Positions 1-64,000 of a stretch of 64,000 bases of DNA are shown here, in pieces. A program made the translations under genes and the position numbers. Under the pieces are notes generated by a model. It was not told the origin of the DNA. It ran no database searches and saw only the letters and a program-made list of their open reading frames with translations. Source of the DNA: Lachnospiraceae bacterium (GTDB lineage: Bacteria; Bacillota; Clostridia; Lachnospirales; Lachnospiraceae); NCBI GenBank assembly GCA_017557525.1, contig JAFYYN010000013.1:4788-68787 (forward strand), in the 5' to 3' direction. Each line of letters opens with the position of its first letter. Position 1 is the stretch's first letter.

Positions 1-30
1 GAGAAGGAGATAGGCAGCCTGAATCTTACG

Positions 31-1509
31 ATGACTACGAAGCTGGGGCATATGCACCATGGATGTGCCAAGATGATGGTATGTGCAGTGTTCTGTGTGC
101 TGATATCTGTAATGCTGGAAGCTGAGAACTGGGTAATAGCAGGGTGCACATATGGACTGGGAGATATAAGCAGAGCGATACAGTCGATACCTGAATACCA
201 GTCCTGCGTATTCAGCATATCTGTTTTTGGCTTTTTACTGATCTCTGTATTGTTTAAGACATGCTGTGCGGTCATGGTATCCTTGACAGTCTTTTTTATA
301 GCATGCAGAAGCAGGAGCCTGACCGGGCTGGCAGTGAGGCTGGCAGCGGTATTTGGCACAGAGGGCCTGTTTTACTATGTTATTCCGGGAAACAGCATAT
401 GGGGACTGATAAAGTATATCAATGTATTCGCCGGGATGGATTCATATGATATGCTGGGCAACTATATGAACCTGAACTTTTTCGGCTGTCCTGTCCGGTA
501 TCTGTCGGTATATATCGCTTTCATAGCTGTTACCATCCTGTTATCCGGCGTTCTGGGGCTGAGGGCATATGCGGATACGCAGTCGCTTCCGTCATCAGGA
601 AAGATAAAGCTGCTTACCTTGCCCGTGAAGAAAAGCTCCGTTATTGTTCAGGAGTGTTACAGGTATTTTATCTGCGAGCATGCTGCACTGATACTTTTAG
701 CCTTTGCCGTGGCGCGCGCAGTGACCTTCAGTCCGGTAAAGGAGTCGTTTGCCTTTCAGGAGGACGTATATTACAAGCAGTATATGCTGAAGCTGGAGGG
801 GCAGCATTCCGATGGGAAGGAAAAGGAGATAGAAGCGGAAGAAGCACTGTATGCAGAGATAACCGCAAAGGCCGATGAGGCATCGGCAGCAGCCGGAGAT
901 GAAAAAATAAGAGGCCTGATCTGGATGAAGTACAGGGAAGAGACAGATCATTTCAAGGTGCTCTACAAGGTAAGGGACCAGGCACAGTATCTGAAGGAGA
1001 AGGATGGAGCTTTCCTGTATGACCAGGGATACAGGATACTGGCAGGAGAGGACTCCGGCAGAGAGCAGGATATGCTGCTGGGACTTGCGGCAGGCATTAT
1101 GCTGGTGATATGCAGTACGTTTATGTACGGGTCTGACTATCAGGCAGGGACTGACAAAATGATAAGAGCCACGAGGAGAGGAAGGGCATATCTTTTCGCG
1201 AGACGTGAACTGATAGGGACTGTCGCGCTACTGGCTGTATTCGCGGTGACATATTTACCATATACAATGAGTGTTCTAAGTGCATATGGTTCTCAGGGGC
1301 TTGATTTCCCGGCATGCTCGGTAAGGTGCCTGGAGCAGTATCCTCACTGGGTAACCCTGAGGATGTACCTTATAGGACTTAATGTATTCAGGTCCTTAGT
1401 CATGTGGAGCGGTATGAACCTTCTGTGGTACATATCTGCTAAATTAAGAAGCATGAGCTATACATTCGTCATCGGGCTGGGGATGTGCGCGGTCTATGTA
1501 TTTATCTGA
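31..1509 (+). CDS. polytopic integral membrane protein, function unknown; may be 5'-truncated by the window edge
   Basis: 492-codon ORF. Hydrophobic helix clusters at both ends flank a charged soluble segment (KEKEIEAEEALYAEITAKADEAS). The frame stays open upstream to nt 1. No diagnostic motif recognised. Confidence 0.45.
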   Translation: MTTKLGHMHHGCAKMMVCAVFCVLISVMLEAENWVIAGCTYGLGDISRAIQSIPEYQSCVFSISVFGFLLISVLFKTCCAVMVSLTVFFIACRSRSLTGLAVRLAAVFGTEGLFYYVIPGNSIWGLIKYINVFAGMDSYDMLGNYMNLNFFGCPVRYLSVYIAFIAVTILLSGVLGLRAYADTQSLPSSGKIKLLTLPVKKSSVIVQECYRYFICEHAALILLAFAVARAVTFSPVKESFAFQEDVYYKQYMLKLEGQHSDGKEKEIEAEEALYAEITAKADEASAAAGDEKIRGLIWMKYREETDHFKVLYKVRDQAQYLKEKDGAFLYDQGYRILAGEDSGREQDMLLGLAAGIMLVICSTFMYGSDYQAGTDKMIRATRRGRAYLFARRELIGTVALLAVFAVTYLPYTMSVLSAYGSQGLDFPACSVRCLEQYPHWVTLRMYLIGLNVFRSLVMWSGMNLLWYISAKLRSMSYTFVIGLGMCAVYVFI

Positions 1510-1693
1510 AGCGGGCTTTAAAGCCTAACAGGGCATTTAACTGTTTTGAACTATTGAAATAGAGTGCTGAGTCTGATATACTTGAAGACGATGAATAACA
1601 TAGGACTGGATGTGCCTTATGGGAAAAGCTAGAAATCCAATAACTATGGATAGTCTGTTTGAAAATAGTACTGGTATTTTACATATGTGAATA

Positions 1694-1735
1694 TTGCACA
1701 AAAATCCATGTGAAATTTTGTGCAATATTTTTTTG
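1694..1735 (+). promoter_or_regulatory. conserved leader palindrome / terminator-like hairpin upstream of sigma factor gene
   Basis: TTGCACAAAA-N12-TTTTGTGCAA is a perfect 10-bp inverted repeat followed by a T7 run, about 60 nt upstream of ATG 1794. A near-identical block lies at 61085-61123. Confidence 0.6.
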
Positions 1736-1793
1736 TAATTTTGTCCAAAAACAGGGTGTTTCTTTCGTTATATATAGTGAAGGGGTAAATAGA

Positions 1794-2366
1794 ATGAAAA
1801 ACCCGGATATTAATTCAGATGCCTTTATACAAAAACTATATATAGAATATGGCGAACTGGTATTGCGCGCCGCATACAGGGTGCTTGGTGACAGACATCT
1901 GGCGGAGGATGCCTTTCAGTTAGCTTTTATTTCTGTTGCCCAAAATCCGGATAAGCTGCCGGAATCACCCGATGAAAGAGCGGCCTATATGGTAAGAACA
2001 GCGGTTAATGCCGCAATAGATATATACCGGCATTATGATAAGATATGGAAAAATGAAATACCCATCAGGGACAACGAGGATTCCGGTGAGAGTGAGGCAG
2101 TAAGCAGTGGCGGATATTTCAGGGAATGGAGAACAGAATCATTTGAGGATGAGGTACTTGAAAAAATAGAGATAGAGAAACTGTTTATGGAACTAAATAA
2201 AACGGGAAAAGATGATGGAACAATCATAAAGGAACATGTATTTGAAGAACTGACGATGAAAGAGATAGCGGCGCGACACAATATGCCGGAAGAAAAAGTT
2301 TGGAAACGCTATTACCGCAGCATTAAAAAAATAAAGGAGGAACTAAAAAATGGGAAAATATACTGA
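1794..2366 (+). CDS. sigma-70 family (ECF-like) RNA polymerase sigma factor
   Basis: 190 aa. Region-2-like AEDAFQLAFISV and region-4 HTH LTMKEIAARHNMPEEKVWKRYYRSIKKIKEEL. ATG 1794 is preceded by GAAGGGG. The ORF-track start at 1659 runs through the leader hairpin. Confidence 0.8.
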   Translation: MKNPDINSDAFIQKLYIEYGELVLRAAYRVLGDRHLAEDAFQLAFISVAQNPDKLPESPDERAAYMVRTAVNAAIDIYRHYDKIWKNEIPIRDNEDSGESEAVSSGGYFREWRTESFEDEVLEKIEIEKLFMELNKTGKDDGTIIKEHVFEELTMKEIAARHNMPEEKVWKRYYRSIKKIKEELKNGKIY

Positions 2367-3102
2367 TAGTACAACAAAATATACTAAACTGGGGGGGGGT
2401 ATGAAAGAGAATGAAGGTATAACCTTAAAAGAGGCTATAAAGCTATACTATGGTGAGGTAACTCTTTCTGAAGAAGAGGAAAGAGAAGTAGATGAAATGC
2501 TGCGCGAAATAGAAGAAAGCGGATTTTTAGAAAAATGTAAGGAGGTGGCAAGACAGAAGCAAAAGGAAAGGGAAAAGAAATTTGTTCATATAGGACGTTG
2601 GTGTATCAGTAAGGCAGCCTGCCTGATAATAGCAGTACTCATAGTAGGTTTACTTGGTGGCACTGCGTATGCAGCTGTTAGGAGCCATATCAGGGAAATT
2701 GAAGTTAATGTGAATGGAGATCATTCTGAGGTTGAAGTACATTACAATGACTCGACAGATGAGACTCTGTCTGTAATTAAGGATTACTATTTGCCTATAT
2801 GGGTTCCTGAAGGTTACTGGTTAGAAGCTGAATATAGACTTAATGAAAGACATTATAAGGTTACCTATGTCAACGAAGATGATGAAGATAGAATTAATTA
2901 TAACCAATATCTTCCAGCGGTAAATATCTATTACGGTGCTGAAGAAGGCATACATGAAAATGTTTCTTTTGGCAAATATACTGGAGAGTATATAGACTCA
3001 CAGTCAACCCATTATCTTATAGTTACTGATGGGACCTATCTTTACAGTATTATCTCTAAAAAGATCGATAAAGAAACTATGATGAAAATGATAGGAAATT
3101 AA
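2350..3102 (+). CDS. membrane-anchored anti-sigma factor-like protein (DUF4367-like extracytoplasmic domain)
   Basis: Charged N-domain, one TM helix (ISKAACLIIAVLIVGLLGGTAYAAV) and a C-domain with LPIWVPEGYWLEAEY. Overlaps the sigma stop by 17 nt. AAGGAGG lies 9 nt upstream of ATG 2350, and there is an alternative in-frame ATG at 2401. Confidence 0.6.
   Translation: MGKYTDSTTKYTKLGGGMKENEGITLKEAIKLYYGEVTLSEEEEREVDEMLREIEESGFLEKCKEVARQKQKEREKKFVHIGRWCISKAACLIIAVLIVGLLGGTAYAAVRSHIREIEVNVNGDHSEVEVHYNDSTDETLSVIKDYYLPIWVPEGYWLEAEYRLNERHYKVTYVNEDDEDRINYNQYLPAVNIYYGAEEGIHENVSFGKYTGEYIDSQSTHYLIVTDGTYLYSIISKKIDKETMMKMIGN
2391..2399 (+). repeat. G9 homopolymer tract
   Basis: Nine consecutive G read directly from the sequence (ctGGGGGGGGGtATG). 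It lies inside the anti-sigma ORF if ATG 2350 is used. Confidence 0.95.
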
Positions 3103-3131
3103 CTAAAAATATACGAAGGAGATTAACAACC

Positions 3132-3566
3132 ATGAAAAAATTATTGTTTTTACTTGTCACTTTAATTATCGGAGGCTTATTTCCTGTTTCAATGTTGATG
3201 CCTGAGACTAAGATAAGCGCAGAAGAGATTGAAACTGATGTCATAATAGATGAAGATGAACCTTACGCATTGGTTCGGAGTGCAAGTTGCTGCGTATCAA
3301 TATCATCAGGTACAGCAACTGTTAGTTCCAGTGTGACAGGGGAAAATGGTGTATCGTCAACAAGCCTGACAGTGTATCTTGAAAAGTTTGTCGCCGGATC
3401 CTGGCAACCTTATATGTCATGGTCTCATAGCGGAGGCGCTGTACAGGGAAATACGGATTCAACAAGCGTATCGTCTGGTGCTTACAGAGTATGGATGTCC
3501 GTAACGGCAACTGGTACCGATGGAACGGAATCATTTAATGTTGACGGCAATACTGCAGGTTGCTGA
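3132..3566 (+). CDS. small secreted Ser/Thr-rich protein, unknown function
   Basis: Signal peptide MKKLLFLLVTLIIGGLFPVSMLM and RBS GAAGGAG. The C-terminal 40 aa have a decayed paralog at 61534-61659. Confidence 0.6.
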   Translation: MKKLLFLLVTLIIGGLFPVSMLMPETKISAEEIETDVIIDEDEPYALVRSASCCVSISSGTATVSSSVTGENGVSSTSLTVYLEKFVAGSWQPYMSWSHSGGAVQGNTDSTSVSSGAYRVWMSVTATGTDGTESFNVDGNTAGC

Positions 3567-3736
3567 CATTAAGTGATTATTGGGGAAAGGGGTGAGACCA
3601 TTGTGGTATTTAAGATATTAAAAAAGGATTGGCTGAAGATAAGCGGTTGATACAATGGAAATAACAGGTTAGGATAGAATCAATTTAAAAATAGGATTTT
3701 AGTGATGTGTAAGATTACATCAGGAAGGAGTTATGA

Positions 3737-4069
3737 ATGAAAAAATTAGTAGCAGTCGTAATATTCGTTGGAGTTTTATTATTTAATTCAATACCGGTAT
3801 ATGCTGATTCCCACCCGAATCCAGCAGGGGGATATTGTGTGAAAACAGAAAGATATTGGACAGAAAATGGGCTGGCAAATTATTATGTAGGTACCCATGA
3901 GTATATTAATGGGTATTGCACAGTATATTATTACAGGATTAGCCATAGGAAGCATTGTGGTTATTGTGGTGCTATAATTAGCGATAATGTAATATTCCCA
4001 TGTACAGAAAATCATACTAACTGCTCCTTTGGTTATATAAAAGGTTGTACTGCTCCTTTTAATGATTAA
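3737..4069 (+). CDS. small secreted cysteine-rich protein, unknown function
   Basis: Signal peptide MKKLVAVVIFVGVLLFNSIPVYA, then a mature part of about 86 aa with 7 Cys plus several His/Tyr. GGAAGGAG lies 6 nt upstream of the ATG. Confidence 0.55.
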   Translation: MKKLVAVVIFVGVLLFNSIPVYADSHPNPAGGYCVKTERYWTENGLANYYVGTHEYINGYCTVYYYRISHRKHCGYCGAIISDNVIFPCTENHTNCSFGYIKGCTAPFND

Positions 4070-4092
4070 TATACGGAGAGGAATCTTTGAAT

Positions 4093-6285
4093 ATGACTAA
4101 AAATATTAAAATGTTTCTATCTTTAATATTGATATCCTTGCATATATTTTTAATTTCAGCTTGTGGAAGTTCTAACGAAGTACATGATGTGCAAGACGAT
4201 ATAGAAATAAAAAAAGAAGATAACAAAATTAATGATTCATCCACAGATGTTAATTATTTTTTTGACCGGAATAATAGTGAAATAAATGATGATTTAGCCA
4301 ACATGTATTATAAATCTGAAGCCATGATAACAGATATGGTAGCAGATAGTACGGGCAATTTATATTTTTTGAAAGGGAACGATTCCGGTAATACTTTTTA
4401 TGAGGCAGTATTAAAGGATGAAACTATCAGTAGCTATTACGATGAGTACTGTCGTTGCCTTTGCCTGGATGAAGAATCGAATGTATTCTACACATATAAT
4501 TACTCCGATAAGCGTATTGAAATCAGAAATAAGAAGTTCGAATATGTAAAAACCGTTATTGATGGTTTTGATCCGTTTGAAGTAAAAAAAATAATTGCAA
4601 TCGATAATAAACTATATGTTTTAGTCGTTTTTCAAAATCCGTTTGAAATGCAAGAAAATGCCTATATTGATAATCCGGACGAGTATGTAGATTATGGTGA
4701 AAAACTGTTAAAAATATCATTGGAAGATGGGAAAAAGGAATATCTGGATATAAATAACATAATTACAATGTGCGAATCTGATAGCCGCTACATTTATCTT
4801 TATTCCTATAGAAATGATTCATATAGGATTGAGGTATACGATACAGTATCGGAAAAGATAGTTTATTCAATAGAAACAGAGGAACTTGGATATATATTTT
4901 CTATAGCAGTATCAGGCGAAGATATTTTTTATGTTTCAAATACTTCAAATGGGTTATGCAGGTATAATATAAAAACCAAAGAGACACGTTGCTTGATACA
5001 AGGCGTAATTGTAGCGGGTCAATGTGATTTTGATATTCATGGGAGATATCTTATCGTTGAAGATAGATCGGACTGGACGATCAGGGCATTAGACTTAATT
5101 TCCGGGAAAATCAGCAAAGGCAATGGTACGTCTGTAGATGGGTACAAGGACGCAGAGGTGTTGATTGCCGCGTCAGATATTTATAATTTTATCCCTGCGC
5201 CATTAAAAGATATTTCGGATTCTAGTGGGATACAGATTAATACAATGGTTTCACCTGACTACGACTACATTGGATTTAATGAAGAACTGATGGTTCAGCT
5301 AATGTCAGGTAATCCTGAAGTAGATATATTCATACTGAGCACAACCGAACCATATTCACAGAAGATATCAAATGACGGCGTATGTTATCCGTTAAACGGT
5401 TCTGAAACAATCTTAAATGATAACAATGCTTTCTTTGATAATATCAGCAGTAAATTCAGGACAGCCGGCGGCAATATATGGGGTATACCTTTGAATTCCT
5501 ATATGGAAGTGATGGTGGCTTCACCCAAAAACATGGAAAACAGAGGTATTTCAACAGATATTTTTAAGGACTATACCTGTTTTATGGATGAAATGAAGCG
5601 TCTAGATAATAGGGATGGGATATATGTAAATGGATATGACTATGGATTTGCCCTTACGTCCAACTATATAACCAATAATCATACAGATTTTAAGAGCCTG
5701 CTGTTCAGGCATTTCTTTGAAACGATGTGGACGGGCTGGAATTATAATGAGAGTATGCATTTTAGTAATAATCCATATTTAGGAGAGATAACAGACAACA
5801 CGATAACAGTATATGATAATAAGGCATTGATCGATCCTGACACTACGCTGTTCCATCTGGTTGCCGCGAATGAACTGCTGAATAACGAAGGGTGGAGTGA
5901 CGAATTTGACATTTATGGACTCCCGCTGTTAGACGAAAATGATAAGCAGTGTATTTCTTTGTATCAGGTGGCGGTAATAAATCCAAACAGCAAAAATAAA
6001 GAAAACGCGGTCAAGGTGCTGGAAACGATATCGGATTACCTGCGTGATAATGGTAAGCTTGGAGTGGTATATAAAGACCGTTCAAGATACAGCAGTGTTA
6101 TAGATACAGATTCTAAATTGTTCAATTCTTTGTATGATCTGACAAAAGATGCATTGGTAACAGTTCATGGGATCACAAATGATGTGATGATGAATGAGGT
6201 TGAATCATATAAAAACGGAGATATCGATCTCGATACTGCTATAAGCTCTATACAGCGCAAAGAGGATATTTATCTGTATGAATAG
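4093..6285 (+). CDS. lipoprotein: N-terminal beta-propeller-like repeats fused to an ABC extracellular solute-binding-like domain
   Basis: Lipobox LISACGS. The N-half has repeated hydrophobic-YF/YV strand motifs (NLYFLKG, NVFYTYN, KLYVLVV, YIYLYSY, DIFYVSN, RYLIVED). The C-half resembles family-1 SBPs. Its stop overlaps the first permease gene. Confidence 0.6.
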   Translation: MTKNIKMFLSLILISLHIFLISACGSSNEVHDVQDDIEIKKEDNKINDSSTDVNYFFDRNNSEINDDLANMYYKSEAMITDMVADSTGNLYFLKGNDSGNTFYEAVLKDETISSYYDEYCRCLCLDEESNVFYTYNYSDKRIEIRNKKFEYVKTVIDGFDPFEVKKIIAIDNKLYVLVVFQNPFEMQENAYIDNPDEYVDYGEKLLKISLEDGKKEYLDINNIITMCESDSRYIYLYSYRNDSYRIEVYDTVSEKIVYSIETEELGYIFSIAVSGEDIFYVSNTSNGLCRYNIKTKETRCLIQGVIVAGQCDFDIHGRYLIVEDRSDWTIRALDLISGKISKGNGTSVDGYKDAEVLIAASDIYNFIPAPLKDISDSSGIQINTMVSPDYDYIGFNEELMVQLMSGNPEVDIFILSTTEPYSQKISNDGVCYPLNGSETILNDNNAFFDNISSKFRTAGGNIWGIPLNSYMEVMVASPKNMENRGISTDIFKDYTCFMDEMKRLDNRDGIYVNGYDYGFALTSNYITNNHTDFKSLLFRHFFETMWTGWNYNESMHFSNNPYLGEITDNTITVYDNKALIDPDTTLFHLVAANELLNNEGWSDEFDIYGLPLLDENDKQCISLYQVAVINPNSKNKENAVKVLETISDYLRDNGKLGVVYKDRSRYSSVIDTDSKLFNSLYDLTKDALVTVHGITNDVMMNEVESYKNGDIDLDTAISSIQRKEDIYLYE

Positions 6286-7093
6286 GGTAAGGAAATGGAT
6301 TTTATTGGCATTGCCGGGAATGATAGGCTTTTTACTGATATATATAGTACCTTTCTTTGAAAGTACGTACTATTCTTTCCTTTCCGATATCTTTTCAAAG
6401 ATATTTGTATGGTTCGCGAATTATAAGAAGGTACTTGGCAATGAATACTTCTTGTTAGCCACAAGGAATACAGCTGTATTCCTTGTGGCCGGCTGTTTTT
6501 CTGTAATGATCATATCGATAGCTGTTTCGTACTGCCTGCTGCTGTTTTTCAAGAACAGTTCTCTGATAAAGGGAATAATGCTTGTGCCATTCCTGATCCC
6601 TTCAGCGGCAGTAGTAGCTGCATGGACTTATGTTTTTGATCCTGTTTATTACAGCTACAAGATTCCGGATGAAGGGTTTGGAGTATTTTTAGCGCAGGTG
6701 CCCATACTGGCTATATTTGTCTGGAAGAACTGCGGGCTTATGATCATCATAATCAATACGGCTATGCAGCGAGTGCCGGATGGGCTGATCGAGGCATCAA
6801 AGCTGGATGGCGCGGGAGTGATAAAGCGGCTTACGAAGATTATACTGCCGACCATAAGACAGAATCTGTTCTTTGCGCTGGTGCTTACCATGACGGAGAG
6901 CCTGAAGATCTATAAGGACTGCTACCTGTATTACAATACGGACTATCCGCCGAATGGTGCTTACTTTTTGCAGAATTACATGAACAACCACTTTGCTAAG
7001 CTGGATTATGAGTTGCTGACGACCGCGACTGTTATATTCGTAATTGCGGCTGGGTTAGCGGTGGGTGTTTTTTATCGGAGGCAGAGGGAGTGA
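6278..7093 (+). CDS. ABC transporter permease (CUT1/MalF-like)
   Basis: Six hydrophobic segments and the EAA loop EASKLDGAGVIKRLTKIILPTIRQN. Confidence 0.85.
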   Translation: MNRVRKWILLALPGMIGFLLIYIVPFFESTYYSFLSDIFSKIFVWFANYKKVLGNEYFLLATRNTAVFLVAGCFSVMIISIAVSYCLLLFFKNSSLIKGIMLVPFLIPSAAVVAAWTYVFDPVYYSYKIPDEGFGVFLAQVPILAIFVWKNCGLMIIIINTAMQRVPDGLIEASKLDGAGVIKRLTKIILPTIRQNLFFALVLTMTESLKIYKDCYLYYNTDYPPNGAYFLQNYMNNHFAKLDYELLTTATVIFVIAAGLAVGVFYRRQRE

Positions 7094-7145
7094 TGTCGTT
7101 CACAGGGAAGGTTCTGTGATCAATATAGGAAGCAGTGGTAGTGAT

Positions 7146-7886
7146 ATGATGAGAAAGATTCCGGTAGTATGTGCGTTTATAGTGTTATCGGTGTTTATAG
7201 CTCCGATATTATATATTCTGTATAAATCTTTTGGCGGTGATCAGTATTATGAGCTTGTGATAAATAACTATAGCTATTTTAAGTATGCGCTGAGGACCGT
7301 GGGGTATAGTGCTCTGTCAGGATTTTTGTCAGTAGTTATAGCTCTGCCTGTGGGATATCTGTTCGCGAAGGTGAGGTTCAGGTTCAGGAATATTATCTTC
7401 TATATTTACATACTTGTTATGCTGCTGCCGTTTCAGGCAACGCAGCTGTCAGGATATCTGCTTTTTAAAAGGCTGAATGTGATAGATGATCCGATAACCC
7501 TGATAGTCACTATGAGCTTCTCGCCACTTGCTGTATTCCTTATCAGGCAATGCCTGACAGCTTTGCCCGATGAGATCATAGATGCTTTTAGTCTGGAATC
7601 GAAATCGGTATTAAAGTTTTTGAGATATATCGTGATACCATATGCAATGCCGATGCTTTCGACTCTTTTCATGCTGACATTCTGTGCTACATACAGTATT
7701 GTGGAACAGGCGTACATATATATGCCGAAGAATGTTGAGGCGTACCCTTTGTCTGCCGTACTCGGCAGCCTGCCGGATGAATGTTATTTCGCGGGATGCG
7801 TGGTATATCTGCTGCCTGTGCTCCTGGTATATCTGGTGTTGGAAAAAAATATGCTGAAGGGCATGGAGTACTATCGCTGGAATTAG
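7146..7886 (+). CDS. ABC transporter permease (CUT1/MalG-like)
   Basis: EAA-like loop DAFSLESKSVLKFLRYIVIPYAMP. Start taken at the ATGATG after the upstream stop. Confidence 0.8.
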   Translation: MMRKIPVVCAFIVLSVFIAPILYILYKSFGGDQYYELVINNYSYFKYALRTVGYSALSGFLSVVIALPVGYLFAKVRFRFRNIIFYIYILVMLLPFQATQLSGYLLFKRLNVIDDPITLIVTMSFSPLAVFLIRQCLTALPDEIIDAFSLESKSVLKFLRYIVIPYAMPMLSTLFMLTFCATYSIVEQAYIYMPKNVEAYPLSAVLGSLPDECYFAGCVVYLLPVLLVYLVLEKNMLKGMEYYRWN

Positions 7887-7963
7887 AGATACTTAAAGAG
7901 CATGAAGTATTATCACCAAACCTGAGGATGCTTTGTTTCGTATACTGTAAGAGGTTGATATCT

Positions 7964-8368
7964 ATGAAGACTAAGAATGTTTTTAAATATCTATGGATAA
8001 TACTGCTGGCATTCCTGCTTGCCGTTTTCGGTATAATGGCTGTCTGGGGTAAGGAGATACATGAAAAGACCTGTCCGGAAGTGGAGACCGCCAGAGTGAA
8101 GACAGTGATGAGCGAAGACGTGAAATATACCTGTATCAGTAAAAGGTGTGTCCGTGATGGTAAAGTGTATGAGATATACAAACAGAAGGGATTCTTTAAT
8201 GACAATACGAGGGTAAAAGCTGTCAGTGTAGAAACGATGGATATTTTCCCTGAAGAGGATATGATAGCGATAACGTCCGGGATAGATGGCTCCGGCAGGA
8301 CATACTATGCGGTGCCGCCTATGGAGGGACTAGAGGACGGAGAAGCTGTGGTAATAGCCGGTAAGTGA
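7964..8368 (+). CDS. membrane-anchored small protein, unknown function
   Basis: N-terminal TM helix YLWIILLAFLLAVFGIMAVW and RBS AAGAGG. It is the last gene of the co-directional island. Confidence 0.5.
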   Translation: MKTKNVFKYLWIILLAFLLAVFGIMAVWGKEIHEKTCPEVETARVKTVMSEDVKYTCISKRCVRDGKVYEIYKQKGFFNDNTRVKAVSVETMDIFPEEDMIAITSGIDGSGRTYYAVPPMEGLEDGEAVVIAGK

Positions 8369-8430
8369 AAAAAGTCCTCAAAACAGGTTTCGCGGAGACA
8401 ATTTTGGGGGAGCCTGTGAAAAATTATTAG

Positions 8431-8459
8431 TTGACAAATATTAAAAATTGTGATTTAAT
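8431..8459 (+). promoter_or_regulatory. sigma-A type promoter of the T-box/trpB2 unit
   Basis: TTGACA, 17-nt spacer, TGaTTTAAT extended -10. Confidence 0.55.
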
Positions 8460-8464
8460 GAATT

Positions 8465-8846
8465 AAACCGTTGAAGAAGAGGAGTAACTTTCGGTTGATT
8501 CTTCTCAGAGAGCCGCAGGTGGTGGGATTGTGGCAGGGATGACGATTGTGAATGGACTTCTGAGGGCGAACGGAAATACATTTTGAATGCCGGTATTCTT
8601 TGGATTCTTGCAATTTGAAATGTAAAGTATGGGAGACGCAGCAGACACTGCGTAAAAAAATGTCATCATATGAAGGTATTGGACGATTATCTGATGTACC
8701 GGGTTAGTTTGGAGAATGGATAGCGTATATTATGTCGGTTCATATCGGAGTATGAGTGAGAGGGTGTTATTACACCAAGCCGGGTGGCACCGCAGGTTAA
8801 ATGAATTTACCTGTCCCAGCAGTAACTACTGTTGGGGCATTTTTAT
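8465..8846 (+). promoter_or_regulatory. T-box riboswitch leader, probable Trp (UGG) specifier
   Basis: In canonical order: AGTA, AGAGAG (8507-8512), distal GGTGGTGGGA, specifier-like GAA-TGG-A (TGG at 8553-8555), T-box motif AAGCCGGGTGGCACCGCAGG (8777-8796), then terminator CCCAGCAGT-aact-ACTGTTGGG plus T-run (8815-8846). Confidence 0.8.
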
Positions 8847-8862
8847 TTGTCCCAACGAGAAA

Positions 8863-8930
8863 GTGTGACAGGGGGACGGTTCTGTTGTCACACTTGCATG
8901 TGTGACAACAGAACCGTCCCCCTGTCACAC
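8863..8930. repeat. back-to-back inverted pair of GGGACGGTTCT-core hairpin elements
   Basis: The 31-nt arm GTGTGACAGGGGGACGGTTCTGTTGTCACAC is followed by TTGCAT and then its exact reverse complement. Each arm is itself an 8-bp hairpin. Confidence 0.9.
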
Positions 8931-8963
8931 TCACCCCACCAATACTATAAGGAGGACAAACAA

Positions 8964-10337
8964 ATGTCAAAAACAGAAGTACCCTACAAAATTTATTTAA
9001 CAGAAGATGAGATGCCCAAGGCTTGGTACAACTTAAGAGCGGATATGAAGAATAAGCCCGCCCCCCTTATGAATCCCGGAACTCATAAGCCCATGACAGC
9101 TGAGGAGCTCGGCGGAGTTTTCTGTGATGAGCTCGTAAAGCAGGAGCTTGATGATACCACTCCTTTTATCGAGATACCTGAGGAGATCAGAAACTTCTAT
9201 AAGATGTACAGACCTTCACCCCTGGTACGTGCATACTGCCTTGAGGAGAAGCTCCAGACACCTGCTAAGATTTATTATAAATTCGAAGGAAATAATACAA
9301 GCGGCAGCCATAAGCTGAATTCCGCTATCGCTCAGGCTTATTATGCTAAGAAGCAGGGTTTAAAGGGTGTAACCACTGAGACCGGTGCAGGTCAGTGGGG
9401 AACAGCTCTTTCCATGGCTTGTGCATACCTTGGGCTTGACTGTAAGGTATATATGGTTAAGGTTTCTTATGAGCAGAAGCCTTTCAGACGTGAGGTTATG
9501 AGAACTTACGGCGCAAGCGTAGTTCCTTCACCTTCAGAGACCACAGAGGTAGGTAAGAAGATCCTTGCAGAGCATCCAGGAACTACAGGCTCACTTGGAT
9601 GTGCTATTTCAGAGGCTGTTGAAGTAGCTGTTAAGAATCCCGGATACAGATATGTTTTAGGTTCAGTGCTTAACCAGGTACTGCTTCATCAGTCCGTTAT
9701 CGGTCTTGAAGCTAAGACGGCATTGGATAAATACGGTATCAAGCCTGATATCGTGATCGGCTGTGCCGGCGGCGGATCTAACCTAGGCGGTCTTATCGCT
9801 CCTTTCATGGGCGAGAAGCTGAGAGGCGAGGCTGATTACAGGATCATAGCAGTTGAGCCTGCTTCATGTCCCAGCTTTACACGCGGTACATTTGCATATG
9901 ACTTCTGTGATACAGGTATGATCTGTCCTTTAGCTAAGATGTATACACTTGGCAGCAGCTTTATCCCTTCGGCTAACCACGCAGGCGGACTTAGATTCCA
10001 CGGCATGAGCACCACACTTTCACAGCTTTACCATGATGGTTTCATGGAGGCTACAAGTGTTGAGCAGACTTCTGTATTTGAAGCAGCTGAGATGTTTGCA
10101 CGTATCGAAGGTATCCTTCCCGCTCCCGAGAGTTCACACGCTATCCGCGTAGCTATCGACGAGGCATTAAAGTGTAAGGAGACCGGCGAGGAGAAGACCA
10201 TCGTATTCGGTCTTACCGGTACAGGTTACTTTGATCTTGTTGCTTACCAGAAATACAATGATGGTGAGATGAGTGATTACATCCCTACAGATGAAGAGAT
10301 CGCTGCATCAGTAGCAAAGCTTCCTAAGGTTGAGTGA
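8964..10337 (+). CDS. trpB: tryptophan synthase beta chain, TrpB2 (stand-alone) type
   Basis: 457 aa. PLP-lysine region NNTSGSHKLNSAI, GCAGGGSNLGG motif and the TrpB2-like N-terminus KIYLTEDEMPKAWYNL. AAGGAGG lies upstream of ATG 8964. Confidence 0.88.
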   Translation: MSKTEVPYKIYLTEDEMPKAWYNLRADMKNKPAPLMNPGTHKPMTAEELGGVFCDELVKQELDDTTPFIEIPEEIRNFYKMYRPSPLVRAYCLEEKLQTPAKIYYKFEGNNTSGSHKLNSAIAQAYYAKKQGLKGVTTETGAGQWGTALSMACAYLGLDCKVYMVKVSYEQKPFRREVMRTYGASVVPSPSETTEVGKKILAEHPGTTGSLGCAISEAVEVAVKNPGYRYVLGSVLNQVLLHQSVIGLEAKTALDKYGIKPDIVIGCAGGGSNLGGLIAPFMGEKLRGEADYRIIAVEPASCPSFTRGTFAYDFCDTGMICPLAKMYTLGSSFIPSANHAGGLRFHGMSTTLSQLYHDGFMEATSVEQTSVFEAAEMFARIEGILPAPESSHAIRVAIDEALKCKETGEEKTIVFGLTGTGYFDLVAYQKYNDGEMSDYIPTDEEIAASVAKLPKVE

Positions 10338-10397
10338 TTATAGCTGATAATTTACCAAACGAATTGTTTCACCATTAGGTTATATATTATAGAAATG

Positions 10398-10489
10398 AAA
10401 GGGCTCTGTCCGGGTAGTATCCGAAACGAGACCGACACCAAAGTCGATCTTTATCGGGATATATCCGGCACGAGCCCCTTTATTATTTT
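10398..10489 (+). terminator. long imperfect hairpin plus T-run downstream of trpB2
   Basis: AAAGGGCTC-tg-TCCGG pairs with CCGG-cac-GAGCCCCTTT. It encloses about 55 nt of further imperfect pairing and is followed by TTTATTATTTT. Confidence 0.45.
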
Positions 10490-10538
10490 CGAAAAATACG
10501 CATTTGTTATGAAAAATTGTTTTGTTTTGGGGAAAATA

Positions 10539-10567
10539 TTGTATTTGATTATTGATTGTGGTAAAAT
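10539..10567 (+). promoter_or_regulatory. sigma-A type promoter of the sugar-acid operon
   Basis: TTGTAT, 17-nt spacer, TGgTAAAAT extended -10. Confidence 0.45.
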
Positions 10568-10583
10568 GTTTTATCATGTGTAG

Positions 10584-10611
10584 TCAATCAGAGGGACGGT
10601 TCTCTGATTGA
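10584..10611 (+). repeat. GGGACGGTTCT-core hairpin element (28-mer)
   Basis: TCAATCAGAG-GGACGGTT-CTCTGATTGA, a 10-bp stem. It is identical over 28 nt to 44333-44360. Confidence 0.9.
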
Positions 10612-10700
10612 AAAAATCAGTTGATAAAAAGTGTAATCGACCTCAATCTATGGGGTAGTTTACGGTTGATAAAATCGCAAATAATGAAGGGAAAATAGTT

Positions 10701-11930
10701 ATGCTGGTTAAAGGAACATATTTCCAAAATGATGCCGAGAAACCTTTGGTATACGGTCCTGTTGAGATTACGAATGTAAAAAGACAGAGGCTGAGAGGCG
10801 AGGAGTTAAAGGAAGGAGTACTCTGCGAGCCGGTTATGATAGGCTTTTGTGGTACTGACAATGAACTGATGCATATGGGAAGTGAGGGCAGGTTGTCTGC
10901 CAAATTCCCCGAGGGTACGAACAGACTTATAAACGGACATGAGGGAATCGTCTGGGTGCCTAGCGAAAATAGGTTTGCGATAGTCCTGATCCGTGGCGGG
11001 GACAGCTACGACCCTACCAGATATACCGAAGATGAGACTTATTTCGAGTACGGATGTGACAAGGCTGACGGCCTTTTTGCTGACAAGCAGTATTTTAATC
11101 CGGATATGCTCCTGAAAATCCCGGACGGGTATGTTAAGGATGGAAAGCTTGACTTAGAGTTTGCTAAAAAGATGGTATTCCCGGATCCTTTTGCCTGCAT
11201 GCTTTTCCAGCTTGAAAGAATGGAAGATTTAGGCAGTGCCCATAATTTCCGTGTGGCTATGAAGAAATATAAGTGCGACGAACAGACAGCACGCGAAAAG
11301 GCAAAGGAAGAGGTATTTGACAGGACTGTAATTTTCGGACTTGGTACTACCGGAATGTTTATAGGAGACCTGATCTGTAGGAATCACAAGAATGCCAAGA
11401 TACTGTTTGTAGCGCGAAGCTCTGAGGATTCACTCAAGGTACAGTTTGCGTTAAAACAGGCTAACAGCTGGAATCAGACCGGTGAAGGCGGATGTGCGGA
11501 ATATCTGCAGAATACCTTTGATTCGGAGGAAGAACTTGCAAAGGCTATTATAGACAAGATGGGTGGCAGGGCTACACTGTTTATCGGTGTCAGCGGAAGC
11601 AATGTTGAACACCGCATAGCGTTTGAGCATAAGGTGCTCGGATGTAACGGAGTTTATAACAGCTTTTCGTTAGGGCCGAAGATCACATTTGATACCATGC
11701 CATTCGGATTTGAAAATCATCTGATCATGGGTTCGATTAATTTCAGACAGGACCACATGGAGAAGGCTATCGAGCTTTTATCTGAAAGCCATTACAACGA
11801 GATAGTGGAGCTTATAGACAGGGATGAGTTTACTGCAGATCCCATCGGTGCATATAAAAACAAGATTTACAGTAAAAGTGCCCCGATGAAGACCGCTGTA
11901 ATCTGGAATCCTAAGTATGTAAATATCTAA
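10701..11930 (+). CDS. medium-chain dehydrogenase/reductase, glucose-1-dehydrogenase-like (candidate aldose 1-dehydrogenase)
   Basis: 409 aa. GFCGTDNELMHMG, INGHEGIVWV and the nucleotide loop VIFGLGTTGMF. RBS GAAGGGA. Confidence 0.6.
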   Translation: MLVKGTYFQNDAEKPLVYGPVEITNVKRQRLRGEELKEGVLCEPVMIGFCGTDNELMHMGSEGRLSAKFPEGTNRLINGHEGIVWVPSENRFAIVLIRGGDSYDPTRYTEDETYFEYGCDKADGLFADKQYFNPDMLLKIPDGYVKDGKLDLEFAKKMVFPDPFACMLFQLERMEDLGSAHNFRVAMKKYKCDEQTAREKAKEEVFDRTVIFGLGTTGMFIGDLICRNHKNAKILFVARSSEDSLKVQFALKQANSWNQTGEGGCAEYLQNTFDSEEELAKAIIDKMGGRATLFIGVSGSNVEHRIAFEHKVLGCNGVYNSFSLGPKITFDTMPFGFENHLIMGSINFRQDHMEKAIELLSESHYNEIVELIDRDEFTADPIGAYKNKIYSKSAPMKTAVIWNPKYVNI

Positions 11931-11944
11931 GAAAGGCATATAAA

Positions 11945-12958
11945 ATGAAAACAGTTTTAATTGAGGAACCCTTTAAAATCGGTCTTACAGACACCGAAAA
12001 GCCCGTACCGAAGGAAGGTGAGGCGTTACTTAAAGTTCTTTATTGCGGAATATGTGGCGCGGATGTGGCAAGCTATACCGGCAACCAGCCCTTTACCACA
12101 TACCCCAGGATCCCGGGGCATGAGTTCAGCGCCGAGATAGTTTCAATCCCCGAGAATGACAGGGGGCTTAAAGCAGGCGACATAATCACTGCAAACCCTT
12201 ACTTTAACTGTGGCAAGTGTTATTCCTGTCAGCGCGGGTTTGTAAACTGCTGTACCGACAACCAGACAATGGGTGTACAGCGTGATGGTTCATTTAGGGA
12301 ATATATTGTTATGCCGGTTGAAAGGATATACGACGGCAAGGGACTTTCAGCAAAGGAGCTTGCATTGGTTGAGCCTTTTACCATCAGCTATCATGCGCTT
12401 CACAGGGCAAAGGTAAACGAGGGAGATAAGGTATTGGTGGTTGGTGCAGGCCCTATCGGTCTGTTTGCATTGATTGCAGCAAAGGCACAAGGCGCAGAGG
12501 TTTATGTGGCAGATGTCCTTGACGGAAGACTTGAAAAGGCTCTTCATTTTGGAGCAGCAGGAGTTATAAATTCTAAGAAAACAGATATCAGGGAAGAGGC
12601 TATGAAAATAACTAATGGTAACGGCTTTGATGTCTGTGTAGAGGCTTGCGGTCAGTCGGTTACATTCCTTAACTGTATAGACTGCGCGGCATTTGCAGCA
12701 AACATTATCCTTATCGGAAACGGAAAGAAGGAGACTACTTTCCTGCATTCAATCCTGCTTAAGAAGGAGCTTAATGTATTCGGAAGCCGTAATTCCTACG
12801 CAAGGGATTTCCAGGCAGTTATCGACCTCATCGCATCCGGCAAGGTAAATGTTCTTGATATGGTTAGTGCGGTTTATTCGGTTGATGATGCAGCAGATGC
12901 TTTTAAGGCATTGGCTGAGAATGATGGATCATTAGCTAAAGTACTTATCGAATTATAG
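11945..12958 (+). CDS. Zn-dependent dehydrogenase, L-galactonate 5-dehydrogenase (LgoD/YjjN)-like
   Basis: CGICGADVASYTGNQPFTTYPRIPGHEFS, structural Zn cysteines CGKCYSCQRGFVNCC and VVGAGPIGL. Confidence 0.75.
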   Translation: MKTVLIEEPFKIGLTDTEKPVPKEGEALLKVLYCGICGADVASYTGNQPFTTYPRIPGHEFSAEIVSIPENDRGLKAGDIITANPYFNCGKCYSCQRGFVNCCTDNQTMGVQRDGSFREYIVMPVERIYDGKGLSAKELALVEPFTISYHALHRAKVNEGDKVLVVGAGPIGLFALIAAKAQGAEVYVADVLDGRLEKALHFGAAGVINSKKTDIREEAMKITNGNGFDVCVEACGQSVTFLNCIDCAAFAANIILIGNGKKETTFLHSILLKKELNVFGSRNSYARDFQAVIDLIASGKVNVLDMVSAVYSVDDAADAFKALAENDGSLAKVLIEL

Positions 12959-12967
12959 AACTGTTCT

Positions 12968-13029
12968 AATGTCATTAAGTGAAGCGATATAGCCTTCCCC
13001 CCAGGGGGAAGCCTTAAGTAAATGACATT
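12968..13029 (+). repeat. intergenic structured repeat, 5'-module only (family ending in CTGACTGATGAGGTG)
   Basis: Outer IR AATGTCATT/AATGACATT encloses GCCTTCCCCCC-AGGGGGAAGCC. The GATATAGCCTTCCCC start resembles copies at 33754 and 44676. Confidence 0.55.
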
Positions 13030-13070
13030 GGATTCAGCCGGTGAATGTTATAAAGATTTTAGGAAAGGCA

Positions 13071-14399
13071 ATGAAAATGAAAGAGAAAGTTATCCAGTTT
13101 GGTGAAGGTGGATTTTTGAGAAGCTTTGTGGATGTGTTTATTCACAAGATGAACGAGCAGGGGTTGTTTGGCGGGAAGGTTGTGGTAGTGCAGCCTATTG
13201 CTAAAGGCCTTATCCCTGTGATAAATGAGCAGAAGGGCGTTTACCACCAGTTCTTGCGTGGCGTTGATAACGGGAATGTAGTTGATGAGTGTATAAAGGT
13301 TACATCCATATCAAGGGGGGTTGACCCTTATACTGATTATGCGGAATATCTTAAGCTGGCTCAAAATCCTGACATGAGGGTCATTATTTCCAATACTACT
13401 GAGGCAGGTATCGAGTATCTCGGTACTGAGTCTTTAACTGATGCACCGCCCAAGTCCTTCCCTGCAAAGCTGACTGCACTTTTATATGAGAGATTTAAGG
13501 CAGGTCTTCCGGGCTTTATCATTCTTTCGTGTGAGCTTATAGATAATAACGGAAAGGAGCTTCAAAACTGCGTATTAAAGTATGCCAAGCTATGGAAGCT
13601 TTCTGATGAGTTTATTGCGTGGATTCAGAATGAGAATGATTTCTGCAATACCCTTGTTGACAGGATATGTACAGGATATCCTAAGGATGAGGTTGAAGCA
13701 CTTACCAAGAGACTGGGCGAAGAAGATAAATTAATGAACACTGCCGAGATTTTCCATCTCTGGGTTATCGAGGGTGACCATGAGGATGAATTCCCTCTGC
13801 AGAAGGCAGGAATTAACGTTATCTGGACAAAGGATGTTAAGCCTTACAAAAAAAGAAAGGTAAGGATACTCAACGGCGGGCATACATCGATGGTACTTGC
13901 AGCACGCCTCTATGGTTTATCTACTGTAAAGGAATGTCTCGATGACGAGTTGATCAATAAGTATCTTAATAAGGTGATCTTTGAGGAAATCATCCCGACC
14001 TTAGGTCACGAGAATGAAGATATACCTTTCGGCAAGGCAGTGCTTGAGAGATTCTCAAATCCTTTTGTAAAGCATCAGCTGCTGAGCATTGCTCTTAATT
14101 CAGTCAGCAAGTTTAAGGCAAGGGTACTTCCTACAATCCTTGAGTATAATGAGCAGAGGGGCGAGCTTCCTAGGTGTCTTACATTTTCACTTGCAGCCCT
14201 CATAGCTTTCTACAGGACTGATGAGACCAATGACAATGAGGATATCATGGCATTTATGAAGACGGCATCTGTTTCTGATATTTTAAAGAAAGAACAGTAC
14301 TGGGGACAGGATCTGTCATTTATGTTGCCCGAGGTTGAAGGTTATTACGAGTCTATAGTTAAGGATGGCGTAGGAAAGACTATTGAAGGTCTGTTATAG
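13071..14399 (+). CDS. uxaB: tagaturonate reductase / altronate oxidoreductase-like (mannitol dehydrogenase family)
   Basis: N-terminus KVIQFGEGGFLRSFVD is typical of UxaB, and the length is about 440 aa. AGGAAAGG lies upstream of ATG 13071. Confidence 0.75.
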   Translation: MKMKEKVIQFGEGGFLRSFVDVFIHKMNEQGLFGGKVVVVQPIAKGLIPVINEQKGVYHQFLRGVDNGNVVDECIKVTSISRGVDPYTDYAEYLKLAQNPDMRVIISNTTEAGIEYLGTESLTDAPPKSFPAKLTALLYERFKAGLPGFIILSCELIDNNGKELQNCVLKYAKLWKLSDEFIAWIQNENDFCNTLVDRICTGYPKDEVEALTKRLGEEDKLMNTAEIFHLWVIEGDHEDEFPLQKAGINVIWTKDVKPYKKRKVRILNGGHTSMVLAARLYGLSTVKECLDDELINKYLNKVIFEEIIPTLGHENEDIPFGKAVLERFSNPFVKHQLLSIALNSVSKFKARVLPTILEYNEQRGELPRCLTFSLAALIAFYRTDETNDNEDIMAFMKTASVSDILKKEQYWGQDLSFMLPEVEGYYESIVKDGVGKTIEGLL

Positions 14400-14463
14400 A
14401 TAATGTTGGCTGATTGACCAATGATTTAACCAGAAACCGTAGTATTATCTAGGAGTTGTTTTT

Positions 14464-15846
14464 ATGGATGATAAAATAATCAAGATTCACCCCGCCGATA
14501 ATGTAGGAGTAAATGTGGCAACAGGGCATAAGGTTGCACTTTGCGATATCGCACAGGGTGAGGATATAATAAAATACGGCTTCCCGATAGGTCATGCCAC
14601 CGAAAATATTGCAAAAGGTGAGCATGTGCATTCACATAACCTTAAGACCAACCTAAAGGAAAAGCTTGAGTACACCTATAACCATAAGGAATTTGAGCAG
14701 GAAAAGCCACAGGGCAGGACTATAAAAGCATATGTGCGCGCAGATGGGAATATTGGCATCCGTAACGATATCTGGATAGTAAATACCGTAGGCTGCGTAA
14801 ATAAGGTGGCAGAAGCGATCAGCAAACGGACAGGCGCTTTTTATTTCCCACACCCTTATGGATGCTCGCAGTTGGGCGGAGATCACGCATTAACTCAGAA
14901 AATCCTAAAAGGTCTCATAAAACATCCAAATGCCGGAGGAGTCCTTGTATTAGGGCTTGGCTGTGAAAACAACAACATCGCTGTTTTTAAGGAAGTACTT
15001 GGACCGGTGGACGAAAAAAGAGTCCGTTTCCTTAACGCACAGGATGCAGAAGATGAGGTGGAAGAAGGAGTAAAGCTCGTCGAAGAATTAAAGGAAATAG
15101 CATCACATGACAGGCGTGAAGAAGTACCCGTCTCAAAACTGAAAGTCGGGCTTAAATGCGGCGGGTCAGACGGTTTCTCAGGGCTTACAGCTAATCCTCT
15201 CATCGGACAGTTCTCTGACTATCTTATCTCAGAGGGTGGCAGCAGTGTACTTACCGAGGTGCCCGAGATGTTCGGTGCGGAAACCATCCTAATGGACAGA
15301 TGCATTGATCGTGATGTTTTTAATAAAACTGTAGCCCTCATAAATGATTTTAAGGACTATTTCACAAGACACGGTCAGGAGATATACGAGAATCCTTCAC
15401 CCGGAAATAAGGCAGGCGGGATCACAACACTTGAAGAGAAATCCCTCGGCTGCACACAAAAGGGTGGAAGAGCCCAGGTTACGGATGTTCTTGACTACGG
15501 GGATACAGTAACTAAACCGGGGCTCAATCTGTTAAACGGACCCGGTAACGACATGGTGGCTGTGACAAACCTTACGGCAGCAGGATGCCATCTGATCCTG
15601 TTTTCAACAGGACGCGGTACACCGCTCGGAGCACCTGTGCCGACAATAAAAGTTGGTACAAATTCTGTTATTGCGGGAAAAAAGAAAAACTGGATAGATT
15701 TCAACGCCGGACCGATGATAGAAGGCGTGGATTTAAAACAACAGTTTATAGATTATGTGGTAAAAGTTGCAGAAGGTGAACAAACCTCAAATGAGAAAAA
15801 CGGATATCGCGAGATTGCGATTTTCAAAGACGGCGTGACGCTGTAA
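14464..15846 (+). CDS. uxaA: altronate dehydratase family (UxaA/GarD) hydrolyase
   Basis: SAF-like N-domain (IKIHPADNVGV, GHKVALCDIAQGEDIIKYGFPIG) and a C-domain with GLGCENN and LKCGGSDGFSG. Confidence 0.8.
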   Translation: MDDKIIKIHPADNVGVNVATGHKVALCDIAQGEDIIKYGFPIGHATENIAKGEHVHSHNLKTNLKEKLEYTYNHKEFEQEKPQGRTIKAYVRADGNIGIRNDIWIVNTVGCVNKVAEAISKRTGAFYFPHPYGCSQLGGDHALTQKILKGLIKHPNAGGVLVLGLGCENNNIAVFKEVLGPVDEKRVRFLNAQDAEDEVEEGVKLVEELKEIASHDRREEVPVSKLKVGLKCGGSDGFSGLTANPLIGQFSDYLISEGGSSVLTEVPEMFGAETILMDRCIDRDVFNKTVALINDFKDYFTRHGQEIYENPSPGNKAGGITTLEEKSLGCTQKGGRAQVTDVLDYGDTVTKPGLNLLNGPGNDMVAVTNLTAAGCHLILFSTGRGTPLGAPVPTIKVGTNSVIAGKKKNWIDFNAGPMIEGVDLKQQFIDYVVKVAEGEQTSNEKNGYREIAIFKDGVTL

Positions 15847-15867
15847 GTCGATCACGGGGACGCTTCC
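15847..15867 (+). repeat. degenerate GGGAC-core element directly after the uxaA stop
   Basis: GTCGATCACGGGGACGCTTCC versus GTCAATCAGAGGGACGGTTCT, about 16 of 20 matches by eye. Confidence 0.35.
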
Positions 15868-15934
15868 AACTTTCATCGGTGCCGCAACAGGCACGTCACC
15901 GATGTGTAAGCATGCCTGTAGCATGATACGAGAT

Positions 15935-16960
15935 ATGAACAATTATATTATAATAGATGCCCACGTCCACCTTTGGGAAAAGCAGGAAGGCTGTATTAAT
16001 AAACTGCCGGTATATGGGTTGGGAAACGGAAAGAGCAGTTTTATCGGAGAAACCAGGCAGATGATGCCTCCATATATGGAGGACAACAGAAATACTGCTG
16101 AGCGCCTTATAGCAAATATGGATTATGCAGGTGTTAATGCATGTGCCGTTACGCAGGAATACCTTGACGGAAACCAGGACGAATATCTTCTAAAAGTTAG
16201 AGCAAAATACCCTGAAAGATTTAGAATTACGGCATTATATGAGGATGAGGGGTATATCGAAAATCAAGAGTCCGTAAAAGATTCCGGAGACATGCAGTAT
16301 CAAACGGAATTTATAGAAAATGATTCGGAATCAAGTACTCTGACTTTTGAAAATGTAATTATGGCAACAAATACCGAAAACTCAAGATGTCTTGGCAGAT
16401 ACAATTTGAATAAGTATGACGGTATAAAAATCTGTGCCTGCCGTTTGAAAAATAAAGATCTGACCGTAATGATGGATGTATTTAAAGAGGTCGAAAAAGC
16501 AGGTAAATATATTTCCATAGACATGGCAGACGGGGATGAGCAGACAGACAGCCTCCAAAAGGTTATAGATGAATGTCCGAACTTAAAGATAGCAATAGGA
16601 CATTTCGGGATGGTTACCACAAGGGGCTGGCAAAAACAGATAGAGCTTGCAAAAAACAAAAATGTGTATATCGAAAGTGGCGGGCTTACTTGGCTGTTCC
16701 ATAAAGAATTTTACCCATATCCGTCAGCGATAGATGCAATACTCGAGGCAAAGAGTATCTGCGGGATGGATAAACTTATGTGGGGTAGTGATTATCCGCG
16801 CACCATGACGGACATTACGTATAAGAGCGCAATCAGATTTATCCTTGAAACCACAAAGCTCTCTGAGGATGATAAAAGAAAATTCCTCGGTGAAAACGCA
16901 GTAAGATTCTACGGGTTTGAGGGGCTGAAGCCGCTGCCGGAGATTGAAAACATGCTATAA
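15935..16960 (+). CDS. amidohydrolase-2 family metal-dependent hydrolase (candidate aldonolactonase)
   Basis: IIDAHVHLW near the N-terminus and WGSDYPR near the C-terminus. The start is uncertain (ATG 15902, 15923 or 15935, none with a strong RBS). Confidence 0.7.
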   Translation: MNNYIIIDAHVHLWEKQEGCINKLPVYGLGNGKSSFIGETRQMMPPYMEDNRNTAERLIANMDYAGVNACAVTQEYLDGNQDEYLLKVRAKYPERFRITALYEDEGYIENQESVKDSGDMQYQTEFIENDSESSTLTFENVIMATNTENSRCLGRYNLNKYDGIKICACRLKNKDLTVMMDVFKEVEKAGKYISIDMADGDEQTDSLQKVIDECPNLKIAIGHFGMVTTRGWQKQIELAKNKNVYIESGGLTWLFHKEFYPYPSAIDAILEAKSICGMDKLMWGSDYPRTMTDITYKSAIRFILETTKLSEDDKRKFLGENAVRFYGFEGLKPLPEIENML

Positions 16961-16977
16961 AGAAAGAAGAAAAAGAT

Positions 16978-17415
16978 ATGTTAAAAGGAATTTCACCCAT
17001 GCTCTCACCGGAGCTTTTAAAAATATTATGCGAGATGGGACACAGTGACACAATAGTAATTGCAGACGGAAATTTCCCGGCTGAAACAATGGGAAAGAAC
17101 GGGATAGTGCTGAGAATGGACGGACACGGAGTACCCGAAATACTTGAGGCGATCCTTCAGGTATTTCCGTTAGACCAGTATATAGAAAAGCCGGTAAGCC
17201 TTATGGAAAGAGTACCCGGAGATAATGCAGATGTGTCAATCTGGAAAACCTATGAGAAAATGATAGAAAAGGAAGAACCCCGTGGAACATCGGTTATCCA
17301 GAAACTTGAGCGTTTCGCGTTCTACGAGGAAGCTAAGAAGGCATACTGTGTCATAGCAACATCCGAAACGAGCCAGTATGCAAATGTAATCCTGCAGAAG
17401 GGCTGCGTACTGTAA
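16978..17415 (+). CDS. fucU: RbsD/FucU family mutarotase (L-fucose mutarotase-like)
   Basis: 145 aa. LLKILCEMGHSDTIVIADGNFPA and the C-terminal YANVILQKG are typical of FucU/RbsD. Confidence 0.8.
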   Translation: MLKGISPMLSPELLKILCEMGHSDTIVIADGNFPAETMGKNGIVLRMDGHGVPEILEAILQVFPLDQYIEKPVSLMERVPGDNADVSIWKTYEKMIEKEEPRGTSVIQKLERFAFYEEAKKAYCVIATSETSQYANVILQKGCVL

Positions 17416-17423
17416 GGTGTGAT

Positions 17424-20400
17424 ATGGAAGAAAAAAGATTGACAAAAAAACACGAATGGCGCGAGCTCTTCACTTCTAAGACAATAAAAGAAGCAGAAGA
17501 GCTGTTTAACTATGGCAATGTATCCCAGTTTGCATGTGATCAGCTGCGGGCAGAGGCAGTGGTTAAGGAAGGTCGTTCACTTTTAAGAGTTCAGATAAAA
17601 CAGGCTCCTTATGCGTATAGCGCAGGCTGGAATGCTAAATATTTTAACTGCTCGTGCAGCTCAGGGCTATACTACAGGATGACGAAAACGACTACCTGCA
17701 AGCATGTAGCAGCTACACTGATGTATTGGGAGAATAAGAAAGGTCCCTGGATATTTACCGAAAATGACCAGGAATACAATTTCCGTATTAAATGCGAAGC
17801 TGAGGAAGCAGAAAAAGAGAGATTAAGGAAAATAAAAGAGGATCTCGAAAAACAGACGCTTGGCGTTAAAAAATTCCTTGATGAGAGAACAGGGAAACCC
17901 GGTAATACTTTTTTTGATATAAAGCTTGCGGTACTGCCTTTTGATACAAATATGTACGAAGTAAACGGGGCAGACAAGATACTTGAAGATAAGAATTCTA
18001 TTTTAATGGATGATCCGGCTTTAAGGTTTGGACCTACCGGAAAGCGTGTGCTTTGTGCAGAAGCGTATATTAAAGACCCATATAACGACTGCTCAAGTAA
18101 AGTAGAAATGATTTTTAGCAGGACAGGGATAGAAGAATGCTGGTGTAACTGCCGCAGATATTATTATGGGGTTTTTAACCGTACAGAATCATTATGCAGG
18201 CATAAGCTTGCGCTTATCAAAAAGGTATATGACTATGTAGAAAAAAATGACCCCGGTGATGCAACTGACCTGGCAGCATCGGAGTTCTTTTCCGCAATGG
18301 ATCTTTTCGGACAGAATAATATCGGAGAAGAAAAAGAGCAGATAAGAAAGGAAGAGAGCATAGTTATTAGTCCTCTGCTTACTATAGATAATGGTTCGGT
18401 TGCCCTCTCATTTAAAGTAGGTCTTAACGGGCAGAAACAGTTCCAATTAAAGAAAATCGAGCAGTTTTCGGCGGCAGTACAGGCAGAAGAAACTTTTGAA
18501 TTAGGTAAGTCTTCCGTACTTGATTTCTCGAAACAGGATTTTACCGAGAGCAGCAAACCATGGCTTAATTTCATTCATCAAAAAGTAAGTGATACCGAAA
18601 AGATCAATAACAGGCTCGGCTCAAGGAGCAGCTGGTATTATTATACTCCGAGCATAAAAACACAGAACAAGGATGAACTGTACGGGGCAACACTTGACAG
18701 GTTTTATGACATAGCTGAAGGTACGGACTGCGAATGTGCAAGAAAGAATGCCCCTAAACCGGGAGAGCGGAGAAAACCGGGCCGTAGAACTGCATCCGGT
18801 GAAGTGTTAGAGCCAAAGGAATATGTAAAATCAGGCTCCATGATCCATATAGGCCATCATAACATGAAGGTAAGCATTGCCACCGAACCTATAAAGTCAG
18901 CTAACGGTGGTTTTCTCGGCATATCCGTAAAAGGAAAAATGCCGATCATCAGGTCGGGTAGTGTGGACGGATATATCATCGGGGATGATTATATAAGCAG
19001 GATATCAAAGGACGAGCAGGCTGCACTTATCCCGTTTATGAAAGCATCTGACAAGGACGGCAACATTTCATTTAACATTGGAAAGGATATGCTTTCTGAG
19101 TTTTATTACCGCGTGGTTCCAGTCATTTCGGAACAGCCGTACGTTGAGTTTATTGACGGATGTGCTGATATGGCAGCGGAACTGATGCCTCCTGAGCCTC
19201 AGTTTACCTTTATATTCGACCAGACTGAGAATTTCTTTGTTTGCAGGGAAAAAGTAAAGTATGAAGAAGATGAAATAACGCTCCCCAGGACTGAAAAGTC
19301 ATTAGGGCGTTATGACGAGGCACAGGAAAAAAGAGTAACTGAGGCTGTAAAGGAATTCTTCCCGTTTTATGATGATAAATCCGGACGTTTTCTGGTTAAG
19401 GCAGACGAAGACACATTGTTTAAACTTCTTAATTCGGGCGTAAGCAAGCTTTCCCAGTACGGGCACGTATTTGGCACGGATGCATTTAAGATCAACAGGA
19501 TAAAGCCAATACCTCAGGTAAGCGTCGGAGTGTCTGTAGAGAGTGGGATAATGGATATCTCCGTTACTTCGAAGGACGCTAGTCCGGAAGAGCTGCTCGC
19601 TATACTCGAAAGCTACAGGTTAAAGAAGAGATATTACAGGCTTAAGTCCGGAGAATATGTCGACCTGTCACCTGATGAGCAGTTAAATTCACTAACAGAA
19701 GTTGCTGACGGGATGAATATTTCCCTTGAAACCATGCTTAAGGAAGGCGTAAAGGTACCTGCTTACAGGGCGCTGTATTTAAATAAGCTGCTTGAAGAGA
19801 GGGAAGCGCTTTTGAGCAACAGGGACAAAACCTACAGAGCGCTCATAAAGAACTTCCAGACCATAAAGGACGCGGATTACGAGGAGCCTGAAGGCTTTAA
19901 GGATGTATTAAGGCCTTATCAGACATATGGATTTAAATGGCTAAAGACCCTGTCGGCAGCAGGCTTTGGAGGAATACTTGCTGACGAGATGGGACTTGGA
20001 AAAACCCTGCAGGCTATCTCTCTTATGGAATCTTTAAAGGATGACGGGGATACCGGAACAGATCTTGTAGTCTGCCCGGCCTCTCTGGTATATAACTGGC
20101 AGGAGGAGATAAAGAGATTTGCTCCCAAGTTAAGATCGTCGGTTATTTCCGGTACTGCAGCTGAAAGAAAGAAGGAACTGGGTAAGATTTCAGGGAAAAA
20201 GTCCAAGGACACACCTGATATCTGCATAACCAGCTATGACAGCCTGCGTAAGGATATCGCTCTATATGAAAAAATAAAGTTTAATGTCCTGATACTTGAC
20301 GAGGCACAGTATATTAAAAACCAGAAAGCCGGAATGACGAAGGCGGTTAAGGTGCTTAACGGGAACCACCGCTTTGCCATGACAGGAACGCCTATAGAAA

Positions 20401-21305
20401 ACAGGCTCGCGGAGCTCTGGAGCATATTTGATTTCCTGATGCCGGGCTTCCTTTATGCCTATAAGGATTTTGCGTCAAGATATGAAACGCCGATCGCAAA
20501 GGGAAAGGATCAGGTTGCGGCTGAAAGCCTGAAGAGTATGGTAAGACCATTCATCCTCAGGAGGCTTAAATCAGAGGTACTTAAGGATCTGCCGGAGAAA
20601 TTAGAGGAAGTACGCTATGTAAGATTTGAGGAAGAGCAGCAGAAGGTTTATGACGGACAGGTTGTAAAACTGAAGAAGATAATTGAGAGCTCTTCGGGTA
20701 ATAATGACGACAAGATAAGGATACTTGCGGAACTTACAAAGCTCAGGCAGATATGCTGCGATCCGTCATTATTATTTGAGAATTATGACGGCGAGAGCGC
20801 GAAACGCAAGGGATGTCTGGACTTAATAAACAGCGCAATTTCCGGCGGTCACAGAATGCTTGTATTCTCGCAGTTTACATCCATGCTTGAGCTGCTGGAG
20901 AAGGATCTTAATGAGAATGAGATAAAATACTATAAGATCACGGGAGCTACGCCAAAGGAACAGAGGATCCGCATGGTCCATGAGTTTAATGACGGCGATG
21001 TGCCTGTTTTCCTTATATCCCTTAAGGCGGGCGGCACCGGACTTAACCTGACCGGAGCGGATGTCGTTATACATTATGACCCGTGGTGGAACCTGGCTGC
21101 CCAGAACCAGGCAACCGACAGAGCGCATCGTATCGGCCAGACAAACAAGGTTACCGTATATAAGATGATAATGAAGGACACCATAGAGGAAAAAATACTT
21201 GGCCTGCAGGAAGCTAAGAAAGATCTGGCAGATGCCATCTTAGAGGGCGAGAGCAAGTCGTTGTTTGCACTGTCAGGCGAGGAACTGATGAGGCTGTTGG
21301 ATTAA
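17424..21305 (+). CDS. SNF2-family helicase with two N-terminal SWIM zinc fingers
   Basis: SWIM-like CSCSSGLYYRMTKTTTCKHVAATL and CWCNCRRYYYGVFNRTESLCRHKLALI. SNF2 motifs ILADEMGLGKTLQAI, LILDEAQYIKN, MTGTPIENRL and HYDPWWNLAAQNQATDRAHRIGQ. Confidence 0.9.
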   Translation: MEEKRLTKKHEWRELFTSKTIKEAEELFNYGNVSQFACDQLRAEAVVKEGRSLLRVQIKQAPYAYSAGWNAKYFNCSCSSGLYYRMTKTTTCKHVAATLMYWENKKGPWIFTENDQEYNFRIKCEAEEAEKERLRKIKEDLEKQTLGVKKFLDERTGKPGNTFFDIKLAVLPFDTNMYEVNGADKILEDKNSILMDDPALRFGPTGKRVLCAEAYIKDPYNDCSSKVEMIFSRTGIEECWCNCRRYYYGVFNRTESLCRHKLALIKKVYDYVEKNDPGDATDLAASEFFSAMDLFGQNNIGEEKEQIRKEESIVISPLLTIDNGSVALSFKVGLNGQKQFQLKKIEQFSAAVQAEETFELGKSSVLDFSKQDFTESSKPWLNFIHQKVSDTEKINNRLGSRSSWYYYTPSIKTQNKDELYGATLDRFYDIAEGTDCECARKNAPKPGERRKPGRRTASGEVLEPKEYVKSGSMIHIGHHNMKVSIATEPIKSANGGFLGISVKGKMPIIRSGSVDGYIIGDDYISRISKDEQAALIPFMKASDKDGNISFNIGKDMLSEFYYRVVPVISEQPYVEFIDGCADMAAELMPPEPQFTFIFDQTENFFVCREKVKYEEDEITLPRTEKSLGRYDEAQEKRVTEAVKEFFPFYDDKSGRFLVKADEDTLFKLLNSGVSKLSQYGHVFGTDAFKINRIKPIPQVSVGVSVESGIMDISVTSKDASPEELLAILESYRLKKRYYRLKSGEYVDLSPDEQLNSLTEVADGMNISLETMLKEGVKVPAYRALYLNKLLEEREALLSNRDKTYRALIKNFQTIKDADYEEPEGFKDVLRPYQTYGFKWLKTLSAAGFGGILADEMGLGKTLQAISLMESLKDDGDTGTDLVVCPASLVYNWQEEIKRFAPKLRSSVISGTAAERKKELGKISGKKSKDTPDICITSYDSLRKDIALYEKIKFNVLILDEAQYIKNQKAGMTKAVKVLNGNHRFAMTGTPIENRLAELWSIFDFLMPGFLYAYKDFASRYETPIAKGKDQVAAESLKSMVRPFILRRLKSEVLKDLPEKLEEVRYVRFEEEQQKVYDGQVVKLKKIIESSSGNNDDKIRILAELTKLRQICCDPSLLFENYDGESAKRKGCLDLINSAISGGHRMLVFSQFTSMLELLEKDLNENEIKYYKITGATPKEQRIRMVHEFNDGDVPVFLISLKAGGTGLNLTGADVVIHYDPWWNLAAQNQATDRAHRIGQTNKVTVYKMIMKDTIEEKILGLQEAKKDLADAILEGESKSLFALSGEELMRLLD

Positions 21306-21781
21306 CAATTTCACTTTTTTTGTCCCTTTTTGGCTTGACGGGGGTTATTTGGAAAGAGGACGCTTCTTATCTTACTGTGTGTTATGCTCCTTAAGCAATA
21401 GATAACAAATGAGTTATCAACAGTGACATGGGAAATACCAATGTTTAAAACTTCTACCATATTTTGTTCTGGGTAGCAAGCAAAGATTGCATAATAGACT
21501 ACAGATGTAGTAAACATAAGTGCAAGATAATACATGTCATCCTGAGCAATATAGTACATCATTATCGAGTATGGATTATATTGTACAGGCATGGTAAAAC
21601 GAAAAAGTGCCTAAAAATAAGGGTTGTAAATCGATTTTTATATTTTAGGACGAGATGTATTATTTTGGTCAGTCATAAGGTAAAATAGCAATATCTGTAT
21701 TTTTACATTGCATTTTTGAGCAAAAGATGATAATATCTCTTTTAGTGAATTTTTGGAAAGCAGTATTTTGGGGGTTTTATC

Positions 21782-22717
21782 ATGGCAAAACTCGAGGGTT
21801 ACGGCGGAGCTGAGCATTCCTTCTGGAAAAATATGGTTAAGCACAGAGCACATATCGTTTTGGCTCTTCCCGCATTTCTCATAATGTTTTTTATTCTTTA
21901 CGTTCCGATGGTAGGTCTTATAGTAGCATTTAAGAACTATACCTATTCGGGAGGTATCTTTGGCAGTGAGTGGGCAGGTCTTGATAATTTCAAGTATCTG
22001 ATCGCTTCTAAAAACACTTTCATAAACATGACGAAAAATACCATTTTCTATTATCTGGTATTTACGGCAATCGGTACATTTCTTAATATCGTCCTTGCTA
22101 TCGCAATCGATCAGTGCGTATTTAAAAAATCAGCCAAGACGATGCAGACGATCATGATCATTCCCGTTTTTATTTCATACGCAGCGGTTACTTTTATAGT
22201 TGACGCATATATTAACGGAAGTCTTGGACTTATCAACAGAGTATTAGGCACAAGCACAAGCTTTTACAGAGAAGCTAAATACTGGCCGACCATTCTTACC
22301 ATCGTTAAGATATGGAATTCGGTAGGCTATGGGTCGGTACTTTATATGTCAGTACTTGCGGGTATTGATACAGGACTGTATGAGGCTGCACAGATTGATG
22401 GCGCAAATAAGTGGAAACAGATATGGCATATCACTCTGCCTGAGCTTTTCCCGATGATCACGGTTATGCTCCTCCTGTCAGTCGGCGGTATTATGAAGTC
22501 TGATACAGGTCTTTTCTATCAGGTAACGCGTAACAGCGGCCAGTTATATTCGACCACACAGGTTATCGACTCATATGTACTCAATCAGATCACGAGAAAC
22601 TCAAACTTCGGATATACTTCAGCTGCAACACTTTTCCAGTCGGTTGTCGGTCTTGTAATGATGCTGATATCGAACGGAATTGTCCGCAAACTTGCACCTG
22701 AAAACGCATTATTCTAA
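21782..22717 (+). CDS. ABC sugar transporter permease (LplB-like)
   Basis: EAA loop AAQIDGANKWKQIWHITLPELFP and six TM segments. Confidence 0.85.
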   Translation: MAKLEGYGGAEHSFWKNMVKHRAHIVLALPAFLIMFFILYVPMVGLIVAFKNYTYSGGIFGSEWAGLDNFKYLIASKNTFINMTKNTIFYYLVFTAIGTFLNIVLAIAIDQCVFKKSAKTMQTIMIIPVFISYAAVTFIVDAYINGSLGLINRVLGTSTSFYREAKYWPTILTIVKIWNSVGYGSVLYMSVLAGIDTGLYEAAQIDGANKWKQIWHITLPELFPMITVMLLLSVGGIMKSDTGLFYQVTRNSGQLYSTTQVIDSYVLNQITRNSNFGYTSAATLFQSVVGLVMMLISNGIVRKLAPENALF

Positions 22718-22731
22718 GGAGGAAACATCAG

Positions 22732-23658
22732 ATGGCTAAGAAAGATTATGATATGATGTCCTCCGCGCGCAGGGAGAAAAAAGGAGTTGGCCAGATAATA
22801 CTGCTTATCTGTCTTATCCTGTACACACTGTTCTGCGCATTACCTGTTATCCTGGTTTTTGTTTCCGCATTTGCAGATGATATAAGCATTACGCAGAACG
22901 GTTTCAGCTATTTCCCTGAGAAATGGTCAATGAATGGTATGAATGCCGTACTTAAATATGGTAAGCAGTTGTTTACCTCATATGGCATTACGATCCTGGT
23001 AACTGTTTCCGGCACGCTTATCGGACTTATGGTCATGAGCATGTATGCTTATGCAATATCCAGACCTGGATTTAAGCTTGCCAGATTCCTGTCGATTTAC
23101 CTGATCATCCCTATGCTGTTCCAGGGCGGTACCCTTTCGGCATATATCATATTTACCAATGCTTATGGTCTTAAGGACAGCCTTTGGCTTTTGATACTGC
23201 CGCTGTGTGTATCGACAATGAATGTTATCATCTTAAGGACATTCATAGCAAACAGTATTCCGGCTGAGCTTATGGAAGCGGCAAAGATCGACGGTGCAGG
23301 TGATTACCGTACATTCTTCCAGATCACGCTCCCGCTTATGAAGCCCTCGCTTGCAGCGGTAGGCTTTATGATGGCTACAGCTTACTGGAATGACTGGCAG
23401 AATGCTTATCTGTATATCTCATCCGATAACAAGAAGCCTTTGCAGATGCTTCTTATAAAGATACAGAAGAGTATCGAGTTCCTTCTGAATAATAATAACG
23501 TGCCTGCTTCGGTTAGGGCGGCTATGGGAAACTCCATTCCGGAGTATTCGGCAACAATGGCTACGGTTATCGTAGTTATCGGACCTATCATGGTTGCATA
23601 TCCCTTCTTCCAGAAATATTTCATCAAGGGCTTGACCGTAGGTTCAGTTAAAGGTTGA
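22732..23658 (+). CDS. ABC sugar transporter permease (LplC-like)
   Basis: EAA loop AAKIDGAGDYRTFFQITLPLMKP. Confidence 0.85.
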   Translation: MAKKDYDMMSSARREKKGVGQIILLICLILYTLFCALPVILVFVSAFADDISITQNGFSYFPEKWSMNGMNAVLKYGKQLFTSYGITILVTVSGTLIGLMVMSMYAYAISRPGFKLARFLSIYLIIPMLFQGGTLSAYIIFTNAYGLKDSLWLLILPLCVSTMNVIILRTFIANSIPAELMEAAKIDGAGDYRTFFQITLPLMKPSLAAVGFMMATAYWNDWQNAYLYISSDNKKPLQMLLIKIQKSIEFLLNNNNVPASVRAAMGNSIPEYSATMATVIVVIGPIMVAYPFFQKYFIKGLTVGSVKG

Positions 23659-23711
23659 TATCCCGCCGAAAACGGCTTTGGATATAAAAAAGAAAACATA
23701 TGGAGGTTTTT

Positions 23712-25238
23712 ATGAAGAAAGTAGTAGCACTCCTCTTAGTTGCAGTTATGGCTCTTTCAGTATTAGCTGGCTGCGATAAGAAGGAAGACACCCCTGCTAC
23801 AGGTACAACTACCAATGCACCTGCAAGCAACTCGAATGATTCTTCAACACCTGTAAAGATCAGCCTTTACAGAGCATCATTCAACACTCAGACTCCTGAC
23901 AGTACACAGGAGAAGAAGATCCAGGATAAGCTTAATGCTTACCTCAAGGAAAAAGGATTCAACATCGAGATCGATTATCATGACATCGGATCAGATGAGT
24001 ACACAGATAAGGCTAATCTTGCTCTTGCTAACAACGAGATCAACCTTCTCTGGACTGCATCATGGGAGTCAGTAATCGGTACTAACGATCTTGTTCCCAA
24101 GAACGCTTGCTATGACCTTACAGATCTTCTTAAGGGCAGCACACTTTACAGCTCAATGGATGCTGGACAGTGGGAAGCAACAAAGTACAACGGAAAGAAC
24201 TATTTCGTTCCTGTTTACAAGGATAACGTAGAAGGCTATGACATCATGTTCCGTCAGGATCTTATCGATCAGTTTGGCTGGAATATCTCATCTGTTAAGT
24301 CACTTGCAGATATCGAGCCCATGCTTGCTGATGCTAAGAACGCAGGCCTTAAGTATCCCCTTCTTCTTCAGAAGACAGCTATGTTCTACAGATTCTACAT
24401 CGATAAGTTTGATTTCTTCACAGCTGACGTTACAGGTAACTTCGTATCTGTAGACAAGGCTAAGAATGAAGTTATCAATACTATCCAGACTCCTGAGTAC
24501 AAGGAGTACTGCAACCTTATCGCTAAGTGGGCTGAGGCTGGCTACATCTCAGAGGATGAAGTAACAAAGTCAGTATCTGATACAACTACTCAGACTAAAG
24601 ATTGGGCTGTTTCATGGTGGACAGATGTTCCTGTTAATGATGAGGCAGATGGCCGTTACAATCAGGATGTTACTATGCAGAGCATTACAGACAGATGGGC
24701 ACATTCAACATCAGCTCTTGGTTCATGCTACTGTGTAACCGCTAATTCTTCTGCAGAGCAGGCTAAGGCTTGTGTTGATTTCCTTGGTCTCCTTTATACA
24801 GATTCTACATTTGCTGATATCTACACCTTCGGTATCGAAGGCGAGGACTTCAACTACGTAACCTCAGAGGGTGGCGTTAAGAAGGTTCAGCAGCACTCAG
24901 ATAAGTACAACCATTCAATGTGGGAGTCAGCTTCAGCTACAGTTGTTACACCTATTGACAACGAGCCTGATAACAAGGCTGACCTTTACAAGACATTCAA
25001 CGGTGGCGCTAAGACAAGCCCTGCAGCAGGTTTCCGTTTCGACAAGACTCCTGTAGAGGCTCAGTACACCGCTTGCCAGTCTATCTTTGACCAGTACGGA
25101 TTCATTCTTGAGACCGGTGGTGTTGCAGTTGCAGATGTTGATTCTACAATCGCAGCTTATCAGGCAGAGCTTGATGCAGCCGGATATCAGGATGTTCTCG
25201 CTGAGTTCCAGAAGCAGTACAACGCTTGGAAGGGTTGA
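23712..25238 (+). CDS. extracellular solute-binding lipoprotein (LplA-like, large SBP)
   Basis: Lipobox LSVLAGCDKK, about 508 aa, TGGAGG RBS. It follows its two permease genes. Confidence 0.8.
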   Translation: MKKVVALLLVAVMALSVLAGCDKKEDTPATGTTTNAPASNSNDSSTPVKISLYRASFNTQTPDSTQEKKIQDKLNAYLKEKGFNIEIDYHDIGSDEYTDKANLALANNEINLLWTASWESVIGTNDLVPKNACYDLTDLLKGSTLYSSMDAGQWEATKYNGKNYFVPVYKDNVEGYDIMFRQDLIDQFGWNISSVKSLADIEPMLADAKNAGLKYPLLLQKTAMFYRFYIDKFDFFTADVTGNFVSVDKAKNEVINTIQTPEYKEYCNLIAKWAEAGYISEDEVTKSVSDTTTQTKDWAVSWWTDVPVNDEADGRYNQDVTMQSITDRWAHSTSALGSCYCVTANSSAEQAKACVDFLGLLYTDSTFADIYTFGIEGEDFNYVTSEGGVKKVQQHSDKYNHSMWESASATVVTPIDNEPDNKADLYKTFNGGAKTSPAAGFRFDKTPVEAQYTACQSIFDQYGFILETGGVAVADVDSTIAAYQAELDAAGYQDVLAEFQKQYNAWKG

Positions 25239-25264
25239 TAATTTAATATTCCTTATTAAGAATA

Positions 25265-25309
25265 AGAGCGTTTTCGGATGTAAAAGTCCGGAAACGTTCT
25301 TTTCTTTTT
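25265..25309 (+). terminator. rho-independent terminator
   Basis: AGAGCGTTTTCGGA-tgtaaaag-TCCGGAAACGTTCT (14 bp including 2 G-U pairs) followed by TTTCTTTTT. Confidence 0.75.
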
Positions 25310-25310
25310 A

Positions 25311-25339
25311 TTGCTTTTTATTTCGAAAAGGTGTATAAT
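25311..25339 (+). promoter_or_regulatory. sigma-A type promoter of the atp operon
   Basis: TTGCTT, 17-nt spacer, TATAAT. Confidence 0.55.
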
Positions 25340-25363
25340 AAGCGGAAAGTTTTTTTAAAAACC

Positions 25364-26263
25364 ATGAAAGGCATGGTAATAGATATGAAAAAGAAGATAT
25401 CTAAACGCAGGGCGGTCTTTATAGTGGTCTGGCTGCTGCTGATTTTTTTCCTGCTTGGTGCTATACTTATATTGAAGTCGCCACCTAATGAGACGGAGAG
25501 TATCAAGGAGGTTATGAAGGACGGCGTCCTGCATGACAGAAATAAGATAAGCCTGTTTGGAATAATAGATGTGAACCCGGCTCTTATCTCAGCGTATGTC
25601 GTAACTGCTGTACTGCTTGTGGTGGCGGCGCTGATCAGGATATTTGCCATACCAAAGTTTAAGTATGTACCGGGCAAGTTCCAGATCGTGATAGAAAAGC
25701 TGGTTGAGTTCTTTAATGATATGGCGCATGCCAACAGCCCTCATAAGACAGGATTTATCTCGGCTTATATTTTTAGCGCGGGAGTGTACATTTTCTTTAG
25801 TACCTTGTTTGAGCTGCTGGGAGTACAGGCGGTGACCACCGAAGGGCATTCAATAGCCCTGCCGGCTCCGATAGCGGACATAAATGCCGCGATTGCCATG
25901 GGCTTTATGACTTACACGATAATTCTGCTCGGCGGTATCATCTGTAACGGCATAAATGGCGGTCTTAAGGTACTAAAGGACTTTTCACTGCCGATATCCA
26001 TGAGCTTCCGACTGTTCGGCGCGCTGCTTAGCGGACTGCTGGTTACAGAGCTTGTTTACTACTATATTTCATTGAGCTTTGTACTGCCGGTAGTAGTAGG
26101 CATTTTGTTTACCACGCTGCATGCGCTGATACAGACTTACGTTTTGGCAACACTTGCATCCGTATTTTACGGTGAGGCCGTGGAGCCAAAGAAACCAAAG
26201 GAACCTAAGAGATCCGGGAAGTCAAAGCAGCCTGAAGCACCTGAGGAAAGCACGGCTGCGTGA
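25364..26263 (+). CDS. atpB: F-type ATP synthase Fo subunit a
   Basis: Conserved Arg helix SMSFRLFGALLSGLLV. The start is uncertain (ATG 25364, 25373 or 25385), and the ORF-track GTG 25331 overlaps the predicted promoter. Lys/Pro/Glu-rich C-terminal tail. Confidence 0.85.
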   Translation: MKGMVIDMKKKISKRRAVFIVVWLLLIFFLLGAILILKSPPNETESIKEVMKDGVLHDRNKISLFGIIDVNPALISAYVVTAVLLVVAALIRIFAIPKFKYVPGKFQIVIEKLVEFFNDMAHANSPHKTGFISAYIFSAGVYIFFSTLFELLGVQAVTTEGHSIALPAPIADINAAIAMGFMTYTIILLGGIICNGINGGLKVLKDFSLPISMSFRLFGALLSGLLVTELVYYYISLSFVLPVVVGILFTTLHALIQTYVLATLASVFYGEAVEPKKPKEPKRSGKSKQPEAPEESTAA

Positions 26264-26345
26264 TCCCATAAGATGATGGGTATCTGTCCCGGTGTGGGAT
26301 AGAGTACAGCCCTACGTTAAAAGACAAAAAAGGAGAGTTTAAACT

Positions 26346-26702
26346 ATGAGAAACAGAAGATTATATTCAGGAATACTTGCTTTTGCATTTATTATGCTTT
26401 TTTCACTGATGCTGGTTTTTAGCGGAAATACTGAGGTTCACGCTGCAGGTGAAGAAGTGGCTGAGGCAGCTGTCGACAGTACCGGCTCAAAGGCTATCGC
26501 AGCAGGCATCGTTGTCGGCCTTGCTGCAGCTGCAGGTGCTATCGGTATGGGTATTGCAGTAGCTAAGAGTGCTGAGAGTATGGCACGCCAGCCCGAGATC
26601 GCAGGTAAGATCAATTCTACCATGATGCTTGGTATGGTTTTCATTGAGACCGCTATCATTTACGCGCTTATCGTTGCAATCCTGATTATATTTGTACTGT
26701 AA
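26346..26702 (+). CDS. atpE: F-type ATP synthase Fo subunit c with an N-terminal signal-peptide-like extension
   Basis: Helical hairpin with ARQPE loop and carboxylate helix MLGMVFIETAIIYAL. Strong AAGGAGAG RBS before ATG 26346. An alternative GTG at 26457 would give a canonical 81-aa protein. Confidence 0.85.
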   Translation: MRNRRLYSGILAFAFIMLFSLMLVFSGNTEVHAAGEEVAEAAVDSTGSKAIAAGIVVGLAAAAGAIGMGIAVAKSAESMARQPEIAGKINSTMMLGMVFIETAIIYALIVAILIIFVL

Positions 26703-26706
26703 AGTA

Positions 26707-26756
26707 CACCTCATCAGTCCGCTTAGCGGACAGCTTCCCCTCAAGGGGAAGCCTTT
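26707..26756 (-). repeat. intergenic structured repeat (CTGACTGATGAGGTG family), inverted copy
   Basis: The reverse complement reads AAGGCTTCCCCTTGAGGGGAAGCTGTCCGCTAAGCGGACTGATGAGGTG. Confidence 0.85.
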
Positions 26757-26807
26757 GAATACCAGATGGTATTTAGCAATGTAGTTATAGATAAGAGGAG
26801 AAAGAAA

Positions 26808-27302
26808 ATGCCGCTTAATATAGATGTTGTGCAGATACTTCTTCATATGCTTAACTTTGTGATACTGGCAGGGGGACTGACTCTCCTTTTATTTAAGCCG
26901 GTCAAAAAGTTCCTGGATGAAAGACAGAAGTATTTTGCCGATAAGGAAAAGAAACTGGCTGAAGGTCTTGAAAACAATGAGAATCTCAGGGCAGAGTACG
27001 AGAAAAAGCTTTCTACGGTGGATTCCGAAATCGAAGAGATGAAGCTCAATGCTAAGAACGAGACCGCTAAAGAGGCCAAGGAATATCTGAATAATGCACA
27101 GGAAAAGGCAGCAGCCATTATCTCTGAAGCGGAGTCACAGGCTGAGGACCGCAAGGAGCATATCCTTGATTCAGCTCAGACGGAGATTGGCGAGCTGGTG
27201 GTAGAGGCTACCCAGAAGCTGCTTGAGACTAATGCTAATCCTGACAGGACACATGAGCTGTACGATGAGTTTATCAAGAGTATGGTAAGGGATGTTCAGT
27301 GA
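26808..27302 (+). CDS. atpF: F-type ATP synthase Fo subunit b
   Basis: N-terminal TM ([20 protein letters not shown]) followed by a long charged coiled-coil region. AAGAGGAG RBS. Confidence 0.85.
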
Positions 27303-27315
27303 AGGGGTACAGGTT

Positions 27316-29214
27316 ATGCAGGAAGAAAATTTTGAAAATTTACTGAAACTGGCGGAAGAGGCTGAGGAAGCCAGACGCCTTAAGGAAAAAGAAAATGCTG
27401 TTTCTGCGGAAGGAACAGAGAATGGTGATGCAGGTCTTTCCGAAGGTCAGACATTGGAGCCTGAAGAGGATCAGCCCTTAAAGGTTGAGATACGATGCGT
27501 TGTCCCTCCGGATGAAGAGCAGCAGAAGGCTATTGCTACCATCATGCAGGAAAAGTATGGGGCTGAAAAGGTAGAGATAGTCATAAAGAATGATCCGGGC
27601 GCTGCCGACGGTTTCAACATTTTTGTCGGTGATGATAACTACGACTGGACAACTTTAGGCAGGATCAGGCAGCTCAGACGTTCAATACAGAAGCTTCCTA
27701 AAGAGAAAAAGATCAACAATATCATTTCGCTTATAAAGGATGATATCAAGGACTTTAAGCTGAACCTTGGTTTCCAGCAGGTGGGAGAGGTCCTGACTGT
27801 CGGTGACGGCATAGCAGTTATTGTCGGCTTGAAGGAAGTTGAATACGGCGAGATAGTCCTGTTTGAATGCGGCGTTAAGGGCATGGTACAGGATATAAGA
27901 ACAAACGGTACTACAGGTGTAGTGTTGTTTGGCGATGCCTCCGAGATCACTGAAGGGCAGAGGGTTGTGCGTACGGGGCGTACTGCAGGTATCCCTATCA
28001 GCAATAAGATACTTGGGCGTATGATAGATCCTCTTGGAAAGCCTATTGACGGCGGTCCCGATATCGGTGCCAAGAAATACTACCCGATTGAAAGACCGGC
28101 ACCGGGTATCATAGACAGAAAGTCGGTTTGCTCTCCTTTGGAGACCGGTATACTTGCTATTGATTCAATGTTCCCGATAGGCCGCGGACAGCGTGAGCTT
28201 ATTATCGGTGACCGTCAGACAGGTAAGACTTCGGTGGCTGTGGACACTATCCTTAACCAAAAGGGCAAAGATGTGGTATGTGTCTATGTTGCCATCAGCC
28301 AGAAGGCTAGCTCTGTGGCTAAGGTTGTAAACACTTTAAAGAAAAACGGGGCGATGGACTATACCGTTATTGTTTCTTCGCCTGCAAGTGATTCTGCTTC
28401 GCTACAGTATATCGCTCCTTATGCGGGATGTGCAGTTGCCGAGTATTTCATGTATCACGGCAGGGATACCCTGATAATATATGATGATCTTTCTAAGCAT
28501 GCGGTTGCTTACAGAACCATAAGCCTTTTGCTTGAAAGGGCTCCGGGACGTGAGGCTTACCCCGGCGATGTATTTTATCTCCATTCGAGGCTGCTTGAGC
28601 GTTCGGCTCAGCTTTCCGACGAGATGGGCGGAGGCAGCATGACTGCGCTTCCTATCGTAGAGACACAAGCGGGCGATGTTTCGGCTTATATCCCGACCAA
28701 CATCATTTCTATTACGGATGGTCAGATATTCTTAGACAGCGAGCTGTTTTATTCGGGTCAGCGGCCTGCGGTTAATGTAGGTCTTTCGGTTTCCCGTGTA
28801 GGTTCCGCGGCTCAGACTAATGTTATGAAGAAGTCCGTAGGTACCTTGAGGCTTGATCTCGCGCAGTACCGTGAGATGCAGGTATTCTCTCAGTTTGGAT
28901 CCGACCTTGATGACCAGACGGTACTACAGTTAAAATACGGCGCGGGGCTTATGCAGCTTTTAAAACAGCCTAATCAGTCACCGCTTACCTTGCATGAGCA
29001 GGTAATACTGCTTATGTGCGCAAGGGAAAAGCTTTTCCTTGATACGCCTGCCAAGGACATACCAAAGGTGGCAAGAGATCTGCTTGACTGGTTCGCAAAG
29101 GAGAATGCTACACTTTGCCTGTCAATCGAACATAAAAAGACCTACTCGGATGAGCTGCAGAAGAAGGTGCTGAAGGCAGCGAAGAATTTCTTTGTACAAG
29201 TTAAGAAAAACTAG
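27316..29214 (+). CDS. atpA: F1 ATP synthase alpha subunit fused at its N-terminus to a delta/OSCP C-terminal-domain-like segment
   Basis: Alpha motifs GDRQTGKTS and the beta-barrel start [16 protein letters not shown]. Residues encoded by 27481-27696 resemble the delta C-terminal domain. There is no separate atpH ORF between atpF and this gene. Confidence 0.85.
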
Positions 29215-29241
29215 ATGATAGGATTGTATAGAGAAACCTTT

Positions 29242-29282
29242 TATAAAGGCTTCCCCTTGAGGAGAAGCTGACTGATGAGGTG
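29242..29282 (+). repeat. intergenic structured repeat (CTGACTGATGAGGTG family)
   Basis: TATAAAGGCTTCCCCTTGAGGAGAAGCTGACTGATGAGGTG. The second hairpin module is absent. Confidence 0.85.
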
Positions 29283-29299
29283 CAGGAAAGGAGGATATC

Positions 29300-31650
<2,351 letters not shown>

Positions 31651-31680
31651 CACTTCATCAGTCTGTTTTGGATGAGGTGT
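31651..31680 (+). repeat. short degenerate copy of the CTGACTGATGAGGTG-family tail (both orientations)
   Basis: CACTTCATCAGTC-tgttttg-GATGAGGTGTG. Confidence 0.5.
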
Positions 31681-31707
31681 GAAAGCTGGTAGGAAAGGAG
31701 GCCGGGT

Positions 31708-32142
31708 ATGGCAGAGGTGTTTCATCTGGAAATATTATCACCGGAAAATCCGTTTTATAACGGGGACTGTGTGTCGCTTGTACTTCCGATAAGTGACGGT
31801 ATGATCGGTATCATGGCGCATCATCCGGCTATGACTGCGGTTATCGGTGACGGTCTGGTTAAGTTTACCCTGCCGGACGGTGAGGTAAGGCAGTGCATGG
31901 TTTCTAAAGGGATGTTCGATATTTCCAAGAATGACGCAAGGCTTTTGTGTGATATGGCAGCCGCTCCTGAGGACTGGGCAGCAGAAGCCCAAAGGCGAAA
32001 AGAAGAAGAGGCTCGCATCGAGGAAGAGGAAAAGAAGGCTAGGATGGACTTTATGAAGACCCAGCTTTCAATTGCGAGGACCATAAATGCTTTAAAGATA
32101 AAGAACCGTAATGCCGCACATGCAGAGAGGCCGCTATCGTGA
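31708..32142 (+). CDS. atpC: F1 ATP synthase epsilon subunit
   Basis: 144 aa. N-terminal beta-sandwich-like LEILSPENPFYNGDCVSLVLPISDGMIGIMAHH followed by a helical charged C-terminus. Position after atpD. Confidence 0.85.
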   Translation: MAEVFHLEILSPENPFYNGDCVSLVLPISDGMIGIMAHHPAMTAVIGDGLVKFTLPDGEVRQCMVSKGMFDISKNDARLLCDMAAAPEDWAAEAQRRKEEEARIEEEEKKARMDFMKTQLSIARTINALKIKNRNAAHAERPLS

Positions 32143-32144
32143 GA

Positions 32145-32160
32145 GTCAATCACGGGGACC
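32145..32160 (+). repeat. degenerate GGGAC-core element directly after the atpC stop
   Basis: GTCAATCACGGGGACC shares GTCAATCA..GGGAC with the 28-mer at 10584. Confidence 0.3.
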
Positions 32161-32198
32161 TTTAATCGTAGAATAAGAGTTTCATCTAGGAGAAATAT

Positions 32199-32693
32199 AT
32201 GGAACGATTTGTAATTACAACTGAATGCTATATAAGAAGAGGGGACGAGATCCTTTTCATACATAAGGGTGGGAATGATCTTAATACCGGGAAGTTCTTA
32301 GGCATCGGCGGACATCTTGAAAAGGGTGAGTCGCCGGTGGACGGTATTGTAAGGGAAATAGAGGAAGAGACCGGAATTAAGAGAGAGGAACTCGCTAACC
32401 TCAGGATGAGAGCGGTCATTACATTCATAAATCCGGTTTACGGAGATGAGTATATTCACCTGTTTGAGGCAGATTATATAGGCAGTAAGGCAGATCGCAC
32501 AGGCAGGAAAGACCCGGCTCTCACAGCCTGTGATGAGGGCGAGCTGAAGTGGATCCCTAAAAAGGATATTTATTCGCTCCCTATCTGGGAAGGTGATAAG
32601 AGAATGTTTGACGAGATGTTCAAGGACGACAATTTCTTTACTATGAAGCTGGTATATGATGGGGATGACTTGAAGGAAGTTATCGTCGACTGA
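32199..32693 (+). CDS. NUDIX hydrolase (MutT-like)
   Basis: Nudix box GGHLEKGESPVDGIVREIEEETG. Confidence 0.85.
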   Translation: MERFVITTECYIRRGDEILFIHKGGNDLNTGKFLGIGGHLEKGESPVDGIVREIEEETGIKREELANLRMRAVITFINPVYGDEYIHLFEADYIGSKADRTGRKDPALTACDEGELKWIPKKDIYSLPIWEGDKRMFDEMFKDDNFFTMKLVYDGDDLKEVIVD

Positions 32694-32803
32694 TTTCAGC
32701 TTATATTATAATAAGTAACAATCATAAGGACGGTTTTGCAGCTGACTTTATTTAGTTAACAGCGGACCCGTCCATGTTTTTTGAAAGAAAAATAAAAAAA
32801 TAC

Positions 32804-32832
32804 TTGCAAAATAAAAATATTTGTGATAAACT
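32804..32832 (+). promoter_or_regulatory. sigma-A type promoter of rpsB-tsf
   Basis: TTGCAA, 17-nt spacer, TGaTAAACT extended -10. Confidence 0.5.
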
Positions 32833-32969
32833 TCAAAAGGTTATGCGCCAGAGGTGCGTAATACTATATTAAAAAGCCCTATGCTTGGTGCAATACGCAC
32901 ACTTTGCGAAGCAGAGTATGTAGTTTGTCGCAGATACGGGCTAAAATTAACCAAATGGAGGAAAAAAAC

Positions 32970-33713
32970 ATGAGTGTAATCTCAATGAAGCAGCTCTTGG
33001 AGGCAGGTGTTCATTTCGGACATCAGACAAGACGCTGGAACCCTAAGATGGCTGAGTACATCTACACAGAAAGAAACGGTATCTACATTATCGACCTTCA
33101 GAAGTCAGTTGGTAAGGTTGACGAGGCTTATTACGCAATCAAGGATATCGTAGCTAACGGCGGCAAGGTACTTTTTGTTGGTACAAAGAAGCAGGCTCAG
33201 GATGCTATCAAGTCTGAGGCAGAGCGTTGCGGAATGTACTATGTAAACGAGAGATGGCTTGGCGGTATGCTTACCAACTTCAAGACTATCAAGACTCGTA
33301 TCGCAAGACTTAAGGCTATCGAGAAGATGTCAGAGGACGGAACTTTTGATGTTCTTCCTAAGAAGGAAGTTATCCAGATCAAGAAGGAGTGGGAGAAATT
33401 AGAGAAGAACCTTTCAGGTATCAAGGAAATGCCTTCTATTCCCGATTGTATCTTTGTAGTAGATCCCAAGAAGGAGAAGATTTGTGTTGATGAGGCACAT
33501 ACTCTTGGTATTCCGCTTGTAGGTATCGCTGATACAAACTGTGATCCTGAGGAACTTGACTATGTTATCCCCGGAAATGATGATGCTATCCGTGCAGTAA
33601 AGCTTATCGTTGCTAAGATGGCTGATGCTGTTATCGAGGCTAATCAGGGTGTTGACGCAGTTTCAAGCGATGCAGAGGCAGAGAGTGCTGCTGCAGATGC
33701 TGAAGAAGCTTAA
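32970..33713 (+). CDS. rpsB: 30S ribosomal protein S2
   Basis: [27 protein letters not shown], with a GGAGG RBS. Confidence 0.95.
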
Positions 33714-33753
33714 ATTTCATATATTATTATAATGTAGGATTATGACTGTCTCC

Positions 33754-33848
33754 AAGCCTTCCCCTTGAGGGGATATATCGACATACGAAGTATGTTGATG
33801 CCGTCCCTGGCGAAGGGAAGGTGTCAGCGCAAGCTGACGGATGAGGTG
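33754..33848 (+). repeat. intergenic structured repeat, long composite form (CTGACTGATGAGGTG family)
   Basis: AAGCCTTCCCCTTGAGGGGA, then hairpin ATCGACATAC-gaa-GTATGTTGAT, then CCCTggcgaAGGGAAGG, then GTCAGC-gcaa-GCTGAC, then GGATGAGGTG. Confidence 0.85.
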
Positions 33849-33878
33849 TAAGCCCTGCGAAAGAAGGAGGAAGATAAA

Positions 33879-34982
33879 ATGGCAGCTATTACAGCAGCAA
33901 TGGTTAAGGATTTAAGAGAAATGACCGGCTCAGGTATGATGGACTGTAAGAAGGCTCTTACAGAGTGTGACGGAAATTTCGATGAGGCTATAGAGTATTT
34001 ACGTAAGCGTGGTCTTGCTCAGGCTGAGAAGAAGTCAAGCCGTATCGCAGCAGAGGGTGTTAGTGATATCTACATCACAGCTGACAACAAGACAGGTGCT
34101 ATCGTAGAAGTTAATTCAGAGACAGACTTCGTTGCTAAGAATGAGAAGTTTAGAGCTTATGTTGAGCAGGTTGCTGAGGCAGCAGCTGAGACAGATGCAG
34201 CTACTATCGAAGAATTCCTTGCTAAGCCTTGGAAGTTTGATACTACTAAGACAGTTGATGAGGCTCGTGCAGCTCAGGTTGCAGTTATCGGCGAGAACCT
34301 TAAGGTTCGTCGTTTTGTAAAGTGCGTTACAAATGGTTTCCTTGTTAAGTACATCCATATGAACGGAAAGATCGGCATCCTTCTTGATGTTGATGCTCCT
34401 TACAATGATGCTACAGTAGAGTGCGCTAAGAACCTTGCAATGCAGATTGCAGCTATGAATCCTACATATGTAAAGAAGGATGACATCTCTGCTGAGACTC
34501 TTGCAAAGGAGAAGGAAATCGTTGTTGATAGCTCGCTTGCAGATCCCGCTTCACTTCCTAAGCCCATCCTTAATGCAGTTATTGAGGAAGCTCTTAGCAC
34601 AAATAAGTGGGGTGCAGAGGATAAGGCAGCTTACGAAGAGCAGAAGAACAACAAGTTCTGGTACAACTTCATGTCAAATGAGGGAATGCAGGCTTTAAGA
34701 GATATCGCAGCTACCCATAAGGCTGAGTATCTTGAGAATAAGATCTTTGCAGGTCTTGTTGATGGACGTTTCGCTAAGCGTCTTAAGGAAATCTGCCTTG
34801 TTGACCAGGATTATGTAAAGGCTGAGGATAAAGAGAATGTTGGCCAGTACATCGCTAAGGTTGCTAAGGACAATGGCTGTACATTTACTGTAAACAAGTT
34901 CGTACGTTTCGAGACCGGTGAAGGCCTTGAGAAGAAGAACGAGGACTTCGCAGCAGAAGTTGCTAAACAGATGGGACAGTAG
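33879..34982 (+). CDS. tsf: translation elongation factor Ts (long form)
   Basis: MAAITAAMVKDLREMTGSGMMDCKKALTECDGNFDEAIEYLRKRG (UBA-like N-domain), 367 aa. Confidence 0.93.
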   Translation: MAAITAAMVKDLREMTGSGMMDCKKALTECDGNFDEAIEYLRKRGLAQAEKKSSRIAAEGVSDIYITADNKTGAIVEVNSETDFVAKNEKFRAYVEQVAEAAAETDAATIEEFLAKPWKFDTTKTVDEARAAQVAVIGENLKVRRFVKCVTNGFLVKYIHMNGKIGILLDVDAPYNDATVECAKNLAMQIAAMNPTYVKKDDISAETLAKEKEIVVDSSLADPASLPKPILNAVIEEALSTNKWGAEDKAAYEEQKNNKFWYNFMSNEGMQALRDIAATHKAEYLENKIFAGLVDGRFAKRLKEICLVDQDYVKAEDKENVGQYIAKVAKDNGCTFTVNKFVRFETGEGLEKKNEDFAAEVAKQMGQ

Positions 34983-35005
34983 GCACTATTCGACGCAAAA
35001 ATTAT

Positions 35006-35051
35006 AAAACCAGCTTGCAAGCTAGCTTGCAAAGCTGGTTTTTATTTTTTT
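35006..35051. terminator. bidirectional rho-independent terminator between convergent tsf and MCP genes
   Basis: AAAACCAGCTTGCAAGC-ta-GCTTGCAAAGCTGGTTTT, flanked by an A-run and TTTATTTTTTT. Confidence 0.85.
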
Positions 35052-35159
35052 GCGTTGGAGGCTGGACAGAACACACGAGTAAACAGATCAACGCCCAGAG
35101 GGCATTGATGAAAAATGAGTGGGTCTGTTCAGACGGCGAATAGTGTCGTAAAATATACG

Positions 35160-36815
35160 TTAGATTTTGAAATACGATACCGCTTCCTTCAGCGTCTCTG
35201 ACAGCTCGTTCATATGCTCGCTGTCGTTCGATACCTTTACGACGTTCTTTGAAATCTGTGAGATAGAAGTGGTAACTTCTTCGTTGGTAGCGGCTGTTTC
35301 TTCTGATATTGCTGAAAGGTCGCTGACCGCATTTGTAATGACGTCCTTGATATTGTTAAGCTCGTCGGTAATGCTTGATACGGAGTTGATTTCCTGTACC
35401 GAGGTCTTGATCTCGGAATCAAGCAACTTAAACTTGTCTCTGGTAATACCGAGGAGTCTCTGCTCTTCGGAAATGATCTTTTCAACTTCCTGTGACTGAG
35501 AAACACATTCCTGTGACTGCTCGGAAATCTCTGAAACGATTTCTGTGATACGCTGTGCACTGTTATTTGACTGCTCAGCCAAGTGCTTGATCTCTTCAGC
35601 AACTACACCAAAGCCTCGGCCTGTTTCACCGGCACGTGCGGCCTCGATGGAAGCATTAAGTGCTAACAGGTTGGTCTGGTCTGCAATCTCTGTGATAAAG
35701 CCGACCATTTCTTCAATCTTTCTGATAGAAGTATTGGTATCGGTGATCTTCTGGGCAATTGTCTCAATAGCCTCGGCTGACTTAGTGCTGCTCTTTGTCA
35801 TGTTTTCAATGCAGTTTGCAGCTTCGTCGTTAGCTGTTAGCATATTTGAAGAACTGGTATTGAGGTGATCTGTATTATCTACTATATTGTCGATCATGTT
35901 ACCCATGGAAATGACATTGAAATTAATTGACTGAACACTCTCAGCCATAGTTTCGGTGGCCTTTGAAAGGCTGTCCATGGATTTCGCGATATGATCGGTA
36001 CCGTTTGCTGACTGCTTTGCTAAGGCTGTGGTTGACTCCATTGATGATTTCAATTCCTCGGCAGAAGAACGTATCTTTGAAATGGAATTATTAAGCTGTG
36101 AGGAAAGTCTTTTTGCAGATTCTATAAGGGAAACAGTTTCCTGAATCTTGGAATTTGCTCTTATGGTAACTGACTCTCCGTTGGAAAGCTTCTTTATATT
36201 ATTGGCAATATTTCTGAGCGGGGTTGAAATTTTCCTTGAAAAAAGAATTGTAATAACTAACATCAAAATTATCAGTGCAGCAGAAATACCTGTGGTAACC
36301 CAGTATAAGGTGTTTCTTGACTTATTTACTTCAGCACTGAGTTTACCGGCAAAAGCCATACCCTTTATATCGCCGTCAGCACCGAGGGGCATGTAATATG
36401 CATAATACTTAGTACCGTCTATTTCAACATCGGTATCAAAATAATCCTCACCGTTTTTTACGGCGTCCCAGACATACTGGGCGCCTTCTGTACCTTCGAT
36501 ACGCTGTCCGTTTTCATCCTTTATTGTAGTCATAAAACGGATGTTGTCTTTAAATAAGGTAAATTCTATTCCGGTTTCTTCCATCCGGTCTATGTAATCA
36601 GTATCGTACTCGCAGAAACCGTCTACAAGATCGTTATCGTTTATCAGATCGTACTCGTAATATTCTCTAAGGCTCTTAGCGGCCAGCTTAAGCTCGCTTT
36701 TAACATCGTCCTTAAAAGTGCCTACAGAGTATTCAACCGTAAACATCGTTATTATAAGAAGACCGATAATGAGAGGAATTACCGCAAACATTACAAGCAT
36801 CTGTTTTATATTCAT
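35160..36815 (-). CDS. methyl-accepting chemotaxis protein with extracellular Cache-like sensor domain
   Basis: Signalling hairpin [34 protein letters not shown] and two TM helices flanking a periplasmic domain of about 170 aa. Start taken at [12 protein letters not shown]. Confidence 0.9.
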
Positions 36816-37088
36816 TAATTTCCTTTTTTTCAAGCTGAGCACATCCCTTCTTAAAAAAATGATTAATAAATTACTTGCTAAAACTATATATTTATACCAT
36901 TTTAACAAACACCGGCCAATAAATCAAGGAAAAAATTGAGGTATTGAGCATAATGTACAAAAAAAGATGTGAAAATTTTTGGCGCCTTGTAAAAAATGTA
37001 AAAAAGATGCTTATTAAGGTAAAAGATTTCCATTTACTTAAAAACTTATTTTGATTATACTATCCACATAGCGAGGAGGGAATAATCT

Positions 37089-37694
37089 ATGAAGATGACA
37101 AAAAAGACTGTTCTTGCATTCTTGCTAATAGCTGTTCTTGCGATGTTATGCGGCTGCAGTAAAACTACTTCGGTTGAGAGCTGGGCATATAATTTTGATA
37201 AGTCAGCAGAGATACTTAAGCTAAATTCCGATGGTACAGCTTCCTATGTATTAAAGGTGTACGAAAACGGAGTACAGGTAAAAAAGACTGTAGAATATAA
37301 ATCGTATAAAAAAGATGATTCCTTTATAACACTTACCGACAAAGACGGTGGAGAGCTTAAGCTCAGATACGTCAAAACCGATGATGGGATCAATCTTTAC
37401 GAGAAAACGGAATACGAGCAGATCCTTAAGAAAGAGGGAAACGCCGTAGCCGGTGTCTGGGTGGACAAAAATAACAGTGATTATTTTTATGAGTTCACTG
37501 AAGACGGTGCCTTTAACGAGGATGGTTATTTCACAGGAAAATATACTGTGGATGAAAAAGAGTGCAGGATAGATTTTACATATGACGGAGATTCCTCAAA
37601 ATCAGTCCTGTACTACACGATTTCAGGTGATTCTCTCATTGTAGAATACCCCTGGCCTATGGTTCCTACTGAGAAAAGTCAGGATTCCAAATAA
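37089..37694 (+). CDS. lipoprotein, unknown function
   Basis: Lipobox LAMLCGCSKT, 201 aa, GAGGAGGG RBS. Confidence 0.65.
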   Translation: MKMTKKTVLAFLLIAVLAMLCGCSKTTSVESWAYNFDKSAEILKLNSDGTASYVLKVYENGVQVKKTVEYKSYKKDDSFITLTDKDGGELKLRYVKTDDGINLYEKTEYEQILKKEGNAVAGVWVDKNNSDYFYEFTEDGAFNEDGYFTGKYTVDEKECRIDFTYDGDSSKSVLYYTISGDSLIVEYPWPMVPTEKSQDSK

Positions 37695-37776
37695 GATCGT
37701 TTGGCGGATAACCGCTTTCGATAAATATCAACCCGGCAGAATAATCTGCCAAAACACTTTTTAAGGAGGAGTGAAA

Positions 37777-39132
37777 ATGAAACGAATTCTTGCTTGCTTG
37801 TTAGTTCTTGCTATGGTTTTCTCACTCGCTGCATGCGATAAGAAAGACAGTAATGACAACAAGACAACAGACGCACCTGCTGCTTCTACAACAACAGATG
37901 CACCCGCAGCTAGCACCACAAATGATGGTGAGTATGTAAGCTCTATTCTTCAGAATGCTGTTGAGCTTACCCTTTGGGATATTGCAGTAGAAGGCGACGG
38001 AAACCGTCCCGCTTACGATGCTGCAATGGCAGATCTTAAGGCTAAGTATCCTAATGTAAAGATCGTTGAGACCGTTACAGAGAACGAAGCTTATAAGACA
38101 AAGATTAAGGCAGCTGTTGGTGCTAACGAGCTTCCTGACATCTTCTTTACATGGGCTGGCGCTTTCCTTGGCGACTTCGTTGACGCTGGTAAGGTTCATT
38201 GCCTTGATGATGTATTAAAGAAGTATGTTGACAACGGTGAGCTTCCTGAGGCTATGTTAGGTAACTCTACCTATGGTGGAAAGCATTACGGCGTTCCTAC
38301 AACAATGAACGTTGTTGGTCTTTTCGCTAACATGGACATCCTTGCATCAGTAGGATATGATCATATCCCTGCTACCAAGGAAGAGCTCGTTGATTGCTGT
38401 GATAAGCTTGTTGCAAAGGGAATTACTCCTTTTGTATGTGCAGGAAAAGAGACCTGGTGTGTAACCGAGTACTTAGAGCCCATCATGGAGAAGACAATCG
38501 GCGCTACAGAGCTTAACGACATCTTCAGAAATGGCAAGACTTGGAACAACGAAGGTATCAAGACTTCAGTAGCTACTCTTCAGGAATACATTGACAAGGG
38601 TTACTTCGATCCTAACGGCATCGCTCTTTCAAACGATGAAGCTAAGGCTAAGTTCATGCAGGGACAGTGCGCATTCTATCAGAATGGTACATGGAACTGT
38701 GGTGACTTCTCAAATCCTGAGAACGTTAAGTTCAACGTTTCTGTAGGTGAGTTCCCTGTTATGGATTCTTCAAAGTCTAAGGCTGGTCAGCTCATTGGTG
38801 GACCTTCAGACACAATCGCTGTTTCAGAAGGACCTAATGCAGCAGCTGCAGCTGAGTACGCTGTTGAGTTCGGAAGACTTATCTGCCACTATGGTTATCT
38901 TAAGGGCAGCGGACTTCCTGCTTGGACACCTTGGGGTGATCTTAGCGAAGTTAGTCCTCTTATGAAGACTGTTACTGAGATCTGTAACAAGGCTAACGGC
39001 TATGTTCTTTTCGGTGATAACGCTATGTCAGCTGAAATCGCTAACATCTATCTTGAGTATGTAGCATTAGTATACGGCAAAGAGATCGATGGCGAAGGTT
39101 TCGTTAACGGCTTAGTAAAAGAAATCGGCTAA
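37777..39132 (+). CDS. ABC sugar-binding lipoprotein (CUT1 family)
   Basis: Lipobox FSLAACDKK, AGGAGG 8 nt upstream, family-1 SBP-like sequence (DIFFTWAGAFLGDF). Confidence 0.85.
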   Translation: MKRILACLLVLAMVFSLAACDKKDSNDNKTTDAPAASTTTDAPAASTTNDGEYVSSILQNAVELTLWDIAVEGDGNRPAYDAAMADLKAKYPNVKIVETVTENEAYKTKIKAAVGANELPDIFFTWAGAFLGDFVDAGKVHCLDDVLKKYVDNGELPEAMLGNSTYGGKHYGVPTTMNVVGLFANMDILASVGYDHIPATKEELVDCCDKLVAKGITPFVCAGKETWCVTEYLEPIMEKTIGATELNDIFRNGKTWNNEGIKTSVATLQEYIDKGYFDPNGIALSNDEAKAKFMQGQCAFYQNGTWNCGDFSNPENVKFNVSVGEFPVMDSSKSKAGQLIGGPSDTIAVSEGPNAAAAAEYAVEFGRLICHYGYLKGSGLPAWTPWGDLSEVSPLMKTVTEICNKANGYVLFGDNAMSAEIANIYLEYVALVYGKEIDGEGFVNGLVKEIG

Positions 39133-39165
39133 TGAACATTAAAAAGCATTACTAAATTGATTGAT

Positions 39166-39217
39166 AAGGTCTTTCCCGGTAACTCCTTTTGGGGGAGCCG
39201 GAAAGACCTTTTCTATT
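39166..39217 (+). terminator. intercistronic terminator/attenuator hairpin between the SBP and permease genes
   Basis: AAGGTCTTTCCCGG pairs with CCGGAAAGACCTT and is followed by TTTTCTATT. Confidence 0.65.
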
Positions 39218-39235
39218 GATTGGGAAGGTATTTAT

Positions 39236-40141
39236 ATGAAGCGAAAATCCAAATCACATAGTCTAGCAATATTTTTATTCCTTCTGCCTGCTTTGATATT
39301 GTTTGTCGGCTTGCTTATCGCACCGATCATCATGTCATTGTATTACAGCTTCTTTGACTGGAACGGTTTGAAGGCACTAAACCCTTCGGAGGATTTCCTG
39401 GGTTTTGGTAATTATACAATTCTTTTTGGTGAGAGAATACAGTTCGGAAAGGCTCTGCTTAATTCTCTTATCCTTGCAGCACTTTCAGTATTTGTCCAGC
39501 TTCCTGTATCCTTGGCACTGGCGCTTGCTCTCGGCAAGAAGATCAAAGGCGAAAGAGTATTCCTTTCAATCTATTTCATGCCCGTTCTTATTTCAACGGT
39601 AGTTATAGGTCAGTTATGGTTAAAGATTTATAACCCTGAATACGGTATTTTAAATACATTCCTTCGCGCTATCGGTGTTCTTGAAGGCGACATCAGATGG
39701 CTGGGCGAGAAAAACCTTGCACTTGGAGCAGTATTTGCACCGACCCTGTGGCAATACGTAGGTTACCATATGTTGCTCTTATATGCAGGTGTTAAGAGCG
39801 TTTCTCCGGAACTTAGAGAGGCAGCAAAGCTTGACGGCGCTACCGACGGACAGGTTAACAGATTCGTAGTTATCCCTTCTATCAAGCCCATTATCAAGGT
39901 TAGCGTTATTTTCGCAGTTACCGGATCTCTTAAGTCTTTCGACTTGATATATGTCCTGACTAACGGTGGACCGATGAAGGCTACCGAAGTTCCCAGTATC
40001 ATCATGATCAGAGAGTTATTCTTAAAGAATAAATACGGTGTAGGTAGTGCCATTGCCGTATTGTTGATTTTACTGTGCTTCTTCTTTGCTATACTCATCG
40101 GAGCAATATTTAAAGAGAGGGATATATATGGAAAGAAATAA
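39236..40141 (+). CDS. ABC sugar transporter permease (MalF-like)
   Basis: EAA loop EAAKLDGATDGQVNRFVVIPSIKP. Confidence 0.88.
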   Translation: MKRKSKSHSLAIFLFLLPALILFVGLLIAPIIMSLYYSFFDWNGLKALNPSEDFLGFGNYTILFGERIQFGKALLNSLILAALSVFVQLPVSLALALALGKKIKGERVFLSIYFMPVLISTVVIGQLWLKIYNPEYGILNTFLRAIGVLEGDIRWLGEKNLALGAVFAPTLWQYVGYHMLLLYAGVKSVSPELREAAKLDGATDGQVNRFVVIPSIKPIIKVSVIFAVTGSLKSFDLIYVLTNGGPMKATEVPSIIMIRELFLKNKYGVGSAIAVLLILLCFFFAILIGAIFKERDIYGKK

Positions 40142-41066
40142 TATTAAAACAGACACACTGAAGATCGATACTTCAAAGTACACTGTTAAGAAAACCAACA
40201 AGGTACTTAAAGTATTGATATTCGCAGGGCTTATAATCTGGGCATTTATAAATCTGTTCCCTATATATTGGATGTTAACATTCTCTTTCAAGAACAACGA
40301 GGAAATATATGGCGGAAACGTAGCCGGATTACCCAGCGAATTAAGATGGGAAAATTACGAAGATGCACTCTGGGGCAAGAATATCGGTACAGCATCTAAG
40401 GATGATACCGGATTCCAGCTTCCTAAGCTCATTAGATTTTTCATAAACAGCCTTATAGTTACGGTTGCAACTATCGCGATATCACTTGTTGCCGCTTTGA
40501 TGGCCACATTTGCGATGACGCGTATAAAATGGCGGTTCAGTAAAACGATGAATGCGCTATTTATGTTGGGAATTACGATTCCTATGCATGCATCACTGCT
40601 TCCGGTATACAGGACAATGTCAAACTTAGGTATTCTTAATACCTATACATCCCTGATACTTCCTTATTCAGCTTTCTCACTTTCAATGGCAATACTTATC
40701 TGTACAGGATTTATGGATGATATTCCCAAGGAGCTTGATGAGGCTGCATGTATAGACGGATGTAATTTAGGCGGAATATTCTTCAAGGTAATAGTACCGC
40801 TTATGAAGCCGGCACTTTCAACTATAGGAATCTATACTTTCCTTCAGTGCTGGAACGAGCTTATGTTTGCTAACCAGTTCATGGCTACAGGCGACAAGAT
40901 CACACTCCCTGTAGGTATCCAGCAGCTTTCTGCAGGACAGTCCATGACACAGTGGGGCCCTATCGGTGCCGCGCTTGTTATAGCAACATTCCCTACATTG
41001 CTTGTATACATTTTCTTAAGCAAACGTATACAGGACAGCTTTATTGCCGGTGCGGTAAAAGGCTGA
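40128..41066 (+). CDS. ABC sugar transporter permease (MalG-like)
   Basis: EAA loop EAACIDGCNLGGIFFKVIVPLMKP. Overlaps the upstream gene by 14 nt. Confidence 0.88.
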   Translation: MERNNIKTDTLKIDTSKYTVKKTNKVLKVLIFAGLIIWAFINLFPIYWMLTFSFKNNEEIYGGNVAGLPSELRWENYEDALWGKNIGTASKDDTGFQLPKLIRFFINSLIVTVATIAISLVAALMATFAMTRIKWRFSKTMNALFMLGITIPMHASLLPVYRTMSNLGILNTYTSLILPYSAFSLSMAILICTGFMDDIPKELDEAACIDGCNLGGIFFKVIVPLMKPALSTIGIYTFLQCWNELMFANQFMATGDKITLPVGIQQLSAGQSMTQWGPIGAALVIATFPTLLVYIFLSKRIQDSFIAGAVKG

Positions 41067-41083
41067 TACTAACTTGAAATAAC

Positions 41084-41117
41084 AGGAGTTTCCTTGAGAG
41101 ACTCCTTTATTTTTTTG
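41084..41117 (+). terminator. rho-independent terminator
   Basis: AGGAGT-ttccttgagag-ACTCCT followed by TTTATTTTTTT. Confidence 0.7.
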
Positions 41118-41199
41118 GGTTTATTAGGGAAATTAGAGTTGCAATAATCAGAGGGCTTGTGTATACTATAAGTTGGATTTAAATACAGAAATTTCCAAG

Positions 41200-43086
41200 A
41201 TGGGGCAGAAGAACATGCAGGGCAAAAGGATAAAAGAAAAAGTGCAGAATTCAATAAAAAGAAACGCTCTTTCGAGAAAACTCAGCGGAGTTATTATAAT
41301 TGTTGCCCTGATACTGATAATTGTTTCGCTCGTTTTTGTTTTTTTTATCATAACGATGGAAAGAAAACAATATGCCGAAAGAGAGAGCGAAAATGTGCTT
41401 AGCTCACTGTCCACCAGTATAGGTTCAGATATAGATAAATATAATAATATCAGCCGTCTTATCATGATCGAGCCACAGGTAAAAAATTACCTTAAAGCAG
41501 ACAAGAGAATAATAGATCTGTTTGCATACTCAGAGGGTGCAAGACTCGGAACACTGAATATTCTGAATGTTACTACAAGTGTAGATTCAGTATTTATCTT
41601 TAGAAATGACCTTGAATATTCAACCACGATAAACCCTCTTGAATACAGGCTTGACTGGGACAGGATCCATGAGCGTGACTGGAAATCGGGACTTCTTGCT
41701 AATAAGGGTAGTTCTTCCTTATCGCTAAATGGTAACGGCGCGATAATAAAGACAAAGCCTGCGACTCTGCTGACTATAAACAGAGCGATCTATGACAATG
41801 TTTCGCAGAAACAGACAGGTTTCCTTTTTATGAATCTTTCAACGGATTTCATGGAGGATGAGATAAATCAGCTGAGCAGCGAAAATATCTGCATATGCAC
41901 CTCTGACGGTATTTATCTTGCAGGAAATATAAAGCTGCTGAATTACTATGATAAAGCATACACATATGATGAGATTACTGAAATAAAGGTTTCTAACCCT
42001 AAGGACGCGATGACGATTTCAGGATTAAAGGTAAGAGGTTTCCCTCTTGTAATCCTGTACTCGATCACAAACGAGAGACGTCTGCTGCCTATGGAGCTTT
42101 TATACTTTATAATCATACTCCCGATAATCTACTTAGTCTGCGTTATGGTAGCAGGATCGTTTATAAAGAAAAATATTACAAATCCTATATTTGATCTTAC
42201 CTCCGAAATGGAAAAGAAGAGACAGAAGGAAGTAATTGAAAAGATAGATATCAATCTGCCCGACAATGAAATAGGTGCCCTGCAGGAAAGCTATAACAAC
42301 ATGGTTGATCATTCAAATTTACTCATGGACCGGCTTGTTGAAAAGGAGCAGACGCTCCAGAAAGCTGAAATGCGTGTGCTTCAGGAACAGATAAAGCCTC
42401 ATTTCCTGTATAATTCACTGGAAACCATAGGATTCCTTGCAATAGATGCGGGGGCAGATAAGGTGCATGGAGCACTTGAGACCCTGGGCAGTTTTTACAG
42501 AAATTTCCTAAGCAAGGGAGACAGGGAAATACCTCTTAAGCGCGAGATCACCATCATCAAGGATTATCTTTCCTTGCAAAAACTGCGTTATGGGGATATA
42601 ATCAATGATGAATACGACATAGCAAAGGACACTGAGGATTGTATTATTCCTAAGCTGATACTCCAGCCCCTGGCCGAAAACAGTATCTATCACGGTATCA
42701 GGATGAAGGGCGAGAAGGGTACGATCAAGATCAGCAGCTTCCGTACCAAAGACGAGCTGCATATAGTCGTTAGAGACACCGGTATCGGTATGTCACAGGA
42801 ACAGATTGATAAAGTGCTCTCTAAGGAAAAGAGTGAGATCAGCGAGGAATTCAGCGGGAGCTTTGGTCTCTGGGGGACCATAGAGCGTATCAGAAGCTAT
42901 TGCGACAAGGACGATGTTGTAAGGATACGCAGCGAGATGGGTGAGTATACAGAGATAGAGATAATCATAAGCCTGCTGCCTAAGCAATGGAAAACTGCCG
43001 GTGAAAGCCGGAGGACGACAGATCAGGAAGAGAAAGTCGTAGGAAATACAGAGGAGAATAGCAATGTACAGAGTAATGCTGATTGA
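41200..43086 (+). CDS. sensor histidine kinase (YesM-like)
   Basis: Two TM helices around an extracellular domain, phosphoacceptor region IKPHFLYNSLETI, and ATPase region VRDTGIGMS. Start uncertain (41173, 41200 or 41215). Confidence 0.85.
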   Translation: MGQKNMQGKRIKEKVQNSIKRNALSRKLSGVIIIVALILIIVSLVFVFFIITMERKQYAERESENVLSSLSTSIGSDIDKYNNISRLIMIEPQVKNYLKADKRIIDLFAYSEGARLGTLNILNVTTSVDSVFIFRNDLEYSTTINPLEYRLDWDRIHERDWKSGLLANKGSSSLSLNGNGAIIKTKPATLLTINRAIYDNVSQKQTGFLFMNLSTDFMEDEINQLSSENICICTSDGIYLAGNIKLLNYYDKAYTYDEITEIKVSNPKDAMTISGLKVRGFPLVILYSITNERRLLPMELLYFIIILPIIYLVCVMVAGSFIKKNITNPIFDLTSEMEKKRQKEVIEKIDINLPDNEIGALQESYNNMVDHSNLLMDRLVEKEQTLQKAEMRVLQEQIKPHFLYNSLETIGFLAIDAGADKVHGALETLGSFYRNFLSKGDREIPLKREITIIKDYLSLQKLRYGDIINDEYDIAKDTEDCIIPKLILQPLAENSIYHGIRMKGEKGTIKISSFRTKDELHIVVRDTGIGMSQEQIDKVLSKEKSEISEEFSGSFGLWGTIERIRSYCDKDDVVRIRSEMGEYTEIEIIISLLPKQWKTAGESRRTTDQEEKVVGNTEENSNVQSNAD

Positions 43087-43810
43087 TGATGAGGAATCGG
43101 CACGGAAGCTGATGAAAGCATCAATAAAATGGGAAAGTCTTGATATGGAGGTAGTTGGCGAAGCAGCCAGCGGTATTGAGGCTATAAATGTCATCGATGA
43201 CATGAAACCGGATATAGCCTTTGTTGACATTTCAATGCCATTTATGAATGGTATAGAGTTTACCGAGATAGCAACTAACAGGTACCCGGATCTCGTAATT
43301 ATCATTATGACCGCATTTGACGAGTTTGAATATGCAAGGAAATGCGTAAGCCTGCCGGTATTCGACTATATGTTAAAGCCTATGGTACGTTCTGAGGTTA
43401 CCGAGGTGCTCACCAAGGTTAAAAAGAGGCTGGATGAGAGAAGTGAAAAGGATGAGGCGGATAATGAGCCCTCCGGAGATCTGGGATCATCTTCAATTGA
43501 CCAGATAAAGAAATATATAGAAAACAATTATACCGATTCAAAGCTTAATCTTACCTCAGTTGCACAGAATTTTGGTTTCAGTGCAAGCTATCTGAGCCGA
43601 AAATTTAAGCAGGAAACCGGCAAGAACTTTGTGGAGTTCCTGACAGAGTGCAGGATGAACGCCGCAATGAAGCTGGCCCTCACCAACATGAAAATGTTTA
43701 ACGCCTCTAACGAGGTAGGCATCCCTGACCCCAATTATTTCGGCAGATGCTTTAAAAAATTCGCCGGCATGAGCTACTCGGAGTATGTAGCCTCGAAACA
43801 TACCTCTTAA
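43064..43810 (+). CDS. response regulator with AraC-type HTH output (YesN-like)
   Basis: Receiver MLIDDEE and DISMPFMNG. AraC HTH NYFGRCFKKFAGMSYSEY. Confidence 0.88.
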   Translation: MYRVMLIDDEESARKLMKASIKWESLDMEVVGEAASGIEAINVIDDMKPDIAFVDISMPFMNGIEFTEIATNRYPDLVIIIMTAFDEFEYARKCVSLPVFDYMLKPMVRSEVTEVLTKVKKRLDERSEKDEADNEPSGDLGSSSIDQIKKYIENNYTDSKLNLTSVAQNFGFSASYLSRKFKQETGKNFVEFLTECRMNAAMKLALTNMKMFNASNEVGIPDPNYFGRCFKKFAGMSYSEYVASKHTS

Positions 43811-43823
43811 GCCCACCCCGGCA

Positions 43824-43836
43824 GACGGATGAGGTG
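43824..43836 (+). repeat. short tail fragment of the CTGACTGATGAGGTG family
   Basis: GACGGATGAGGTG matches the tail of the copy at 33836-33848. Confidence 0.45.
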
Positions 43837-43881
43837 TTGGCTTTAGAAATACCGGATAGAAAAACAAATATACAGAACATA

Positions 43882-44673
43882 ATGAATTATATAGAATACA
43901 GATTAATAGATTCCACCAACAACGAAGCAAAACGCCTGATAAGCGATGGCAAAATAACCGCCCCCACCTGTCTAACTGCAAAAGAGCAGACAGCCGGGAG
44001 GGGCCGTCAGGGAAAATCATTTTTCTCACCCGATACAGGACTATATATGACGGTGGTATTTCCTGTTGATTTCCTAATATCATCACAGGTCACCATGACC
44101 ACACGCACTGCCTGCGCAGTAGCAGCCGCAATAGAGGAATGCACAGGAAAAGCAGTCGGTATAAAATGGGTAAATGACATTTACACAGACGGGAAAAAAT
44201 GCTGCGGTATATTATGCGAGGCAGTAAATGACTATGAACAGGGCAGGATGAAGTTTGTAGTTATCGGCATTGGCATAAACATATACACAAAAGAATGGCC
44301 TGACGACCTGAAAGACATCGCCGGCAGTCTTTTCAATCAGAGGGACGGTTCTCTGATTGATTTCAACCGCAGAAGCGTCCCGGTGATTGAAAATTTAAGA
44401 AACAGGATCGCCGAAACCCTGGGAGACTGGCTTTTTAAAAGTTCCAATGAGGAATTCTTAAGCTACTATAAAGACCATTCCATAGTGCTTGGAAAGAAAA
44501 TAACCTTTATCGAGAACGGGGAAAGCAGAGAAGGCACAGCAGTCGACATAGACGAGACCGGCGGGCTGGTTGTTGAAGTCAGAAATAAATCCATTGAAAA
44601 GGTTGAGGACGGAACTGCTCTCGAAAAATCTTTGATAGTCCTTTCCAGCGGTGAGATTTCGGTTAGAATATAA
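43882..44673 (+). CDS. birA: biotin--[acetyl-CoA-carboxylase] ligase, group I (no N-terminal HTH)
   Basis: TAGRGRQGKSFFSP and KWVNDIY motifs. The start could alternatively be GTG 43834, inside the repeat tail. Confidence 0.85.
   Translation: MNYIEYRLIDSTNNEAKRLISDGKITAPTCLTAKEQTAGRGRQGKSFFSPDTGLYMTVVFPVDFLISSQVTMTTRTACAVAAAIEECTGKAVGIKWVNDIYTDGKKCCGILCEAVNDYEQGRMKFVVIGIGINIYTKEWPDDLKDIAGSLFNQRDGSLIDFNRRSVPVIENLRNRIAETLGDWLFKSSNEEFLSYYKDHSIVLGKKITFIENGESREGTAVDIDETGGLVVEVRNKSIEKVEDGTALEKSLIVLSSGEISVRI
44333..44360 (+). repeat. GGGACGGTTCT-core hairpin element embedded in frame in birA
   Basis: TCAATCAGAGGGACGGTTCTCTGATTGA is identical to 10584-10611 and is translated as FNQRDGSLIDF. Confidence 0.9.
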
Positions 44674-44675
44674 TA

Positions 44676-44766
44676 AAGCCTGTCCCTTGAGGGGATATAT
44701 CGTACATCGAACGCTAAAGCACTCAGTATACGATGCCCTCCCGGCGTAGTGAGGTTGGATGGGGTG
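44676..44766 (+). repeat. intergenic structured repeat, long composite form (diverged)
   Basis: AAGCCTGTCCCTTGAGGGGATATATCGTACATCG...GTATACGATGCCCTCCCGGCG...GGATGGGGTG is collinear with the copy at 33754-33848. Confidence 0.7.
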
Positions 44767-44828
44767 TTGGAGCAAGGAGTTTGTCATAGGTTAATTTGAA
44801 AAACGAAAAATAAAAGGAGTTTGAGCGT

Positions 44829-46727
44829 ATGAAAATCGAAGAAAGAATAAATCGTTTATTATACGAAATGAAAAAAGAAAATATAGACTATTATATTATT
44901 CCGACATCCGATTATCATAACTCCGAGTATATAAGCGATTTTTTCAAATGCCGCGAATATATGAGCGGCTTCACCGGGTCAGCAGGGACGCTTGTTGTTT
45001 CTGATCTTGAGACAATACTCTGGACTGACGGCAGGTATTTTATCCAGGCAGAAGAACAGCTGAAAAACACCGGCATCAAGCTCTATAAGTCCGGAAATGA
45101 GGGCGTACCGACCATAAAAGAGTACCTGAAAAAGCAGTGCGAAAACGCATCAGAAATAACCATAGGCTTTGACGGAAAAGTGATGGATCTTTCCTTTGTA
45201 AAGGCACTCGAGACAGAACTTTCCGAGCTTGGCGGTATAAGTATCGAGATCAACCCTACACTTGACCTGGTAGGCAGGATATGGACAGACAGACCGCAGA
45301 TTACAGCAAATGAGATAACTATTTTCCCTGAGCAGTATGCAGGAAAAAGTGCCTCAGAAAAATTAAATGAAGTGCGCCTTGCATTAAGCGAGAAAAATGC
45401 GGAATACCATGTCCTTGCATCATTAGATGACATAGCATGGCTGCTTAACCTGCGCGGAAGTGACATAGAGTGCAACCCGGTATTTCTGTCCTATATTTTT
45501 ATCAGCGAGGATGACGCGATACTATTCTGTCATACCGACAAGGTATCTTCTGAAACAAAGAACTATCTGTCCGATATCGGTATCCACTTAAAAGAGTATG
45601 ATGAAATATATAATTTCCTTTCATCCTATAAAGGTGAAGCATATTCTGCGGATTACGTTAGTGAAACCGCTGACAAGAAATCCCAGGATGAAACGACAGA
45701 TAATGGAAAAGCCGGAAAAATGCTCCTTGACCCTGAGTCCGTTAACTACAGGCTATACACCGAGGCATCAAAGCATTTTGAAATAGTGGAGGCATTTAAC
45801 CCTTCGCTTGGGCTTAAAGGTACCAAAAACGAGACCGAAATGGAAAATCTCCGTGAGGCAAATGTCATAGACGGAGTAGCCATGGTTAAATTCCTAAAGT
45901 GGCTGGATGAATATAAAAATGACGCATCAAAAGCAACTATCACCGAATTGAAAGCAGCAGAAAAACTGCTTGAATTTAGAAAAGAAAGTGCGGAGTTTTT
46001 AGGCATAAGCTTTGAAACGATAGCTGCTTACGGAGCACATGGAGCAATAGTCCATTACGAGCCCACACCCGAAACTGACATACCGGTAGAAAGAAAAGGC
46101 TTTCTGCTGGTAGATTCCGGAGGACAGTATTTAAAGGGCACGACGGATATCACCAGGACCATAGCCATGGGTGAGCTTACAGATGATATGAAGAAATGCT
46201 ACACGGCGGTGCTTAAGGGAAATCTAAGACTCTCATCGGCAGTATTCCCCAAGGGCTTAGCCGGAGCAAATCTTGATATTTTGGCACGCGGTCCTTTATG
46301 GCAGTTGGAAAAAGACTACAATCACGGTACCGGACATGGCATAGGCTACTATCTTAATGTCCATGAGGGACCTCAGAATATTAACTGGAAAATAACACAG
46401 CGTTATGGGAATACCGTGCCTTTTGCATGTGGCATGGTCACCTCGGATGAACCCGGTTTTTATCTTGCGGGAGAGTTCGGCATCCGCATAGAAAATGATA
46501 TATTGACAGTTGTCAAAAAGGAAAATGACTACGGGACATTCCTTGGCTTTGAGATACTGACTTTGGCACCAATCGATCTTACCCCGGTTATCCTGGAGGA
46601 TCTCACAAGAGAAGAAACCGAGGCACTAAAAGATTATCACAATATGGTATATGACAAGCTGTCACCGTATCTCGACAAAGAAACCGCAGAGTGGCTGAAA
46701 CATGCCGCAGTTGAGCCGTTGTGCTAA
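44829..46727 (+). CDS. Xaa-Pro aminopeptidase (M24B, three-domain aminopeptidase P family)
   Basis: HGTGHGIG, SDEPGFY and GIRIENDI metal-ligand motifs, with a creatinase-like N-domain. Confidence 0.88.
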   Translation: MKIEERINRLLYEMKKENIDYYIIPTSDYHNSEYISDFFKCREYMSGFTGSAGTLVVSDLETILWTDGRYFIQAEEQLKNTGIKLYKSGNEGVPTIKEYLKKQCENASEITIGFDGKVMDLSFVKALETELSELGGISIEINPTLDLVGRIWTDRPQITANEITIFPEQYAGKSASEKLNEVRLALSEKNAEYHVLASLDDIAWLLNLRGSDIECNPVFLSYIFISEDDAILFCHTDKVSSETKNYLSDIGIHLKEYDEIYNFLSSYKGEAYSADYVSETADKKSQDETTDNGKAGKMLLDPESVNYRLYTEASKHFEIVEAFNPSLGLKGTKNETEMENLREANVIDGVAMVKFLKWLDEYKNDASKATITELKAAEKLLEFRKESAEFLGISFETIAAYGAHGAIVHYEPTPETDIPVERKGFLLVDSGGQYLKGTTDITRTIAMGELTDDMKKCYTAVLKGNLRLSSAVFPKGLAGANLDILARGPLWQLEKDYNHGTGHGIGYYLNVHEGPQNINWKITQRYGNTVPFACGMVTSDEPGFYLAGEFGIRIENDILTVVKKENDYGTFLGFEILTLAPIDLTPVILEDLTREETEALKDYHNMVYDKLSPYLDKETAEWLKHAAVEPLC

Positions 46728-46739
46728 AGGGTTTTAGTA

Positions 46740-49727
46740 ATGTATCAGGAACAGGAAGGTATTAGGGAACTGGAACAAAACGGCATATATATAGAGAATG
46801 TGTGCGGCACAGAAAAAAGCGGCACATTCTTTTTATGTCTGTCCAAAGCCCTTATCATGTTCCTGGTTTGCATCGGCACAGTAACCGGCTTTTGCGATGC
46901 GTTTGAAATGCCGTACAACAAGCCGGTCATCATAATATATACACTTGCGACATCACTATTAGCCGCATTCCTTTTCTACAGAAAAAAGTCAATTTATATA
47001 GGGGTATCAGTTATCACTATCCTGGTTATATTTGGTATCTCACAGACCAGCATATGCTTTTCGGGCGGGTTAAGAGCCATATCCGACATTATCCGTGAGG
47101 CCTATGCAAAGCACTATCATCAGTATCTCCAGGATACACCAAATCCTTATTATACCGACGATTACGTAAGTATTACCGTCGTACTTATCTTTATTATCGC
47201 AAGCCTCCTAATCCTCTACAGCATCACCATAGTAAGATACATGAGTTTTGCGGAGACCTTTGCGATATCATTTATCTTCCTGGAAATCCCCATGTTTATC
47301 GGAAAAAGGCCCGGGCTGCTTTCGCTGGCCATAATTATGGCCGGCTGCATAGCTGTCGGCTTACTCGGGCACGGGTCGTTTAATAACATTAATCTGCCGT
47401 TTAAAAAAACTCCTGATTATACAAGGGAAAACGGGTACAGGAAAGCAAAGTTCACCACTGTCGGCAGCTACAAAGGTATACTGGCTGTTCTCATCTTTGC
47501 GGCGGTATTTACATTAGCTATGCTCATATTTTCAATAGCGACATATAATGATAATGCACCAAAGACAAAAGAGAGTGACTTAAAGATTTTCCTTGATGAA
47601 AAAGCCGAAATTGTGGCTGTACATGGTGTGCCGGCCCTGTTAGAGGAAATGGCGGATCCCGTATATGTGGGAAAAGGTGAGCTGGGCAAGGTTGACAAGA
47701 TAGAAAATGACAACGGTGTAGACCTGGCAGTTACCTTTGTGCCATATACATCAAAAACCATGTATTTACCGGGCTTTTGGGGCGTGCGATACAGGGGTAT
47801 GCAGTGGTATGACAGCATAAAGACTGCAGATTATCCGGAGCTGGGCTTTGACGAAGTAGAATATATTGAAGCAAATACCATGAACGGTCTTGCAAAACAG
47901 ATGACATCAAAGGCATTACGTGGGGATTCACCGACAGCCAGGATACAGATTACTTACCTTGATAATAAATTTGATAATTATATCTTCCCGTATTACAACC
48001 CGATGATGGAATGGGTAACAAAGACGTATTATAACCCTAAGGCTGACAAAGACGGCACAGTACCTGGATACGAGACAAGGCAGGCCCAATTTATCGTCCC
48101 GGATTCTGCACAATATTATGATGCGGAAAATACATATCTGGGCATAGGAATATACGGATACGAGAGTAACCTTAAGATGGCATCTGTTACAGTACCCGGC
48201 ACAAAAAAACTGGTACTGTATGGCAGTGAGTTTCTTGACCAGGTCTGCCTTGATGTTCCCGAAGAGCTTGACGCCTATCTTGAGGAATTTATCAGTGCGC
48301 ATGATAATTTCGGGGTCGAAAAACCGGAAGAGATACCCGAAGAAGAAACAGAGAATAAAAGTGAAGAATACTATATTAAAGATAGAGTAGACGGAGGTCT
48401 TGAACCGCCGTTAACTACTATCCCGGATGGGGTAATGGATGTAATTAAAGACGATATGGAAAATGGAGGCGGTAAGGTAAAGATCATAGTATCGGACGTC
48501 TATGGAAACGCGTATGAAATCACTATGGATCGTTATGCGGGAATAGTCGACGGGATGATTTCAAGCAATCCCCCCATCTCGGATCCGTATTCTTCTTACA
48601 CTACTATTTACGACCAAAAGGAAAAACAACGCAAGAAATACGAGCAGTACGAAAAAGAAAACGAATACCGCCTTAAGGTCTGCGAGGCCGTAAAGGATAT
48701 GTTTGCCAGAGAATACCTTTATAGCAGGACACCCGGTAAGACTCCGCCTGCAGAGGATTATGTACGTTATTTCCTTGAAAGCCAGAAGCAGGGCGTATGT
48801 ACCCATTTTGCATCAGCCGCTGTTATGCTGCTGCGCCATATGGGGATACCTGCAAGGTATGTGGAGGGTTACTGTCTGCCAAGCTCTCTTGTAAAGAAAA
48901 ACGGTAAGGCAGTGACTCTTGAAGGTGATATAAATGACTGGTATATGGGTGAAAACACCTATAATCCCAAAATGAAGGCTTTAACAGTTGAAGTAACCGA
49001 TTTTTACGCACATGCCTGGATTGAGGTTTACCTCGAGGGCAAGGGCTTTGTACCGTTTGAAATGACACCTGCGGCATATGTACAGGCGCCTTTAACCGAA
49101 GAAACCTTAGAGTCGGTAGCAAAGCCCGCTACTGTAACTCAGGCTGTAAACAAGCCCACATCTAAACCCGATACATCGGCAAAGGCTACAACCGCTCCCG
49201 CAAAGGACGAGAGTAATAACAACAGCAGTAATAACAATAATTCAGGCTCTAATACTACTAAAAAAACGGAGCATATAGAAACCGATACCGAGCGGGTGCT
49301 TAAGATCCTCTTATTTGCCGTAGGTACGGGAATCCTGGTATGGCTTTCGCTGATAATCCTAAAGCGTGCGCTAAGGCAGCTAAGGATTTCCGGCTATATA
49401 AAGAGAGGAAAGTATAAACGCGTAATCTATATAAGATATTGCGAGCTCGTTGAGAGGCTTAAAAGGAAAAATATCGTGACAGTGCCTAACCCTCTGCCCA
49501 TGGAGCTGTGCGGGATCATTTCAGGCTATGTTGCATCTGAAGAGGCGGATGCACATAAGGACATATCAGGAAAACCTAAAGATATAGAATATGAAAAAGT
49601 CTACAAACGGGTATATAGCGCATATTCCGGCGTATTTTCATACCTTGAAAAAGTTTTATATGGCGGATATGAAACCAACGCCTCGGAGTATAATGATTTT
49701 TACAGTAAGATACGCATACTGAAATAA
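46740..49727 (+). CDS. transglutaminase-like domain membrane protein
   Basis: N-terminal polytopic region, core QKQGVCTHFASAAVMLLRHMGIPARYVEGY with YAHAWIEVY, Asn/Ser-rich linker and a C-terminal TM. Confidence 0.85.
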   Translation: MYQEQEGIRELEQNGIYIENVCGTEKSGTFFLCLSKALIMFLVCIGTVTGFCDAFEMPYNKPVIIIYTLATSLLAAFLFYRKKSIYIGVSVITILVIFGISQTSICFSGGLRAISDIIREAYAKHYHQYLQDTPNPYYTDDYVSITVVLIFIIASLLILYSITIVRYMSFAETFAISFIFLEIPMFIGKRPGLLSLAIIMAGCIAVGLLGHGSFNNINLPFKKTPDYTRENGYRKAKFTTVGSYKGILAVLIFAAVFTLAMLIFSIATYNDNAPKTKESDLKIFLDEKAEIVAVHGVPALLEEMADPVYVGKGELGKVDKIENDNGVDLAVTFVPYTSKTMYLPGFWGVRYRGMQWYDSIKTADYPELGFDEVEYIEANTMNGLAKQMTSKALRGDSPTARIQITYLDNKFDNYIFPYYNPMMEWVTKTYYNPKADKDGTVPGYETRQAQFIVPDSAQYYDAENTYLGIGIYGYESNLKMASVTVPGTKKLVLYGSEFLDQVCLDVPEELDAYLEEFISAHDNFGVEKPEEIPEEETENKSEEYYIKDRVDGGLEPPLTTIPDGVMDVIKDDMENGGGKVKIIVSDVYGNAYEITMDRYAGIVDGMISSNPPISDPYSSYTTIYDQKEKQRKKYEQYEKENEYRLKVCEAVKDMFAREYLYSRTPGKTPPAEDYVRYFLESQKQGVCTHFASAAVMLLRHMGIPARYVEGYCLPSSLVKKNGKAVTLEGDINDWYMGENTYNPKMKALTVEVTDFYAHAWIEVYLEGKGFVPFEMTPAAYVQAPLTEETLESVAKPATVTQAVNKPTSKPDTSAKATTAPAKDESNNNSSNNNNSGSNTTKKTEHIETDTERVLKILLFAVGTGILVWLSLIILKRALRQLRISGYIKRGKYKRVIYIRYCELVERLKRKNIVTVPNPLPMELCGIISGYVASEEADAHKDISGKPKDIEYEKVYKRVYSAYSGVFSYLEKVLYGGYETNASEYNDFYSKIRILK

Positions 49728-49734
49728 TAATCAT

Positions 49735-49763
49735 TTGACTTATTTGGGGTATTGACTTATAAT
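49735..49763 (+). promoter_or_regulatory. near-consensus sigma-A promoter
   Basis: TTGACT, 17-nt spacer, TATAAT. Confidence 0.55.
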
Positions 49764-49765
49764 GT

Positions 49766-49802
49766 AGACAAGCGGTATTATATGTACTGCTTGTCTCTTT
49801 TT
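49766..49802 (+). terminator. rho-independent terminator-like hairpin
   Basis: AGACAAGC-15 nt-GCTTGTCT followed by CTTTTT. It begins 3 nt after the -10 box. Confidence 0.6.
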
Positions 49803-49834
49803 AAATATGTCCTACGAAGATTAAGGAGCAGCGT

Positions 49835-50947
49835 ATGGCAGAGATAAGGATAGTTTCTATAAGAAAAATAAAGATTGGATCAAAAGTCCAGTGTGATATA
49901 TATTCCAAGGACGGGGCACTCATCTTAAAGAAGGGAAACATCATGACGGAGTATGTCATGCAAAAGCTGGAGGCTTTGGGTGTTACGCGTGTACTGGTTG
50001 AGGCAGGTACTGTCGAGCTGATCGAGGAAGAACCGAAAGTTCCCAAGGATGATGGTCTGCCCAAGGATAATATAGATAAGTACAGTGACACTTTCGTCCT
50101 GAAAAAAGAGTTTGAACAGGGCAAGGATGCTCTTTTAAACAAGGATGTTGACGGTTCCCACGATGTAGCACTTTCCATAGCCGGAAAGCTTATGACCTCG
50201 GGAAGTGTAAAAAAAGAGCTTGAAGAGCTTAAGTACGGTACTGAGGGCGTGGTTACCCACAGCCTTAACACGGCAGTGCTTGCGGGTGCTATCGGCATAG
50301 AAAACGAGCTGCCAAAGGAAGAAATAGAGCAGCTGGTTGTCGGAGGTATGCTCCACGATATCGGAAAGCTCTATATTGATCCTGCAGTATTAAATAAAAA
50401 AGGCAGACTTACGGATAAAGAATACGAGATAATGAAGACCCACGCCGAGGAGGGCTATAAAAAGCTCTGCGATAACAAGGGCGTGACACAGCATATAAGG
50501 CTGATGGCGTTCCAGCACCATGAAAATAATGACGGTACAGGTTATCCCAAGAGATTAAAGGGTGATCAGATCTTATTTGAGGCCCGCATTATCCATGTGG
50601 TAGACGTATACGAGGCAATGACCGCAAAGCGCTGCTACAAGGATTCTCTGCTCTCAGGCGATGTCATGGAATTTGTAATGGGTCGGTACGCCACCATGTT
50701 TGACACAAGGGCTATGGATATGTTTTTAAGGACCATTCCAGCATACAGAAAAGGCGATCTGGTAAGATTATCAGATGGCACAAAATGCCAGGTTCTGGAG
50801 AGCAACCCCAAAAACAGCCTGAGGCCTCTGGTAGTGCTGCTTGACTCGATGAAGGTAGTTGATCTTTATACAGACAGGGCATACCTTTCAAAGACTATAA
50901 CAGAGTTTATCTCCAAAGAGGGAGATATTGTACGACACGAAAACTAA
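49835..50947 (+). CDS. HD-GYP domain protein (probable c-di-GMP phosphodiesterase)
   Basis: GGMLHDIGK and HHENNDGTGYPKRL motifs. TAAGGAG RBS. Confidence 0.88.
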   Translation: MAEIRIVSIRKIKIGSKVQCDIYSKDGALILKKGNIMTEYVMQKLEALGVTRVLVEAGTVELIEEEPKVPKDDGLPKDNIDKYSDTFVLKKEFEQGKDALLNKDVDGSHDVALSIAGKLMTSGSVKKELEELKYGTEGVVTHSLNTAVLAGAIGIENELPKEEIEQLVVGGMLHDIGKLYIDPAVLNKKGRLTDKEYEIMKTHAEEGYKKLCDNKGVTQHIRLMAFQHHENNDGTGYPKRLKGDQILFEARIIHVVDVYEAMTAKRCYKDSLLSGDVMEFVMGRYATMFDTRAMDMFLRTIPAYRKGDLVRLSDGTKCQVLESNPKNSLRPLVVLLDSMKVVDLYTDRAYLSKTITEFISKEGDIVRHEN

Positions 50948-50998
50948 CTTAGTATTTTTGTCTGAATAGTACCAAAATAAAGGAGTGGAGGGACAGGC

Positions 50999-52636
50999 AT
51001 GAGAAAAAAGCAGGCAATCATAGCTATATGTTTGATCGTTAGCATCTTTTGTTTAAGCGGTTGCGACAACAAAATCGAGAGTGATGTCAAGACAGCAGTA
51101 TCTGAACCTGCTGTAATACAGACATTTGATATCTTAGATGTTTTAGATGCCGAAGCTCAGGCTGTGTCAGCTAAGCGCCCCGGTATTGAAACAAAGTTTT
51201 TTGAAAGCTGGAATGATGCTGTAGAATATATTGGTATTGTTCCCTGGAACCCATTTGAGAAAGCCGACTGGCTTGAAAAAATGAATTGTACGGGTGCCGA
51301 TATAAAGGATCCTGATACCGGGGTTCTTAATCACTGCTATTTAAGCACATATGGTTCTGATGACGGGGACGCAGGGTATGCTTCTTTACAGACAGGGTAT
51401 GCCTTTGGAAAGATCAGGGTAGTTATTATCGATTATATTTCCGCAAGTAATTTCAGCGATAACCTGGATCAGTACGCCATGATCAAATACTATAATCTAT
51501 ACAAAGAAAACGGTAATATTCTGGCTCGTGAATGTACCGGGGAGAGTCAGGATTATAATTGCGTAGTAGGAGTACTGAACAGTGAGTCAGCTGTTTCTGT
51601 AAGGATAAAGCTCTATAAGAATAATGAGATAAAATATGAAATAAGTATTGTAAGCCTGGAAACAAAAGAAGATCTTAAAGCTCCTTTTAACAGGATATGT
51701 ACTGAGCTGTGCATTCCGCTTGAATACGATACTGTAATGAAAGAGACTGCCGAGAAAAAAGAATCAGAAGATCTTGAGGATGAAAATACAGTATACGTGC
51801 CTAAAACAGAAATAGATATGATCCCTGTCGAAACAGACCTTGACGGGTCACACAACGGAAATTTTGTGGTTACGATAGATGGTAAGAAATACAGATATAA
51901 AATGGCTTCCGCACAGAACGAAAGCATAACTGCCGGAGATTTGGTATATAAGTGGGAAGATAAGGGTGATACATATAAATTCTATGAAGTAAAAGAATAT
52001 CCCGATCTTAAACGTCTCAAATGTGTACATACAGAAAATGGATTTAAACATGATTTTGTAATAATGTATGCAGCTCCCGAAGCGTTACCGGAAGGTACTC
52101 TGGAGGAAATAATAAATGACGGATTTGTCGTAATGAAAAACGGCAGTGTCATATCCGGTGAGGACGAATGGCAGGAGTTTGTTAAAAAGACCGAAATCGG
52201 GGAGACGGCTGAAATAAACATAGCGCATTATTATACTTTAACCGGCAGAATGGCTAAAAACCTTTACGAACTGTCCAAGATGGACTACCCTACGGCATAT
52301 CTGCACAGATTAAAGTATGACGGTAATTGTTTTGTATTTACACCTCTGCAGAAAATAGACGGGAAATACGAAATTATGCCGGATAACGAAAACGACCGGG
52401 AACAGACCTATAAGTATATGAAACATTATACAGAAAAAGCACCCAGTGATACTGCTTTATTTACTACTTTTGATAAATATGTTCTGGTTAATGATGATAC
52501 AGTAACCTGGGAAGACATCTGGAATGCAACAATAGGTATTACTGAGGGATTTTGGCATACAGAAGTGTATAACAAGTACGACTATAAAGACGGTGCCAAT
52601 CCCGAGAAACTGATAACGGTTGATATAGATTATTAA
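50999..52636 (+). CDS. lipoprotein, unknown function
   Basis: Lipobox FCLSGCDNK, 545 aa, GGAGTGGAGGG RBS. No motif recognised. Confidence 0.6.
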   Translation: MRKKQAIIAICLIVSIFCLSGCDNKIESDVKTAVSEPAVIQTFDILDVLDAEAQAVSAKRPGIETKFFESWNDAVEYIGIVPWNPFEKADWLEKMNCTGADIKDPDTGVLNHCYLSTYGSDDGDAGYASLQTGYAFGKIRVVIIDYISASNFSDNLDQYAMIKYYNLYKENGNILARECTGESQDYNCVVGVLNSESAVSVRIKLYKNNEIKYEISIVSLETKEDLKAPFNRICTELCIPLEYDTVMKETAEKKESEDLEDENTVYVPKTEIDMIPVETDLDGSHNGNFVVTIDGKKYRYKMASAQNESITAGDLVYKWEDKGDTYKFYEVKEYPDLKRLKCVHTENGFKHDFVIMYAAPEALPEGTLEEIINDGFVVMKNGSVISGEDEWQEFVKKTEIGETAEINIAHYYTLTGRMAKNLYELSKMDYPTAYLHRLKYDGNCFVFTPLQKIDGKYEIMPDNENDREQTYKYMKHYTEKAPSDTALFTTFDKYVLVNDDTVTWEDIWNATIGITEGFWHTEVYNKYDYKDGANPEKLITVDIDY

Positions 52637-52761
52637 TGACCAGGAAAGCCTGCTTATTAATATAAAAAAGACTTGACCTTATTGGATATAAAAAACATAA
52701 TAGGGGAAAGGTAATCTTAGAGGGAAGGCATCAAAGAGATGCCTTGTGAAAGAAAGTAAGA

Positions 52762-53046
52762 ATGGATACGATAATAACGATTTTATTTATTTTCCTCCTG
52801 GTATGCGCGGTAGCGGCAAGCATAGCGAAGGATTCGCTGGTCTGCATAGTGCTTTTCAGTGCTTACAGCCTGGTGATGGCTATCATTTGGATAGTCATGG
52901 AGTCCCCTGATCTTGCCATCACAGAGGCAGCAGTAGGAGCGGGCGTCACCGGCATACTGTTCTATGCCACACTAAAGAGGATAGACCAGATAGATATGCA
53001 GGCCGGGACCAAGGAAGTAACAACAACCAGGAAACTACGAAAGTAA
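52762..53046 (+). CDS. Mrp-like complex small subunit (DUF4040 / MbhD / MrpA C-terminal-like)
   Basis: 94 aa with three TM helices. SPDLAITEAAVGAGVTGILF is typical of this family. Confidence 0.75.
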   Translation: MDTIITILFIFLLVCAVAASIAKDSLVCIVLFSAYSLVMAIIWIVMESPDLAITEAAVGAGVTGILFYATLKRIDQIDMQAGTKEVTTTRKLRK

Positions 53047-53064
53047 CTGACTGATGAGGTGTTT
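53047..53064 (+). repeat. tail of the CTGACTGATGAGGTG family
   Basis: CTGACTGATGAGGTGTTT is identical over 18 nt to 57661-57678 and starts right after the TAA stop. Confidence 0.8.
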
Positions 53065-53077
53065 GCAAGGTACTACA

Positions 53078-53968
53078 ATGAATAAGAATAAAAAAATTAA
53101 CTCAGTTAAGCCACGGAGTAAAAATACTTCCGGCGGAAATTCCCCGATCCCTTCCGGAGTGGCAAAAAAACTGCGCTCCGTCTATCGTGTGGCTGCAGCA
53201 GTCATGATAGTACTCATGTTTGTACTGTTGGCTACGGCAATGCTCGGGATGCCCGAGATAGGGGACAAAAATAATCCAGACAACAACGAAGTTGCCCGAA
53301 GATATATTGAAAACGGACTGGACGAAACCGGTGCTGTCAATATTGTTTCGGGCATGATTCTTGATTACAGGGCTTTTGATACCTTTGGCGAGTCCTGTGT
53401 TCTTTTTGTTGCAACCATCTGCGTGACCATCATGCTGCGGATCGACGGCAGGGGCGGAGAAGGCGATGACGAGGAAGCGGAGAGTGATAAAAAGGCATTC
53501 GGTATCAGGCAGTCAGCCTTCGCAAAGCTTGACTCGCGAAACTTTGAGCCGGAAAATGATACCATACTCAAAAAAAGTTCGCTGATCGTATTTCCGATAA
53601 TAATGGTATTTGGAGTATACGTAATACTAAACGGCCACATCTCACCCGGCGGAGGCTTCTCCGGCGGAGCAATACTCGGAGCAGGCTTTGTACTGTTCCT
53701 TTCAGCCTTTGGTTTTAATAAGACTGAGCGTTTCATGAATGCAAATACCGTAAGGATCATAACACTGATCGCGCTGCTTGTTTACTGCCTTTCAAAGTGT
53801 TATTCATTCTTTACCGGTGCAAACCACTTAGAGTCAGGTATACCGCTCGGCACACCCGGAGCCATCCTTTCAAGCGGCCTTATCCTGGTACTAAATATCT
53901 GCGTAGGCATGGTAGTAGCCTGCACAATGTATAGTTTCTATGCACTTGTAAGACGAGGAAGAATATAA
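53078..53968 (+). CDS. Mrp-like complex subunit B (MnhB domain)
   Basis: GAVNIVSGMILDYRAFDTFGESCVLF is the MnhB signature. Basic hydrophilic N-terminus. Confidence 0.8.
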   Translation: MNKNKKINSVKPRSKNTSGGNSPIPSGVAKKLRSVYRVAAAVMIVLMFVLLATAMLGMPEIGDKNNPDNNEVARRYIENGLDETGAVNIVSGMILDYRAFDTFGESCVLFVATICVTIMLRIDGRGGEGDDEEAESDKKAFGIRQSAFAKLDSRNFEPENDTILKKSSLIVFPIIMVFGVYVILNGHISPGGGFSGGAILGAGFVLFLSAFGFNKTERFMNANTVRIITLIALLVYCLSKCYSFFTGANHLESGIPLGTPGAILSSGLILVLNICVGMVVACTMYSFYALVRRGRI

Positions 53969-53969
53969 A

Positions 53970-54353
53970 ATGTGGAATTTAATACGTGAGCACCTGAACG
54001 ATTTGGTAGCGGTAGCCCTGTTTGTCATAGGCTTTGGCGACCTGCTCTTTCAGAAAAACATGATAAAAAAGATAATAGGGCTGAATATCATGGATACGGC
54101 AGTATATCTGCTCCTGGCATCCCAGGGCTACATTGAGGGCAGGAAAGCCCCGATAGTGGTTGACGGAGTAAGGGACGCATCGGCATATATCAACCCGATA
54201 CCGAGCGGACTTGTCCTTACCGGCATCGTAGTGTCTGTGAGCGTTACAGCTCTTTTACTGTCGCTCACTATCAGGATGTATAAAAAATATCACTCGCTGG
54301 ATCTTGATTACTGCCTGATGATGGCTAGACGTGAGGATCACAGCGCCGGGTGA
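53970..54353 (+). CDS. Mrp-like complex subunit C (NuoK-like)
   Basis: 127 aa with three TM helices. IIGLNIMDTAVYLLLAS is typical of MnhC/NuoK. Confidence 0.8.
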   Translation: MWNLIREHLNDLVAVALFVIGFGDLLFQKNMIKKIIGLNIMDTAVYLLLASQGYIEGRKAPIVVDGVRDASAYINPIPSGLVLTGIVVSVSVTALLLSLTIRMYKKYHSLDLDYCLMMARREDHSAG

Positions 54354-54425
54354 GGCGCTTGTCAGCTGCACTGACAGTTTCCATTAACGATAATAAGAAA
54401 TATGAGAAAAGAGGTTTGTAAATAA

Positions 54426-56090
54426 ATGGAATTCGTTAGGAACTTCCCGTTTTTCTCGATAATGCTCTGCATGTTCTGTGCCATCATCTGTTCGGTACTG
54501 CGGCGCAAGGCAGCTCAGTATTTTACAATGATCGTATTGCTAGCAGTGATGGCTTTGTCGGGGGTGCTCCTTTATTTTACATATAAAACCGGTGGAAGCT
54601 TTGTTTATTATATGGGCCATTTCCCGGCACCATGGGGAAATGAGATAAGAGGAGGATGCTTAGAGGCAATATTTGCCTACTTTATAAGCACGGTAGCATT
54701 CCTTTCGGTACTTGCGGGAGGCAAGGCCATAGAATATGACATAGAGGACAAAAAGGAAAATCTCTTCTTCATCCTCGTGTGCCTTATGACAAGCTCTCTG
54801 CTCGCCATGTGCTATACAAACGACTTGTTTACCGGATACGTATTCATAGAAATAAATACCATAGCCGGCTGCGGACTCATTATGGTAAGACAGATAGGAA
54901 AATCCATAGTCACTGCTATAAGGTATATGGTTATCAGTATGCTTGGTTCCGGTCTTTTCCTGATCGGTGTAACCCTGCTGTACACACTTACCGGACACCT
55001 TTTGATGTCTAATATACAGGAATCTGTAGCAGCTCTTAGCGGGAACGGGGACTACGGGATGCAGCTTACCATCGTTATAGGACTGATGACTGTGGGCATT
55101 GCCATAAAAGCGGGACTTTTCCCATTCCACCTCTGGATACCGGACGCATACGGACAGTCAAATGTAGTATCAAGCTCACTGCTTTCGAGCACAGTTTCAA
55201 AAGGCTATATTTTCCTGCTTATAAAGGTTTATTTTAGGACCATAGGTCTTGACGCGATAGAAAACAGCGGCGTGCTCTATGTATGTTTCTCGCTGGGCAT
55301 AGTTGCCATGATCTTAGGATCCGTGCTTGCGCTGCATGAAAAGAGCTTCCGGCGTATGATCGCCTTTTCATCCATAGCCCAGATAGGCTACATATTCATG
55401 GGCATTGGCATAGGCACGAAGGAAGCGGTTACTGCGGCAATATTCCATATATTTGCGCACGGACTTACCAAATCACTGCTGTTCCTTTCCTCATCGGAGT
55501 TTACCGAGGGCTCGCATTCAAAATCCATAGACCAGTTAAAGGGCTTAGGGCATAAATACAGGTACTCGGCACTTTGCTACAGTATCGGAGCCTTCTCAAT
55601 AGTCGGCTTTCCATTGCTTGGAGGTTTTATATCAAAGCTGCTTCTGGGCGGAGCTGCCATCGGTCACGGACCAATGCAGTGGATAGCGCTGCTTGCGCTC
55701 GCGATCAGTACGATATTAAACGCGGTTTATTTCTTAAGGACAGTTGTGTATCTGTACATACCGAAGGAGCATATTGCTGAGACTGATGATACAGCAGAGT
55801 TAAAGGATTTAGCAATCGGAAATAACATATCCGGGAGAAATATTAAAAATACCTTCAAGAAACATATAGCCGAAAATAAAGATGCTGATACGTTAGATAT
55901 TGAAACATCGAACAATAAAAATATACATGCAGGTCACGATAAAGAGGAAATGCTCAATTTACTCCCCGGCATGCACTGCCCGAGATTTGTTATCGGCATA
56001 ACAGCACTCGTGATTTTAAATTTTGTTCTAGGACTATGCTCAGGCCCGATAATTGATATAATAAAACAGGGACTTGATGTATTTGACTGA
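54426..56090 (+). CDS. antiporter-like subunit (MrpD/NuoN/NuoM family), copy 1
   Basis: Proton-conducting membrane transporter pattern (GLFPFHLWIPDAYG, SSIAQIGYIF, HGLTKSLLFL). Hydrophilic insert before the last TM. Confidence 0.85.
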   Translation: MEFVRNFPFFSIMLCMFCAIICSVLRRKAAQYFTMIVLLAVMALSGVLLYFTYKTGGSFVYYMGHFPAPWGNEIRGGCLEAIFAYFISTVAFLSVLAGGKAIEYDIEDKKENLFFILVCLMTSSLLAMCYTNDLFTGYVFIEINTIAGCGLIMVRQIGKSIVTAIRYMVISMLGSGLFLIGVTLLYTLTGHLLMSNIQESVAALSGNGDYGMQLTIVIGLMTVGIAIKAGLFPFHLWIPDAYGQSNVVSSSLLSSTVSKGYIFLLIKVYFRTIGLDAIENSGVLYVCFSLGIVAMILGSVLALHEKSFRRMIAFSSIAQIGYIFMGIGIGTKEAVTAAIFHIFAHGLTKSLLFLSSSEFTEGSHSKSIDQLKGLGHKYRYSALCYSIGAFSIVGFPLLGGFISKLLLGGAAIGHGPMQWIALLALAISTILNAVYFLRTVVYLYIPKEHIAETDDTAELKDLAIGNNISGRNIKNTFKKHIAENKDADTLDIETSNNKNIHAGHDKEEMLNLLPGMHCPRFVIGITALVILNFVLGLCSGPIIDIIKQGLDVFD

Positions 56091-56096
56091 TGAGGG
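56085..56096 (+). repeat. tail fragment of the CTGACTGATGAGGTG family overlapping a stop codon
   Basis: In GACTGATGAGGG, the TGA at 56088-56090 is the stop of the preceding gene. Confidence 0.5.
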
Positions 56097-56128
56097 ATTA
56101 CATTTCATAGATTTTTTAGGAGGCATAT

Positions 56129-57598
56129 ATGGCTGTGCTCTTAATCTCCATCCTTTTGCCGATACTGGGTGGAGTAATATTACTAACAGTAAAAAAATTT
56201 GAAGATAGAAAGCTGAGAAACCTGTTTACAGGTTTCTGGCTCATTTTGTCCGCTGCGGTAACCCTGGCTACCGTATTCTGCGCGGACGGAACACTGACAC
56301 TGTTCAGGCTTACCGAAAACGCGGTGGTTTCACTAAAAGCAGACGGACTTACCAGATTCTTCTCGGTACTAATGAGCCTTATGTGGACTCTGGTAGGTTT
56401 CTACGCCTTTGACTATATGAAGCACGAAGAGCATGAGAGAAGATTCTTCGGCTTCTACATGATAGTTATGGGAGTCCTTACAGGCATATATATGTCTGCA
56501 AATCTGCTGACTCTCTATCTTTTCTATGAGCTGATGACACTTACATCACTTCCGCTTGTATTACATTCACTTACAAAGGAAGCGATATCGGCAGGAAAGA
56601 AATACCTGTTTTATTCAGTCGGAGGTGCGTTCCTTTCACTGATAGCGATCTTTTACATATACACAAACTGCAATACCGCCGATTTCACAGCAGGAGGTTT
56701 TATCGGAGAGGTGGCAGAGGGCGACAAGGGAATGCTGCTTGTATTTATATTCCTTGCAATCATCGGCTTTGGCTGTAAAGCAGGTCTTTTCCCATTACAG
56801 GACTGGCTGCCTACCGCACATCCCGTAGCACCTTCACCTGCATCGGCTGTTCTTTCGGGTCTTATTACAAAATCCGGCGTATTTGTACTGATCAGACTTA
56901 TATATTTCAGCATCGGAGCTGATTTTATCCGTGGCACATGGGTACAGTACAGCTGGATGATACTTGCACTTCTTACAGTATTCCTCGGCTCCATGATGGC
57001 ATATACCGAAAAGGTGATGAAAAAGCGTTTTGCTTACTCTACAGTAAGTCAGGTTTCATACGTACTTTTCGGACTTTCACTGCTTAACAGCACAGGATTT
57101 ACCGGAGCCTTAATGCATGTTGTATTCCACTCTGTGATAAAGGACGGCTTATTCCTTGTAGCAGGAGCTATAATAGTACATACGGGCATAAAGAACGTGG
57201 ACGGACTACGCGGGATAGCAAAGAAAATGCCTACAGTCATCTGGTGCTATACATTCTTTGCGCTAGCGCTCGTAGGCATACCGCCGGCAAGCGGTTTTGT
57301 GAGCAAGTGGTATCTGTGCCTGGGAGCATTGGAGGGAGATATAGGAGCGCTTAGATTCATAGGACCCGCCGTGCTGCTTATAAGCGCGCTGCTTACTGCA
57401 GGATACCTGTTACCAATCACAATACACGGTTTCTTCCCGGGGAATGATTTTGATTATTCTACCTGTAAGAAATGCAAGGTATCGCCGCTGATGATAGTAC
57501 CGCTTATCATTCTGGCTGTAGCAGCAGTAGGCTTCGGACTTTTCCCGGATATTGTAACGAATGGAATTGAAGCAATAAAGACCGGTCTATTTTTATAA
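56129..57598 (+). CDS. antiporter-like subunit (MrpD/NuoM family), copy 2
   Basis: GLFPLQDWLPTAHPVAPSPASAVLSG, STVSQVSYVLFGL and HSVIKDGLFL. Confidence 0.85.
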   Translation: MAVLLISILLPILGGVILLTVKKFEDRKLRNLFTGFWLILSAAVTLATVFCADGTLTLFRLTENAVVSLKADGLTRFFSVLMSLMWTLVGFYAFDYMKHEEHERRFFGFYMIVMGVLTGIYMSANLLTLYLFYELMTLTSLPLVLHSLTKEAISAGKKYLFYSVGGAFLSLIAIFYIYTNCNTADFTAGGFIGEVAEGDKGMLLVFIFLAIIGFGCKAGLFPLQDWLPTAHPVAPSPASAVLSGLITKSGVFVLIRLIYFSIGADFIRGTWVQYSWMILALLTVFLGSMMAYTEKVMKKRFAYSTVSQVSYVLFGLSLLNSTGFTGALMHVVFHSVIKDGLFLVAGAIIVHTGIKNVDGLRGIAKKMPTVIWCYTFFALALVGIPPASGFVSKWYLCLGALEGDIGALRFIGPAVLLISALLTAGYLLPITIHGFFPGNDFDYSTCKKCKVSPLMIVPLIILAVAAVGFGLFPDIVTNGIEAIKTGLFL

Positions 57599-57619
57599 TG
57601 ATTGATTATTACGTGTCTC

Positions 57620-57680
57620 TATAAAGGCTTCCCCTTCGAAGGGAAGCTGTCAGCAAAAGGCTGACTGATGAGGTGTTTAT
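57620..57680 (+). repeat. intergenic structured repeat (CTGACTGATGAGGTG family), full short form
   Basis: TATAAAGGCTTCCCCTTCGAAGGGAAGC, then T-GTCAGC-aaaag-GCTGAC, then TGATGAGGTGTTTAT. Confidence 0.9.
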
Positions 57681-57691
57681 AGGAGGCAACT

Positions 57692-59248
57692 GTGGATATT
57701 AACAGTTTCATCCTGTTACCTGTCGTTATGCCAATATTATTTGGCATAATGCTACTTCTTTTCCCAATAAAGAATGACAGGACCAGGGATATAACAAATT
57801 TCATATTTGTCCTGATAAATACGGCGTTTTCCTTCATAGCCATGATATACTGGTATGATGAGAGCATATCGGTAATAAAGCTGTTTGGGGACTTTGGCTT
57901 TGTATTCAGGACGGACAGGGCGGCATGCATATTCGGAACCATAGTCAGCGGACTCTGGCCATTTGCAAGCCTTTATGCCTATGGGTATATGAAGCATCAT
58001 GAAAGGAAAAACTCTTTCTTTGCATTCTTTACCATGACATACGGAGTAGTAATGGGTATAGCGTTTTCCGCAAACCTGCTCACGATGTATGTGCTTTACG
58101 AAATGTTGACGCTGGTTACATTCCCCTTAGTGCTGCATCCTATGACAAAGGCAGCGGTAAAGGCAGCTAAGACCTACCTCGTCTACTCACTTGGAGGAGC
58201 GGCATTCGGACTTATAGGGCTTATCTTTATGATGAGCATAGGAAGCATAGATTTTACATACGGAGGCAGTATAGGAAACAATACGGGTAATACATTCCTG
58301 TTACCTGCATTTGTACTTGCCTTTTGCGGTTTCAGCGTAAAAGCAGCCATGGCACCGTTCTCCGGATGGCTCATTAAGGCAGCAGTAGCTCCCACGCCGG
58401 TTACGGCCCTGCTTCATGCCGTAGCGGTAGTAAACGCCGGTTCATTCGCATGTGTGAGGCTCATCTATTATATCTACGGAACAGAGATTATTTACGGTAC
58501 TTGGGCTCAGTATTTGGTCATGGCACTTACCATCATAACCATAGTATTCGGCTCATCATTTGCGGTAAAGGAGAGGCATTTCAAGAGGAGACTTGCGTAC
58601 TCAACCATCAGTAACCTTTCATATATCCTTTTTGCGGCAACCATCATGACGCCTCTTGGCCTAACAGCCGCATTCGCGCACATGCTCATGCATTCGCTCA
58701 CCAAGATATGTTCCTTCTTCTGTTGCGGCATAGTCATGGAGCAGACCGGAAAGGAATACATATACGAGCTTGATGGGATGGGTAGGAAAATGAGGATATC
58801 ATTTGCGTGCTTTACGGTCGCTTCGCTGTCTCTGATAGGAATACCGCTTTTCTGCGGCTTCCAGAGCAAATGGAGGATAGGTGTTGCAGCAGTATCTGAC
58901 GCCCAGCCCTTGACCATAGCAGGACTTGTAGCCCTGCTCTTTTCGGCCCTGCTTACCGCGATATATATGCTGAGCATAGTGATGAGGGCATATTTCCCGG
59001 AAACTGTTGCTGCTATAGGACAGGCTTCAGCAGAAAGCACAAGTGATAAGAAAAATCCAAATGTTTCAAAGAAAAATAAAAACACAAAGAACAACAGTGC
59101 AGGTACAGATAATGTAAAAACTGATAATAATACAGATTATAAGGAGCACTGCGTACAGATGCTCCTGCCAATAATATGCTTTGCTATAGGGATCATAATC
59201 CTTGGCGTGTTCTGGCAGCCGGTACTGGATTTTATATCTTTTATGTAA
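57692..59248 (+). CDS. antiporter-like subunit (MrpA/MrpD/NuoL family), copy 3
   Basis: GTG start 5-6 nt after AGGAGG. AMAPFSGWLIKAAVAPTPVTALLHA, STISNLSYILF and HSLTKICSFF. Lys/Asn-rich insert before the last TM. Confidence 0.85.
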   Translation: MDINSFILLPVVMPILFGIMLLLFPIKNDRTRDITNFIFVLINTAFSFIAMIYWYDESISVIKLFGDFGFVFRTDRAACIFGTIVSGLWPFASLYAYGYMKHHERKNSFFAFFTMTYGVVMGIAFSANLLTMYVLYEMLTLVTFPLVLHPMTKAAVKAAKTYLVYSLGGAAFGLIGLIFMMSIGSIDFTYGGSIGNNTGNTFLLPAFVLAFCGFSVKAAMAPFSGWLIKAAVAPTPVTALLHAVAVVNAGSFACVRLIYYIYGTEIIYGTWAQYLVMALTIITIVFGSSFAVKERHFKRRLAYSTISNLSYILFAATIMTPLGLTAAFAHMLMHSLTKICSFFCCGIVMEQTGKEYIYELDGMGRKMRISFACFTVASLSLIGIPLFCGFQSKWRIGVAAVSDAQPLTIAGLVALLFSALLTAIYMLSIVMRAYFPETVAAIGQASAESTSDKKNPNVSKKNKNTKNNSAGTDNVKTDNNTDYKEHCVQMLLPIICFAIGIIILGVFWQPVLDFISFM

Positions 59249-59276
59249 TTACATGTTATATACAGCATCAACACAA

Positions 59277-59324
59277 AAAGTCCTATGACTTTTGCAAAAA
59301 TTATTGCAAAAGTCATAGGACTTT
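59277..59324. terminator. bidirectional terminator between convergent genes
   Basis: Perfect 21-bp inverted repeat AAAGTCCTATGACTTTTGCAA-aaatta-TTGCAAAAGTCATAGGACTTT. Confidence 0.8.
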
Positions 59325-59382
59325 AGTTGTAATTTATCCTCTCATTATCAGGCATTTCTCACCTTCAAAGGCAAATCCATAC

Positions 59383-60795
59383 TTACTGACCATTGTAGAG
59401 ATCATCTAAACAAAACAACATTACTTTGCCGTTTTTTTCTTCATTTATAAGCCAATCTGAAAACCCACTAAGAGAGAAGATGAGCAATTCTTTTACAATA
59501 TAACTGCCCTTTAACAGAGACCGTCTTTCAGTTAGTGCGTCATATACCGCTTTATCAGTTATTTCATTTCTGAATTTGCATTCTCCGATCACAGCTTCTT
59601 TGTTTAATTTATCTATGCCGACAACATCAATATCAGTTTGTTCTTTCTTTTCTGGATTTGTACCCCACCAGGTTCCGACTTGAGAGATACAACTTGGAAA
59701 TAAACCATTCATGCCTTCTTCAATCAGAAATTGACGGCACATTTTTTCAAATATATTGCCCATATAGCTGTTTAAAAGAGGTTTCACATTACGGTAATAG
59801 TACTTTTCTCCATTGCCGGCTTCAATAGTTTCAATGGCATCAGGGATAAATCTATACCAGAAACTAAGCATTTCGTCATTTAATACATAGATTATTTTCT
59901 TTTTGTTATGTTCCTCAGTTATCGCTGACTTTTTTTGGATAATACCTGTTTCGAGCAGGCTTCTTAAAAAGTACGAAATATTTTGCGTAGCCACACCGGT
60001 TTTGTCTGCAATTTCTGTAACCTGATTTGCCCCAAGACTGATGGTTTCGATTATCCTGCCGTATGTATCAACCTCGCGAAATTCCTGGGTCAAAAGATTA
60101 TCTGCTTCTTCATAAAGGTATCCTTCTTTTGTAAAGAAAAGATTTATGATATTCTCATCTATACTAAGGTTTTCATCGATAAGTGCAATGTATTTAGCGA
60201 TACCTCCTGTAATACCATAGGCAATTGCTTTGTCATAGGATGACCAGGAAGGGAGAAATAATCCCGTCTGTCGGAAATTAAATGGCTTGAGACTGATCTG
60301 CATAGTCCTTCTCCCAAATAAAGGACTTTTCTCGCTTAAAACCTCATCTTCCATGAAACTAACTGAAGATCCGCAAAGGATAAGGAACATTTTACCGGAA
60401 GTAAAATACTCATCTATAAACTTTTGAAGGTAGGAGGTAAATGATTCATCTTTTTTGGCAAGATATGGCAGTTCGTCAATAACTACTACAATTCGTTCTG
60501 TAGAACACTTATCCGCCAAAAAGGAAAATATGTCTTCAACAGTGTTCAGAGATATGCCTTTTAATTCAGGAGCTAAACTGTTAACGACAGTTTTACTGAA
60601 CAGTTCTATGTTACGATCAGCTGTGGTTTTAATAGCGGTGAAGAAAACACTTTTTTTGTTTTTACAGAATTTTCTTAAAAGAGTTGTTTTTCCGATCCGT
60701 CTGCGACCATAGATAATAGCCATCTGAAATTTGTCGGTTGCATATTTTTTGTTAAGTGATGACAGTTCACTTTCTCTTCCGATAAAACGTTCCAT
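59383..60795 (-). CDS. AAA+ ATPase (archaeal-ATPase/DUF234-type) with C-terminal PD-(D/E)xK nuclease-like domain
   Basis: Walker A GRRRIGKTTL and Walker B VVVIDELPYL. A wHTH-like middle region (VTEIADKTGVATQNISYFLRSLLETGII). The C-terminal TDIDVVGIDKLNKEAVIGECKF fits D...E-x-K. Confidence 0.8.
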   Translation of the reverse strand: MERFIGRESELSSLNKKYATDKFQMAIIYGRRRIGKTTLLRKFCKNKKSVFFTAIKTTADRNIELFSKTVVNSLAPELKGISLNTVEDIFSFLADKCSTERIVVVIDELPYLAKKDESFTSYLQKFIDEYFTSGKMFLILCGSSVSFMEDEVLSEKSPLFGRRTMQISLKPFNFRQTGLFLPSWSSYDKAIAYGITGGIAKYIALIDENLSIDENIINLFFTKEGYLYEEADNLLTQEFREVDTYGRIIETISLGANQVTEIADKTGVATQNISYFLRSLLETGIIQKKSAITEEHNKKKIIYVLNDEMLSFWYRFIPDAIETIEAGNGEKYYYRNVKPLLNSYMGNIFEKMCRQFLIEEGMNGLFPSCISQVGTWWGTNPEKKEQTDIDVVGIDKLNKEAVIGECKFRNEITDKAVYDALTERRSLLKGSYIVKELLIFSLSGFSDWLINEEKNGKVMLFCLDDLYNGQ

Positions 60796-60823
60796 GCTCA
60801 GCTCCTATTTTAAATAATTGAAT

Positions 60824-60877
60824 TTTGTAAATATAACTTTACAAAAGCATACTTTACAATAACAAACTTTTACAAAG
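60824..60877. promoter_or_regulatory. array of TTTACAA motifs upstream of the ATPase gene
   Basis: TTTGTAAA-tataac-TTTACAAA is an 8-bp inverted repeat. Two more direct copies (CTTTACAAT, TTTTACAAAG) follow at about 14-16 nt spacing. Confidence 0.5.
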
Positions 60878-60992
60878 CAAAGTGTACCATAATTATTCAT
60901 GATTGTCAATATATTTATTGTTAAATCAGGGGTTGTAGCTCGATCGTTTCTTTACTCTTTGTCTCAATACCCTGGCATTAAATTTGCCGGTG

Positions 60993-61022
60993 TTGACAGT
61001 TAAAAAAACAATACCATATTAT
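60993..61022 (+). promoter_or_regulatory. sigma-A type promoter upstream of the decayed sigma cassette
   Basis: TTGACA, 18-nt spacer, TATTAT. Confidence 0.5.
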
Positions 61023-61084
61023 ATATGGCTTATCTGTTGAGATAATAACAGGTATGAGGCAGGAAATCTTTACAGATGTCAAAG

Positions 61085-61123
61085 TTGCACTAAAATTCTC
61101 ATGAAATTTTGTGCAACTTTTTA
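61085..61123 (+). promoter_or_regulatory. second copy of the conserved leader palindrome / terminator-like hairpin
   Basis: TTGCACTAAA-N12-TTTTGTGCAA followed by CTTTTT, collinear with 1694-1735. Confidence 0.6.
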
Positions 61124-61181
61124 TGTCCCTTTTTCTGATTTTAAGGATTATTATATAGTAGAAGGGGAAAAAGTTTTAAAT

Positions 61182-61481
61182 ATGAGCAGCTCAGAAGATA
61201 ATTTTGATACCAAGTTTGATGTGATATATGATAAATACAGCCGATTGGTTACGCAGATAGCTCTGGACGTGTTACATGATAATGAACTCGCCAAAGACGC
61301 ATTGCAGTTGGCTTTTATTTCTGTTACCCAAAACATGGACAAAATAAAACTTGACCCCGAAAATGAAAAAGAAACAAAGAACTATATTTCTACGATAGCA
61401 TATCATGCAGCACTTAAACTTGCATTGGAATATCAGGATATCCGTTCCCATGAAATCCCATTTCCCGAAGAATATGATTAG
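61182..61481 (+). pseudogene. truncated paralog of the sigma factor (region 2 only, region 4 lost)
   Basis: 99 codons. AKDALQLAFISVTQNMDKI aligns with AEDAFQLAFISVAQNPDKL of the 1794 gene. The ORF stops at the point equivalent to IPIRDNED, and the upstream TATATAGT-GAAGGGG block is conserved. Confidence 0.7.
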
Positions 61482-61533
61482 GATGATGTGAAGGCGGCGT
61501 GTATGATATCTGTAATATGTTAAGAGAGGGTAA

Positions 61534-61659
61534 GACCAAGACAATACAGGTTCTACTACAATATCCCATGGAACTTACAAAGTTTGGATGTTGGTAACCG
61601 CTTCAGATGGCAATGGAAGTGAGTCATTTGATGTGGATGGAAATACGGCTTGGTATTAA
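61534..61659 (+). pseudogene. 3' remnant of a paralog of the 3132-3566 secreted protein gene
   Basis: The frame reads DQDNTGSTTISHGTYKVWMLVTASDGNGSESFDVDGNTAWY*, compared with VQGNTDSTSVSSGAYRVWMSVTATGTDGTESFNVDGNTAGC*. In-frame stops lie just upstream. Confidence 0.75.
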
Positions 61660-61696
61660 TATGGATTTGAAACTTATAATAATAGTAGAGGCGATT

Positions 61697-63688
61697 ATGA
61701 AAAAATATTTACTTGTTATAATTATGTTTTCTTTGATAGCATTTGGTTTAACTGGAAGAGTGAGAAGCTATGCTGATGATAGGGTGGATAAATGCACAAT
61801 TAAAGTCTCTGTAGATGATAAAAAGATTGATTTAAGTGGTCTGGTATTAGATATATATTCCGCTGAATGTACTTATTCTGATACCAAATCTGGAACTCAT
61901 GTATATTCAGAATATTATGATAAGAGTGTGAATTTGGATTCTGAGTTTTGTGCCTCCTTTGATAGACCAAGTGAGAAGTTTTTGGTTTCTGTAAGACTCG
62001 ATAGCATTCCGAAGGGTTATGGTACTCCAGTAAATTCTTACTTTTTCTTTGAAGACACTGATTCATACACATTTAAACTGTCAAAAGTATCAAAAGTTGA
62101 TATTGTACAGAATTTAGAGGATCCTTTCTCTGAAAAGTGGGATTTGGATAAAGTAGAGTGCTATGATAAGAATTCCAAGTTACTGATTGTCAATAATGAA
62201 ATATTAAGTAAGCAAGTAGACTTGGTCAATAAATCTGTTATTGATAAAGAAACAGAAAGAGACTTATACTTTAATTATGAGTATGAAGTATTAGTTGGAG
62301 ATGATATATATTCTATTAGCAAACAATATAACGTCCATTGTCCTAATAATATTTCAAAGGCGGAATATTTATACAAAGGGAAATATATCTCTGAATATGA
62401 TTATATGAATGTCCTTGCTGGTTTTATGCTCTATGGGGATAGATATATGGATGAAGGTTATACTATAGAGTGTGAAACAGAAGATTTATTAAGATTATTC
62501 TGTTATCGCAATAATCATAAAGACAAAAAAAATGATTATGGGCTGATTGATGAAGCATTAGCATCATATGAGATATCAGCCTATAATAATAGATCGTCTG
62601 CAACAGCGTACTCGCCCTCTGGGAAATTCAAGATACATTATGAAAGCAGCGAAATGTCATATGGTGATGCTGTGACCTTGGGAAGTGTTTTTGATTCGGC
62701 GGATACATATTTATGCGGGACATTGAATTTACCAAGACCTTTTAATCCTAATACTACAACATATGATGTAAATATAGTTTCAGTCTCATCTGCTAATTAT
62801 GCTGGAGCTACTGTTCCGCATAATGATGGGACAAGTGAAATTTATGTTAGGGTAGATTATGCATATAATATAATATCAAATTCCGGACCAAGTGGATTTG
62901 AGGATTGTTATAAAGGAATAGTTGCTCATGAATACATGCATGCCATTTTATATGGCAAATATATTTATGATACTTGGATCAATGAGTCGCTTGCAACTTG
63001 GGCAGGTATGGTTTTTGAGAGCGATTATTACCTATACAAGTATCAAGATGTTAGGGATTTTTTGCATGCACCTAGGGTATCATTGGATGTTGTAAATAAC
63101 GTCAATAATAGGCATTATGGATCAGGAATTTTCTTCTTATATATAAGCAAGATGATAGGATCGAATGTTATAAAAAAAGCCATTGATTCATATTCATCAT
63201 CAGGTTCACTATCAGCAATAAGCAGCGGTTTGACCTATTATGGTTCAAGTTTATCTGAAGCATATTCGGGATGCGCTTGCTATAATTGTGATGCTGATTG
63301 GTTTTACAATACTAATTTAGGAAATACAAATTGTAAATGGGGAGGAGCATTGAGTAGTTCTCAAAGTACTTTCCCTACGTATACAACCGAGGTGCTTCCT
63401 TACCTATCAGCTTATTATATTAAATATAATGGATCCTCAACACCTAAAACATTGACTATTAATGTGAGCTTTTTAGCATATTCAGGAAGCCCTGTAGCAG
63501 GAATCAAGGCCGTGAGAACAAATAGCAGTAATAATAAGTATGCGGAATACCCAACAATTAATTCAAATATATGTACGATAGTTAAACAGAGTTTTGGTGA
63601 TAATACAACAAAGCATTATACTATTATACCTATGAATGTTGCTACATCGGGCGTTTTAGCATTTACCGCAATTGCTCAGGTCAATTGA
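61697..63688 (+). CDS. secreted zinc metalloprotease-like protein (HExxH ... NExxA gluzincin signature)
   Basis: Signal peptide MKKYLLVIIMFSLIAFGLTGRVRSYA and VAHEYMHAILYGKYIYDTWINESLATWAG. The ORF-track start at 61607 runs through the pseudogene remnant. Confidence 0.7.
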   Translation: MKKYLLVIIMFSLIAFGLTGRVRSYADDRVDKCTIKVSVDDKKIDLSGLVLDIYSAECTYSDTKSGTHVYSEYYDKSVNLDSEFCASFDRPSEKFLVSVRLDSIPKGYGTPVNSYFFFEDTDSYTFKLSKVSKVDIVQNLEDPFSEKWDLDKVECYDKNSKLLIVNNEILSKQVDLVNKSVIDKETERDLYFNYEYEVLVGDDIYSISKQYNVHCPNNISKAEYLYKGKYISEYDYMNVLAGFMLYGDRYMDEGYTIECETEDLLRLFCYRNNHKDKKNDYGLIDEALASYEISAYNNRSSATAYSPSGKFKIHYESSEMSYGDAVTLGSVFDSADTYLCGTLNLPRPFNPNTTTYDVNIVSVSSANYAGATVPHNDGTSEIYVRVDYAYNIISNSGPSGFEDCYKGIVAHEYMHAILYGKYIYDTWINESLATWAGMVFESDYYLYKYQDVRDFLHAPRVSLDVVNNVNNRHYGSGIFFLYISKMIGSNVIKKAIDSYSSSGSLSAISSGLTYYGSSLSEAYSGCACYNCDADWFYNTNLGNTNCKWGGALSSSQSTFPTYTTEVLPYLSAYYIKYNGSSTPKTLTINVSFLAYSGSPVAGIKAVRTNSSNNKYAEYPTINSNICTIVKQSFGDNTTKHYTIIPMNVATSGVLAFTAIAQVN

Positions 63689-63723
63689 TTACTGTCAGTC
63701 AGTTATAATGTTTATGGAGATAT

Positions 63724-64000
63724 ATGAAAAAAGCAAAATGGGCTATAGTTATTCTTATATTGAGTAGTATTATCCTCTTTTTACCGATACCTATGTATGG
63801 GTCAGAGGATAGCGGGGCAATTGTATATAGTGCCTTAACCTACAGGATAATAAAATGGGACAAATATGCTGTTTTTACATCAACTGGTCTGGGAAAACCG
63901 GAGCATTATAATGTTACTTCCTTATATTTCTTTCCTGATAATTTTAAGAGTGTCGAAGAATTATGGAACAAGATAGAGTTAGATGAAAGACTCAAAAAAG
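63724..64000 (+). CDS. small membrane/secreted protein, 3'-truncated by the window edge
   Basis: ATG lies 6 nt after GGAG. N-terminal hydrophobic segment WAIVILILSSIILFLPIPMYG. The frame is open to the window end. Confidence 0.5.
   Translation, partial: MKKAKWAIVILILSSIILFLPIPMYGSEDSGAIVYSALTYRIIKWDKYAVFTSTGLGKPEHYNVTSLYFFPDNFKSVEELWNKIELDERLKK

What the first reader, a model, noticed from the sequence alone, without database searches (positions are those of the whole stretch)
27316..29214. ATP synthase alpha subunit carries a delta (OSCP) C-terminal domain, and the operon has no free-standing atpH
Gene order is atpB-atpE-atpF-[gap]-atpA-atpG-atpD-atpC. Between the atpF stop (27302) and the alpha ORF there is no room for atpH.

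The alpha ORF is instead about 135 codons longer than a normal alpha subunit of about 500 aa. The extension has three parts:
- About 55 aa of acidic low-complexity sequence.
- Then (nt 27481-27696) [72 protein letters not shown]. By eye this follows the pattern of the delta/OSCP C-terminal domain (E. coli type ...[59 protein letters not shown]).
- Then the normal alpha N-terminus ([11 protein letters not shown]...[16 protein letters not shown]).

The delta N-terminal helical bundle, which normally grips an alpha N-terminus, is absent. A covalent delta-CTD on every alpha would give three copies per F1 rather than one, which is a stoichiometric and architectural oddity for the peripheral stalk. 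b-delta fusions are known (mycobacteria), but I am not aware of a delta-alpha fusion.
Basis: partly seen in the sequence, partly recalled or inferred. Interest (0 to 1): 0.7.

Follow-up and report, generated by a model that had tools for sequence, protein, structure and literature searches.

The report
Natural delta-alpha fused ATP synthase
This rumen bacterium's ATP synthase has the stalk-binding half of its delta subunit built into every alpha subunit, the same design that engineers recently showed gives the enzyme up to three stator stalks and a doubled ion-per-ATP ratio, and it is common in gut and rumen Clostridia.

Summary
ORF 27316..29214 encodes 632 aa in three parts. First comes a poorly conserved acidic tail (res 1-54). 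Then comes a delta/OSCP C-terminal domain (res ~55-126; Pfam PF00213 profile 97-171/172, above cutoff). After a 5-8 residue linker comes a complete alpha subunit (TIGR00962, 718 bits). The operon is a-c-b-[deltaC-alpha]-gamma-beta-epsilon. It has no atpH, and no delta N-domain is found anywhere in the 64 kb.

It is not an artefact. The same in-frame fusion occurs in at least 103 species-representative genomes (Lachnospiraceae, Oscillospiraceae and others). The junction spacing is invariant and the delta-C part is under strong purifying selection.

The design is not unknown. Ueno et al. (Nat Commun 2025) engineered this same deltaΔN-alpha fusion in Bacillus PS3. They obtained up to three peripheral stalks and a-subunits and an H+/ATP ratio of 5.8 against 3.0. 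They also noted a natural fusion in Acidaminococcus fermentans. The window protein aligns collinearly with their chain (PDB 9JC1).

The most likely function is a covalent stator anchor that permits more than one stalk; this is inferred, not shown.

I also found full delta-alpha fusions, repeated loss of delta-N, and a Clostridium delta with three C-domains.

Verdict: a new member of a known but barely explored kind.

The parts
25385..26263 (+). atpB, Fo a subunit. The start is uncertain (ORF opens at 25331). It has a Lys/Pro/Glu-rich C-terminal tail.
   Evidence: Pfam PF00119, 64 bits; ORF.
26346..26702 (+). atpE, c subunit, 118 aa. It carries a signal-peptide-like N-terminal extension of about 45 aa. 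The ion site reads ARQPE ... F-I-E-T-A-I-I-Y.
   Evidence: Pfam PF00137 at res 51-114; strong SD before ATG 26346; the extension and motif are conserved in the clade.
26808..27302 (+). atpF, b subunit, 164 aa from the SD-supported ATG (ORF opens at 26766). It contains no delta-like part.
   Evidence: Pfam PF00430 at res 24-154 of the 178-aa ORF; candidate starts.
27316..27477 (+). N-terminal tail of the fusion (res 1-54). A predicted helix at res 3-30 is followed by a disordered acidic stretch. It is specific to this lineage and evolves fast.
   Evidence: AF2; length varies from 0 to about 60 aa among homologues; dN 0.31-0.55 against 0.05-0.08 for delta-C.
27478..27693 (+). Delta/OSCP C-terminal domain (res 55-126), the domain that binds the b2 stalk in solved F1Fo structures.
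   Evidence: Pfam OSCP profile 97-171/172; clostridial delta HMM positions 85-165, 73.9 bits; beta-alpha-beta-beta-beta-alpha topology with pLDDT 80-88; Foldseek hits to delta/OSCP chains and to 9JC1; 16 invariant residues.
27694..27711 (+). Short linker (res ~127-132, LPKEKK) between the last delta-C helix and the alpha N-terminal helix.
   Evidence: The spacing from W111 to the alpha N-helix motif is exactly 24 aa in 66 of 66 fused ORFs. It is within one residue of the engineered 9JC1 junction.
27712..29214 (+). Complete F1 alpha subunit (res ~133-632 plus stop).
   Evidence: TIGR00962 model 3-498, 718 bits; Pfam N, nucleotide-binding and C domains; best PDB alpha chains at E about 1e-180.
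29300..30181 (+). atpG, gamma subunit.
   Evidence: Pfam PF00231, 247 bits.
30199..31650 (+). atpD, beta subunit.
   Evidence: Pfam PF00006, PF02874 and PF22919.
31708..32142 (+). atpC, epsilon subunit.
   Evidence: Pfam PF02823.

Best explanation
The operon encodes an F-type ATP synthase in which the free delta subunit has been replaced by a delta C-domain fused in frame to the N-terminus of every alpha subunit.

**Shown here**
- The fusion is real, conserved and under purifying selection.
- Delta-N is absent from the protein, the operon and the 64-kb window.
- The protein is collinear with the engineered deltaΔN-alpha chain of Bacillus PS3, including the junction length.

**Inferred**
- Each delta-C head binds the C-terminal end of a b2 dimer, as in solved F1Fo structures. 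The covalent link to the alpha N-terminal helix replaces the non-covalent grip normally provided by delta-N.
- No delta-N occupies the pseudo-threefold axis, and all three alphas carry an identical docking site. Nothing therefore limits the enzyme to one stalk.
- I expect two or three b2-a stator modules around one c-ring in a substantial fraction of complexes. This would multiply the ions translocated per turn (ions per turn = c subunits times a subunits). The cell could then make ATP at a low ion-motive force, which suits fermentative rumen and gut anaerobes.

**How likely**
- That it is a functional covalent stator anchor: about 0.9.
- That more than one stalk is present in vivo: about 0.55. 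The confidence field reports this figure.
For: **Domain identity and completeness:**

**Collinearity with the engineered fusion**
- The window protein aligns in one stretch, res 64-626, with 9JC1 chain I res 13-576 (584 bits).
- The junctions differ by one residue.

**Conservation**
- At least 103 species-representative genomes carry the fusion, with the operon a-c-b-fusion-gamma-beta-epsilon and a single continuous tblastn HSP across the junction.
- The spacing is invariant at 24 aa in 66 of 66 ORFs.
- dN of delta-C is 0.05-0.08. The alpha part gives 0.014-0.044 and the N-terminal tail 0.31-0.55.
- A second abundant Lachnospiraceae clade has the same architecture.

**Mechanism, from PMC12229609**
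- The engineered PS3 fusion took up to three b2 stalks and three a subunits on a c10 ring.
- The a and b stoichiometries rose to 2.2 and 1.8 times wild type.
- H+/ATP was 5.8 against 3.0, and the equilibrium pmf was 68 against 133 mV.
- The authors predicted a multi-stalk enzyme for the natural A. fermentans fusion.

**Natural precedent for multi-stalk F1Fo**
- Chloroflexus aurantiacus has the composition alpha3 beta3 gamma epsilon delta2 a2 b4 c10 (PMC12002316).

**Convergent routes to three delta-C per F1 in Clostridia**
- Full delta-alpha fusions exist.
- A Clostridium delta has one N-domain and three C-domains, in a canonical operon.
- Delta-N has been lost repeatedly after fusion.
Against: - There are no biochemical or structural data for any natural fusion.
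- The operon has single a and b genes, and nothing here shows they are made in threefold excess.
- The engineered enzyme was heterogeneous (one to three stalks), lost stalks easily and pumped more slowly. A natural enzyme might therefore be selected to keep one stalk.
- Covalent tethering alone, giving robust assembly, could be the selective advantage.
- The full delta-alpha fusions still carry delta-N, so fusion as such does not require a multi-stalk function.
- The acidic N-terminal tail of this lineage has no counterpart in the engineered protein and might restrict access to delta-C.
- The rest of the genome could not be searched for an unlinked atpH or a second ATPase.
Confidence: 0.55

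Rival explanations
1. Single-stalk enzyme. The fusion is only a covalent replacement for the delta-N grip. One of the three delta-C heads binds the single b2-a module and the other two stay idle.
For: - The operon has one a gene and one b gene in the usual order.
- Stalks of the engineered enzyme dissociate readily and its pumping activity is lower.
- Full delta-alpha fusions that keep delta-N are common, so fusion can exist without removing the element thought to cap stalk number.
Against: - In the engineered PS3 enzyme the same operon, with unchanged a and b genes, gave about two stalks on average.
- With three equivalent sites and no delta-N, nothing known enforces a single stalk.
- Repeated loss of delta-N after fusion and the triple-C-domain delta suggest selection for several accessible delta-C heads.
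Confidence: 0.33
2. The fused delta-C is an accessory or vestigial domain. A normal free delta, or a second complete ATPase, encoded elsewhere in the genome does the real work.
For: - Only 64 kb of this genome, and no more than 16.5 kb of each related genome (flanks of up to 8 kb), could be inspected.
- PMC5709465 lists delta-less clostridial transcription units among partial units that occur in addition to a complete F1Fo.
Against: - Delta-C is nearly as constrained as alpha, with 16 invariant residues.
- The junction length is invariant.
- The operon is otherwise complete and canonical in about 80 loci.
- No delta-N signal appears in about 1 Mb of related DNA.
- No second alpha or beta homologue lies in the window.
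Confidence: 0.07
3. Artefact. A sequencing or assembly error, or a missed stop, joins a short atpH to atpA. Alternatively the polypeptide is split after translation or by internal initiation.
For: - Some database entries appear as free 133-137 aa OSCP proteins (P0007, P0013).
Against: - Those entries already contain the alpha N-terminus and come from frameshift-ridden contigs in which alpha itself is split into pieces.
- The fusion is in frame in at least 103 species from independent assemblies.
- There is no in-frame start codon with a ribosome-binding site at the junction, and no conserved Met there.
- A delta-C without delta-N would lack its normal means of binding F1 (concern raised in PMC12229609).
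Confidence: 0.02

Closest known systems
Engineered deltaΔN-alpha fused Bacillus PS3 FoF1 (Ueno et al., Nat Commun 2025, PMC12229609; PDB 9JC1)
   Same: - The domain order is the same: delta C-domain (PS3 res 105-178), short linker, then alpha.
- Delta-N is absent.
- The window protein aligns collinearly, res 64-626 to chain res 13-576.
- The junction spacing is within one residue.
- The delta-C fold and alpha N-helix superpose over 109 columns.
   Different: - The window protein is natural, not designed.
- It is only about 25% identical in delta-C.
- It has an extra acidic N-terminal tail of about 54 aa.
- Its linker is a natural LPKEKK-type sequence rather than GGSGGS.
- Its epsilon keeps its C-terminal part.
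- Its c subunit carries an N-terminal extension.
- Stalk number and ion/ATP ratio are unmeasured.
Natural delta-alpha fusion noted in Acidaminococcus fermentans (UniProt D2RLW6), G4Q3K6 and A0A1I2C5T3 (PMC12229609, Discussion and Suppl. Fig. 9)
   Same: - As described there, delta is fused to alpha in the atp operon and delta-N is missing.
- A multi-stalk enzyme was predicted but not tested.
   Different: - The host class differs for the named Acidaminococcus case: Negativicutes there, Lachnospiraceae (Clostridia) here. I did not establish the organisms of G4Q3K6 and A0A1I2C5T3.
- I could not retrieve those sequences, so common descent against independent origin is untested.
- The paper gives three accessions. 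Here the architecture is shown in at least 103 species for one subtype alone, plus a second abundant clade.
Chloroflexus aurantiacus two-stalk F1Fo (PNAS 2025, PMC12002316; PDB 9ITJ/9ITK)
   Same: - It is a natural F-type enzyme with more than one b2 stalk and more than one a subunit.
- Stalk number is set by what sits on top of F1.
- Delta-C is the b-binding head.
   Different: There, two free delta subunits dimerise through a shortened delta-N. Here there is no free delta and no delta-N, and the heads are covalently attached to alpha.
Mycobacterial b-delta fusion (for example PDB 7JG5, 7NKD)
   Same: It is a gene fusion within the peripheral-stalk and F1 interface that replaces a non-covalent contact with a covalent one.
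   Different: - The partner is b, not alpha.
- Delta keeps both domains.
- There is one copy per complex.
- The window's b subunit is an ordinary 164-178 aa protein.
N-ATPase, the delta-less F-type variant (PMC2881411)
   Same: Its operon lacks a free delta gene.
   Different: - N-ATPase has the gene order beta-epsilon-(Q/R)-a-c-b-alpha-gamma, a long b subunit and no delta-derived domain on alpha.
- The window scores below the NCBIfam cutoffs for the alternate alpha (584 against 750) and the alternate b (52 against 225).

Membership tests
F1 alpha subunit (NCBIfam TIGR00962 atpA) | Full-length match above the curated cutoff, with beta-barrel, nucleotide-binding and C-terminal domains. | tested here: met
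   718.3 bits against cutoff 484.45, model 3-498 of 503; three Pfam domains.
Delta/OSCP subunit (Pfam PF00213) | C-terminal beta/alpha domain. | tested here: met
   35.8-38.9 bits against cutoff 22.3, profile 97-171; fold match to delta/OSCP chains.
Delta/OSCP subunit (Pfam PF00213; NCBIfam TIGR01145) | N-terminal helical bundle that binds alpha N-termini, making a full-length delta. | tested here: not met
   - Nothing matches profile positions 1-96.
- TIGR01145 scores 33.6 bits against cutoff 57.5.
- The delta-N HMM finds nothing in the window or the loci.
DeltaΔN-alpha fused FoF1 (Ueno et al. 2025) | Delta C-domain fused in frame to the N-terminus of alpha through a short linker. | tested here: met
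   One continuous alignment to 9JC1 chain I, with junction spacing within one residue.
DeltaΔN-alpha fused FoF1 (Ueno et al. 2025) | No free delta subunit. | tested here: inconclusive
   Absent from the operon, from the 64-kb window and from the inspected stretches (at most 16.5 kb each) of 82 related loci. The rest of the genome was not available.
DeltaΔN-alpha fused FoF1 (Ueno et al. 2025) | More than one peripheral stalk and a subunit per complex, with a raised ion/ATP ratio. | not testable with these tools
   Needs cryo-EM, subunit stoichiometry or thermodynamic measurement.
N-ATPase | Operon order beta-epsilon-...-a-c-b-alpha-gamma, with alternate-type alpha and b subunits. | tested here: not met
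   The order is the canonical a-c-b-alpha-gamma-beta-epsilon. TIGR03324 scores 583.8 against cutoff 750.5 and TIGR03321 scores 52.4 against 224.7.
Mycobacterial-type b-delta fusion | A delta domain carried on a b subunit. | tested here: not met
   The b subunit has only PF00430 and no OSCP hit.
Chloroflexus-type two-stalk F1Fo | Free delta with a shortened N-domain that dimerises on top of F1. | tested here: not met
   No free delta gene and no delta-N.

The most novel reading that the evidence does not exclude
Gut and rumen Clostridia widely use natural multi-stalk F-type ATP synthases, with two or three b2-a stator modules on one c-ring and an ion/ATP ratio two to three times the canonical value.

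These would have evolved through a visible series:
- a free delta;
- then a full delta-alpha fusion;
- then repeated loss of delta-N.

A parallel route in Clostridium is a delta with three C-domains.

The window's enzyme would be one such machine. It may be Na+-coupled, and it is paired with a c subunit that is exported through a signal-peptide-like extension.
Probability: 0.4. Interest if true: 0.85.

Novelty: new member of a known kind. Interest (0 to 1): 0.62.

Why it matters
- The ion-per-ATP ratio has been thought to be set by c-ring size alone. In 2025 one engineered enzyme and one natural Chloroflexus enzyme showed that the number of a subunits also counts.
- If the fused enzymes found here are multi-stalk, a large share of gut and rumen fermenters would run ATP synthases geared for very low ion-motive force. 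That would change energy-yield estimates for these ecosystems.
- The hundreds of natural sequences give ready-made, evolution-tested templates for the engineering goal of Ueno et al.
- They also show the evolutionary steps: fusion first, then loss of delta-N.
- On the practical side, these proteins are annotated simply as "alpha" or "delta, partial". As a result, delta looks missing in genome-scale models.

Tried and rejected
- **Apparent free short-delta proteins (P0007, P0013).** They looked like free-standing 133-137 aa deltas. They are frameshift artefacts that already contain the alpha N-terminus.
- **Search for delta-N.** I built an HMM from ten clostridial delta N-domains and searched six frames of the window and 82 loci. 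Nothing scored better than E 0.56.
- **Internal start or second alpha.** There is no in-frame start with a ribosome-binding site near the junction. The window holds no second alpha or beta homologue and no V-type ATPase.
- **N-ATPase and b-delta fusion readings.** Both were rejected on gene order and on family scores.
- **Naming the distant fused clusters.** I tried this in order to link them to Acidaminococcus. None of the ten clusters carries a name.
- **Full-length AlphaFold model.** It was poor (pLDDT 57.7), so only the 160-aa N-terminal model was used.
- **Hit lengths in the search for homologous proteins.** Hits appear capped at about 1.7 times the query length. The short lengths therefore reflect fragments, not real short proteins.
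- **dN/dS.** Synonymous sites are saturated, so the omega values are rough.
- **NJ tree.** The tree has no bootstrap support and rests on 175 columns.
Full report
**1. The observation**

ORF and start codon:
- The window carries an uninterrupted ORF from 27292 or 27316 to 29214 on the + strand.
- The ATG at 27316 is the likely start. It has an AAGGGG Shine-Dalgarno 8 nt upstream, and close homologues start M-[SI]-E-E-x-F-E-N-L-L.
- Public gene callers use ATG 27292, giving 640 aa. That exact protein sits in a 133-member 90%-identity cluster. NCBI names its members "F0F1 ATP synthase subunit alpha [Lachnospiraceae bacterium]".

Domain content:
- Pfam finds OSCP (PF00213) at res 49-123, matching only profile positions 97-171 of 172 (35.8 bits, cutoff 22.3).
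- The three alpha domains follow.
- NCBIfam atpA covers res 132-626, model positions 3-498 (718 bits).
- The protein is therefore an acidic tail (res 1-54), a delta C-domain (res ~55-126), a linker of 5-8 residues, and a complete alpha.

Operon:
- The neighbours are a, c and b upstream and gamma, beta and epsilon downstream.
- The b gene stops 13 nt before the fusion start.
- The b subunit is an ordinary PF00430 protein with no delta-like part.

**2. It is a real delta C-domain and there is no delta N-domain**

- An HMM built from ten clostridial delta subunits hits the fused ORF at HMM positions 85-165 (73.9 bits, E 1.4e-20).
- An HMM of the N-domains alone finds nothing in six frames of the 64-kb window or of 82 related loci, about 1 Mb in all (best E 0.56).
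- An AlphaFold2 model of the first 160 residues used 90 aligned sequences. It gives pLDDT 80-88 for res 51-130.
- The model has the delta-C topology beta-alpha-beta-beta-beta-alpha, followed directly by the alpha N-terminal helix.
- Foldseek against the PDB returns almost only F-ATPase delta/OSCP chains among the top ~45 hits (P. aeruginosa, Bacillus PS3, E. coli, mycobacterial b-delta, bovine OSCP).

**3. It is not an artefact**

Distribution:
- A scan of one genome per GTDB species found 103 genomes encoding a relative, of which 80 were fetched.
- They are Lachnospiraceae, Oscillospiraceae/Ruminococcaceae, Acutalibacteraceae, Faecousia, Mageeibacillus, Shuttleworthella and Clostridium sp. 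CAG:138. Most come from rumen and gut MAGs.
- In nearly every locus with enough intact DNA, tblastn gives one continuous HSP from about res 50 to about res 626 of the fusion. Noisy or gapped contigs such as L001, L002 and L033 break it. The operon is a-c-b-fusion-gamma-beta-epsilon.

Apparent exceptions:
- Two apparently free 133-137 aa OSCP proteins come from noisy contigs in which alpha itself is broken into pieces.
- They already contain the alpha N-terminal helix.

Constraint:
- Sixteen delta-C residues are invariant, forming the motif [21 protein letters not shown].
- The spacing from the conserved Trp to the alpha N-helix is exactly 24 residues in 66 of 66 fused ORFs.
- Non-synonymous divergence from the closest relatives is 0.05-0.08 for delta-C, 0.014-0.044 for alpha and 0.31-0.55 for the N-terminal tail. 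Synonymous sites are saturated, so omega is rough.
- Delta-C is thus under strong constraint, and the tail is not.

Alternative products:
- No in-frame start codon with a ribosome-binding site lies near the junction, and no conserved Met lies there. An unfused alpha from internal initiation is unlikely.

**4. What is known**

The held literature contains one directly relevant study, Ueno et al., Nat Commun 2025 (PMC12229609):
- They deleted delta-N (res 2-104) of Bacillus PS3 and fused delta-C to the alpha N-terminus through a short linker.
- The enzyme incorporated up to three b2 stalks, each with its own a subunit, on a c10 ring (cryo-EM).
- The a and b stoichiometries were about twice wild type.
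- H+/ATP rose from 3.0 to 5.8, and the equilibrium pmf fell from 133 to 68 mV.
- They conclude that delta-N limits the enzyme to one stalk by breaking the threefold symmetry.
[quoted passage not shown] They predict natural multi-stalk enzymes, untested.

Other literature:
- A PNAS 2025 paper shows a natural two-stalk F1Fo in Chloroflexus aurantiacus (delta2 a2 b4 c10), built through a dimer of shortened delta-N (PMC12002316).
- An earlier survey listed a delta-less transcription unit in Clostridia. It did not recognise a fusion (PMC5709465).
- Further searches found no other description.

**5. Direct comparison with the engineered protein**

- Against all PDB sequences, the window protein aligns in a single stretch, res 64-626, with chain I of 9JC1, res 13-576. 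That chain is named "ATP synthase delta subunit, ATP synthase subunit alpha" (584 bits).
- Across the junction the natural sequence reads [24 protein letters not shown].
- The engineered sequence reads RRQL-IGGSGGSIRAEE-ISALIKQQI. The two differ by one residue in length.
- The strict conservation of this spacing in nature suggests a geometric requirement.

**6. Mechanism**

Shown:
- The covalent delta-C-alpha architecture.
- The absence of delta-N.
- The conservation of the fusion.

Inferred from solved structures and from the engineered enzyme:
- Each delta-C head binds a b2 C-terminus.
- The peptide bond to alpha replaces the delta-N grip.
- With three equivalent heads and a free symmetry axis, more than one b2-a module can bind.
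- That would multiply the ions translocated per turn.

My estimates:
- About 0.9 that the domain is the functional stator anchor.
- About 0.55 that complexes carry more than one stalk in vivo.
- The main rival, at about 0.33, is a single-stalk enzyme in which the fusion serves only as a tether.
- The remainder covers an unlinked delta elsewhere in the genome, or an artefact.

**7. Wider picture found along the way**

The exhaustive representative search returned three architectures:
- free delta of 167-180 aa;
- full delta (N- and C-domains) fused to alpha;
- C-domain-only fusions.

Full delta-alpha fusions:
- They are numerous and diverse in Lachnospiraceae, Eubacterium, Coprococcus and Butyrivibrio MAGs.
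- NCBI often names them "ATP synthase F1 subunit delta, partial".

C-domain-only fusions:
- A second C-domain-only clade (P0097 type, about 32% identical to the window in delta-C) is very abundant in Lachnospiraceae. It has the same operon.
- Some C-domain-only fusions are 66-72% identical to a full fusion over delta-C and alpha. They start right at the b stop codon.
- In a crude NJ tree they scatter among full fusions.
- This suggests fusion came first and delta-N was then lost several times.

A third route:
- Clostridium argentinense/faecium has a free delta with one N-domain and three tandem C-domains, in a canonical operon.
- This is another way to present three delta-C heads per F1.

These convergent solutions are indirect support for selection on the number of stalk-binding heads.

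**8. Verdict**

- The finding is real and correctly interpreted.
- It is not categorically new, because the design and a natural example were published in 2025.
- No natural enzyme of this kind has been characterised.
- The breadth shown here, the intermediates and the triple-C delta go well beyond the three accessions in print.
- Novelty: a new member of a known kind.
- Interest: 0.62.

Noticed in passing
window 26346-26480 (N-terminus of atpE); also the c genes of L001-L013 and others: The c subunit is 118 aa. It has a signal-peptide-like N-terminal extension (MRNRRLYSGILAFAFIMLFSLMLVFSGNTEVHA|AG) followed by an acidic linker before the usual hairpin. All c genes of the window-type fused clade have it (N-extension about 45-50 aa). 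Other fused clades (L083-L087) have normal c subunits of 70-74 aa.
   Followed up: partly
window 26600-26702 (helix 2 of the c subunit): The ion-site residues read ARQPE ... F-I-E-T-A-I-I-Y. Gln, Glu, Thr at +1 and Tyr at +5 are present, and Ala sits at +2. From memory, this is a partial Na+-type signature. The other fused clades have L-A-E-A-T-A-I-Y. The coupling ion is undetermined.
   Followed up: partly
P0074; loci L088 and L089, 6001-7095: In Clostridium argentinense/faecium the delta subunit is 364 aa, with one N-domain and three tandem OSCP C-domains. It sits in a canonical a-c-b-delta-alpha-gamma-beta-epsilon operon and is listed in 44 blocks of the contig collection (23 carrying contigs were read). 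It may be another route to three stalk-binding heads.
   Followed up: partly
P0046, P0198 and about 25 others (alignment A3); loci L084 and L085: Full-length delta (N- and C-domains) is fused in frame to alpha in many Lachnospiraceae, Eubacterium, Coprococcus and Butyrivibrio MAGs. NCBI annotates them as "delta, partial". This puts three delta-N bundles on each F1, which known structures cannot seat on the axis.
   Followed up: partly
window 27316-27477: This lineage has its own N-terminal tail on the fusion. A conserved [15 protein letters not shown] segment is predicted helical (res 3-30, pLDDT 71-86), and a variable acidic disordered stretch follows. Most other fused clades have fewer than 20 residues here.
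   Followed up: partly
window 52762-59248 (+): An Mrp/Mbh-like membrane module lies here. It comprises MbhD, an MbhE/MnhB fusion, a NuoK-like subunit and three consecutive Proton_antipo_M subunits. No hydrogenase genes were seen in the stretch examined. It is probably a cation/proton antiporter and is relevant to Na+/H+ economy.
   Followed up: partly
window 26180-26263 (C-terminus of atpB): The a subunit ends in a Lys/Pro/Glu-rich tail of about 27 residues (EPKKPKEPKRSGKSKQPEAPEESTAA) beyond the Pfam a-subunit domain.
   Followed up: no
P0095 (306 aa): This full delta-alpha fusion has a tandem duplication of the alpha N-terminal helix segment (…ISDFELEAEDKQVG… then …INGFELVAEDKEIG…).
   Followed up: no
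P0031 (453 aa), P0146 (348 aa): These fused N-termini continue into unrelated sequence. P0031 continues into an SRP54 GTPase domain (Pfam). By eye, P0146 continues into a pyruvate-kinase-like sequence (not tested against Pfam). They are probably chimeric metagenome contigs.
   Followed up: no
window 17424-21305 (+): A 1293-aa bacterial SNF2-family helicase (SNF2_assoc, SNF2-rel_dom and Helicase_C domains) lies upstream of the sugar ABC transporter that precedes the atp operon.
   Followed up: no
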